A stretch of DNA of 64,000 nucleotides from Octopus vulgaris (taxonomy: Eukaryota). This document shows, piece after piece, positions 1 to 64,000 of the stretch. The translations under genes were made by a program, and so were the position numbers. Where the stretch lies: positions 13,764,001-13,828,000 of the forward strand of contig OX597818.1 in NCBI GenBank assembly GCA_951406725.2, in the 5' to 3' direction. Below the pieces are notes generated by a model. That model was not told the DNA's origin. It did not search any database and saw nothing but the letters and a program-made list of their open reading frames with translations. Within the stretch, counting starts at the first letter, position 1. Each line of letters opens with the position of its first letter.

Positions 1-2017
1 GAAAATTTGAGTGACATTTGAACTAAATTATAAAACAATAATTACTAATTAAAAGAAAATATTGAATTGAAATAATCATTGTACAATTTCAAGATGGAAT
101 ATGAAACACCCTTAGTTTACAGAGATTCCAAACATTAACATGATTACTCGGGGGATTAGCGTTATCATGAGGTGAATGTCGACATTACTCGGATTACATA
201 ATAGAAAAATATTAACATCTTCCTCAAAGAACTATCTTTAAGGTGATGATTTGTGTCACCTAAGGAATGTTCAGCGAATTGAGTCTGTGGACGTGAAGAA
301 AATGCAGAAATTTTGAACAAGTCATAGCGGATTTTATGCGCTCATAGTAAGAGAAGGATCATCGGGTATACGCATAATAGTCACGGGCTTATATTAGACG
401 GAGTTGAGAGTGTATATTGCCAAAATTATTGTTGATATTCAAGAAGTTGATGGAGTTGTCAAGTGGTCGTCATGAATTTAAGGCAAAGTAAAACAATTTA
501 ATAAATGGCATAAATATACTAAGTTACGTGAGCGCGTGCGCAATGGGTGTCTTGGGGTACTTGTATAGTGAGCGTAACAGCTCTTTGTTGGATATCACAA
601 AATCGTAGAAGTACAGGGTGCCGATCTGTGTATCCATAGAGAACCCATGTATTTATTAATTTCGCCACAAAATGATTGACAATGAGTTTATCTGAACATT
701 TAAGTGAAGGAATGTTGAATACGGATCGAATGTAGCTGTGAATTTAGCTTTATGGGTTGATAATAGTTCGCTGTAGAGGAATGACTGTGTAAAGTGATTT
801 GGTATCTTAGAGGAAGTGAAATTTGCACAGTCTAAGCATGAAGAAACTAAGTGCTGGAAAAGATTTTTCTGTACTGTTTGGTGGTATCGAAGAATTTCAT
901 ATTATTATGACACGTATAAATGAAACCAATAATGTAGTCCCAGGCTGGTTATAGAAATGCTGTTGTATTTTTGAAATTGGTGAAATTGTCTTCTGTTGAA
1001 GCTTCAAAACGTCTGTTACATGAAAATGGTCTTAAAACGCGCCCGGTTACAGTATGTTCATTGAAGTCGCTTAACCACTCTTGAAAGGAGATATACTTTA
1101 GACCCCTACTAAGGAGGGTTCATTTGGCGTCCAAAGGTGGAATAGTGAACACTGGTGATGATGTCTCGAAAAATGCGAAATGAGAGCGATGATATCAGAA
1201 AAGCAGGAACGTATTGCGGTTTTCTTAGTGCTTGAGAAATATGATGTAACGATCACTGTTAAGGTGCTCTGTGTGAAGATATCCAATAGATTACGATGGT
1301 AGAGCACGATTGAGAAAAACACCAGTGCTCCGCCTGCAACAACAAGACCTGAGCCAGGTGTGTAAAGATCTTTCCATGGACAAAGTGACGAATGAATGCC
1401 CCGGGTTTCGGAGATCTCTGCGACCGTTGTAGAAGCTGAGTCTGTGCAGAAAGCTGACCCCTTGCTGGAAGCTGAGCCATTGCTGGAAGCTAAGCCATTG
1501 CTGGAAGCTGAGACCATGATGGAGCTGTTATCTCCCGCCACAATCTGAGTTTGTTGAGACACTAATGATTAACATAAGAGTGTGAAATATAAGCCTCGCT
1601 TGGTTCAAATACGTGAGAATACAGTCGATCTTGACACTTCTTTACAGATGTCATTTTCAAGTGTGTAACTAATAAACCACTGTTAAAATCATTGGCATAT
1701 AATATAAATGTATGTGTACGTGTGTGAGTGTATTGCAATCATTTTAAGTATATTCCTGCCAATGGACATTCTAAAATCCATTACACCCAGACAAAAGCCT
1801 TGGTTCGTAATTTCTATGAAACCAAACAAATAATAAAATCGATAAACTATTTTCTAATGATATATATTTATTCATTTTATTTAAACGCTAAACAGAATAT
1901 TACTTGCTAAAGTGAAGAGTAAAACTGAAGTATATTTTGTAAATTATTTCGATTTACTGCGGATATCGTGTACTTTTTCTCGTATTTTATGCAATAACAC
2001 TCATGTATACATACATT

Positions 2018-2081
<64 letters not shown>

Positions 2082-4640
2082 CGCACGCACAATTTCATTA
2101 ATCTGTTAGTGCGTACGTGCGTCTTTCACTGAATGCAATTTCAAAATGTACAGTCAGATGAAATAACAAATAGCTAGCAGTATTTCGAATTAGTAAAGAA
2201 GCATACTTTGCATTAACTTGCATCTCATTTAAATAAATGAACAAATGGATGAGCTAAATGACACCATGCTTCGAAATTTATTAATTGGATAAAACAAACA
2301 TAGAACATTTGAAACTAAACAAATGCGACGACTTCGAATGAATACCTTCAAGATTTTAATAGAGTTCTCTTTGTACCATCTGTTCATTCTAGCACAAATG
2401 ATGCATGCATTCTTTTGATTAACAGCGTGTGTTTTTATGTTCTGCTTTCGTCGTAATGTCATGTTATATCAACAAGAATTTTCCAATTGTTGTCAACACA
2501 ACACAACAAATATTCCTAATGAGAATAATTCAACTGTCATTTCGCTTCTCGTACCAATACTGGTGACGTGGAGTTTGATGATAATGGTATTGATGATAAC
2601 AACAACGAGGATGAAGATTGTGATCAGTATTATGAGACCAGGTGATATGAAAAACTAATCACGTGATTACGTGTTATCATTCAATAGCAACAAGTCATTC
2701 AAACTATACGTGTTCAATATGACAAATGAGAATCGAGCGAATCGACATGTAAATGCAGAAGAATTTTTTATCAGGTGATTTAAAGAGGATGATTATTAAT
2801 TACATGATTCTAATTATCCACTAAAACGTTACCAAAAATATATTTATCTACATATACATACTGATTTGTTAGCTAGTATTTATTATACTTTAGAGTGAGG
2901 GCTACATGAACACTGATGGTTAACTAATATGGTTAATATATTTCAAATTTTCTGTCTCTTGACTGCAGAAAATTTGAAAATATCACAGGTCATGATAAAG
3001 TAGTGTTTTCTCACGCAATATTCAAAGATCAACGATTCAAACGCATGAAACGTGGCGATGCTGCAATTGATATTAAATAATATAACCAAAACAATCTTTC
3101 GACTTATGTGTTAATGGTCAATAGCCCAGACATACTCCGAAGCACTGGTATCCAGAGTGTCAAAATTGGCATCTTTTTCACATTTATTTTCGTCATACAT
3201 ATCATTGTTGACATCAATCGATATAAAACAATACCTAAATAAGAATGTTGGAGCAATAACAGAAGAGAAATACTTTAGTCATACAATAAATAATATGCCA
3301 TATTCACATATTCGCATATCCATAATGGATATCACAATGGAAACTAAAACACGATGGCAATTATGTTTATGCTATTCAATCAGAAATATACGTTAAAATT
3401 CAAAACTCGATATAGTACATCTTCAATATAAGATACATCTACCGTGAGAAATGTGGGAGCTTCTATCCGGCCACACGAACTGCAGTGATGCGTCTAAAAT
3501 CATAGTTTACACTCTTAAAATTATGTATATACAGTAATGTTGTCTGAGATATATTATGTCTAACAGCTGAAATTCTTTGGGTGTATCACTGTTCGATTAG
3601 GCGTATACTACGTTAAAGCACAACAACGCTATCCAACACAAAAATAGATTCAACTCTTCGTCAAATCCAGCACGATAGAACGTTTGACACGATTTATACG
3701 AACCCACAGAATAAAGATTTAATTAAAATGAAATGGCTAAAGTACAATGGATTGTTATTGAAAACTACACTTACATAAATTTATCAACTATTATGTAAAA
3801 CATAATGGAAAATAAGTGCGCATTATTTAAAATTCAGTTATAGAGGGAAAGTATATAGGACTGGAATTTATAATGCTGAAAAGATGCATAATTGCTACAG
3901 AGCTGAGTGGTACATAAATATATGTAAAACAAAATGAACGCCGATTTGGGAATTTTTTTAGTCAAAGCTTATAAGGGAAAACTGGAAAATTAAAGCCGTA
4001 TAAATTAAGTAACTTTTCTTTAAAGTATATAAGCAGTAAAAAGAATAAATATTAATACGCCATTCGGTCAATATTGAATGTCAAAATTAAAAAAGAAAAT
4101 AGACACTGAAAGATAACAGAACATTAATTTTCCTAGTCAGAGATTAATAAAAATAATAATATCTTAAATTGTTATCATATATTATGTAATGGAGAGTGGA
4201 AGATAAGCCGGCTTTTTTCCAGGTATATCGTCACCGTAAAGATGAAAATATATTAGTATGTGTGAAGAGATAAATAGCATTGCAGTAGACATTACAATTA
4301 GACATAAGCCAAATTATCAGTATTCATACGCATTATTGACGAGGTAATAAAACTGAATTCCACGGATATCATTATAAAATAAAAATGGGAAACTTATAGA
4401 ATTGTCGATTCATTCCTAACACGATAGTAACCGGATTTCATCCAAATTGCGTCCAAATTTCATGAATCCTCTAATATCCATAAAACCCGGTACATCTGTA
4501 TAAAGTAGTTTAAGTAGTAGCTGGTGATTTCCTATTAAACAAATATATCGAAGCTGTTTACTTAATATGTGGTATGTAGTCCTAGTAGTCACAAAATTCC
4601 TGTAGAAGACATTGCTCCAATTCTACATACATGTTACAAT

Positions 4641-4676
<36 letters not shown>

Positions 4677-5676
4677 AACACACACATATAAAGAAGTTGA
4701 AAATGCACTCGAATTCCTTTATTTTTTTTTTATTTTTAAATTTTCAATCATTTAGCCGCTTTCACAGATTTCTGATTTTCCTTAGTTGAGATAGAAAGAC
4801 GTGGAGCTGTACTACAACTACCTTGAATTTGACTAGAATTCTAAAATTGTCTTGTTTCCGTAGAGAGAGTATGGCTCAACTTAGTATCCTTTTTTGGGTA
4901 CGTTTTGATTCGTCGATGATGATCTTGTGATCAGGTTTAGAAATTTTTGTAAATTCTCGGCTACGTCCTTTCTTTAATGTCATATGCTAGTGTGTTTGGT
5001 ACCATTACATGAATGCTAATTAGCAGATTCTACATGTACATAAGTGCTGAATGATTAGAAAGAAGACATTTATTCAAACACTAGGCCACACAGAAAGAAT
5101 TTTTGTACAATCTACCTCTCGACAGATTAAATTTAGAGAACCATATTTTGGGACTGTCACTCGACATGTTCATTCAACCGTACCAGAATTGATTTTCGGC
5201 GCACAAAATATACGCACGGACGTACTGGGAAACATACAAAAATCCTAGGATTACTGCTAATCATGAGATCTTCTTCCTACTACATTTGACACGTAATATT
5301 CAGACATTCTTGATTACTAGAGATTTCAGTAGACACGTTCACTAAAATGTGAGTGCTTTAACTAACAGCAACAAACGTATTGTCCCATGACATTAAAGAA
5401 CCAAAATTTCTAAACTTGATCATGTGATCATCCTCGACCAATCAAAACATATTGAAAAATGATACTAACTTGAACCATATTCTCTCTATAAAAACAAGAC
5501 AAATTTTTAATTCCACTCAGCACCAAGGCAGTTGTAGCATAGCCCCAAATGTTCTATCCCAACTTTTGAAAATAAAAGAACTCTATGAAACACGCTAAGT
5601 TTTAAAAACTTTAACAAAAATCTAAACGAATTCCAGAGTATTTTTAACGTCTTTCTCTATATTTCTAACTGTATGA

Positions 5677-5715
<39 letters not shown>

Positions 5716-5837
5716 CACACGCGAAACCGGTAATTTCTTTAAAAATTTTAAAATTATGTCATTTTAAGGAAAGGAAAAAAAAAAAAAAAAAAATTTTCCA
5801 ATATTCTCCAGACATTTTGAAATCACACTTTACTATT

Positions 5838-5896
<59 letters not shown>

Positions 5897-7170
5897 TTGT
5901 GTTTAAACAAGGATAACGTTTCACAGTAAAACACAACTTCACATGCGTATCAGAAAACCTAGTATGTGTCTTAGCTTGCTCGGGCTGTAATGAACACTAC
6001 ATAGGCCAAACTAAAAATAGCCTCCGCCAACGCACGACTATCCACAGATCCCAAATAAAAATACGGGAATACAGAAAAATACCACTTAGTGCACATATTG
6101 ATACCTGTGCCGCACAACTTCATCCCAATTTTAGAATCTTTCCCCTCTACAAATTTAAAGACAATGCCACTCATACCCAGTGAATAACCATGGAATCCCA
6201 CCTTATTAATAAATACAGACCACTTCTAAACACATCCCCCTAACACGAACCCACAACAAACACACTTACACCTGCACACACCCTACACACACTTTTACCC
6301 AGATATTAACACCATGACACACGCAAATATATGGTTCCACACATACACATAATTGGATACGAGTGCAAAACATCCAACACTATTTTTTGGAAATGACTGT
6401 AAATATTGACTTCACACAAACACATTGCTTCCCGATACAGGCACAAGGCCAGCAGAACTATAAATATTGAAAATTGTACCCACACACGCACACATATATA
6501 CACGCGCGCGCCCCAACATACATATAAACACACACACACGCGCGCGCGCGCACACACACATACATACATATAGCTCTTCCTGTCCTAAACGAACTTACTT
6601 ATCCAGCTCAAATTCAGTTAAGCGGAAAATACACTCCCTAACTACGCGCTAAAAAGCTATTTAAAATATCCACATGACGTCTACTGACCAGCCTGAACAA
6701 TAAGAATTCTCAACAACGTTATTTTCGAAAATTCTAAACATTCACGTGACCTCTCTATTATGACCACATCCACGTGACCTCTTTATTATGACCAATAAGA
6801 AATTTTAGGCGCGAAACTAGCCAAATTTTAACTTCTCTGGAGCCTTTTTCTTACCCCAACACCAACTTCCATTCAAACATTCACGTGACCCCTTCATAAT
6901 GACCAATCAAAATTGTATTGACCATTGTCCACAAGAAATTTTAGGCGCGAAACCAAGCAAATCTTAAACAACTCTGGAGCCTCTTTTTTCACATATAAGA
7001 GACAGCAAACCCAACATAAAGTCAGATAAGAGGAAAAAACTTTTGATAAGCATAACAAATGCGCAACCGGTAAAAAGAACTTTTCACCTAATTAAATTAC
7101 TTAAATTACTTAAATTATTTTGTCAGCATTTTCTTCATTTCCTTTTTTATATATCACAACTCATGTTCCA
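5897..7170 (+). mobile_element. 5'-truncated Neptune-like PLE remnant: GIY-YIG fragment plus pLTR
   Basis: 5919-6232 translates, with a frameshift and a stop, to FTVKHNFTCVSENLVCVLACSGCNEHYIGQTKNSLRQRTTIHRSQIK...IPLSAHIDTC...FRIFPLYKF...ESHLINKYRPLLN. It is followed by an E-box/CCAAT tandem region and a decayed hammerhead-like motif at 7040-7077. Confidence 0.75.
6736..6990 (+). promoter_or_regulatory. Duplicated ~115-140-bp unit with CACGTG E-boxes and CCAAT boxes (likely pLTR promoter)
   Basis: CACGTG at 6743, 6771 and 6882; CCAAT at 6792 and 6903; AAGAAATTTTAGGCGCGAAAC...CTCTGGAGCCT occurs twice. Confidence 0.5.
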
Positions 7171-7179
7171 CATCTTTTT

Positions 7180-7239
<60 letters not shown>

Positions 7240-7270
7240 TATATATAATATATAATGTAAATAAAAATGA

Positions 7271-7790
7271 TAAGCTTAAGGGTTATAAGCGATCACCGTG
7301 TATTTACTGAAGGAAATATTCTAATATCGGGGCACATAGACCGCTCCCCTTGACGGGAAAAATGTGAGTATCAGAATGAACAGGAATCGAACCCACATTT
7401 TCATATTTATGATAAATGTGCTTTACGATTACACAAACACACCCACCTACAGCTTTCCGTTAGATTCAAGAACTATAAGTTTACAGTTATTTATAACAAA
7501 CAAGCATGTGACAGGCGTCTTATATTTATAAGAGATGGCGGCGAGTTGGCAGAATCGTTATCACGCTAGACCAAATACTTAGCGGTATTTCGCTCGTCTC
7601 TACATTCTGAGTTCAAATTCTGCCGGGGTCGACTTTTAAAATAATAAAGAAATATATATTTATAAGAGGTGTAGTTTCGTTCCCTACGCGTACTAATACC
7701 CACTTTTTTTCCATGGAAGACTTATATGCCCCAATATTAGATTAATTTCTTCTGCCAATACGTGGTGAACGCTTATGAGATTTACACTTA
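7271..7790. mobile_element. Diverged MITE-like element with long imperfect TIRs, interrupted by a SINE fragment
   Basis: ATAAGCGATCACCGTGTATT...CTAATATCGGGGCACATA (7285-7339) is inverted at ~7720-7777; weaker similarity extends inward. Confidence 0.55.
7537..7637 (+). mobile_element. tRNA-derived SINE family C, 5' part
   Basis: GGCGGCGAGTTGGCAGAATCGTTA...TCTGAGTTCAAATTC (A and B boxes); related copies at 19213-19427(-), 48134-48210(+) and ~8975-9030(+). Confidence 0.7.
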
Positions 7791-9939
7791 TAATAATAAA
7801 AATAAGAATTAATATTATTTACAGAATTTTCTCTCGTTATTGCTTCTCGATACCAGAGCATGCGAATGACTAGTCTGAAAATCCTCATGGTAGTAAATTA
7901 GATATGGCCTGGATAACTCAAGACTTTTGCAAAATGAGAACATGAACAAGCTTTAGATATACAGAACTGAAGCAGAATTTACTTCATAGAAGTAAACTCG
8001 AATGTAAATGCTAAGAATTAAAATAGATATACAATTCAATATTTACGATCTTTCTGTACACTACAAGTAACGATTTCTTTCGGTTGACAGATATGTGCAC
8101 TGATTAGCAAACAGTGAAGTTGTGAAATTATAATGAAGCCATTGACTTATTTGGGGTGAAACGTCCCAGTAATAATAGCTGACTTGACACATCTCCAAAT
8201 AGTGAAGGTGCAGAACCTTTGGCAGTAATGGACATATTGTAAAATGGAGATGCTTCCCTGTGATGTACACAAGGGTGACTAGCATATTTGTATTCAAATC
8301 AGTCGGAACTTACTAAGAATAAATATGCAAAATCCTCGATTTAGATCTCTATGTTAACAGCGCAAATAGCGATTCTTTTAGTTGTTTCTTTTCTTACAAG
8401 CACAAGGGGAACATGTTACGAAGAAAACCCAAAATTGTTTTGTGACTTAACTAAGATTGCAGTCTACGTTATTGAAGTCTAGAAATTTAATTCAATGAGA
8501 TTTCAACTCAAACTTGAAGTGAAGATAATTAAATACTGCCAGCTGGTTGTTATCCGCTAATCTTTGGTAGTAAATAATAGTCATTTCCAACACAAACAGG
8601 CCATAATTTGGGAGACAATACAATGATTATATTAGATCAGTATTGACAGATTCATTTACGCATCGAAGATTGAATGCACATATCGACTGTCTTCAGTTCG
8701 TAAAACAATGTTACTGAATTTAGTAAATCTGGAAGCTCTAGATTAGATACGCGACCAAATAATCGATCACATAAACTTGATATATTAAGATTTCCATATT
8801 TAGATATGTAGGATATCCTGCCGAAGTCGATTTGTCTTTTATACATTCGATAGTGATAAAATAATTTTCTAGTCGAGTTTTAGGGTCAATATACACGACT
8901 AACTCTTTTACTATAGCTGCTGACTTTCAGTCTAAATCATAAACTATTATAAATGTGATTTATTGGCAGATTTTTTAGCGTCCTGAGTTCAAATCGCAAC
9001 CAGGTCAACTTTACCATTCAACCCTCCGGAGTTGGCATCTGCGATATTATGTAAACAATTGACTTGATCGGAGCGACTATTCCCAAGCATCAAAAGTGCT
9101 GACTAACTGCTAAACTTAGCCACAAATATTAGAGAGCGGTGAGCTGTAATAATGTCGTAAAGAATGGTAACATTATTGTTATTTGCTTTGAAAAATTTTG
9201 TTGTTGGTTACTGGCATTAGCGAGTTATCAGGTGACATCCAATCACTTAGGTGGCTACCAAGTTCGTATGGTCGTACAGTTTTGTCTTGGCTCTAGGTGA
9301 CTTGAAATTGCATATAGACTGAAGGAGGGGGCGTGGAATTAATCGCTTTCTTTTAATCTTCGAGTGTACATTGAAATTGATTTCATCTTTCCCATTATTG
9401 AAGATGACCCGCTCAATATCCCCAGCGATTTACCATTGCCTGTCAGTCATATAACGTAGGCTTTGTGTGTGTGTGTGTGTGTGTGTGTGTATTAGTTACT
9501 TGTTTGTAAATCACAGAGGTAGAAATCTGAGTGTTAATTTTGGTGGTTAAAGTTGAAGTGACATTTAATTTTTTTTTGTATAATTGCGTATATGTATTGC
9601 TCCGTATATATATTTTTGTGTATATATGTCTGTATATTGTCTGTATATGTTTCCTTTATATTTGAAGTGTATGTGTATTAATGCATGTGTATTAATATCT
9701 TTCATCACTAGCTTGGATTTTAAACAGTACTTTACAAAAACAGAAGCAAATGAGAACTTCAGGTCATCAAAGTGATTTTTCTAAAGGAATCTTCAAAATG
9801 TTAAGGATTGTATTGGACGAAAAAACTTAATGGAACTTTACTGTTGGTTCAAACTCATGTGTATGTATTATTTGTTTTCCACCGACAGTTATATTTGTAC
9901 AATTAATTTTCAATAAAATATATAATCTACATGATTGTA

Positions 9940-9970
<31 letters not shown>

Positions 9971-10059
9971 CAACACTAAATTTTCAAGTCTGGTCATAGA
10001 ATGACCAATGATTTTGCATCCACGGAAGCCGCAGCTAGGGGGAAGTACGCAATGGTCCA

Positions 10060-12145
10060 TTTGTCAAACGTCTATCAGAAGAAAAAAAATCATTATTGAG
10101 GATGGGTTGTCTCCTCTGGACCGTCGTTTTTCCTACGGTGCCTTACGAGACTAATCTGTGAACGGAGAGTCCTAATTTTGCAAGAGGTAGCGCTTAATGT
10201 GGAAACATTGTTTATATATTTCTTTACGAGTGTTCAGTGAGCCAGAATTAGCATAGTTTTTATGAACTTTGGCTCTCTCAGCGATGCCGATTTCGCATCA
10301 CCCGCTCCCAGTAGTATAGGGCCTGGGTATTCTAAGATCAAGGGTGTCCCTTGATCCTTGAGGCCCCATACATGACTGACCAGGGACGTAACGATGGATT
10401 ACTGGTGGTTGGAGAAGCGTCGCTTGAAGGTGAGCTGGCCGATCCGATGTAATTAGAGGGTATGTTCTCGTTCCTGATGTATCTCTCGTTGGCTCTAGAT
10501 CTGGGGATGTTGTTGGTGCTACCAGTGTTGCTGGGTCTGCATTCATTATGGCGTATTGGTTAGGCAGTGCTAATATGTCCATCGTCACCGCGGTTGTTGT
10601 CACTTTGGTGCCCGTGTCTGGCCATAGGCTTGGCGCTATTGCTGCCGGCGGTGGTCTGGGAGTCGTTGCTGGTAACGTAGGGTTCAGAGCCTTTTATTTC
10701 TTCCTTGTCGCTGGTACTTGTCTGGTCATCCTCTCCGGCAGTGGTGTTGGTACTGGAGTCGCTGGTTACCTCCTCAGTGTCATTCGTACTGGATTGGTCA
10801 TCCTATCTTTTTGTGGTATCGGTACTGGTGTCGTTGGCGTCAGAGCTGGTGTATCCATCCCTGTTGTCGCCCCCAGTGTCATATCGATGGATATGGTAGA
10901 TTGTTTCTACTGTGTTTGCCAGGTCTAGGCGTCACCGTAGCCTCGTACATGACTTCTTCGGCCTCGCATCAGCCCTCTACTGGACAGTCATTGTACACTC
11001 TGCAAGAGCAACCTGCCTCCTCCCGTGTTTTGTGGTTGTTTGTTAAAATACTTATGTTGGGTGCACAACTAAAGGAGACCCTGACGGTGTTTGTTGAATA
11101 AATGGCTGTATCTGTGTTAAGTGCTTGTCTGTTAGCATGAGGAATATCATTCCCACATAATTCTTGCTATTGAGTTAGAAGAGTGGAGCAAAGCAAACGA
11201 AGTTTCGGTGGCGACTCATTTTGTGGGCGCTTGGGTCAGGCATGTAGGAGATGCTATCCTTAAACGAACTAGACGCCAGCGCCTTGATGTACTAGGGGCG
11301 GTGGCGTAGAAAATATCTTGATAAGAGTATAGATACGAGATCCACTTGCTGACACTATTTACTAGGTTCTTGAGCACAATAGGGGTGAAAGGAAGCCGTG
11401 TTAATACAGAGCAGCCTCTCGGTTGGCTTGTGATAGGGCATGTATATACCTGAGCCCAGGTCTAAAGTAACATCTAGGAAGTCTACGTAGTGAGATTAGT
11501 ATCAATGGTGATCTTGAGTCAATGGTGATCGTGGAGTCTAGGGCACTCATCAGGTCTTTTCTAAGTTTATCTAGTGTGTGTCCATTGGCTCCTCTATAGA
11601 TGGCTAGGGCGTCATCTCTGCAGAGATTAATGAGCACCGAAAGGTATTTCTTCTCTAAGGTGTCCAGGTTATGTGGTCCAATACGATCGCAGAAGTCGGC
11701 GATGACTTTGGCTCAAATAGCCACATCGAAGGGGCCCTCAGCATCCGATTGCTTGACCCGTGTCGAATCTTTGTTGAACAGCACCGTTTTCCTGCTATGC
11801 ATGATAACGCTAGTATATACATTAGCAAAGGAAGGTTCCTTCATCCACAAACGTCTTGATATTCACAGGTAAAAGTCGAATTGTGTAAACTTACCCCTGC
11901 CTCTCCCCTAGTCGGCATTAAACCATGAGATCACCTCATTGATGCTGCGCCATAGAGGGAGGCGAGTTGTCCTCATGTCATCATTAATATTCTTCAGTAT
12001 ATGCTTGCTCACTTTGTTAATGCCGGATTTGGCTGGGATTATCAGGTGGCATTTGAGGTTAGAGACAAAGTTCCGCTTGACCAATTGACCATAGCGTTTC
12101 TCCACCTCCGCGAGATGAAGAGTTAAATGTGTTTTATATAGCATT
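10060..12145 (-). pseudogene. Decayed Naiad-type PLE (RT remnant plus long Thr/Pro-rich linker)
   Basis: Fragments KCHLIIPAKSGINKVSKHILKNIN...LWRSINEVISWF, KFTQFDF, IMHSRKTVLF...GPFDVAI, LCRDDALAI, RHRNFVCFAP are collinear with the 904-aa ORF; many stops and frameshifts. Confidence 0.8.
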
Positions 12146-12297
12146 TTAAGAGCTAGTCACAAGGCTGTGGCTTTCGTGGATCCGAAACTATCGGTCACTC
12201 TATGATCAGACATTAACTTTATTGTTTTAATAATTTACTGCTTTATTCTTTACATTGTGCTTCTTATTCGGATATCTGATATATACATACATACATA

Positions 12298-12378
<81 letters not shown>

Positions 12379-12427
12379 CTATGTGTGTATGTGTGTGTGT
12401 GTTTGTGTGTTTGTGTATGTGTGTGTG

Positions 12428-12564
12428 TGTTGCAATTATTCGGTTGGCATAAGAAGACTCCGAGTTTCAGATGCTGGGGCGATAATTGACGAGATGCCGG
12501 AGTAGGTTTCCACCCCGACATCCGAAACTCGGAGTCTTATTATAGCAACCGAATAATTGTAACA
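12428..12564. repeat. Short foldback with ~52-bp near-perfect inverted arms (MITE-like)
   Basis: TGTTGCAATTATTCGGTTGGCATAAGAAGACTCCGAGTTTCAGATG versus the reverse complement of CATCCGAAACTCGGAGTCTTATTATAGCAACCGAATAATTGTAACA. Confidence 0.8.
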
Positions 12565-12641
12565 TTTTTTACAGATAAATTCCTCTATTTCCATAGTATT
12601 GAGGTCTCTTTCATTCTTTTGTGGTTTCACGATTACTTTGA

Positions 12642-14065
<1,424 letters not shown>

Positions 14066-14087
14066 ATTATTATTATTATTTAATAAC

Positions 14088-14163
<76 letters not shown>

Positions 14164-14177
14164 TCTATCTATCTGTC

Positions 14178-14208
<31 letters not shown>

Positions 14209-14320
14209 TCACACACATATATATAGACATATATATATGTGTACATATATGCATATATCGTATGTATATACATTTGTATGTATGTACGTACGTATGTATG
14301 TATGTATGTATGTATGTATG

Positions 14321-14389
<69 letters not shown>

Positions 14390-16379
14390 GGGTTGAGGAG
14401 GAAATATATAGAGATCTAATATCAATTGCGTGTCTGAATTAAATTTTATTGTGATAAATCTTTTACCAACTCCCGATGAGAATTTGAAATATCACTATTT
14501 CACCGTAAAAATATATATCAATGCATAAACTCTAAAACACTGACATTGATGATTGGATCAGTAAATAAAAAAAAAAGCATTAGAACCATAAATTATTTAG
14601 TATTTTTTATGTATATTTTAGATTGCTTAAAACGAACTTGTATGTTTTTGTTGACGAGGATCATTTCAAGTTCCATATACTTATAAATTTGTGAGCATAA
14701 ATCGAATAAATTGACGATGTTGTCATGGCGGCGTTAATCAAGCATTTAAGGAAGTGTCGAATATATTAAGTCTATAATGAACTAAAATATGAATGCGGGC
14801 ATAAAGTAATTCAGCTATGCGGAACATATTTTCAGGACATATTTTATTCTTTAAAGAAACCATATCAATGCATATCTTATGAAAAGCATATAGTAGTACT
14901 GTTCTACTAGATTGATAGAGGATACGTCACTCTGGAAAAGAACTAGAGGAGGATTTACAAGTGGAAAACCTACTATTTTGATACTCCACCACTGCTCATT
15001 CTCTCTGCATATACATTCATATACATACTCACACATACGCACACCCACTTACACACACATCTATATTTACACATACGTAGATAGATGAACAGAAAGATAT
15101 GTATACCAACACACACATATATATATATATATACATACATACATATGCACACGCATACACTCACACACTCACACACTCACACATTCACACACACTCACAG
15201 ATACACATGTGTAACTAAGACATCATAAAATGAGTGAAGAATTATGCATCTTCCTAACTTGTTTATTACAGTATTAAATTATATTCCGAGTAAAGGAAAT
15301 GAATTATATTAGCTTGAATGGGTTTATCTCGTTTTTAAATATAACACAAATTATGATATTAAATGGACAATAATTGGCAGAGCTTCACCGTATACTTTTG
15401 TAAATTTGGAGTGTAATTTATGCTTGGGAGAAATATTCCATATCTTTAGCTCTAATTACAGTTTAATTTGCCGAAACGAAATCGCTCTGAAATTTCCGCA
15501 TTCTTTTTGAAATGTAGTTAAGCACTTTCCACACAAGTACTTTTCAGTAGGATATCACTTAAGTAGATGTGCATATAAGTTAACCTAGCCAAATATTCGA
15601 TGATATACACCAGTTTGTTTTTAACAATCTCACAAAGAAACTCATTCGTTTTCATTTTTGTTCTTTCCGCCGTATTTCCTCTTAATCTAGCTATTTATAT
15701 TATGTTGAAACAGTGTGTCTTCATAATGAGTGGTCAGTGAGTCGAATGAATCCTGAACTAGTTTATAGGCTTTTTTCTAATACTATGATCATAAAATAGT
15801 CTATTCCGTGAAAATTTCAAAGTATATTTTAAGTTTAAACGATACCAAAAATATTGCTATATTTTATTTCAAAACAACCTCTTTAATCGTGTACAACTAA
15901 GACTTTATGATTCCCTCACCTATTGTTGTATCCTCCGTCGTGCCACCACCACGATATTGTGACGGATGGTTTAGATACACTGTACCAGTGTAGTAACAGT
16001 AAATAAGGTAACCATGCAGCCGTAATAACAACATAACGATCCAACAGTCTCTTCACGAACCAACAATCTCTTTCGGTGCTGCCAACTCAAACAAGCCATG
16101 ACAGACTTCCATTGGTATTGCCTTTCGTTTTTCAGTATGTCTTGACCTTAATTGGTTTAGTTGTCTCTTATGTTCCCAATGATGTCCTTCAGTTACATAA
16201 ATAATGTTTCCTAATCTTTTAGTTACAAAACTATCCTCTTAGTCTTGATTACCATTGTTGTAAATTTTAAAATGAACTTTATCTCCTACTTCGAAATGTG
16301 CTGCCTCTTCTGTATTTCCTTTAAACATATTTTTTCTCGGCAATAATTAATCGAAGATCGATTTTATTTTTCGCGTGAA

Positions 16380-17160
16380 CATTAACTCAGCCGGAGACTT
16401 TCTTGAGCAGATATTCGGATTGGTTGTTACTATTTATACCTTCAAGAATTTCGTTTGCGTTTCGTCATTTCATACGTCATTCCTTGTATGTTTTTAAGCC
16501 TCGCTTGAAAATATCAACAAATCTTTCTATCTGCCCGTTTGACCTCGCGTGCTATTGCGGGATAAAAATATACTTTATCGCATGTATTTTGCAGGAATAT
16601 TTTAAATTCACACTCCGTAAATTATGTTTCATAATCTGATTCCAGCGGGCAAATAATACGTACAGGAACTTTATTATTGTCTTTGCGATTGGTTTATTGT
16701 ACCTCCATACCTCTGACCTCTGTGGACTTCTATCAACAACGATTAGATAATATGCGCCGTTTACCGGTGTAGAGTAGTCGATATGTACAATGAACCGCGT
16801 AGTATCCATCTCAGGTCACGATTGGTGTTTCACCGGTGGTGCCGCACAACATCTACATGATTTTACACAATTTTCACTGTCCCGGTCTATAGTCGGTCCC
16901 GATGCATAGCTTCACACTAAGGCATTCATTCTCGACATTTCCGGGTGTCCACTATGGAATTCTTGCAGTACTCGTTTCTGTAGTGCGAGTGGTACCATCA
17001 CTTTTTGCGCGTACATTAAAACATCGAGCATCGTAAAAATGTATTTGAACTTGTATTTTTCATTTTGCTAATTTTTAAACATTTCTTTCATTCTTGAAAT
17101 TCTTGCGGATTTAATTTTTATATCACTTTCAATAGCAGTTCGTGAATATCATTACACATA
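16380..17160 (-). pseudogene. Ty3/Gypsy integrase remnant
   Basis: RVLQEFHSGHPEMSRMNA (integrase zinc-finger region) and VHIDYSTPVNGAYYLIVVD (core start); heavily disabled. Confidence 0.7.
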
Positions 17161-17334
17161 ACATTTTTGTCATTTTATTTCAATTCAGCTGCTGAGTTAT
17201 TTTAACTGATGGGGCAGCCATTTTATCTTTTACAGTACCGGCATATTGAGAGATCCCATAAGTCAAATAACTCCAACCAGCTGGCACCATACAAATTGGT
17301 TACATTCTTTACCGCGAAAACTTAGTCTATACAT

Positions 17335-18495
17335 ACTTATTTACATTATTTACATTTGACGGATATTTGTCCTCATTTTGTTGTTAATACAACATTTCGG
17401 CTGATATACCCTCCAGCCTTCATCCTAGCATTCTTGCACGTATTAATAATATGTACTAAGTATGGATTCAGGACATCCGTATACTGCAAGCCGACATTCA
17501 CTGGAAGGTACCTCAACTTCAATTCCCACCATTCATACAGTGTAAAGAGAGGGATTGCTCAGTGCCTAAAACGTCGAGCAAAGAATATAAATAGCGATCG
17601 TGATAGCCACCACGAAGAAATGATCAAACTCAGAAAGAATGTATTAAGGAACCACTACCCCAAAACATACATCCACTCCAATTATGAAGAAAAGAGAGGA
17701 TGAAACCAATAAACTGTTCACAATCTGTCTACCCTATGTGAAAGGCCTCTCCGAAACAATACAAAAGATATGCGGCCCATATGACATCAGGACAGTATTT
17801 AAGAGTAATACAACACTTCGCAAATATCTCCTTCGAGTAAAACCACCAATAGAAGATAATATGACCAAAAACTTCGTGTACTCCATCCCATGAAGCTGTG
17901 GTAGGTTATACAAAGGCGAAACATACTGCCCCCTCAAAATAAGGGTACACGAACATCGCAAAGTTGTAACACGAGGAGATATTGATAAATCGGGTATAGC
18001 TGATCATGTATGGTAAAATGGAGAACACACACACCCCTGTGGGATGATCTTAAAATAATAGACACAGAACACCAGTTAAAAATACGAAAACTAAAAGAAG
18101 CAACATATATGCTAGGACACAACAACCTCCTGAGCAGACCGAGTGCAGATATGAATAGCATATGGGAACCGGTATTAAGGAAGGATAGGAAAATATTAGA
18201 TTTGTAAGTCCCAAAATTCATTTCATAGTTGCCCGCAGGCATATGGCGTAGTGGTTAAGAGCGCGGGCTACTAACCCCAAGATTCCGAGTTCGATTCTAT
18301 AATAATAATAATAATAATAATATAGAAAATACCTTATGAATGAGAACCCAGGTTCGAAATTTCCCCAAGACATTTTATGAAGGCTGGAGGGTATATCAAC
18401 CGAAATGGTGAGTTAACAACAAACAACATGGGGATAAATATCCGTCAAATAATGCAAATAATGTACATAATTCCTCATCACTTAAATATAGAAAT
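17335..18495 (+). mobile_element. 5'-truncated Penelope/Poseidon-like PLE with inverted 5' pLTR and TSD
   Basis: TSVYCKPTFTGRYLNFNSHH, LPYVKGLSE, VYSIP*SCG..YKGET...RVHEH, RKLKEA. 17341-17424 is an inverted copy of ~18377-18468. GTCTATACAT is duplicated at 17325-17334 and 18496-18505. Confidence 0.88.
18235..18297 (+). promoter_or_regulatory. tRNA-like Pol III internal promoter inside the PLE 3' region
   Basis: A box TGGCGTAGTGG (18244-18254), anticodon-like arm GGG-CTACTAA-CCC, B box GAGTTCGATTC (18287-18297); no complete acceptor stem, so not a functional tRNA. Confidence 0.7.
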
Positions 18496-19212
18496 GTCTA
18501 TACATGTTTTGCTAATTTCCAAAGAGAAAATTTATAGGAATTAAACATTAAATATTTGTACTGCAAATGTCAAATGTGAAGAATATGTTATGAGGATCCT
18601 CGCAAGAGTATTTGAAGCGGATTTGTTGAGCATAAATATTTTATCAGAGCATTTTGATTGTTTAACCAAGAGAAATGTTCTTGCGCATCAAATTGTATGT
18701 TCCCTGAATGGTGAAAACACAGCTTTTCTGAATTCGTTAACGTAGAGACATATCTATCATTATGTAGCTATTGAAACCATAGTGCTTTATTGGTCACTTT
18801 CATAAACTCTGCAGGATCATCTCTTATCTAAGTAGATGCAAAATATAAACTGGACTAGGGGTGTAATTTATGAAAGTTTCGTTTGCTTTCAACGGTATAT
18901 CAGATTTCCACTGTTTCTTTACGGGGTAAAAATTCGGATGCGAGAACATCTTTGATATTCCATGTGATTTTGGGAATTTCAAACAAAACGCGCGCACAAT
19001 ACAATCTAGTTTCATAACAAGAAATAAGCAAAATTAAATTCAAGACAGTCTACGATATAATAGTGAAATAAAAGTGTTATCTCGAATCGGAGGCATTTGA
19101 TGCACGTCCTAATATATGGCTTTTGACCTCAGTATACATATTACCACAACCGGCAACTTGCGAGCTAAATGCCTATCGCTATGAATTGTAGTAGACAGGT
19201 TGTAGAAATAAT

Positions 19213-19427
19213 CTTTCCTACTACAGGCACAAGGCCTGAAATTTGGGGGTAGGGGACTAGTTCATAACATCGACCCCAGTTCTTCACTGGTACTTATTTT
19301 ACCCACTCTGAAAGGGTGAATGACAATGTCAACCTAGGCGGAATTTGAAGTCGGAACGTAGCGACGAGTGAAATATCACTAAGCATTTCGTCCAGCATGC
19401 TAACGATTCTGCCAGCTTGCCGCTTTA
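19213..19427 (-). mobile_element. tRNA-derived SINE family C
   Basis: Reverse complement begins GCGGCAAGCTGGCAGAATCGTTAGCA...TTCAAATTCCGCC, matching the 7537 copy. Confidence 0.7.
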
Positions 19428-20423
19428 GGTTGCAGAATGTTGAGGACAGGAGTTTTCAAAATATTATCAGGATAAGCACTGAGCTTTGGATTTGAGATAA
19501 CTTTATTCTCTACTTCACGTACTTAACAACAGAATCAGTTAAACCCTAACTAAGAAAACCTATATTCCTACTGAATAACTCATTCAAAGGTCAATAACTC
19601 ATAGAAAGTTCATTAATTTTATTGGGAAGCTTCAGATAAAACAAATTATAATTATGTGTTTCCGAAGAAGAATCATGGACTTCTGTATTAAACACTGCAG
19701 CACGTGGTTGATTTGATCAGAACAAACAAAATTACAGATTTTAAGAGCACGAAAGTGCATTTGTTAATTATTACGCGCATTGATTCCTAAAATGTGGAAG
19801 GCGTTCTTGGTATAGGGAGAGGACCTCGAAGAATGTAATATACCTACTTCCTCCGAAGTAATTAACACCCATTTCTCTTTTGGGTACCGATTAAAAATAA
19901 TCCTCTGATTTAGTCTTCTATTTTTTCCCTGACAGTGTAGATCATTGTGACTCCTTAAATAAAAACTTGCATCAAATCAATATGGATACATTCTCGAAAG
20001 AAGTCGCTTGACTCAATAATTTTGCTGTAACGCGAAGTCATTCTCTATGAGAAAGCTTAGCATTTTCCTACCACAATAACGTTTAAAGAATTTATAGTGG
20101 TGCAATATTGTTTAATCAATATTACCAGTCTTTCTGAAAATTATAGTTGTCTCTTGTATCCTTTCATAAAATAAATAATATATTATGCTTAGACACTCAA
20201 CAATAGTCTTGAATGAAGACATTGAATAATTCATAAATTCTGGACGCATAAAAAGAGGGCACTCCAATTATCAAGAGAATGTGGTAAATTAAATATCAGT
20301 AATGAATTATATGACTCCATTTCCTATAAATGCACACATATGAAATGCACTTAAATACAAACACACACTCACACGCACCCATATGCACACATAAATGCAG
20401 AGATACACGCGTACATGTACATG

Positions 20424-20503
<80 letters not shown>

Positions 20504-21979
20504 TATATGTATGTATATATGTATGTATGTAAGTATATATTTATATAAACTTATTTTGCAATCATTCTAGAACTTGAGCAAATACGATTGAACATGATTA
20601 TTAATCTGTATTTATATCGTATATGTTTAGCTTGCTCAACCGTGATGCCTATAAATGTGTATGATCATAAAAGACGACACGCAATCATGTGCTACAATTT
20701 CATCGATAACGTAATATCAACGTTAACCAATAGATATTCCAATAAAAATAGTGATACCCAATTTAGAAACAGAAACTGGAGACGATATTGCTCACATTCA
20801 GTAGGCTAAGAGATAATAAACAAGAATAGAAATTTCTTCAATAAAACGTGGGAAGCGTTCGGATTATTATCTAATTAATTAGATTATTCCTGACCAAAGT
20901 AATTTGTATATAAATTTATCTTATCTAATTTTATATAATATTAAGTTTTCGTCAAGCAGAAATATATTTTAGTATCAAAAGATTCATTTGAACATTGGAT
21001 TTTTTAAAATTAGCTCCTACTATAGTTTAAATTTTGTTGTTGTTGTTTGCTTATCTATTTATTGTTATTTTAAACATTTTAATATGAATTTTTTTGACGG
21101 AAAATATTGTATGACTGAGATTTAATCACACAGCAAATTTTACAACTCATCTTTTAGCTTTTACCTTACGAGACGTGTACTTAAAATTTCAAACCACATG
21201 GAAAATTGTCCCAATCGATTATTTCGTATTTTATTTGTGGAAGTATTAAGTTTCTTGGAGAGTAGTACTGAATTAAGAGAATATTTATAATAATGCTTAT
21301 TGATTTCAATACACTGGATATTGACGCCATGTAAGTGTTTGTGCTTACTTGGGGGTGCGATCCATTCAGCGTATTTTCATATAAATGACCCTATAAGATA
21401 AAAAAAAAACAGCTACATATAAAAGGGTATGTGTTTTCGTTTTTATTCACCAAATGCATGATCAGTAACACAGAAATTTCAAATTGTACTCGAGAAATAA
21501 TTCTTCAGAAAAAAAATCAGGTCACCCGATAAGAGATTTGCTCATTTTTTGTAATGCAAGCGATATAGATATGGAAGCCAACAGATTTAGAAAAGTTAAA
21601 CTACAACAGAACAGAATGTGTATAAGTCAGTATCGTATAGTTCATCTCTGCGCAAAGTTAGCGTTTCAAAATGAATAAGTTATTCAGGATACGTAAGTTA
21701 AGAATTCCTTCGATTCGAGAGAGTTTTACGGAACACAACCCATTCAAGAGAATATCGAGGTGTCGTCATCAAGTTGAATGTGACAGATTATGTAAGTGAC
21801 AATACACAACGACCATTATTGGAAGAAAACATCCTGTACTTTTTGATTATAATCACATATATTGATGACTCTCACTTAAAATGTTCACCACCACAGAGTA
21901 AAAGGCAATTTAGCGCCGATCAGGTGTAGCCTTTGAGTTAATTTAGCACATTAATCAAGTACTCTTAAAATACAATCCT

Positions 21980-22050
<71 letters not shown>

Positions 22051-23137
22051 ATATGTATGTATGTATATTCAGCCATTGAAATTGTGAGAATCTCGTTTAA
22101 CCTTTGTGCACTTTGTCAGTAGAGATATCTTATATAAAAATGATTGGAAATCAAATATCACTTTCACAATCCTACAAATATTTTAATGTCAAATGAAACA
22201 GCAAATGTTGCTGTTTCTATGCTGCAACATACGTAAAAAAGAAAATCAGTAGAAGGGCTGTCATCTATGTAGTTGCAACCTTCATGATATTAGTTCAATT
22301 TTAAAGAGGATAGAACCATAAAATAAGTAACTGTAATTTACTCCGCTGAGTTTCATCTACTGTATCCATCCCTTACAAAATTGTGTGTCTTTTCAAATAA
22401 GTATTAAGCATTTTGTTAACACGAATGTGTGATAAGGCGGTTTGAATGTGGGACAGAATTCTCCGGAGTATTTATTTATGTGTCGTTATGCACTATCTTT
22501 ATACCTCACCAAGATTAAATTTTATCATTCACGATGAGTAGGTTATAACTTTTTTTAATGTCCATGATAAATTATTTCTAACAACATATAAAGGTTAATT
22601 CCACAGTTTCGTTAACATTTATGTAAAACACAAAACTGTAAAATTGCCACGCATTTGGTTCTCTAACGATAAGAATGTTGTAGTTAGTCCACACCTCATC
22701 GACATGGTATAATGTAGCTTACACATGATCGGAGATACCAGATATAGAAAACCTTACTTCTAACCATAAACGAAAAGCTTACTTCTTATTATATATTATA
22801 GTTTAATTCATGTTATTAATAGTAGCCTCTAAATTGATTATATATACAGAGAGAAAGAGGGAGAGAGAGGGAGAAAGAGAGAGAGAGAGAGTTAAACCAA
22901 ACATGAAGAGACAAAGAGAAAACAACAACGCGAGGACGTGGAACAACTATAGTGTTATTGAACGCTCATGAAAGGAAAGAAAGGAGGAAGATTTAAAGAT
23001 TTAAGCGGAGCTCTTCTTCAGAAACATAGAAAAAGGAAAGATCCAATGAAGGAAAGACGGAGGGATGAAAATTGCCAAAGATATACACGCGGTCACACAC
23101 ACAAATACTCAAACACACAAAAAAACATACATACCCC

Positions 23138-23182
<45 letters not shown>

Positions 23183-23185
23183 TAT

Positions 23186-23564
23186 GCAGGAGGGGCTATG
23201 ATGCAAGTAGCTTTCTTACAAACCACATGATTCCGGGTTCATTCCAACTGCGTGGCACGTTGGGCAGCTGTCTTCTACTATAGCTTCGGGCCGACCAGAG
23301 GCTTGTGGGTGGATTTGGTAGACAGAAACTGAAAGACGCCCGTCGTATATATGTATATAGATATGTGTGTTACTGTGTCTGTATCTCGCCCCAACATCGC
23401 TTGACAACCGATGCTGGTGTGTTTACGTCCCTGTAATTTAGCGGTTCGGCATGAGAGACCGGTAGAATAAGTACTAGAGATATAAAGTATAAGTCCTGGG
23501 TGTGCCTTGCACGACTAAAGGTGGTGCTCCAGCATGGCCGCAGTCAAGTGACTAAAACAAGTAA
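23186..23564 (+). mobile_element. tRNA-derived CORE-type SINE family A
   Basis: CCGGGTTCA B-box-like motif, TTGGGCA...TCTTCTACTATAGC core, 3' GCTCCAGCATGGCCGCAGTCAA..GACT.AAACAAGT tail; five copies in the window. Confidence 0.8.
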
Positions 23565-23568
23565 TATA

Positions 23569-24233
23569 TCTATATATATAAAAGTGAAGTTGTGTGAGTG
23601 TCTGTCTCCTACGATTTAGATTCCTAACTACTCCCACATTTTGCGGTGCAGTTTAACCAAAACCGGGTATCTTATAGTCGTGATTCATATCGATCCCGTC
23701 TGGGTATTAGCGCGCGTCTACGATGAGTCTACGATTAAAAAAAAATTACCATAATGTTTTTCCATTTTAACGCATATTTTGTTCCCTCCCTCATGAAGCT
23801 GTGGGGAAGGGAGTGTAAGGAATTCAACGTCGTAAAGCGTTGTCAAGGAGACAAGCGTTCTTTTAGAACAACGACTTCATGGCTTGAAGACACCAAAACA
23901 GAAATGGCTAAGAAAGCCCGAAAGCAAATTCTACAAAATCGGGAAACACGCCACACAGGGAAGGTTTCCCGTGCAAATAATTTGCACAACCGAATGTTAT
24001 AGTTGTTGCACAACTTTTACTTAAAAAATATTATCCAAACACAAACTTTTGAAGGCAATATTGTATGGCGATGGTACTTGTGAAATATGGTAATGGATTT
24101 AGTAGCCAAAAGGAGAGAGCAGAGGCATAGTATGGTGGTGGTGGCGGTGGTGCTGGTAGTGGTGATGGTGGTCGTGGTCGTGGTGGTCGTGGTCGTCGTG
24201 GTCGTCGTGTGGTGGTGGTGGTGGTGGTGGTGG

Positions 24234-24264
<31 letters not shown>

Positions 24265-25081
24265 CGTGGTGGTGGGGGTGGTGATGATGGTGGTGGTGGT
24301 CGTCGTGGTGATGATGGTGGTGGTCGGGGTGGTCGTGGTGGTCGGGGTGGTCGTGGTGGTCCTCGTGATGGTGGTCGTGGTGGTCATGGGCGTAGTGGTT
24401 GTGGTGGTCATGGTGGTAGTGGTGATGGTGTTGGTCGTGGTGGTGGTGGTGGTCGTGGTGGCTGAAGTTGTCTGGGTTCTTCCAATTTTTTCGTTTGTCG
24501 GTGGCGGCGTTGGCGTTCATGCTCGCACCTGCACCTACATAGCTCCTCCCCTTCTTCCCTCCCTCGTGAAGCTGTGGGGAAGGCAGGGTAGGGAAATCAA
24601 CGTCGTAAAGCGTTGTCAAGGAGACCAGCGTTCTTTTAGAACAACGACTTCATGGCTTGAAGTTGCCAAAACAGAAATCGCTAAAAAAGCTGAAACAGAT
24701 CCACAAAAACGGCAAAAACCGCCGCACAGGGCAGGTTTCCTGTGCAAACAATTTGCACAACCAAATGTTTTAGTTGTTGCACAAATCTTTATATATAAAA
24801 GTGAAGTTGTGTGTCTGTCTCCTACGATTTAGATTCCTAACTACTCCCACATTTTGCGGTGCAGTTTAACCAAAACCGGGTATCTTATAGTCGTGATTCA
24901 TATCGAGCCCTTCTGCGTATTAGCGCGCGTCTACGATGACGCTACGATTTAAAAAAAAATTACCATCATTTTTTATTGCATTTTTAATGTATTTTTTTGC
25001 TATTTTTTTGCTATAACTCTCTAAAAATGCTTATATAGTTCTTTCCCTTACAAACCCGAGCAACTCCGGGCGATACTGCTA

Positions 25082-25082
<1 letters not shown>
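23569..25082 (+). mobile_element. Composite non-autonomous Helitron
   Basis: Starts A^TC at 23569 and ends CTAG^T at 25079-25082 after a GC hairpin CCCGAGCAACTCCGGG (25055-25070). A second 5' end starts at TC 24786, and ~23781-24013 is duplicated at ~24553-24785. Confidence 0.85.
24132..24460. repeat. Degenerate (GGT/GTC/GTT)n trinucleotide tract inside the Helitron
   Basis: Directly visible; explains the poly-H/T/V ORFs. Confidence 0.95.
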
Positions 25083-25143
<61 letters not shown>

Positions 25144-25236
25144 TCATATATATATATATACATGTATATAGAGAGAGACATCTACATATATATATGTACA
25201 CAAAATATATATGTATATATATACAGGTATATATAT

Positions 25237-25284
<48 letters not shown>

Positions 25285-25363
25285 ATATATACGTATGTGT
25301 ATATACATATATATATATGTATATATGTATATATATATATATATATATGCATATGTATATATA

Positions 25364-25568
25364 TCACTTGATCACTTGACCGACCAGTCCGTCAGGCGTC
25401 CATTTGACACCGCTGGTCACAGCACGCTGTCCACACTTCTCTGGATCGCGCCTTTCTCATCCACGTGATCCCAAACCTCCTCCTGAAATTGTAACTCCAC
25501 TGTCGTGGAGGTCTTCCGGGTGGTCTTTTCTGCTCGCGCGGGTACCACTCGACAACTGCGTGGGTCCA
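25364..25568 (-). mobile_element. RTE-clade LINE 3' end fragment
   Basis: WTHAVVEWYPREQKRPPGRPPRQW...WMRKARSREVW is the typical RTE ORF C-terminus; the tail is CTGGTCGGTCAAGTGATCAAGTGA followed by (TA)n. Confidence 0.8.
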
Positions 25569-26159
25569 TATATATATGTATGTATAGTGAACGCTGTGGT
25601 AAATATTTTCTTTGAAAAGAGAGAAGATATAAAAGAGAGATACACCACATCGTGCAGGAAAAGAAAGATGGACGATGGTCACTTGTGAGTAAATAAAGAG
25701 AGAAAAGGGGAAAGAGAGGAGTGAGAGAGACAGCAAACGGCGAAGGGGTGAAAAAAGGAATTAGAGAAGAATGGGGAAGAAAACAGTGTAGAATAGAGTG
25801 GAAATGTATGCGTGGTGTTCAATATAATAATAATATAAATAATATATATGTATATATGGGGACAGGAACTCATAAGTTGTACAATTGTAAGCAACATGAA
25901 GTACAAGAAAAAGAGTGAAGTACGCCAACAATGAGAGAAAATTGGACAGCAGGAACACGAAGAACGTCCTTCATCAGTTGTCGGCTGTCCATCTCCTGGT
26001 ATTTGGGGCATTCATTCACTATACGAGTCGTCGAAGACGGTTGCTCCAATAATTTCCAAAATGAATTATTTTATTTACGTACGGAACAATAACAGGAAAG
26101 TTGGTGACGTCCAGTACTCATATATGCATATGCATATATATATATATGTGTGTGTGTGT

Positions 26160-26465
26160 AGGAAAAATGGTCCAGTGGTTAGAGCAGCGGATTCGCGGTT
26201 GTAGGACCGTGGTTTCGATTCCTAGACCGGGCGTTGTGAGTGTTTATTGAGCGAAAACACCTAAAGCTCCACGACGCTCCGGCAAGGGGTCGTGTCGATC
26301 CCTACCGTACTCTTTCGCCACAACTTTCTCTCACTCTTTCTTCTGTTGGCCTGCTCGCTTAGCCTGCGGGGTTGCGTCATTTGAAGGCTAAAAGAATGCG
26401 AAGCGCATTGTGACCAGCGATGCTTAGCAATATCTGATAGCCTGGTCGGTCACGGTGATCACGGT

Positions 26466-26467
<2 letters not shown>
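26160..26467 (+). mobile_element. tRNA-derived SINE family B with RTE-type tail
   Basis: TGGTCCAGTGG A box, GGTTTCGATTCC B box, 3' TGTGACCAGCG...CTGGTCGGTCACGGTGATCACGG. Confidence 0.8.
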
Positions 26468-26527
<60 letters not shown>

Positions 26528-26546
26528 CATATATATATACACACAC

Positions 26547-26580
<34 letters not shown>

Positions 26581-27597
26581 ACACATTTATATATATATAC
26601 ATAAATATATGTAGATACATACATACATACATATATATATACACACACACACACAGTGAGAAATTGAGTCTCATATAAGCAAACGTTTCGTTTTTTATTC
26701 TAGAAATATATTATACTTGGATCTAAATGTCATTTGTTAGAATTATATTGATATGAGTGTTTAGAAAGAAATTCACATTCAAATAAATTTGGAATTTATT
26801 AATCATGTTTTGAGCAATGGATTTTATTACTATATTTGAAAACATCTAAATCGTATTCCTGCTGGGGTGCATTCCCGCTTAATTTGCAGGAAACGAGTCA
26901 TTGATTATTTTATTCTCAATCTATTGACATGAACATAATTCATAATCCGATCTTCGTATATGGAAATACAGCACCAAAAAAATTTAGAAATGGAATATGA
27001 AAAAAAAATTGTATTTTAAATGTATTCCTATAAGATAACATTTTCATTCAATTATTTTTATATCCAGAATGTATACAAATTGATGAAACTCCACGAAATT
27101 TATTTTCATGAAAAAGGAATGCTATATAGATTAACTGGTGACATAAATAAATAACACACATGCAGAATAGGATTGAATAAATCATTTACATAAGGTCCTA
27201 TAGGATGGGAATTATGAGATATAAGAAATGTTTTAGAGAGAAAATTCATTCAAATTCGTATTTCAGCTTTTTATGCATAATTACAAACACGCACACTATC
27301 ACACGCGCACACATACTTAAACACACACGTAGATATAAAAATATATTCATCAATCATTATTAATATATGTACATCATTGGAAGGCAAATATTCTGCCGCA
27401 ACAGCCCGGAGATAACGTCTCTCACGGTTCTGCTCTGTTTGTAAGCACAATATTTGTCGGAAAGAGGCAAAATCTGCTCGTCACCGACAGGCGCGTATGC
27501 CAACTCCTCTCTCGTTAAATGTAGTCATACTTACACGAGATTTCTCACCACAGATAAATCACTCACTCACCCCAACTTTCTTTCTTTCTTTCTTTCT

Positions 27598-28205
27598 CAA
27601 GGTGGGTGAAAAGTAAGTAGACATTAAAAATTGGTTATAAAATCCATATCCTTTTTACAAATTTATTGAAACAAATTATATATGTTCCTCATTACATGGG
27701 AAAATGAATGTAAATATCCAAGTAAATCTTCGTATTTCATCGTAAACACCGGTGGCATCAACCAGTCTCCTCAAACGGCCACGGATGAAATGAACAATCT
27801 TTCGAAGGACGTCATCTGGAATATCACTGAGAACCTTCTGAATCCGTATTTCCAAGTCGTACGGTGTACGATGTTTTGTGTTGTACAGCTCTTTTGTGTA
27901 ACTCCACAGGCAAAAATTACTTGGAACGAAATCTGGACTTGTTGGAGGCCATTTATGAGGTCCGCGCCGTCCTATCCAACATCCGGGAATACGTTGGTCT
28001 TACCACGCATGCACAATAAGAGCAAAATGGTGTCGTACACCATCCTGCATGAATATCAAGTCACCAATGTTATCCCAGCTAGGCACTGTTGACCAAATGT
28101 AATTTTCGAGTATCTGAAGATAGCAGTCCGTATTCATGGTCTCACGCAGAAGATATGGGCCAATAACTTCCGTTGTCGTCATTTCGCACCACACGGTCAC
28201 TTTTA
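27598..28205 (-). pseudogene. Tc1/mariner-superfamily (rosa/maT-like) transposase C-terminal remnant with one TIR
   Basis: VWC...VIGPY...Y..IL...FMQDG..HH...WIGRRGPHKWPPTSPDF; TIR-like AGGTGGGTGAAAAGTAAGTAGAC at ~27600. Confidence 0.8.
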
Positions 28206-28214
28206 GTCCGTATT

Positions 28215-28790
28215 ATATCCCATTTAAGGCTAAATTCTATCCCGCTTTCATTCAATTCACAAATCTTGCTAGGTAAGGACGTACAATTGACTTTATGTTT
28301 GAGCCTAAAAAATGAAAAATGGTTATTGAAATGTTTTTTATATTCATTGAATATCCTATATATATAAAGTTACCATCCTCAACTATGATTGTACATTTAT
28401 AAATTACGTTTTGGACTAGACATCGGCTTATTAACGGAGAGTGGGTTTTAACTCTACAATTGCACCCAGGAGCATTATTGATATTAATATTATCAATATT
28501 GCTGTTATTATTATTGTTGTTGTTGATGTTGTTGTTGTTTTTTCCTTCTTTCTTCAAAGTTTTTTCCATTTCTCGCCCAGTGTTTTCTGTACACTTAAGA
28601 TAGAGAAGCTCATTGTATGCATTCCCAGATTACACACGAAAATTCACAAGTAAAATATGTATTTAAAAATTAATGAATTAATAAATTCATGAATGTTGTT
28701 TTCACAGCAATAAAGCCCTTCTCAGTACATGGGTTGTTCTAGTTAATAAGATTTTTCGCACTTCCTGTAGGGATGGTAAGCTTGGTATCA
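28215..28790 (-). pseudogene. Naiad-type PLE GIY-YIG fragment
   Basis: Asn-rich linker, then GCNCRVKTHSPLISRCLVQNVIYKCTI...FIYIGYS...NNHFSFFR...TSL..KICEL...FSLKWDI. Confidence 0.75.
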
Positions 28791-28825
28791 TTTTCAAATA
28801 GGTTTCAGTACCTTCTTTTATCATA

Positions 28826-29198
28826 GGCGTAGGAGTGACTGTGTGGTAAGTTGCTTGCGTGGCACCTTGGGCAAATCTCTTCTATTGTAGCCTCTGGCCG
28901 ACCAAAGCCTTGTGAGTGGATTTGGTAGACGGAAACTGAAAGAAGCCCGTCGTATATATGTATATATATATATGTGTGTGTATATGTTTGTGTGTCTGTG
29001 TTTGTCCCCCCAACATCGCTTGACAACCGAAGCTTGTGTGTTTACAACCCCGTAACTTAGCGGCTTGGCAAAAGAGACCGATCGAATTAGTACTAGGCTT
29101 CCAAAGAATAAGTCCTGGGGGTGACTTGCGCGACTAAAGGCGGTGCTCCAGCATGGCCATAGTCAAATGACTGAAACAAATAAAAGAGTAAAAGAGTA
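28826..29198 (+). mobile_element. SINE family A
   Basis: Matches the 23186, 34686 and 41984 copies; AAAGAGT tail repeats. Confidence 0.85.
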
Positions 29199-29204
29199 TT
29201 ACTA

Positions 29205-32015
29205 GAGATCATACAATCACTGGTACTGTAGTCGCCTTGAGATGCCCCATTTCTTCAATTTCTATTAGCAAGGCTTTATTTTTACTGACCTTGTCAAATT
29301 CTTTCGCCGCTCTATTGTGATCGCAAGGAATAGTCATGCCACTTAATAAACACACTTTTTGTCAGATGTGTTATATTAATATCCGGTTTATTAGCTTTTA
29401 TAGTTTTGTCGGTATAAACGGAGAAGTCCCAGAGAATCGACACATTTTCTCCCACAGTCACAGCTTCAGGATGGTGTTTATGCCTTTTGTCAGCAGTTTT
29501 GATTTTATAATGCCGACATATTGTTCACTGTAAATACTGGTCGATTCTGTCATGCCTTGCTTTATATTCTACAGGTGCTAAGACTCTACACACCAAGATT
29601 AGGTAGTCTAGAGTTTCAGTCCCATCGTTACAGAATTGGCATTTTGGGTCAGCTCCATTTTTGATCACATTGGCTTGGTAGTTCCGGTTTAATAAGCTTT
29701 GGTCTTGAGCAGCTAATATGAAACCTTCACTATCTGCTTTTAGCCCTGAGCTTCGTAATCATTGATGCGTGTGTTTCTGATCCTCATCAGCTTGTTTGCT
29801 ACGGGCCACATACTTACCATGCAGAGGTTTCTCTTCCCATCTGCTAGCTAATTTTTCATGTGCTTTTGTCTTTGCAATTAATTTTATTTTCTTTGCAGCA
29901 GCGGTTGGAGCATTTCCTTCAACCTGATCAGTCTGGTAGGTATCTAAGAGATCAGAAGCGAATGTTTTGCTCTATTTCAGAATAGAGTGAAGTTTTACGG
30001 TCTTTCATGCAATCGTTGGTTGTTTTAAGGTATTTGGCCAGTCTGATTGTGGTGGTTTTGTACGTAAGTTCAAGCTGGACCAAGCCTCGACTGCCCTGAG
30101 CACTGGAAATGTAAATACGATCCACGTCTGCCTTACGATGCGATGGTGCATAAAAAACAACTGGGACTGCTAAGGAATTTATGGCTAACAACTTATTATA
30201 TGCATTCAGCTCAGATTTCAGGACTGCACGAACTATTCCTAACCTTCTCTTTCATGCTTGCATACGGGATACCAGAGCCTTCATTTATTCCTAGGTATTT
30301 ATAAGTTTCTTCCTGCTCAAGTTCCTTTATAACTGTTTCGACATTTAATTCGGTTGAACTTGACTTTACCAACTTACCTTTCTTAAAGTGGCTTTGGCAC
30401 ACTTTTCAAGGCCAAACTCCATCCCAATATCATCACTGAATCCTTTCACAGTATGTAGTATTCCTTCAAGCTCTTCATCATCTTTGCCATATAGTGTTAA
30501 GTCATCCATATAAAATAGATGGCTTATTTTCCTGTTGTCAGTTTATGTAGTCAAAGTATGTTCTATTCAGTTTACTTGAGAGTGGTATTAGTGCTCTGCA
30601 GAAAATTAGTGGCGAAAGTGAGTCACCTTGGAAAATTCCGCAGTTTATGCTAAAATTGTTTGAGCGCAATACTCAATTAGAATGATATAACGGGTGCTTC
30701 GTGTTCCGTAGTGACATATTATACTTTAAAAAATCTGAAATCAAAGTCGAAATTTTGAAAATGTCCAGCGATTTCAGAATCCACGAATGTAGTATGCTGT
30801 CAATGGCCTTTTTATAATCAATCCATGAAGAACTGAGATTTCTGCGCTTGTTATGGCAGTTCTCAAGGATCATGTGATTAATTAGGTGCTGATCTTTGCA
30901 TCCGTATGAGCCTCGTCTGCATCCTTTTTGTTCAGTGGGAAAGAGGTTATTCTCTTCCATAAACGTATATGTTTTCTCCACTAGAAAAGATGTAAAAATC
31001 TTATCGACAAACATGTTATAGGCCGGTGGTTTTTGGGGTCTTTGGTTTCGTTTTTTTTTGGGGGGTGGGGGGAAGTAAGTACTACCATTTGCCATCCAAT
31101 GGGGAGTTTTTTCCGGGTCTTTCATAATAGTATTAAATAGTATTACTAACATTTTGTGTGCGGACGAGAATAAAAAATTTGGTACTGTATCAATACCAGG
31201 GGATTTCTACTTATGGGCATTCGTTAGTGCCCTCCCTAGGTTGGCGATTGAGATGTCTTCCCATACCTGTTCTTGTAGATTTTTTAGGCATCTTGGGTGC
31301 GTTTGATCCAGTCTGCATTTTCATTGTATGGTTTCTCATCACTCCAGATCCCCATCCAAAATTTTTCAACTTCTTCCATTAGCGGTGGATCTTCAATGGT
31401 TATTTTTTCTCTCCCTATTTCCCTGTAAAATGATTTGGCATTGGATTTGAACATTTTATTTGGCTTGTAGTATTTGATTCTTTTCTCAAATCTGCTATTC
31501 TCTGAGCTTTTGCGTGAATTTTTTTAAGTGTTTCTTTCGCTGACGTTAGTTCTTCTCTTGTTGAGAGTCCATATTTTCTCACAATCTTCCTGCCTTTTCT
31601 TGATATTATACCATTTCCAGAGATTAGCTCAGTTAATATTGATATTATCTCCCTTCACAATAATTCAATCTCAGTTTCAATTCTACTGCTCCAGTTTGAT
31701 TTTCATTTCGAATTTGGTATTTTTGGCTTTTTGGGGTGTTAAACAGCGTCTTTCGATTACCTTAGAAACAGAGTAAATAATTTCATTTAAATTATTAAGA
31801 TCTTGTTTTAGTTGTTGCATGATTTCTTGTGTAACGCAGGTGCCAATTTTAATTTGTGTTTTATGTTGCTGTGTAGCAGAGAGTTTATGGAGTGGTTCCG
31901 TATCATTCATATTTGTATGTCCTACAACTACAAGCTCATTCAGAACTTCCTGCTTCATTTCAATGATAGATTTTATGTGGTCTTTAAATTCTGTTTCGAC
32001 ATCATTTTCCTGATT
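29205..32015 (-). pseudogene. Old R4/Dong-like non-LTR retrotransposon (RT, REL endonuclease remnant)
   Basis: EQKGCRRGSYGCKDQHLIN, WIDYKKAIDS..HSWI, GIFQGDSLSP, LFYMDDL, YKYLGI, AINSLAVPVV, RGLVQLE; many disablements. Confidence 0.88.
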
Positions 32016-32016
32016 G

Positions 32017-32121
<105 letters not shown>

Positions 32122-32125
32122 TATT

Positions 32126-33858
32126 CAGTAGTTTTATTTTTATAGCGTGCTTTCACTTCACTACCGAGCACAGCTCTGTGTGCCTTGGGTATGTTCTGTG
32201 ATTTGTTGTGATGCTCTGATGGTTATTGTATGGAAAGTGTTCTGCGTAGGATGTGTGCAGTGCCTAGTAGTGGAATTTTCTGTATGTTATATGTGTTTGT
32301 AAGTCCTAGTATTTTTGTTATGTATTTGTCTGAATATTTTTTTATCATGCCTAATGCACCTACTATGATAGGAATTGTTTCTGTTTTCAGATTCCACATT
32401 CTAGTTACCTCTATTTCCAGGTCTTTGTATTTTGAGAGTTTCTCCATTTCTTTTAGAGACACGTTGTCATCAGCCGGTATTGATATATCAATTAGAAAGC
32501 ATTTTTTTTCTTCATGATCTCTGACAACTATATCTGGTCTGTTGGCCTTAATTTCTCTATCTGTGTGTATCGGCGTATCCCAGAGTATGGTTGCTTTCTC
32601 GTTTTCTGTGACCTTTTCTGGTGTGTGCCTATACCATCTTTTTTCTGTTGTTATTCCATAATGTTGGCATAGCTTCCAATGTATGTAGGTTCCAACTCTG
32701 TCATGCCTGTGAATATATTCCTTCTTAGCCAAGACTGGGCAGCCAGAGATAATATGATTTATTGTTTCTTGTCCATCTCCACATATTCTGCAGTTACTTG
32801 TAATATTTCTTTTCATTACATGTTTTTGGTAATTTCTGGTGGGGAGGCTTTGGTGTTGTGCTGCAATTAAAAATCCCTCTGTTTCTGCTTTGAGTCCTGA
32901 GCTTCTCAACCATTGCTGTCTATTACTTTTGCGTTTAGTTTAGTGCAGTATTTACAATGAAGGGGCTTTTTTTGCCATCGTTTTATCATGGTTCGTTGCT
33001 GTTCTATTTTTAGTTTGGATTTCATTTGTTTTATAGCTTTTGTTGTTTCTTCATCTTCTTCTTCTTCTTCATGTTCATTAGGTGGTATGATTTCTTGTTT
33101 GTATTTGTCAGCTTCCTTAAATACTGAGAACAGTTTTTTGTTTTGCTCGTGTTTTGCCGCTATCTGGATCAGTTTTCCTTCCTTCTGAAGTAGATATTTT
33201 GCAGTCCTATGGTGGTTATTTTATAGTAGTTTTCCAGCTGTATAAGGCCTCTACCACCTTCTATACGTTGTATATATAGTCTTTCTATGTCAGATTTTGG
33301 GTGATGCATCCTAGATCCTGTCATTATTTTTCTTGTTTTCCTATCTATTTTGGTCAGTTCATTTCGTGTCCAGTTAAGGATATTGTAGCTGTAACTTATA
33401 ACTGGGACAGCTAAAGTGTTGATACCTATTATCTTGTTTTTAGCATTGAGCTCTGTGTTTAGTATTGATCTAACTCGTCTATAATATTCTTTTTTTATTT
33501 TCTCTTTCATTTGTGTGTGTTGTGTCTTATCCAGTTCATGGATTCCTAAGTATTTGTAAGTTTGGCTTTGGTCTAATTCTTTTATTTCATTGGTTTTTAT
33601 CTAGTGTGATGTTGTTACTCTTAACTAGTTTTCCTCTTTTCAGGGTTACTTTGTCGCATTTTTCTAATCCAATTTTCATATCTATTTCTTTGGTAAATCC
33701 ATGAACAGTCTTTAATAGTGTTTCCAGCTGTTTGTCATTTGCAGCGTATAGTTTTAGGTCATCCATATATAAAAGGTGGCTGATCGTTTTGCCGTAACAT
33801 TTATATCCGCATCCAGTTCTATTTAGCATATCAGATAAAGGTGACAGTGCCAAGCACT
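32126..33858 (-). mobile_element. Younger 5'-truncated R4/Dong-like LINE with restriction-enzyme-like endonuclease
   Basis: HLLYMDDLKLY, INTLAVPVISYS, GGRGL; CCHC finger CRICG...ETINHIISGC; RHD; NRPDIVVRD...LIDISIP...EKLSKYKDL (ORF 32223-32909). Flanked by (TTA)n tracts at 32018-32125 and ~33870-33930. Confidence 0.92.
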
Positions 33859-34636
33859 ATATATATATATATTATTATTATTTTTTTTATTATTATTATT
33901 ACTATTATCATCATCATCATTATTATTATTCCTACTACTACTATCGTCTGTGTTATTTTTATTTTTATTATTTTTTTATACTTCCTTTAACTGTAGTATC
34001 ATTCAAATTCATCTCAGCATCAATAGGCATTGCGTCAGTAATACCTATGATTGAATAAACTTTGGAGTTACAGTCTATGTTATACATATTAGATGTGTTA
34101 GTACTGTTTTTGTTAATTCCTACATCACCATTAATAATATTCTCATTGTAGGGGTTTAACCCGTCTTGCCGATTTTATATTCTTTCTATTTAACCAGGCT
34201 ATGATGGTACCTATATCGGGGAGAATAGAATGCAAGATTCTGTCTTACGGAATAATATCTATGGGAAGCAGTGAAGTTTTTTTTTTAAAACTGCCAAAAG
34301 TGTCGCATACATATTTATGGATATGACACAGTTGAAGAGAACGTTATAGCAGACAAAATCATTATTTTCAGACCTCTTACTTAAGGGCGGAATCTATCTG
34401 CTCTTTCAACGTCCACAAAGTCGCGACTTGATTATTAGATATGACTACACTATCAGTATTTTTCTTGTCATTCGAGGGTGACATAATCCGCTCAATCGCC
34501 TCACTACCTCTATTATTATTAGTGGTAGTATTGTCTCCAGAATAGATTTAGTAAGTCGACCTATATAAGTGTTTTTTAGACTTGAGTTACGAAATAACTA
34601 ATCTGATTTATTTGAGTACAATATTTGTATATCTAA

Positions 34637-34685
<49 letters not shown>

Positions 34686-34687
<2 letters not shown>

Positions 34688-35091
34688 CGCAGGAGTGCCT
34701 TAACCTCAGGAATGAACGCAGTGTGGTAAGTAGCTTGCTTACGAACCACATGGTTCTGGATTCAGTCCCACTGCGTGGCATCTTGAGCAAGTGTCTTCTG
34801 CTATAGCCCCGGGTCGACCAATGCCTTGTGAGTGGATTTGGTAGACGGAATCTGAAAGAAGCTTGTGTGTGTATATGTTTGTGTGTCTGTGTTTGTCCCC
34901 CTAGCATTGCTTGACAACCGATGCTGGTGTGTTTATGTCCCCGTCACTTAGCGGTTCGGCAAAAGAGACCGATAGAATAAGTACTGGGCTTACAAAGAAT
35001 AAGTCCCGGGGTCGATTTGCTCGACTAAAGGCGGTGTTCCAGCATGGCCGCAGTCAAATGACTGAAACAAATAAAAGAGAGAAAAAGAGAA

Positions 35092-35092
<1 letters not shown>
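34686..35092 (+). mobile_element. SINE family A
   Basis: Full head-core-tail match to the other copies, with a foreign 24-mer near the A box. Confidence 0.85.
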
Positions 35093-35150
<58 letters not shown>

Positions 35151-35197
35151 GTGAATTGAAGAAATGGAGCTGAACGAAGATTGAACAGAAATCGTTT

Positions 35198-35290
35198 TAT
35201 TTCATTCTACACGTGTTTCGAAAGGCACAATTTACCAAAATCCGATTGAATAATGAGACCATATTGTGTCTTTCTCTTCAGGAAGAAATA
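35198..35290 (-). ncRNA. Minimal type-I hammerhead ribozyme in the 3' pLTR
   Basis: Sense sequence: stem I UAUUUC-UUC, core CUGAAGA, stem II GAAAGACACAAU...AUUGUGCCUUUC (11/12 pairs), GAAA, short stem III with palindromic loop C-ACGU-G, cleavage triplet GUA, stem I' GAA-U-GAAAUA. Confidence 0.88.
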
Positions 35291-35534
35291 GGAAATCCGT
35301 TGGAAAAAACAAAAACAGAACAGAGGCGGAGCAAAACAAATCGAACTAGGCTCCTAAGAGCCCATGGCAAAACTGTTTATCAGTGTATGTTGAGAACCGG
35401 TGGTTGAAGATTTTAACGGGTCAGGCAGCGGTCATTCCTGTGGGTGAGGGTGTGTATGTGTTCTTTGTGACCGAGAATAAAGTTCTGACTATTTAAAGAA
35501 TATTGGATGTATTATAAGGGGCGAGAAAAAATCT

Positions 35535-35569
35535 ACTTAGAGACATGTGTGTGTTTACTGTTCTATATA
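35535..35569 (-). promoter_or_regulatory. Putative Pol II core promoter of the PLE (TATA box plus Inr-like TAAGT)
   Basis: Minus-strand TATATAG at 35569-35563 lies 30 nt upstream of 35539, exactly where homology to the inverted 5' arm begins (TAAGTAG). Confidence 0.5.
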
Positions 35570-35953
35570 TGTGTGCTGGCGCAGGTTGGCAAGAAGCGCT
35601 ATTTTCTGGTCACTGCTGAGAACTCCGTCAAGGGGTAGAAAACATTTTTTGTGTACGCGTGTGCGTTTGATCGCTCGGCTGTCAGTTGTTAAACAGCTCT
35701 ACACAATGGCCACTGCAGTAAAAACCGTCGGGCGGCAGAAAAATATTTTATGTTTTATGTGTGCGTGTGTTCGTCTAATCATGCCTTGTCAAAGAAACCC
35801 CCCGTCGTCAAAAACAAAGCCCCATTCATCTCACAGGAGTAATTCCCCTTGCAGTGGTTAATCGTAATTATCTTAAAGGCTTTTTCAGAATTTATTACCA
35901 AGGGCTATTTTCATATAATTAGTGTAACCGGGTGCAGGTATTATTTATAAGCG

Positions 35954-38668
35954 TTATTTATAAGCCAGATAAGTGTAACGCCGCCAATGGGGGCATCGAA
36001 AAGCCGACTGTAAAAGTCCGTTTACCATCCGGTCTCTGGCGAACAATATATGGAAGAGTTCGGAGACACAAAGGTTGCACTTCCTTCTGCCCCTATCAAA
36101 TGGGAGGGCCACCGACAAAATTGACCATTCCAGCCTGTAGCTTGAGTTCGTATTCTTCAATCGCCATATTAGCTTGCTGAGTCCCGTGGTCTGGTGTTTA
36201 TTCATGTCTCGAAAAGTTGCGTAATGATTGGAGATTCGCAAAGCCAATCTTGACGATGAGGCCCCTACATAAGCGTAGACATCTGAGTCCGTGTAAACCT
36301 TGCATTGGTAGACGGCGTTTCTGATCTTGGAGTTCGCCGACGTGAATCTAATTCTGCTAGGATTAGTTTCTGAAATTAGAACTGCGTTAGTGTCACTATA
36401 TTTGTTACGAGAACTGCAGCCGCTTACTACTTTATTTTCCACTACGTCACTATTAACTAACGGAATAACCCCTGATTCTCCACTATCTATCAGAGTGCTG
36501 TCATTGCTAGTGCCCGTGGTGCTGCTATTGCCGGAAACGATGCTGGGGTTGCTATTGGGACTCTCTACCCTAACGAGCCGAGCTGCGCTCACCTCACTAC
36601 TGCCATTGTTACCGTCAACTACAACACCCCTATTTATAACTATACCCCTAGTATATAATCCCTGGCTGGAGCTGAGATTATGAGTCACTGTACTGGCTCT
36701 CATTTCATTATTACTACTATAATTATTCCTACTGAGCATTAAACCGGGAGCGGAAGAAGCTGTGCCTCCGGACAAAGGTGATAGGGTCTTAGTAAGCAGC
36801 CTATTATTATGGGAGGCGATTATCTGGGCGAGGTTTTTAGTGTTGGAGAAAGCTATCCTAACTTTATGCGAGTTAACCGTGGAGTAATATTTGGAATTTC
36901 TGGGGAAGTTATTGGCGATGGCTTGTCGAAACATGAGGGGGAGGTTAGTTCTAATCTGCTTACCAAAGGGAATTACAAACCATATATGCTTATTCCTATC
37001 TATGTGATGGGTCGGGACGCCAGCTCTCGCATTCGGGTGGGTGATTCTCGGATGAATAACGGGTTTTGGGTTAGTGTGAGATCTCCCGGACCGATAATTA
37101 TCCTTGTTCGCTAAATTAAATGCGGGAGCGACTGCCCCAGCACCCGCCGCGCTCCCGTCACTACTTAAATTGTTTATGTTATTATAGACGGCCCTATCCT
37201 GATGACCGAATGATGGCATCGGAAGGGCCGGATCAATATAAATTACCTTCTGCCTATAACCGGCCTTGGATAGTGCGGCGTTATAAAATTCCGCTTTCTG
37301 CATAAAAATATCGGCACTGGCGGACAAGCCAGACAATCTTAGAGAGATGTTTTTAACCAAATTGTTTGTTACGGTTTTGGCATGATTTGAGAAGACACTG
37401 ACATACTTCAAATTAGTGGAAGGCTTATGGTAAGGGCAGTATGAGTCGCTATTAAGGTTAAGTGTAACGTCTAGGAAATTAGCCTTGGTGAGTTCATTAT
37501 CAAAAACTATACTCATGCCCATTCTATTAAAAAACCTAGCTAACCTGCTCTTAGTTTTCTGCACTATTCTGTTCGTGGTGTTTTGCAGGTAAAACAGACA
37601 ATCGTCACGATACAGGCCGCCCGCGATCTCCGGGAATTGGTCGGACAATTCGTAGAGAATATATATTCCGACCAAATCGGCTATCTGCGCACTATCCGAA
37701 CTACCCATAGGCACATCAAATTCATTGGGAGTATCTTTACGGATCCACAACTTATTATCAAACTTAATAAACGATTTCCTGGCAACTAAAATCATATCTA
37801 TCTCTTCTCTGGTGAGGCCAGCCTTGTTGTGAGCATGCCAAAGGGCCTTATTTAGCACACTAGGGTTAATCGAGGGGTAGAAGCTAGCGATATCAAACTG
37901 AATGAACCTAGTACGGTTCTTATTGGGGATGGAAGAGAACCACTTCACTACCTGCGAGGAGTTGGCCCAGAGGCTGAGCTTCAGCTTGTTTACTAAACTA
38001 GGGATATATTTATCTAAAATGTACTTACTGATTATCCCGATATCAGAGCTAGCAGAGCATATGAGTCTTAGCGCTGGGTTGGTGTGGAAGTTCGGTTTAT
38101 GGTCCTTCACAATAAATCTGGGTTGCTTAGGGCTAAGCGGCTGCGTTCTCATTTGAATTCCGTGTTTAAACATTATTTCCTTAATTTCCAAGTTTACCTT
38201 CCTCAGGGTACTCCAATTGGTTTTTCTATAATTTTTCTTGATCTCTTTACCGAGTAAATCTAGGTACTGCTTAATGGGTAGTTTGTATGTGTTCCTGGTC
38301 TTGTCGGACTGGACCAGGACTCCGTCCGTTCTATTAATGTCCTTGGTAATTTTATCTAGGTATCTGAGGTGGGCATTTCTCCTGGGTGACTTCCTGAACT
38401 TAATCTTTCTAACTATGTCCCACAAGTCGTCCTCAAACTTCTTCAGTCTTGGGTTAGGTGGCGGCGTATCCAATGTTTTAAAAAACCGGCCGTATTCGGA
38501 CGATGCTGTTGTCCGGTTCGATTTTAGATATTCGTTCTCGTGGAAGAAAACGAGCCATCTTATCCGGTTTATGAATGCGTTGGTTTTACAAACCAACTCC
38601 TTAAGGAAGGCGTCCTTCGGTGGTATAGGAATATCCTTAAGGGACGCATCAATCTCGAACAACTCCAT
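35954..38668 (-). CDS. Intact 904-aa reverse transcriptase + C-terminal GIY-YIG endonuclease of a Naiad-type Penelope-like element
   Basis: Uninterrupted ORF. N-terminal SLKDIPIP...FINRIRW; SDKTRNTY (DKT rather than DKG); RT motifs FIQFDIASFYPSI, DVPMGSSDSAQIADLVG, GLYRDD, NFLDVTLNL, YHKP...YVSVFSNH; HIWFVIPF; GIY-YIG as AVY...YVG...LRISNH...KCNLCVSE...N...CPH. Confidence 0.93.
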   Translation of the reverse strand: MELFEIDASLKDIPIPPKDAFLKELVCKTNAFINRIRWLVFFHENEYLKSNRTTASSEYGRFFKTLDTPPPNPRLKKFEDDLWDIVRKIKFRKSPRRNAHLRYLDKITKDINRTDGVLVQSDKTRNTYKLPIKQYLDLLGKEIKKNYRKTNWSTLRKVNLEIKEIMFKHGIQMRTQPLSPKQPRFIVKDHKPNFHTNPALRLICSASSDIGIISKYILDKYIPSLVNKLKLSLWANSSQVVKWFSSIPNKNRTRFIQFDIASFYPSINPSVLNKALWHAHNKAGLTREEIDMILVARKSFIKFDNKLWIRKDTPNEFDVPMGSSDSAQIADLVGIYILYELSDQFPEIAGGLYRDDCLFYLQNTTNRIVQKTKSRLARFFNRMGMSIVFDNELTKANFLDVTLNLNSDSYCPYHKPSTNLKYVSVFSNHAKTVTNNLVKNISLRLSGLSASADIFMQKAEFYNAALSKAGYRQKVIYIDPALPMPSFGHQDRAVYNNINNLSSDGSAAGAGAVAPAFNLANKDNYRSGRSHTNPKPVIHPRITHPNARAGVPTHHIDRNKHIWFVIPFGKQIRTNLPLMFRQAIANNFPRNSKYYSTVNSHKVRIAFSNTKNLAQIIASHNNRLLTKTLSPLSGGTASSAPGLMLSRNNYSSNNEMRASTVTHNLSSSQGLYTRGIVINRGVVVDGNNGSSEVSAARLVRVESPNSNPSIVSGNSSTTGTSNDSTLIDSGESGVIPLVNSDVVENKVVSGCSSRNKYSDTNAVLISETNPSRIRFTSANSKIRNAVYQCKVYTDSDVYAYVGASSSRLALRISNHYATFRDMNKHQTTGLSKLIWRLKNTNSSYRLEWSILSVALPFDRGRRKCNLCVSELFHILFARDRMVNGLLQSAFRCPHWRRYTYLAYK

Positions 38669-38717
38669 TATTGGTATCGGTTAAAGTAGCAGTTTCTTGA
38701 CGAAGCGGTATGTATTA

Positions 38718-39024
38718 TGTTTATCAGTGTATGTTGAGAACCGGTGGTTGAAGATTTTAACGGGTCAGGCAGCGGTCATTCCTGTGGGTGAGGGTGTGTA
38801 GGTGTCCTTTGTGACCGAGAATAAAGTTCTGACTATTTAAAGAATATTGGATGTATTATAAGTAGATTGTTTCTCGCCCCTTATAATACATCCAATATTC
38901 TTTAAATAGTCAGAACTTTATTCTCGGTCACAAAGGACACCTACACACCCTCACCCACAGGAATGACCGCTGCCTGACCCGTTAAAATCTTCAACCACCG
39001 GTTCTCAACATACACTGATAAACA
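38718..39024. repeat. Palindrome with 145-bp arms and 17-nt loop at the PLE 5' end
   Basis: 38718-38862 is the reverse complement of 38880-39024; no mismatch seen by eye. Confidence 0.92.
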
Positions 39025-39107
39025 GTTTTGCCATGGGCTCTTAGGAGCCTAGTTCGATTTGTTTTGCTCCGCCTCTGTTCTGTTTTTGTTTTTTCCAACG
39101 GATTTCC

Positions 39108-39200
39108 TATTTCTTCCTGAAGAGAAAGACACAATATGGTCTCATTATTCAATCGGATTTTGGTAAATTGTGCCTTTCGAAACACGTGTAGAATGAAATA
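39108..39200 (+). ncRNA. Minimal type-I hammerhead ribozyme in the inverted 5' pLTR (same sequence as the 3' copy)
   Basis: CTGAAGA 39117-39123; stem II 39124-39135/39167-39178; GAAA 39179-39182; CACGTG; GTA 39188-39190; GAATGAAATA pairs with TATTTCTTC. Confidence 0.88.
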
Positions 39201-39401
39201 AAACGATTTCTGTTCAATCTTCGTTCAGCTCCATTTCTTCAATTCACCAATAATATTAAAATTCAATTATCGCACCAACGCACGGTTGCAACACCATATG
39301 GTTGTACCTCCAACCGTGCTGTCTTCTGCTGTAATTTTTGCTACCAAGGTATCGGTTAAACTTTTGATTAATCTGCTACAAGATTATTCATCTTTCTATT
39401 T

Positions 39402-39440
<39 letters not shown>

Positions 39441-39611
39441 GTATACATAAAAGCATATTAAAATACAAAATGTATAATTAGGTAATTACAATAAGAGCAC
39501 TAATGAGCAGGGTCACATGTTAGAAATACACATCAAATGGCTCTAAGGACTATATTATTTACCAGATTGGCATTTTTAATTATATATATATATAGAGATG
39601 TATGTATGTAT

Positions 39612-39663
<52 letters not shown>

Positions 39664-40151
39664 CATGACAAATCATACATGATTTTATCAGGTGGTGAGC
39701 ATGAAAATAAAAAAACCTTCTAAATAAATTTTCTAAATATTATGTTAATAATTATATTGATAATTATAACACAGGATCTGAATAAGCCTCTCCACGCACT
39801 GAAAATTGACGCCAAATGATGATATAACCACCCTAAATCTCCCAAAACACAGGCTGTAGGCGAGTAAAAGAAAGATAATGAACCAACGTTTTGGTAAATC
39901 GTGTATTGGATCTAATTTCAACCTAAAAGTAATAAATATTTACTACCGTCATCAGCACAGATATTCCAGAGTATAAATTTACAAGTATCTACACGTATGC
40001 ATGCGAGCAGCGATGTCTTGAACATTTGTTTATCCTCACCTACAACCTGTGTATTTGGAGTTTTGAAGGTGGTTTTAGCATCATTTGACGTTATTTTCAG
40101 CGTATGGAGAGGCTTGTTTCCGATATCTTGTTATAATTATATATATAATTA

Positions 40152-40184
<33 letters not shown>

Positions 40185-40599
40185 AGCAAAAATGTCATTT
40201 CTAAATTCTCTCAGAGATCAACGAAGTAGTTGTACTGAGAAGTGATATTCGTAGCCACTTTAACATGGCTGTCCGTTTGAGCGGTCTCTACTGCGATTTT
40301 TTAACTCCAAGAGGACATCTCCTCTAGCTGGTTAACGATGCAGAGTAGACTGTGTGTTCGCTTGAAATGTATATATATTGTGTGCAGATGCGAGCTGCTT
40401 TCATCTCTTGCAGAAGTAACACTAAGGTTAGAAGCCAAGGGTAATATATATCTTCTGCGAATGTGAGATAGGGCTAAGTGACTCTGGTATGAGAATTCCA
40501 TCTGACTTCATCACAGCATCGATAACAACCAAAAATAGATACGGTGCCAATGTTATCACCTCATTGTTATTTTTGCTCCCTCCCTTATAGAATCACAGG

Positions 40600-41250
40600 A
40601 CTACGTGGATATCATGTCATGCGAGAAGCAAATGCTGAAGGACAAGGAATAAACGAATCAATGACAGAGTGCATCACCATTAATATAGACACAAACGAAA
40701 CAAGAGGTGTCCTGGCAAAAGGAAAACAGCGATCCAGGGTTGATAAATTCACTTACTTTGGATTGGGTGTGACTGATTTCTCTCACAACTCAAACTGTGA
40801 CATCATAGGCAGAAGGAGAGCGGCAATGTCACAGCTTCAACACCTTTGGTCGTCTGACATCAACACAACAACGAAGAAAATGATGCAGAGAACTCTATGT
40901 CTTCCGATTATTAATTATGGATGCGAGACATGGGTAACAAATACGAATCGGCAAAGGGCCATGAAGAAAACTTCTCACGTACGAAACCTGAGAAGAATAT
41001 ATCAGATATCCGAAAACGAACACGTTTCTAATGATACATTGTAGCAAATACCTGACGGAAAACAAATGAGCACAAAGATAGAGAAACGCCTGCTGAGATG
41101 GACTGGTCATCAATTACAACACCCACCCTTTGAACGCTATCAAAATATAAGCTGCTTAACACCCTACAAACGCGAGAGGAAACAGAACCAATTACCACTG
41201 TGCAATTTGTGCAGACTGTTCGATGTCACTTAATGAAATACTTCTCTTTG
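40600..41250 (+). pseudogene. Decayed LINE (RTE-like) RT C-terminal remnant
   Basis: VDKFTYFG...IIGRRRAAMSQLQHLWSS...LPIINYGCETW...LRRIYQIS...RLLRWTGH. Confidence 0.7.
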
Positions 41251-41983
41251 TTGTAGGTGGAAACGACTGTAAAGTCTTAATATACTATGTCCGCCAATAA
41301 TATGTCCCACTGATTATATCCATTTTGTTCCCTGTGGCACCTTGGACAAATGTTTTCTACTATAGCCTCGAGTCTACCAAAGCCTTTTGAGTGGATTTAG
41401 TGAACGGAAATTGAAAGACTCCCGTCGTGTATACACACACACGCACACACATAGAATATAATAAGTACTATGCTTACAAAGAATAAGTCCTGGGGTTGAT
41501 TTGTTCGGTGCTGCTCCAGCATCGCTGCAGTCAGTTGACTAAAACAGATAAGAGAATACATATTTATTGATATACATACATACACACACACATACACACA
41601 CATATATATAATTAAAAGCAATTGCTTATTTAAGAATACATGTATGCGTAAAAGCGTAAAAGGAGTTGCCACGCACCTCTATACTTTTAAGAACAAACAC
41701 AAATCTAATTCTACAGGACTGAGTATATTTATTTGAGATTTAAAGGAAATGAATACTATCGTAAATTGGAAATACTTGCTTCCGCACCTTTCTATCAAAT
41801 TAATATGAAAAAATATTTTGATGCTTAAATGAAAAGTTTTTTTAATTTTTTCTGCTAGAGACACTATTCTTAACCTCAAGAATGAACGCAGTCTCTTTTG
41901 TATTCATTAAAATAAATTTCTAATTACTAAATATGGATAAAATATTATATTGCTATTTTTATTTTTAATATTACTAACATATA

Positions 41984-42383
41984 GGCGCAGGAGTGACTGT
42001 GTGGTAAGTAGCTTGTTTACCAGCCATATGTTTCCGGGTTCAATCCCACTGCGTGGCACCTTGGGCAAGTGTCTTCTACTATAGCCTCGGGTCGACAAAA
42101 GCCCTGTGAGTTGATTTGGTAGACGGAAACTGAAAGAAGCCCGTCGTATATATGTATATATATGAGTGTGTGTGTGTGTGTCTGTGTTTGTCCCCCTAGC
42201 ATGGCTTGACAACGGATGCTGGTGTGTTTATGTCCCCGTTACTTTGCGGTTCGGCAAAAGAGACCGATAGAATAAGTACTGAGCTTACAAAAGAATAAGT
42301 CCCGGGATCGAGTTACTCGATTAAAGGTGGTGCTCCAGCATGGCCGCAGTCAAATGACTGAAACACGTAAAAGAGTAAAAGAA
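41984..42383 (+). mobile_element. SINE family A (a partial copy also lies at ~41333-41556)
   Basis: GGCGCAGGAGTG head, GGGTTCAATCCC B box, core and tail. Confidence 0.85.
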
Positions 42384-42692
42384 TATATGTTTAAATTATA
42401 TAGTAACTTGTTCAGCTGTTTCCTCTATTTCTTTATGGTAAACCCTTCTTAATGGTTCCCATCTATATTCATTTATTATCATCTATATATATTTATATAT
42501 ATTTATATGTACGATAGATAGCATCATATAGACTGCTTTTATATTTTAAATTGGAGAGAAAAGCAATTTTCTCGCCTATTTGCATGGCCATATTTTAATT
42601 TTAATACTAGGATATAGTACTTCTGAGTAATTTAAGTTATTCTTTTTCTTATTCCTTATGCTTACGTGAATTTAAAAAATGTATACCTTTGT

Positions 42693-42780
42693 CTACCTCT
42701 GAAGAGATTCGACTTTCAAATATTTTAAATTTAATTGGCTAATTTTCTAAGAGCCCAAATTGAAATAGCTGTAAGAGATG
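42693..42780 (+). ncRNA. Decayed hammerhead ribozyme motif (solo PLE pLTR remnant)
   Basis: CTGAAGA (42699-42705)...GAAA-T-AGCT-GTA (42762-42773) with a palindromic tetraloop; stems I and II are imperfect. Confidence 0.5.
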
Positions 42781-42993
42781 CTTGTCAATTTTTTAGTTAA
42801 TAGATACTAATTTGTTAATTACTTTTTATTCTCTAATCTTATTATTATCATAGATAAGATATATATGAACCACGGTTTATATAGTTACCTTGCAGTGGAG
42901 TATTAAATATAATGTTCAGTTATCTTTGTATAGGTAAATAACCATAGAATTTTGCTATCCCTGAATAAGGTTTGTAACCTTTAATTGTCCTTC

Positions 42994-43157
<164 letters not shown>

Positions 43158-43171
43158 GTGTGTGTGTGTGT

Positions 43172-43485
43172 GGAGGCACAATGGCCCAGTGGTTAGGGCA
43201 GCGGACTCGCGGTAGCAGGATCGTGGTTTCGAAACCCAGACAGGGTGTTGTGAGTGTTTATTGAGCGAAAACACCTAAAGCACTACGCAGCTCCGGCAGG
43301 GTTTGGTGGCGATCCCTGCTTTCCTATTTCGCCACAACTTTCTCTCTCTCTTTCTTTCTTCTGTTTGCCTGCTCGCTTAGCCAGCGAGGTGGCGTTATTT
43401 GGAGGCTAAAACAATGCGAAGCGCATTGTGACCAGCGATGTGTATCAACATCTGTTAGCCTGGTCGGTCACGGTGATCAGGGTGA
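43172..43485 (+). mobile_element. SINE family B
   Basis: Matches the 26160 copy; lies next to (GT)n. Confidence 0.85.
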
Positions 43486-43937
43486 TATATATACATACAT
43501 GTAGATACTTGCGTATGCACATACATATTTAAATATACAAATATACACTTTTCCTTAGATGCCATTCTCTTTTCACCATTTTATAAAAACAAAAACGCTC
43601 TGTAGATATTTTGTACATATTCTTGCTCAATGGCATTAAATTCTCCTTTTGTATACAATGGTAGCTTATAATTTATTTCTATTTTAGATAACACTGTAAT
43701 TTTATTGTTTTTATATTTTTTCAGTATACAAAACATACACTAAGGCTTTTGCCTTTTTCTCGTGTATTTTAGTATTATGTTCTTGTGTGGATTGTGTGGC
43801 TTACCAACGTGTCACTAAACAAATAGCAGGGCGGTAATGTACAAGCACTCTGAATACCTTTACAGGCTTTAACAAGCTTTGTGTTTCTTTATATTGCTCT
43901 TACATTAGTATAAATTTGGTAAGATATATATATATAT

Positions 43938-44000
<63 letters not shown>

Positions 44001-47000
44001 AAATGTTATCGATTATTTGTTTAATCATCCGTTAAAAAACTGCTATAACCATTAGATTTACTGAACATAATAACATGATAGGTGTGCACATGCAAATGTT
44101 ATGTAATTCAATGGATATTGATCATATCATACGCCTCTTCTATTCTCAAAGTAAACAGGTTTTGTTATATATTCTTATCTACGAGAAATCCTTCTCATTG
44201 ATTTTGAATTCTATTAAGAAGTATTTTTCTTTCAAATTTTCAACCCCAGTATAAAAATTATTAAATATTGATTTTAATACCAATAAAAAATTTTGCGTTC
44301 GTATTCGTGGAGGACTAATATTAAATTACGATTGACAAGGCGATATTAATTCAATACGGTGTGCATTTATCATGTTATAATCCCTATTTGTGACATCAGA
44401 TACAATAATTGGGACAAAGATACAGTAAAAATATGACGAAATATTCAACACAAATCAGTTTATTTAAATGTAAGAAATGGTTGCTGTGACCGATTCTTTT
44501 CAACAATTAAGTCCGAATATTTAAAATACAACGTGCACATTTTACAAGACGTCAATGCCTCAGAGAACAAAATCTAAAATATAATTAGTATATATTCTAG
44601 GTGAGAGATCATGGAGCAGTGATTCGTTTTCTATATTTTTTGGAATAAATGCTTCATATCACATTCTTATCGCACATGAAATAAAAGTTCATTGTGCATT
44701 CGCAAAATAATTTTTCCATATCATTGACACTCCCAATCACCTCATTCACTAAGAGATATTCAGGAAATTGCATAAAATTTTTGAATGCAGTGTCAAATTC
44801 CGGTCTGTCATAAAACCACGATTGCTGGATCACACGTCGGTGCCTCTAATGATTGCGAACCAGCATTGTACGTTTCAAAACATTAAAATATGTTGGAAGT
44901 GCTGTTCTTGAGAAATGGTAAGACCCAGAACTGGATCACTGCATATAGTTAACTACACATTCTTACAAGAGACAATATAGCATAAAACTAACTATGAAAT
45001 GTTGAGTTCACTGAGCAGCATTACTACTCAATCTGTTGCAAGCTGCAGAGGCCTACACATATTTTCGGAACATCTAATAGTTAAATCTCCTCACTATATT
45101 AAATACATTATCCTCTTCTCGTACTACTGGTCATATTCGTTTACCAGTGACTCTATTCATCAACAGCATTGAGACTGATATGATGCTTCTTGTCGTTGGA
45201 CAAAGCAAGATTTCTCTATACTTAACTTAAACTTGCGACATGAAGCGACACTAAGAAAAGTATTCAGTTTCATTGTCTCTGGAGCCAAATTATGTTATAG
45301 TGTTGTTGTTGTTGTTGTTTAATCACACGATCAGTCTATAGTAAGTAAAGCTATACAACTGGCCGACTGTACATCCAAATCATTTCTTTCATACTTAAAC
45401 AAAATTAAATATTGTATCTTTTATTTTATAAGACAATAAGAAGTAATCTGATTTATAGTTGTCTTTTATGCCTAATAATTATACGACGGAGCAGAATTCT
45501 TGTTAGCCATATGCCAGTTACATCTTATTGCAAAAGTCACGATATATATTTCGTATTTCAGTTGCACGCCCCCCCCCTCGTCGGTTTCAAAGTTTCGTTT
45601 TGAATTTAAATATAGCATTTGTTTAACATTATAATATAGTTATATTTTCTTAAATACTATTTCATTATTAAAAATATTTAAATAGAAGCCTCGAAGAAAT
45701 AAGGTTTAGTGAATGTAAAAAAAGTTCCCAGGAAAAGATATGAGTGTAGCTTGTTCTCAGTTATTAAATCTCAATAGCATACTTTATTTTCACAAAGCAT
45801 TTGATGTTTCCTTTCCTATCGAACTAACAATACGAACTTTCTTATTCTTATAGCCACTAGTAATTAGTTAGATTGGTAATGTGCCTAGTCAAGCAAAAAT
45901 TATTTTAAACTTTAAGACCAGATTAAATACTACATTCGCCCAGTAAGATTGTGATCAAACAGCTTCCAATATCTATGGAATATAACAACCTGAATTTATA
46001 TTCATTTATTCTCTTCGTTTGCCCATTTTATATATTTTTTCTTTCTTTTTAAAATGAATTTCGTTGTTACATGAAAAAATGTACCAAAAGATTGAACCGT
46101 GGAACATAACTTATTCCTTATATTGCAGACGCATATTAAAGGCACAATCCGATAGATTTAAATCTAAAAAGATTTAATGTATTAAAACATTGGTATCCAG
46201 TTTATTTCAGTTATATAGAGCAGATGTAATAATGTTTATCAGTAAATCTTTGAAAGTAAACTTTCTCGTGTTGAAATGCTCTAATGAATTGGATAGAACA
46301 ACATTTTACATGTACACAGCAATGTCATTAGATAGCAACGGAAAGACGTGGGATATATATTGAGATCTGTTATCAGTTTAGATATCTAATAACTTGTTTG
46401 AAAACTGAAAACTTCTGCGAGAATATATAGCTTAAGATACTATATAATCATCATTATTGTTTCCTCGAATGGCGAACAACGAAAGATTCATGAATATCAT
46501 ACTTTTTCATTGCCTAGCAACTACTAATCAATTATTACGTATGTCTTCATGTTATGCTTCTCGGTGTAATATCTCAGATTAGAATTTTTTTATTATTTAC
46601 CTTTCAAATTTTTAGGAAATATTTCTTCTCTATATGCATCCAACATTGTGACTATTACTTGCAGGATCTACACTAAAATCCATACCTCTGTTTATTAACT
46701 AAGCGCCAATGAAGTAATATAACGTAAATTCGTATTTGATTACAATCCATCATATAATGACTATAGTTCTCACTGAAAATGTCTATATTTTCTTCTCTAC
46801 AAAGGCAACATTTTTGTCAAGTGTTACATGCTAGAATTGTTTAAACTGTAGAATCGCTGTTTTATCCCATCAGTTATAATCCTTGTATATCAGGAGCATA
46901 TATGTCGTCAAATGTATGTATATCAGTCACCTTCATAAATGTAGACCAGTTGTAAAGCAATAGGGAGAAGTCTATAACAGAAATTTCTGTTCAAATATGT

Positions 47001-47185
47001 CATCACAGAAAGTTTTCCCTCGTTGATAATGTTTTACAGATGTCATTAAATATTGTTTACATATCATCACTTTATGCCGCCAGAAATTTAAATATATGTC
47101 ACATTATAACTAATGTTCATATTATTTAATACAAACATTAAGGAAAAATCAAACATGAAAATTAAAACAGGAATATATATGCATG

Positions 47186-47225
<40 letters not shown>

Positions 47226-48908
47226 TCAGTGAGAGTGATATACCCTTGAAGCTATACATGCGTTAATCATGAACTACTTCAAGTTTCATGCGCAGGTAAT
47301 GCATTATTTGGACGGGTTTCTATATTGTCCCGTCTATAATCAAGCAATAGTTTCCCAGCAAAGGTTTCAGCTCTAAAGCCAGAGCAATTGCCGAAAATTC
47401 TCCAATATTTTATGCATGTCTGTCCAATTTCTGCACAATCTAATCATAAAAGCGAAATAGCTCACTTATAACTACTGCTTTCCTTAGAAAATATATATGT
47501 GTACACACACGCGCGTCAAATACACACACAACACACACACATATACACAAATACACAAAAAAGCGTACACAAATGCATATATATAAGTGTGCTTGTGCTC
47601 CATGTTTGCATGTATAGCTACATTCACACATGCACACATGCATATGTATTTGTATGTATATAAAATATGTCATTCAACCACGGTAGTGTTTAAATACATT
47701 CTTAAGTCTACCATTTCGATCAATCGCAGCAGCTTCCAAGCTTCACCACTAATTCAGTTGTCAACTAAATAGCAAACTGTTAACAGTTTTAAAGAGGACA
47801 CCTTCTCAGTTACACTTTGGCATAAATAGGTTATGTAGAAAAAAGTTACGTCAAAATATGTGAGACCTCAAGGAGGGCAGTAAGGCAGGTATCCATCTTC
47901 AATTAACAAATATTTTAATTTTAAAATAAAAGTATACTTTCTTAGGCATAAATGATGGGAAAATGCATAAGGAATTCAGAATCGTTAGTCGCATTGAACA
48001 AAAATAAATAAGTAGAGAAAGAGTTATAAAGTAAAATGTGATGAAATGTTAAGTCAGTAAGTGAGGAAGTAAGTAAGGAAGTGACGCCCCAAACAATAAG
48101 AATATATTTCTAAAATGAATGCCTACACTCTAAGGCGGCAAGCTGGCAGAAACGTTATCGCTCCCGGTGAATTACCTATCTGAGTTCAAATCGTCTTTGC
48201 CTTTCATCCATTGCCCATCTATTCAATCAGATGTACAGATTATTTAATTAATTTTTTTAACCAATACCTTTCAAACTTCCGATACTGGTAGAATGTGTCA
48301 CATATAAGAGGATTTACTCTTAACGTTTTTGACAAAATTTTGTATTTTAGAATTTATTTCGTCCGAAGTTATAGAGTTGCAATGGACAAATTCGTGTTTG
48401 ATAAGTTCCAATACACAAACCTCTCAGCTTTTGACTTACTCTCTAACTTCTGCCGTTGACATATAAACATATCATATATTTGTGTAAAAAATTCTCATCA
48501 CGCAATCGAACCAATGAAAGAGCGTCTACCTGGTCGCTCGACAAGCTAAAAATAACAGCCACAGTATCCCCCTACCTAAATCACTCGCTCATTGTATGTA
48601 ATGTCCTAGATTACCCCTAAAAAGATGGTTTGCTGAAGGCTGGAATGTCTTTGATGGTAGATTCACTGTATCAGGATGGATTTGAGGTTAAATAATAACA
48701 ACATTAAGGTAAATTTCACTAAGAAAAACAAAAGATTTGATTTTTTGCGTGGAATCAAGTAACCTGACCTCCTAATATGCTGTGAATCCCTGGGGGTGGG
48801 GCGAGGAGAGATCCAGGAAACATTGGATATATTTTTTCGTTGAATGAATTCCTGTGACCTCCTAACATGCTACAAAACTCTTTTGGGGGTAGAAAAACGG
48901 GGTGAGGT

Positions 48909-51652
48909 TAGTTAGTTAGTTAGTTAGTTAATTTGGCTCAAAAGCAAATAGCAAGGCCATGTAGGGGGACATGGAGTTAAGTACAGGGTGGTGTTCATGT
49001 AAAGAGTTCAGGCCACTTGAGGTCCAGGGAGGCTTTGAACAAAGCGGTCGTCGGCATCTTCACCATCTCGTCTGGCAGCTTGTTCCACGGATCCGCAACC
49101 CGGACGGAGAAAGCTCCTCTCCTTCGATTGAGATGAAATCGTCGCAGGTAGAGCTTTTCGGAATGACCCCGCAGCCGACGCTCTGGAGCAGGAGTGAAGA
49201 ACAGCTCTTTCGAGAGGTTACACTTTCCGCTTATGATGTTGTGGGCGAGAATGAGATCACCACGGCGGCGGCGTTTTTCAAGAGAATAAAGGTCGAGCGT
49301 CCTCAGCCTTTCTTCGTAGGACAAATTTTTGAGACCATGAACCATGCGGGTAGCCAGCTTCTGGACTCTTTCGAGATGCTGTATGTCTTTGAGGAGATAA
49401 GGAGAAGAGGCTTGAATCCCATACTCCAGTATGGGTCTCACCAGCGTGACATAGAGTGGTAGGAATATGGCTGCTGTGAGCATTCCGAATGACCGTCGAA
49501 TCAAGAACAGAATTCCGCGTGCTTTGTTGGCAGCATGGACGCACTGGGCCGAAGGCGAAAAGGAGGAATCCACCAAGATACCCAGGTCCTTTACCTGATC
49601 GGTCCTCTCCAGCAGCAGACGACCCGGCTCGAAATCAAGTTGAGTTGCAGGAGTAGAGCCGACAGGCAGATGACAGCACTTTGACACGTTCAGACACAGG
49701 TCCCAATCGTTAGACCACTTCCAAATTTGGTGGAGGCATCGACGAAGATCCTCTATATTACCGCGAGGAGCGACCAGTTTGATATCGTCGGCAAATAGAA
49801 GGGTGTGTTGCGTGAGGACGTCGGGCAAGTCATTTATGAAGACTAAGAACAACAAGGGCCCAAGTACTGAACCTTGAGGCACGCCACTGCTCGCACTGGA
49901 GACGTCGGACCGCGAACCATTAACTTGGACTTGGAAGGAGCGATCTGAGAGGAAGGCACCAACCCATCGTATAATATCCGGATGGAAACTATATGCTTGA
50001 AGCTTGACAAGTAATAGGCGGTGGTTTACCGAGTCAAAAGCTTTGGCAAAGTCCAATAAAACGATGTCAACAGCATCACTATCATCGAGGATGCGCGTCA
50101 CCAATTCTTCCATTACTAGTAAGTTGGTCAAGCATGATCTCTTCGGCACGAAGCCGTGTTGGGAATCAGAGATAGAGGCTGTGTTTAGGAGGTGGAGCAT
50201 CATACTTTTCTTAAGGATGGTTTCGAACATCTTGCTGATTATTGATGTAAGGGAAACCGGTCGGTAGTTAAGCGGGTCTTCGCGGCTCCCTTTCTTGAAA
50301 ATTGGGCAGATTATCGCTGTTCTCCAGTCTGCAGGTATAACACCCGTTGCCAATGACATATTGAATAGTCGTGTTAAGGGCTCGCAGATGACCGGAGCCA
50401 ACGCTTTGATAACCCGTGGGTGTATGCCGTCAGGGCCGTGACCCTTGTTGACATCGAGGCCTTGAATAACATGTTTCACTTCGTCCCGCGTGATGACCAA
50501 TCGAAGCATTGTAGGTACCGATCTATCAAATGGAGGGGGTTCACGACCATCATCTTGTTTGAAAATAGTTGAAAAAGCCTCGGCAAATAAGTGACTCTGT
50601 TGATAAGTGTCCTCAATCGATACACCTGTTGAGTCTACCAACGTTGCAATCTGGTTGTTCAAGCGGAATTTCGCTGGACATGGGCAAAGAAGGTTTTTGG
50701 ATTTCTACTGGCATTTGCCGCGATTTTGTATTCATAACTGAAGCGTTCTTTCTTTTCAATTTTCACGGCTCGGTCTCGTTGAGTTTTGTACACCTCAAAA
50801 GCTGCAGTCGAATCCAGATTTTTGAATTCAGCCCAAGCAATATCTCTGAGTCGACGTTCTCGTTTAACCTTCTTCGTCACCCAGGGCTTGTGTTTCTTCT
50901 TCTTGGGAAGGCCAACGGCAACTGCCTGGTCAGTCAAACAGATTACATATGCTTTGAGGGATGACCATAGTTCGTCAACAGAGGACAACGTCATCAGGGA
51001 TCACCAGTCCAGAAGCGCGGAAGCCTCGGTTAGAATTTCAAGATTAATTGCAGAGAATACTCTACGTGGCAGCGAAGTAGTCGTGGGCGTAGAAAAAGTT
51101 GTGTGCATGACGAACTTCAGGACCGCATGATCACTCTTGGCAAGAGGGGCGCACACAGATACGTCTGACACTGATCATGGATAGCGGGAGAATACCAGAT
51201 CTAGCATAGATGGCTGCTGCCCAGACCGATGCCTTTGTCGGATATTCAACATGTTGCGATAGAAAACAATCTTCAGCCACGTCAAGAAGGGCCTGGCCGA
51301 AACGGGAAGATGTTGTACAAATTGATGCGGGCCAATCGATCGTGGGAGCGTTGAAGTCTCCTAGTACCAAACAGTCATGCGAAGCTGAAACGAATCTTAT
51401 CGCTTCGAGTAAATGAGCATCGTCCTGGGGGTCGGCAAGAGGGATGCCTGTAGACAGCCAACACGGGCAGGCAAAACTCAGATAGGCTCAGCTTGCAATA
51501 GACGGCATCGAATTTTGTTGTAGGTTGAGCATTAGTGGGTAGAATCCCGCCGGACGGTTTGTGCTCAGACTTAACATACACAGCAACACCTCCACCTCGC
51601 CTATTTCCTCTGTCACATCTGAAAAGGACGTAGCCCTGCAGGTGGATTTCCT
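48909..51652 (-). mobile_element. 5'-truncated CR1-clade LINE with 8-bp TSD
   Basis: APE motifs (RGGGVAVYV, GDFNAPTIDW) in frameshifted pieces, then the RT ORF; short 3' UTR ending in (TAAC)n; GGTGAGGT duplicated at 48901-48908 and 51653-51660. Confidence 0.93.
48995..50662 (-). CDS. CR1 ORF2 reverse transcriptase portion (555 aa open frame; upstream part frameshifted)
   Basis: GPDGIHP, NYRPVSLTS, QHGF, LDFAKAFDSV, GVPQGSVLGPLLF, LFADD, KDLGI, ERVQKLATRM, RRRGDLI. Confidence 0.9.
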   Translation of the reverse strand: MNNQIATLVDSTGVSIEDTYQQSHLFAEAFSTIFKQDDGREPPPFDRSVPTMLRLVITRDEVKHVIQGLDVNKGHGPDGIHPRVIKALAPVICEPLTRLFNMSLATGVIPADWRTAIICPIFKKGSREDPLNYRPVSLTSIISKMFETILKKSMMLHLLNTASISDSQHGFVPKRSCLTNLLVMEELVTRILDDSDAVDIVLLDFAKAFDSVNHRLLLVKLQAYSFHPDIIRWVGAFLSDRSFQVQVNGSRSDVSSASSGVPQGSVLGPLLFLVFINDLPDVLTQHTLLFADDIKLVAPRGNIEDLRRCLHQIWKWSNDWDLCLNVSKCCHLPVGSTPATQLDFEPGRLLLERTDQVKDLGILVDSSFSPSAQCVHAANKARGILFLIRRSFGMLTAAIFLPLYVTLVRPILEYGIQASSPYLLKDIQHLERVQKLATRMVHGLKNLSYEERLRTLDLYSLEKRRRRGDLILAHNIISGKCNLSKELFFTPAPERRLRGHSEKLYLRRFHLNRRRGAFSVRVADPWNKLPDEMVKMPTTALFKASLDLKWPELFT

Positions 51653-52299
51653 GGTGAGGTGGAAGCCTTTTTATCACCTTAGTGAAAATCGAACGAGTGA
51701 AAAGATCAACGGGGTTGGAGGTGGGGTGAAATTTTCCAGGCTTCCATCGCACCCCACCCCGTTTTTCGGATCCCAAAATAGATTTTGTAGCATATTAGAA
51801 AGTAACAGGATTTCCTTCAACGAGAAAAAAAAATTACCAACGATTCCGGGATTGGGGGTCCTCCCTGCCCCCACCATTTTTCCGAACCAGAATAAGGGAT
51901 TTACAGCATATCGGGAGCTCAGGGTACTTGATTCCACGCAAAAAATCTGATTGTTTATATTATTAGTGAAAATGTTGCGAGTGTTAATATAGAAATTTAC
52001 CATAATTTTGTTATTTTGCCTCAAATCAACCCTAATACAGCAAACCTATCATCAAAGACATTCCAGTCTGGTAAAAGTCCCTGCCATTAATTAGGTGTGG
52101 TTGGGTAATATCAAATAATTCATCCACCACATATATCTAAATTAAACGTGTAAAAAATTGAAATATTATCATGACTTATATGGAAAAAATCAAATATTAT
52201 CCTTCAGTATTTTATAATGTAAAATCTTTAAAGAATTATTAATTAACACATTATTTGTTATCTTATAATAGCAACGCCTGGAAAAATAATGTATTACAT

Positions 52300-52820
52300 G
52301 TAAAACTTCGATCATGGAAAGTAATATTCTTAAGATTATAAACCTGGAAAAGTGCAGGGCATGTTATTACACCTGTAAAGGTATAGGGCAAGCTATTCTA
52401 GTAAAGTAATGAATAAGACACATTTTACTAAAAATATTGCAGCTAAAATTAAAATTCGAATATTAAAAATTATTTTCTTATACTTTACAAATAACACTAT
52501 ACATATTTAGAATTTGGCTAAGTTACTACCTTAAATACAGAAAAAAACTGACTAATTAGACAAATTCACAAATTATCTGAACGGTTTTGTACAATAAATT
52601 TAAAAGATGAGAACTCTAAAAAGTGATAAATAAAAAGAACTGGAATTCGTAGCTGCAATACTTAAGTAAAATCTTTCTTATTCCTTACATTACTAGAAGT
52701 AATAGCTTGTCTTATACTTTTACAGGTATAATAACTTGTCTTATACTTTTACAGGTATAATAACTTGTCCTGTACTTTTCCAGGTTTATAATCTTAAGAG
52801 TATTACTTTTCATGCTCGCA
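52300..52820. mobile_element. Foldback MITE with ~150-180-bp inverted arms and 28-bp subrepeats
   Basis: CTTAAGATTATAAACCTGGAAAAGT (52330) is inverted at ~52773-52798; tandem CTTGTCTTATACTTTTACAGGTATAATAA units occur in the right arm. Confidence 0.75.
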
Positions 52821-53237
52821 TTTTTCTATATTATAGTCATCAATATGTCATATAACATTAATAAATCAGAATAGCAATATAACCGCAAAGTAATTTGAAC
52901 GTTGTTAAAATAGCTTGAGAGAGCATCTGTTGCAATTTAGATCGACAAAAGGATCTAAATAAAATTTTGTGAGCTTATTGTATGACTTGTCAAGACGGTC
53001 TTCTTTCTAAATATTACACATGACTATCACGCCACCTGACATACGGCTTTGTAATTAGGAAGATTGTAAAATGTGACAGCCTATTATGATAATTGTTGTC
53101 TCTGCATACACACGCATCTCTCCTCTATCTCTCCTTATCTTCTACTCTGTCTCTGTATGTATGCGTGTATATATGTATAAATATATATATGTATATATAT
53201 GTATCACTCTCTTCCTCCCTCTCTCTCTCTCTGTCTG

Positions 53238-53290
<53 letters not shown>

Positions 53291-53292
<2 letters not shown>

Positions 53293-53409
53293 AGGCGAAA
53301 TGGCCTAGTGGTTAGGGCAGCGGACTCGCGGTCGCAGGATCGTGGTTATGCGAACGCATTGTGACCAGCGATGTGTAACAACATCTGATGGTCTGGTCGG
53401 TCACGTGAT

Positions 53410-53416
<7 letters not shown>
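53291..53416 (+). mobile_element. Internally deleted SINE family B (head fused to tail)
   Basis: GGAGGCGAAATGGCCTAGTGG head joined directly to GCATTGTGACCAGCG...CTGGTCGGTCACGTGATCACGTG. Confidence 0.8.
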
Positions 53417-53447
<31 letters not shown>

Positions 53448-55979
53448 TTTACAATGAATACCAGTATCAGTGTAAATATAATCTGAATAACTAACATTCG
53501 CAACTTTTACTTATACATATATTTTGAAGAGTCTATGCAAATTACTCGATTCAGTTTTTCTAAGTATAAGTAAGAGTTTCTTTTTCATATTTGACTATAT
53601 ATTTTTCACCCTTTTAAACTGAGTTTGTGACACGCTTTATATAGCACGAACAACTATGTATATGAATTTGAACATTGATAGATATTCTCTGTCAATTAAT
53701 TTCAACTGTAATTTTTTTTACAACTTACGAACACTTCCTTCATTTTATATGAAGAGATATTTTATATAACATGAAGTGCTATGTAATTAACTACTGCAGC
53801 TGGTTTTCCAAAACGCACGATATGTAGTATATTGCTTGGAATCACAAGGTAAATATTAATTTGAGGAAAATTACCCCATCATATGGATTTATATATCAAT
53901 ATTCTATATCAATAAAGGTACGAGTAAGTAGTTGCTAATATGCGGCAAAATTGCTGCAATTCTTGTTTTCTTTGTCCGAAATGTCATGTCACTTGAACAT
54001 ATGCAGTTCTACTAACCGGAGAAACCGATGTGGTTCAGAGTAACTTTATATGTTGCTTCCGATTATGCTCTGTACGATTTACCAGTTACTTAAGATGACA
54101 TCTCAGCTAATAATTGATCTAAGCATGCGGTGTAATTTCCAAATCTGAATCATTCCAAACTGAAGTTAGACAGAATAGAATTAATAATAAATTGATAATT
54201 TCCTAATGTCGAACCTTGGCCAATGCGTTTAAATAAGGCAGCAATGTTGAGTTTTGTAATCCAGTTCCTGATATGTGACACTGCAAACATGCGAATATGC
54301 AATGTTGGCACTCTACGATGTTGCTAGCAGTTTCAATAAGGGTTTGTTCACAATCGGTAACAAGATTTTTTATACTTTTTACATTTCAGTTATCCAAAAC
54401 AAAATCCCATTATTGCAATCTTGTCATCTTGAGAATCTCTAGTTAGTTTGTTCCTCATCCTATTGTTGCTCTACAGCAAGCAGTGCACCCCTGTTGAAGT
54501 CTAATATTTCACATGGTTCGTGAGTCTCACTAGAAGCGAATTCATTTTACATGTCACTCAGTATATAGTTTTCTACAACACCCGAGTCAATGCTATTTGA
54601 GTCATTATTTTAGAGTGACAATAACAGAAATTGCAGCATGTACATAAAGTGATACGTTAGACGTGGATTGCTTGTGAGTAATCCCCGCTAGGACGCAATA
54701 TTTTCAGACGATATTATTATATTCCAAAAACAGTTAAATGAGTCATCTAGTTCGCTTCATCTTTGTATATTTCTTGGAAAATATTTATCTCGGCAAAGAA
54801 ACTGGATAGATATATGAACTCAACAATACGGTGTCATTGAATCAGTGAACACGGTCAATAATATAAAAGGCCAAGAACTAGATAAATACGAATTATATCA
54901 ACGTAACTAACATACATTTGAGTTTATAGGCAATCAGGAATGTTGTGTCTCGACATACAATGATAATAGAATAAAATGTATATGATCGGAAGAACGCGCA
55001 TTGAGTCACTGTAGATTACAGGCCACTTTGTTTGCTACATTTGAAGGGCCTCAACAAAATCCTTAATATTTCTGGTGTCACTAAACGAATCAATAAGTAC
55101 ATTAAGTGCCAAAACTTGCCACCTTAAATGCAAGTTCTCGTTGAGCTTTGTCGTATTTTTTTTCGCAGTATTGAAGGCAAATCTTGAAGAAGAAAGATTC
55201 TTATTAGATACTAAACATAATCTGTGCAGAATACATAGCAACAAAACAAATCTAAGGACGTTCTGTATACATGAGGAATAATCGTAGTTTTGACAACACA
55301 CAATTCGAGTGGTACTAAGAACCTCTTCGCATTTGATCAAATTAAAAACCTTAGAGCCATCTACAAACACTAATCTCCCCCATTTTGTATAATGGGTTCC
55401 TGACCTGTCTGCCAAGTGTTTCTTAGAAGTTGTCCCAGCTCGTACAAAATCGATGGCGAGGGGAAAAGAAGAAAGGATATTGCAGGGTTCCAAAATTTTT
55501 TAAACACTCATATTGTGCAAGAGTACTGCGATATGTTACTGTGAACTGCAGCGTAAAATAACATATTGCGGATATTTTTTCCAAATAGCTGATTCTTTTG
55601 TAGCAAAGAAGTAGTTCCATATATTTCTCTTGTAGTATGGAAGTATTTCCATCATACATACTTCAGTTAAATGTTTCCCTAATAATGCTACTACGTTACT
55701 TAGATCAGCTTACGAGTATTTAGTGTCATAAGATTAATTACCATGTTTGGGCTACATGTGCTGTAGTCTGCACTTCTACCTTTTCCTGATTAAAACAGAC
55801 AACGTCATTAATCTGCAACGAATCCTTCACTGTGCAATGCAACAAATCCTAAGTGAGGCTGCGAGAGAAATAGAGCAAAGCAGAGAAGCAGTCAAAAATA
55901 TACTACGTAACGTAGATCGTAGATTATGTATGTATGTATGTATGTATGTATGTATGTATGTATGTATGTATGAATGAAA

Positions 55980-56425
55980 GGTCACTTTCGAGTGCTACTG
56001 GTAACATGTAGCCCAGTACAACCTGTTTCGTGGTCGGCTCTTCGGCGACTAAACCGGCAACCCCGCCAAGCTTGCTTGGTGAGGATGGTGTTTATTGGAC
56101 ACCCTGCAGGATGAAAAACAAAACCCGTCAAAGGTCGGAGGAACTCTTGAGAGTCAACGGCCACCCAATAAATGTCTGAAGGCTGTATCATGCGCGGGGA
56201 CATAGAAATAATCGGACTGAATACCTGATCACGCAGTTAAACCATTGGGAGTGAAGGGCTCCTAGCCTTTGCTTGGGCATCCTTCTAGGAGAAGGTAACT
56301 CAGGTAACTGGGATAACTCCAACATGCGGCTCAGTGGTTACCGATGATGTTGACTTGTTCTTCTTTTCGGATTATGGCTGCTGTTGCTTAGTGAGTGTGA
56401 TTGATTCAGTGCACAGCCTTTCCTC
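55980..56425 (+). mobile_element. GC-richer segment resembling the 5' UTR of an RTE-type LINE
   Basis: CTAGGAGAAGGTAACTC motif and general composition; follows a (TATG)n tract; no ORF follows. Confidence 0.4.
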
Positions 56426-57079
56426 ACTTAAAAAAAAATCTTCTTGCCCAGGCATTGCACGATAAAAACATTGAGTAAGCTTCGTGCAATGGCCATACTC
56501 GATAACGAGGGGGCAGCCACCATGTATGTATGAACTCGCTGACATACCCGGTAATTCCCGGGAGAGCGGGGCTTATCTCTCGGTTCCGTTCGCATAGCTG
56601 TTTTGCTAATCCAGTAGCAACAATACAAAGTATGTAGCCCTTTAAACGGTTTTTCTGCATTTATTGAGAAAACCAAACTGCCTTACACAGGATCTTGTTT
56701 TTAGGAATTCCCAATATGTTATGAATGCTCAAATTGTGAAATCAATTATGTAATAACATGAAACTAGTTACTCGATGCTAAGAAGTCAAATAAAGTAGCC
56801 CCGAAAAGAGCTTTAATGCGTTCCCAGAGTATATAGAATATAGGAGTAAATACTAATAACGTATGTATACTAAAACCGTGAAGCATGTTACAGTATAACA
56901 GACTAATAAGATATGAGATAACAATTCAAAGTAAATAACTCTGGAAAGGACATTTATACGTTCCCAAAGAATATTACCCTCAGGAGCACTAGTGTTGTTA
57001 TATTCGTGAATAAGTCACGAACCGAAATAAGTGGATCTATTGTTTAGGAAAATACTATTTACTTGTTGACGGTTTCTAC

Positions 57080-58690
57080 TGCATAAATTGCAAAAATAAC
57101 TCTAACAGTTCAAATACTAAGCTGTTGGTGTTACTTGTGAGGTAGCCGTCTTTTTGTAGCCTATAGGTCCTTTTCTTGGTCAAATTAATGAAAGCTTTTG
57201 TATTACATTTTATATTTGTTTCACAATCCGAATTCTTTATCTCGGTACTCTTTCTCATAGGAATGTTGCTCACTTTTCTATTTCTTCATATGTTTTGTTT
57301 ACAGAAGCGACTTTTCATAACTTATGAGGTGTTTCCTCGGGCGATTTGTACACTTTATCCATCGTATCATCAGCATTTTCATTTCCCTGAGAATATTTTT
57401 TTGTGTGTGTGACATATAATTGTATTTCAAATTTGTAGCATATGACCTGCCTTACGAGCATGAAATGTATAAGTTCCATATTTGATATCTGGTGTGGAGA
57501 GTCATTAAACAAAATCATGTTTGAAGATCTATGTCTAAATATATTTCCAGTTTGTTTCATGAAAGTTCAGTGTGCAGAGATTCCGGGCGCCTCTTAAACT
57601 TTGTATGCTTGTCGATCCTTTTTGTCAGAGAAATAATCATCTTTAGCATATTGTGATCCGGAGCTAGTGTCGATGTCACACATTATGGATAATATCAATG
57701 AGGTTTGAAAAACAGAAATCCAGTATATTTTTATCCTGGTTGGCTGGAGCACCGTTTGCTCCATTAATAAAACATTGGTAAGCTGGAGATGGGACTTCAT
57801 GAGTACTTGTTGGTAGTGTGTCATTCGTGAGACCATGACGTTTTTGAGCAATGCTACAATGGTGAAGTTGTTTCGTTTCGTTATGACTTCAATTTTTGCG
57901 AAACATGACTGTGTGGTTTGGAGAATCTAGTATGTGGTATTTAGTATATATAACAATATCGAGTTGTCCTATGTCTACAATTTGAGTCTCACACATTGAA
58001 TCAGAATATGACAACAGGACCTAGAGTGTGAGATCCTCACAGATGTATACTGCCACCCCATCGTAGTTTCTTTCTCTTCTGTATCTATTTTGTGCACTTT
58101 CTATGTATTCTATTCGGTTCCACATTTTGTTTGTCTTTTTTTTGGGGGTTTCAAAATAACCTCCACCTTTGACATGATACCTCCTGGTGTATCTTGGAGA
58201 TTTTACATTTTTGTTTTTGTTTTTTCGTCCATCCTTTTTTGTTCCTGCTTCTTATTGTTTAATTCGAGAAGCTCTTAGTTAAACTAATTTTTTCTTGTAA
58301 TCTTCCTTTTTAATCTCTCTTGTCCCTCTGGATGACTACAGATGTATGGATATTGCCAGTATATTTAGTGTTTCCTTCCTTACCAGGACTTTCGATCGTG
58401 GCTTCGTCTTTGTTCTTTTCGGGGTCTACTGGGTCAAAGAGACATCTGGTTTCCGTTCCACCAATGCCCGCCATTTTCATTATTACTGCAAACGTTTCCC
58501 AAGTTGCATCCAGGATCTTGATGCATGGTCTAATGAAGGCAGAGAAACGAAGGTATTCTAGTTTTTTCGAAACTATCTGGGCTGTAGTTCTCGTATAACC
58601 ATTGCTGTTCAGTGCTGCTGTGATAATGCTACTTCAAATTTCTCCATCAGCAATTTTCCAGGTTCACAACAGTAATTGCATTATTTGAAT
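57080..58690 (-). pseudogene. Heavily decayed LINE (ORF1 end plus APE endonuclease remnant)
   Basis: GVAVYICEDL...SDSMCET, NILDFCFSN...DHNML pieces; Lys/Arg-rich upstream segment. Confidence 0.55.
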
Positions 58691-59009
58691 TCCCAGACAT
58701 GTGTCAGCAATGCTATGTACACCTCACGAAAGAGAAAAGGAGAGGCAGAAAGAAAGAGAGAGAGAGACAAATGATAGGACAGTGACAGAGAGAAGATGAG
58801 AGCGAGAGAGGAGTAGAGAGAAGGATATAGAGAGAGTAAGAGGTGGTTGTATAAATATAAGTATTTATGTATGTCTACACAAACATAAGTTTATAGAAAA
58901 ATAGAGATATATACAGAGAAAGAAAAGAGACTCAGTGAGAAGATGGATATATATATATATATATATATATATTTCAAATAAAGACGTATTACTACCGTTA
59001 TTAATAGTA

Positions 59010-60060
59010 TTAATCTTTCGTCTACCAATGGGTCCAATGATCCCATTTCAGTTTTTTCTTTGAGTTGCTTTTATCCTGCTGTCTATATTATTTTATTCCG
59101 CTGATTTCTTGATTCTATTTTATTTGTCAAATGGGAAATTTTCCGTATGTTTATAAAAGATAGGAAATTTCACTTTATATATTAATTGCCGTATGAGTAC
59201 ATTGGATCACCGAATTAAATTCAGACAACATTCTTGACATTCTAAACAGAATAAAAGCAGTACCAAATATTATTTTCCTAGATAAAATTGTTTTAAATTT
59301 ATATGCTGGATTTTAGATAGAGCATGAAAAATTATGAAAATATTCCACTAATTTTGTGTGGTATTGCATCACCTTCAATCTGCTAGATTAAAAAATGATC
59401 CAATATTTCTATGTGATGATGCATTTCTTACTATATATTGCATCATCTTTCAGAAATATGTGAGACAGCAATATCTGCCTTTAGTCTGCTATCATGTTTC
59501 ATATAGTTCAGTTGTACTTTCTAATATGCCTAGATGTGAAAACTTGAGTGAAGACCAAATATCGAAAAGATTGCTGGAATTAGATGACGAATGGGAAAAG
59601 ATAGTAGTGATCCCTTCTATTGTTCTGGAGATGATGGTGGAAATGATTGTGTGCTGGGCATTTCATGTTCTGTGTCATCAGATAATGAAGATACTCAAAA
59701 ACAATAATCTGCAAGCCACCCAGTTATGAATGAGCAATATGTTTCTTGAGACAGACAAAGCGTTTGGCATTCTAATCCTCTTAAACAAGCAGCAGTAAGA
59801 ACTTCATCTTGCCATATTTTGCGCCAAGAATGTGGATCATCCTGTTTTGCTAAAAGGTTTTGCCATAGCATTAAAACATGTTTTACTATTTTTATGCGCG
59901 AGAATCTTACTGAAGGAATGCGTAAATTGACAAATGCTGAAAGTCAGGTTGCTTACAAAGATAAATGGAAGGAAATTGATCTCTCTCAACTAAAAAAAAA
60001 TTTATTGGACTGATTATTCTTATAGGTGTTTGTAAGTCTAAACATGAAAATATCTTTTGA
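59010..60060 (+). pseudogene. piggyBac 5' end and N-terminal transposase remnant
   Basis: TTAA (59010-59013) followed by a TIR-like TCTTTCGTCTACCAATGGGTC; acidic N-terminus; G.SCFAKR...CFTIFM...TN.E...WKEID...IGLIILIGV.KSK pattern. Confidence 0.65.
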
Positions 60061-60901
60061 TCTTATTGTTGTATCTCTTGTGCTAATTTGCAATCAAATT
60101 TTAAATGAGTTTTACTACCGTAAAATAGCAACGTGGCCTTCTGCCTTCGACAGCCACATTTAAATTAGCACTGTCTGCCAGTTTGATGAGATGTGGCATG
60201 TTGTTAATTGTGTTTCGGTCGGTTTTGCTGGTCTAGGGCAGCAATTTCCAGTATGTGGATTGCCTCCTCGATATCATAGCAGATGGCAGATAAAGCTATT
60301 GTCTTTCTATCTCAAGGGGCATATATTTAATTGTTATTCCAGTTACCCTTCGAGCAATATATGTAGGGATCATAATTAGATTTTCGCATTCGAAAGACTT
60401 CATGGTGAGATCTTTGGCCCGTCCTACAGTGCCAAATCTAACTTCGACAGTGGGAAATGTTTGCCTCTGGTAATATGTTTTTTAAAGGCCCATATGGCGC
60501 TCAAACATTTTTTGCTGTTTCTTGGGTGGCAGTTTCGAAACATTTTGTTTTTATGTTAAGTGTTTTGCACATGATTATTTTTTTTTTTATGTTTCTATAA
60601 TCTTTACATGTGTTTGCAGTTGTATGATGTGTTCTCTTTTTAGCCGCCTTGTCTTGCAAGCATGTCGTTCTTCCTTTGAAAATGACAATTTTTTCTTCAC
60701 CTTTAAAGAAGCGTAAAAATTTTTTTTTAGTTTGTTTGTGTTAGTTGTGTTTTTGTTGGTGGTGGTGGTAGTAGCAGTAGCGGAGGTGGTGTTTGCTGTT
60801 GTAAGCGTTGTTGTCTTTAGTCTATATTTGTTCATGCACTTTACCTTGTTCATATTTTCTACGGCCAAACTGGCTTTCTTGTGTGTGCATACGTCGTTCA
60901 G

Positions 60902-60968
<67 letters not shown>

Positions 60969-61272
60969 TGAGCTAGCGAATTGATGCTGATTTCACCTTC
61001 CCCTACCTTCGGTAGCGGAGGGAATTCACTAAGACAAACGCTGTCTTCTCCGTTAGACTTAGCAATTTTCTAAGGGAATATGACAAAAAAATGCTTAAGA
61101 AGTATTTTAAATTTGGAAATTAACCCCCAAAGTGCGAATTTTCTAGAAAAAGATTTGCTTAGGTCAAATCAGATATTAAACACCTCTTTCACAAAAAGTA
61201 TTTAAGAAACAACAGTTGTTTGCAAACAAATAAATCAAACCTACGAGGAGCCGATGTGTCAACAATACACTC

Positions 61273-61358
<86 letters not shown>

Positions 61359-61415
61359 CCAGACAAACAGACAGACAGATAGATGGAGGGATAGATGGAT
61401 GTATGGATGGATGGA
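61273..61415. repeat. Compound (GATA)n/(GACA)n/(GATG)n microsatellite
   Basis: Directly visible. Confidence 0.97.
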
Positions 61416-62199
61416 GAATATGAAATGCAAATGTCAACTCTGTCAGAATGAATACATGAATTGGAGCATAACATTCCATCACAGGAATTACCGTTTTTAC
61501 CAATTTCTGACCTCTTTAAACTGAATATTTCAGTGAATATCGGGAGAGATATGTGATATATACACAAAGAAAGATTTCCTTTTAAGAAGAGATTCCAATG
61601 AGAGTAGAGCAGATGTAGTGGAGTTTCATTTTCGAGTTAATATAATTTGTATGAGACATGATCTAGTTATTTCTTCAGATTTCAACTTTAAGTACATTAA
61701 AATTTCTTATTGCTGATTTTGGTTTCTTAAAAATGTAAAGCTTACTTTCACAATCGTTTGATGTATATTTGCATTCAGAAATATTGTTTGATTTATATTG
61801 GCACTATAGAAAACGCCTCACCCATTTCGATAGCTTATGATTTACAGTTCGTTACTTTGTGATAATGTAATTAACGACTAAATTTCCGTTCAAAATAGAG
61901 TTATAAAAAAGAAAATTTTGTGTTCCATGAGATGAGCAGATTGTGTGTGAATTTGATCGTTTCACCTTGAATGAAAAATCTTCAGATCAAAATGTAGGTC
62001 AACGTTTCGATTTTCATAAAAAAATATAGACATGACGCATATATGTGTTGTCCTTTGAAATTTAAAGTAAATATTGATAGACCACATTGACCAATTGCCC
62101 TACTTAATCACAAACTTCTGCAGAAAGGCATCATTTGTTCATTATCCTTTAAATCTTAGGTAGTACTTGCAGATTTTTATTGTCCTGTATATTATAATC

Positions 62200-63150
62200 A
62201 TTTGTAGTCCATGAATAAAAAAGTTGCATTCTCTCCCCCAAACCCGAGTTCATCTATATTTTTTTCCTGGCTTATATATGTATGCGCGGAAGATTTTCAT
62301 ATTAAATGATTTTCCTAGCTGCCACAGTAATCTCACTGTTGGAAGATATTGGTTGCTCTTTGTTTCTTTGTTTTGTGTTGTGATTCTGGAATAGTCTTAT
62401 ATCAGTACTCGAAAACCTCGCTTGGTTAGTACATACCTGACATCTGCAAATGTATTTGATGAATTAATTGCTTTTCTTTTTTTGCTTAGGCCAGATCAAC
62501 TGTTTGATGTTATCATTACTTAATTTGTAATGCCTGTTTTTGTTTATGTATGATATCCCATCTGCATTAGTTGCATGTAATTGGTTACAATTCTGCCATG
62601 GTCCTCCATACGCTTATTGTTTTATTTGAAGATACCTGATGGTTTATACTTCAATAAAGTCACTCTCTAAATTTCAAGGTTACTTTTGGTTTTGTCTATC
62701 ATGTATTTTCCTACTCCATTTATCGCATTTTGGTTGTAAAGTAACTGTGGTCGCACAAAAAAAAATAATGAAAAGAGAGGGAAAATTACTTAGCTGACAC
62801 TCCTCCCTAGGATAATTAGTATATTTGCTTCAGTGTGATTTTGGTGTCATGCATTGCTTAGTAAGCATTGTTTTTAATCTGTCGGTTTGTTGTGTGTGTC
62901 GAGGTAAGTAGATAGGGTTTGAAAGTCATTAATTTTGTCAGGACTCTGGATATTTAGAATGAGACAGCCATCTGCGTAACGTTTCCTATATTTCTGATAG
63001 GGGTTTATGGAAGCTGATGCCATGCTTTAGTTTATATTTTTATACATTTGAGCTTCTAGGTGGCCACGATCAGATTCGCTACAATAGTGCCAATCTTCAT
63101 TCCCATCACAGTCTATGTTGTTGTTTTCCCTTCTTTATAATTGTTTGGCC
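62200..63150 (-). pseudogene. Very degraded non-LTR RT remnant (possibly R4-like)
   Basis: Pieces such as KAINSSNTFA and PDKINDFQTLS; otherwise full of stops. Confidence 0.3.
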
Positions 63151-63409
63151 ATTTGGTTTAAAATTTCATTAATACATCAAATTAACAACCGAAGTGTTGT
63201 AGAAAAGCGTCCCGGAAGGTATGAAGTTTGGTAAATATTTCAAACTGTTTTTCTCTAGTGTGGCGGGAAAGTAGCTGACTATGTGTTTCACAAAATGGGT
63301 CAGTAAGAGTTGGCCTTAATTTAGAATGATTTAGCTGCGGTAAGCCATTGAATGTTTATGTATATCTAGGAAAACAAAAGAAGGGAAATGCAAAGGTAAA
63401 TTGGCTCAC

Positions 63410-63649
63410 CAATAAACAATATCAATCATTACAAACATGTTTCATGCCTTCTGTATACCACAATAGTTACAATATATTATCACAACACGTGTATTGCCGA
63501 AAAGGAAAAATAGGTAATATCACGTTTCAGAAAGCAGGATATTCTTAATTGCAAACTGATAAATAACAGGTGACATAAAAACACTGGAGATTTAGTGTAA
63601 GCAGGGAAATGCCAACTCCAATGAAGTAACAATTTGCAAGAATCAAAAC
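63410..63649 (-). other. Candidate host exon (240 nt, mostly 5' UTR, possible start ATG)
   Basis: Strong acceptor TTTCTTTCTTTTCTTTCTGTCTACCTTACAG|G and donor TTG|GTGAGC; ATG TTT GTA ATG ATT GAT ATT GTT TAT TG is open up to the donor. Confidence 0.35.
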
Positions 63650-64000
63650 CTGTAAGGTAGACAGAAAGAAAAGAAAGAAACCATCACTTTAACCGATATA
63701 CGAAAACGAATGGTGGTTTGGGGATTCAGGTTAAACCACTAGAAAAAAATTGCAAAGTAACACAATTACTACATTGAGTTATGCACGTCCATCAGAAAGT
63801 CACTAGCAACGCCAACAGAATCAAACTAACTAAATCAAATGAGAGAGAGAAGTATTCAGCAAGATGCAGATAACCGAAAAGTATCCTCAAGAGCAATTTC
63901 GCGGGCTGTATTGTGAAACTCTCTGTTTCAGCTACATTGTAGACACACTACTATATGTAGTATTGTTTCTGGTGAATCGAGACAACACAACAATGGCGTT

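Follow-up and report, generated by a model that had tools for sequence, protein, structure and literature searches.

How does a Penelope-like retroelement come to lie in a (TA)n tract when its protein lacks the cysteine motif proposed to direct such insertions? The question is raised by the 64-kb stretch of Octopus vulgaris DNA analysed here (the window), in which the main copy of a Penelope-like element (PLE) occupies the minus strand with (TA)n flanking both ends. According to a published hypothesis, it is a cysteine motif in the endonuclease linker that steers Neptune, Naiad and Hydra elements into (TA)n (PMC8557442, sections 6, 11 and 15); a motif-less, amplifying, (TA)n-sited family would make it testable, both from genomic data by themselves and in an assay beside a motif-bearing relative. 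We judge it probable that this is a young (~1 Myr), multi-copy, Hydra-derived element that has kept its catalytic residues, has no CxCX5C motif, and likely still inserts into (TA)n through target-primed reverse transcription.

Anatomy of the element

The first-pass annotation had rightly called a Penelope-like retroelement, and its structural observations hold up: (TA)n flanks lie at both ends of the element; translation gives the stop-free 904-aa ORF with YRDD and GIY-YIG residues (ATG at 38668 to TAA at 35954, minus strand); alignment of the pLTR copies (35142-35539 and, inverted, 38859-39256) finds 3 mismatches in 398 bp, at 35457, 35462 and 35529; and both of the hammerheads it saw as intact are full type I motifs, identical in type and one to each pLTR copy. 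Its remark that almost everything else in the window is decayed was slightly overstated, given a stop-free 569-aa LINE RT at 50704-48995. From leader to 3' end the element measures 3,572 nt, or 3,725 nt with its tail, a monomer of ~3.6-3.7 kb (Table 1). The inverted 5'-truncated copy and the partial direct pLTR overlap by 4 nt, and in the assembled sequence this third, partial pLTR copy forms a perfect 145-bp palindrome, 38718-38862 pairing with 38880-39024. Contigs from run X2 contain a second copy with a like tail after the same 3' end (loose end at 35151).

Table 1. Coordinates of the element's parts within the window
Feature	Position	Strand	Remarks
Left half of (TA)n target tract	35094..35145	no strand	abuts main copy 3' end; from sequence
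3' pLTR of main copy	35142..35539	-	last element base ~35146; AT microhomology with target
Type I hammerhead motif, 3' pLTR	35198..35290	-	core 35281; predicted cut after 35208
Unique 3' UTR	35540..35953	-	
904-aa ORF	35954..38668	-	N-terminal domain (RW, DKT), telomerase-like RT (YRDD), linker, C-terminal GIY-YIG endonuclease
GIY-YIG endonuclease, aa 783-904	35957..36322	-	Hydra-type CxxC and CxH, no CCHH
Place of absent CxCX5C linker motif, aa 749-782	36323..36424	-	only C751 present
Low-complexity insert 2, aa 628-748, 50% S/N/G/T	36425..36787	-	predicted disordered, pLDDT <50 at 632-774
Low-complexity insert 1 after RT thumb, aa 479-555	37004..37234	-	predicted disordered, pLDDT <50 at 488-559
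49-nt leader upstream of ATG	38669..38717	-	
Partial direct 5' pLTR, 145 nt	38718..38862	-	equals 35374-35518, without hammerhead; one palindrome arm
Inverted 5'-truncated copy	38859..39405	+	pLTR 38859-39256 plus 149-nt tail 39257-39405
Type I hammerhead motif, inverted pLTR	39108-39200	+	core 39117; predicted cut after 39190
Right half of (TA)n target tract	39406..39435	no strand	from sequence

The hammerhead has 9/9 pairs and a one-base bulge in stem I, 11/12 pairs in stem II, and a stem III that is the loop-less palindrome ACACGTGT. A custom descriptor matches the window at exactly these 2 places; 60 Markov-simulated sequences of 64 kb gave it no match. Because the two lie on opposite strands, they never share one transcript. 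An Rfam scan at gathering thresholds returned 0 matches, hammerheads included, and its e-value matches are microRNA models on the palindrome, every one below its cut-off; unconstrained folding also failed to recover the hammerhead (z 0.12), as expected with a loop-less stem III.

A Hydra-type protein without the linker motif

All RT and GIY-YIG catalytic residues are kept in the protein, with DKT at aa 122-124, YRDD at aa 353-356, and the endonuclease residues Y787/Y800-G802/R811/H815/E870/N883; a CxxC (aa 864-867) and a CxH (C892/H894, aa 892-894) flank E870 and N883, and only one cysteine (C789) falls between the two tyrosine motifs. R37 and W38 are invariant in 21 sequences, followed by a residue that varies among homologues and is L here (RWL). 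Telomerases are the top 5 PDB matches to the fold of the ORF model, while a PDB sequence search with the ORF gave 0 matches and Pfam assigned 0 families to it and to 5 of 6 homologues tested.

These are the features of the Hydra clade, described as having DKT, RWK, a C-terminal endonuclease without CCHH, CxxC/CxH, hammerheads and (TA)n (PMC8557442, section 11). Shared with that clade are the C-terminal GIY-YIG domain without CCHH, DKT, RW, CxxC and CxH around E and N, (TA)n flanks, and a type I hammerhead in the sense pLTR, laid out as in the Hydra rows of File S2. By eye, the homologue alignment consensus matches the named Hydra rows of supplementary Fig. S7 (RLINPAKS, FDVxMG, GLYRDD) and is unlike the Penelope, Neptune and Nematis rows; the GLYRDD reading is that of Hydra rows rather than YVDD, YIDD or FIDD, and the CCHH and DKG of Penelope/Poseidon, Neptune and Nematis are not found. 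Our trees consist of unnamed homologues only and carry no outgroup. The element differs from the clade in length (generally <3 kb there), in RWL for RWK, and in the absent linker CxCX5C; judged by its sequence it is a Hydra-derived variant, not a canonical Hydra member.

The main departure, on which the earlier annotation was silent, is this linker loss together with two long disordered inserts, which accompany a protein of 904 aa vs a median of 709 in endonuclease-bearing homologues. A single cysteine is present in aa 621-786, and CxCX5C is absent, its place being taken by a spacer predicted to be disordered. Among all 260 fetched proteins, 136 of the 137 endonuclease-bearing homologues have four linker cysteines (132 by pattern, 4 by eye) and the remaining one has three; the strict CxCX5C pattern occurs in 83/85 endonuclease-bearing homologues. 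The ORF sits inside a 14-row clade (support 96/93) in which P0001, P0002, P0125, P0175 and P0176 still have the motif, which marks the loss as derived. That a compensated frameshift conceals the motif is ruled out by its absence from the other two frames, as is selenocysteine read-through by the lack of any in-frame TGA (the stop is TAA). Two protein searches with the linker/endonuclease part found no protein that reached threshold, and a metagenome pattern scan gave 38 matches, none confirmed.

Insertion into (TA)n

(TA)6+ runs make up 1.75% of the window. At a second locus, in a contig from run X2, the same terminal base lies beside (TA)n with a different flank, so that the TA association comprises two loci among the loose ends listed, a further 347 lying outside the listing. 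A working model is offered by Poseidon of Anolis carolinensis (PAc; PMC11167929), whose endonuclease nicks both strands of AT-rich DNA, whose reverse transcription starts inside uncleaved RNA, and whose tail is variable; PAc differs in belonging to the Penelope/Poseidon clade, in a tail of 30-40 nt vs 149 nt here, and in a hammerhead that overlaps the ORF start. As we infer from that study, the endonuclease would nick both strands of the AT-rich tract, and each nicked 3' end would serve as primer, with reverse transcription starting inside an uncleaved RNA of the element. The left end would prime the full-length copy, starting 62 nt past the hammerhead cut site, and the right end a second cDNA, starting 215 nt past the cut site and stopping after 547 nt; joining of the two through a 4-nt TAAG/CTTA overlap, by twin priming or fold-back, would produce the head-to-head palindrome. 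On this model the source of the TA preference would be not a linker motif but either an AT preference of the endonuclease itself or AT microhomology where reverse transcription starts, with the microhomology step disfavoured by the report that RT start sites are not homologous to the cut DNA (PMC11167929).

A bolder reading, which we advance tentatively and with somewhat less than even confidence, is that an autonomous, recently amplifying, still polymorphic Hydra-type lineage has dropped the linker motif for a 150-residue disordered tether, yet inserts selectively into (TA)n. If true, this would be a natural knock-out, and PLE microsatellite targeting would have no need of the linker motif.

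The alternative that survives best, though we think it unlikely, is that the endonuclease lost its targeting or activity with the linker motif, and that insertion relied on another Hydra protein in trans or on TA tracts being fragile and common. It gains from there being only two TA-flanked loci and from the endonuclease score: 86 bits against a profile of 81 homologue domains, whose leave-one-out minimum is 109 bits, making this the most diverged domain and the lowest of 82, a divergence that could reflect weakened function. Other cysteine-bearing Hydra-type families, in the genome as remnants, could act in trans; other Hydra-type elements have left three remnants in the window itself, and linker cysteines can be made out in two of these, but those seen are broken. 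Also against it, a set of 59 sequences, this one among them, shares eight invariant endonuclease residues although identity across the region is 21-34%, and the structure model of the domain has a confident fold. That model matches I-TevI (Z 9.4, rmsd 2.4, 89 aligned). A Foldseek search with the same model gave no match at E 0.001, GIY-YIG proteins still ranking at the top.

Other copies, age and selection

A rival reading takes this for an ordinary canonical Hydra copy whose absent cysteines and inserts are private damage or assembly error. We regard this as very improbable: contigs from four runs span the linker with no joint or indel listed there, an independent contig over aa 761-903 differs at 3/427 letters, and the O. 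sinensis relative P0116 has both inserts. The family-wide differences listed in the linker region are two, a silent one at I773 and T760S; on the evidence of these contigs, loss of the linker motif is common to other family copies. In favour of private damage, this copy has 9 letters present in no aligned public-run contig, and no run holds more than 62% of the element's words. The best word share (0.62) implies a difference of <=1.5%, which, at its upper limit, exceeds what the pLTR mismatches predict (P 0.002); the excess could reflect a gap between populations or species, inverted repeats that have been homogenised, or errors of assembly. No RNA run is on record among those containing the element; X2 may be RNA, but its longest contig has 27-nt and 1-nt deletions in the ORF and does not count here as evidence of expression.

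The family is young, 5'-truncated and present in roughly tens to hundreds of copies. Public runs X1 and X9 contain ~3,000 contigs matching the element, read depth is 38- to 200-fold higher at its 3' end in X1, X9 and X14, and in exact-match 5' contigs depth is above that at putative single-locus joints by a factor of 36 to 267. The pLTR divergence of 3/398 corresponds to 0.38% per copy, or ~1 Myr (0.2-3), at the rate of 0.0036 per Myr used in PMC13282606. The first-pass view of a recent insertion is upheld, as is a recently amplified family; 'intact' and possibly active, the first-pass wording, describes the family more aptly than it does this particular copy. Among the variant rows listed, 7 of the 9 private letters are non-synonymous (2/9 silent), and one hits a proline kept in 188/196 homologues; this copy is therefore young but probably decaying, while the family has likely been active recently. 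Shared ORF variants, by contrast, are silent in 8/13 cases vs 25% expected (p 0.005, among 40 listed of 340 variant rows), and identity to P0116 is 88% in the RT-thumb vs 53% and 37% in the inserts, which suggests a family under selection.

NCBI's gene annotation of relatives and the long disordered inserts might suggest a host gene domesticated from a Hydra element, but the pLTRs are almost the same in sequence, variant contigs number in the thousands and show a 5'-truncation gradient, and this copy's private changes look neutral, which leaves that reading with scarcely any credibility.

Relatives and the Naiad assignment

The first-pass annotation had typed the element as Naiad, taking DKT with a C-terminal CxxC...CxH as the mark of that clade; PMC8557442 assigns these to Hydra, and describes Naiads as having an N-terminal endonuclease, DKA, a CxC motif and no canonical hammerhead (section 6). 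The Naiad reading can be set aside: it draws on the occurrence of Naiad families in Octopus species and on the (TA)n flanks and partial-tandem and inverted 5' copies described for Naiads (PMC8557442) and shared here, yet (TA)n flanks and inverted 5' copies occur in most PLE clades, (TA)n insertion is common to Naiad and Hydra and hence not diagnostic, and domain order refutes it, the endonuclease (aa 783-904) lying C-terminal to YRDD (aa 353), alongside DKT, no CCHH and a canonical hammerhead.

Within the Hydra-type assignment, the nearest relatives with a name are fragments from Octopus and Argonauta that carry wrong annotations, among them XP_029650703.1 of O. sinensis ('myb-like protein I', P0116; clade support 100/98), which also shares WFVIPF with this ORF, and XP_014779971.1 of O. 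bimaculoides (P0163; clade support 100/96); both are broken, the match ending before the linker motif position. NCBI gene annotation gives such relatives names like 'myb-like protein I' and 'GATA zinc finger-like', and Octopus gene sets thus contain Hydra-type fragments under false names. In the open literature (subscription papers, Repbase and Dfam lying outside our scope), a search on Penelope, Octopus and the Hydra clade returned PMC8557442 alone, and one on a zinc-finger/microsatellite link nothing relevant. Young PLEs are common in Octopus, where 336 insertions from 31 families are counted as recently active (PMC13282606), and this family may already be present, unnamed, among the 190 Penelope-like consensus sequences of an O. 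vulgaris library. Hydra-1_Obim of Octopus bimaculoides (PMC8557442 supplement) has the same clade features, host genus, C-terminal CPH and (TA)n, but is a separate family of 2,507 bp that keeps CSC..CP..C; by-eye comparison shows both its protein and its hammerhead to be different. The window contains a decayed sequence resembling it at 12078-10930.

Clade and missing linker motif

The element at 35142..39405, with its ORF on the minus strand, is a real, young, Hydra-derived Penelope-like retroelement, not Naiad, and its value lies in the absence of the CxCX5C linker motif (CxC..C..C) between reverse transcriptase (RT) and GIY-YIG endonuclease. The first-pass annotation had proposed Naiad, a label that does not hold: the marks it cited are, in the part of PMC8557442 available to us, those of the Hydra clade, defined there by DKT, RWK, CxxC and CxH, hammerheads, (TA)n insertion and a C-terminal endonuclease lacking CCHH, and Naiad is defined by an N-terminal endonuclease, DKA and absence of the canonical hammerhead. 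The element carries the Hydra marker set apart from the linker motif, and because that listed feature is absent we file it as a Hydra-derived variant. Our trees contain neither an outgroup nor a named reference; the placement in the clade is therefore based on motifs and on comparison by eye. The published Hydra-1_Obim, judged by eye, differs from the element (PMC8557442, same part). The top 5 matches of the whole-protein predicted structure are telomerases, and the endonuclease model (aa 783-904) resembles I-TevI (Z 9.4, rmsd 2.4, 89 aligned).

Homologue searches placed 109 and 150 proteins among the matches listed, where the closest named homologues are broken Octopus sinensis and O. bimaculoides fragments, followed by Argonauta hians; an Octopus is therefore the probable host. 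The Octopus and Argonauta entries P0116 (XP_029650703.1), P0163 (XP_014779971.1), P0192 and P0009, labelled 'myb-like' or 'GATA zinc finger-like', are Hydra-type element fragments.

The linker motif occurs in every named Hydra row of Fig. S7 (PMC8557442, in the part available). In our set of 260 fetched proteins, which includes near-duplicates, 137 have the endonuclease. Four linker cysteines are present in 136 of these, recognised by pattern in 132 and by eye in 4; the remaining one has three. The 904-aa protein has one cysteine in aa 621-786; disorder is predicted from 632 to 774 and in a second stretch from 488 to 559, and the motif was not found in its other reading frames. The loss is derived, because relatives in the same 14-row clade keep the motif, and it is shared, not private to this copy: contigs of four runs list no joint or indel over the linker position, and only 3 letters separate this copy from an independent contig that spans 35962-36388. 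The endonuclease catalytic residues do not vary among 59 sequences; the domain scores 86 bits, against a leave-one-out minimum of 109 for 81 homologues, and is thus unusually diverged, which we count against our main reading.

Anatomy of the element

The features that had suggested a young insertion are borne out: the 904-aa ORF is free of stops, the 398-bp pLTR repeat matches an inverted counterpart at 38859-39256 with 3 mismatches, the same type I hammerhead lies in both long pLTR copies, and both element ends adjoin one interrupted (TA)n tract. Runs of (TA)6+ make up 1.75% of the window, and the left tract lies at the end of one copy of a dispersed repeat that we take to be SINE-like. The hammerhead descriptor finds 2 sites in the window and 0 in 60 simulated sequences. 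Stem III is a loop-less palindrome, a form reported to cleave as dimers (PMC6765202, in the part available); the copies lie on opposite strands, so activation would come only by pairing between molecules.

Repeat features of the window
Feature	Position	Strand	Remarks
ORF, 904 aa	38668-35954	-	
3' pLTR	35142-35539	-	398 bp
Partial direct 5' pLTR	38718-38862	-	145 bp; perfect complement of 38880-39024
Inverted, 5'-truncated copy	38859-39405	+	
Palindrome	38718-39024		perfect 145-bp arms, 17-nt spacer (assembled sequence); read-through transcript would fold into long hairpin, possible small RNA source
Hairpin in 149-nt tail	39278-39322	+	AC-rich loop; folds better than shuffles (z -3.2); possible protein-binding site
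Decayed Hydra-type element	12078-10930	-	stops and frameshifts; resembles Hydra-1_Obim by eye; linker cysteines CSC..CP..C kept
Hydra-type linker/endonuclease remnant	28470-28211	-	
Hydra-type linker/endonuclease remnant	15337-15504	+	
LINE RT frame, 569 aa	50704-48995	-	stop-free; RVT_1, E 8e-32; apparently 5'-truncated and young
Broken LINE	30673-33600	-	RT and zf-RVT fragments
Dispersed repeat copies	34690-35093, 41330-41560, 42000-42380		

Proposed insertion mechanism

This anatomy would fit the model for Anolis Poseidon, in which, according to the part of PMC11167929 available, AT-rich DNA is nicked on both strands and reverse transcription begins inside the RNA, uncleaved RNA being the main template. 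The main copy ends 62 nt and the inverted copy 215 nt past the predicted hammerhead cut, and the templates would therefore have been uncleaved; TA or AT comes next after all three 3' ends. Each target end may have primed one cDNA, the two being joined into the palindrome at a 4-nt overlap (38859-38862), or a single cDNA may have used those 4 nt to fold back before it jumped. Because the arms are identical, it is slightly more likely that one was copied from the other.

Another copy, in sequencing run X2, ends at 35147 next to (TA)n, the flank there being a different one; TA-flanked loci thus number two in all, which counts against our reading. In a protein that lacks the linker motif, the endonuclease core or terminal microhomology would be the source of a TA preference, the main rival being that another Hydra protein, acting in trans, supplies it. 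The direct 5' copy joins the leader at ACA|TA (38718/38717), skipping at least 381 nt, hammerhead included, and the tail ends in a pyrimidine-rich run. A template jump at the 3-nt microhomology would be the simplest account of this junction; a spliced intron is possible, although its donor is weak.

Age, copies and selection

With the rate applied in PMC13282606, the pLTR mismatches correspond to an age of about 1 Myr (0.2-3); that paper, in the part available, reports young PLEs as common in Octopus vulgaris (336 insertions in 31 families); the repeat library of this species may already contain the family. The element stretch occurs in 20 of 24 listed runs, across 8 studies and three organism labels, with half or more of its words present in 19 runs (maximum 0.62). 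The exact haplotype is absent from all runs, which fits a polymorphic or lineage-specific insertion without showing it. In X2 another copy runs on into sequence like 39257-39405, and the tail therefore belongs to the element. In runs X1, X9 and X14 depth rises 38- to 200-fold towards the 3' end, as expected of a 5'-truncating family, and individual 5' contigs reach 36- to 267-fold the depth seen at joints taken as single loci; as a rough guide, depth being no copy number, this suggests tens to hundreds of long copies.

Contigs of 4 runs were compared with 35146-38717 only, and 40 of 340 variant rows place 22 variants in the ORF. Among these rows, 8 of 13 shared ORF variants are silent, against 25% expected (p 0.005), and this copy has nine letters that are absent, or nearly so, from the compared contigs. 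Of these private letters 7 change a residue, as under neutral decay; the contrast in silent fraction between shared and private variants is not significant (Fisher p 0.10). One private change is S205, proline in 188 of 196 homologues and in all compared contigs; a population gap or assembly errors are another possible source of such letters. Identity to P0116 of O. sinensis is 88% in RT-thumb and 82% in the conserved linker, falling to 53% and 37% in the two low-complexity inserts (aa 479-555 and 628-748). Variants of the 3' region point to subfamilies: three runs show a 55-nt skip at 35575-35631, and there is an 8-nt insertion at 35402.
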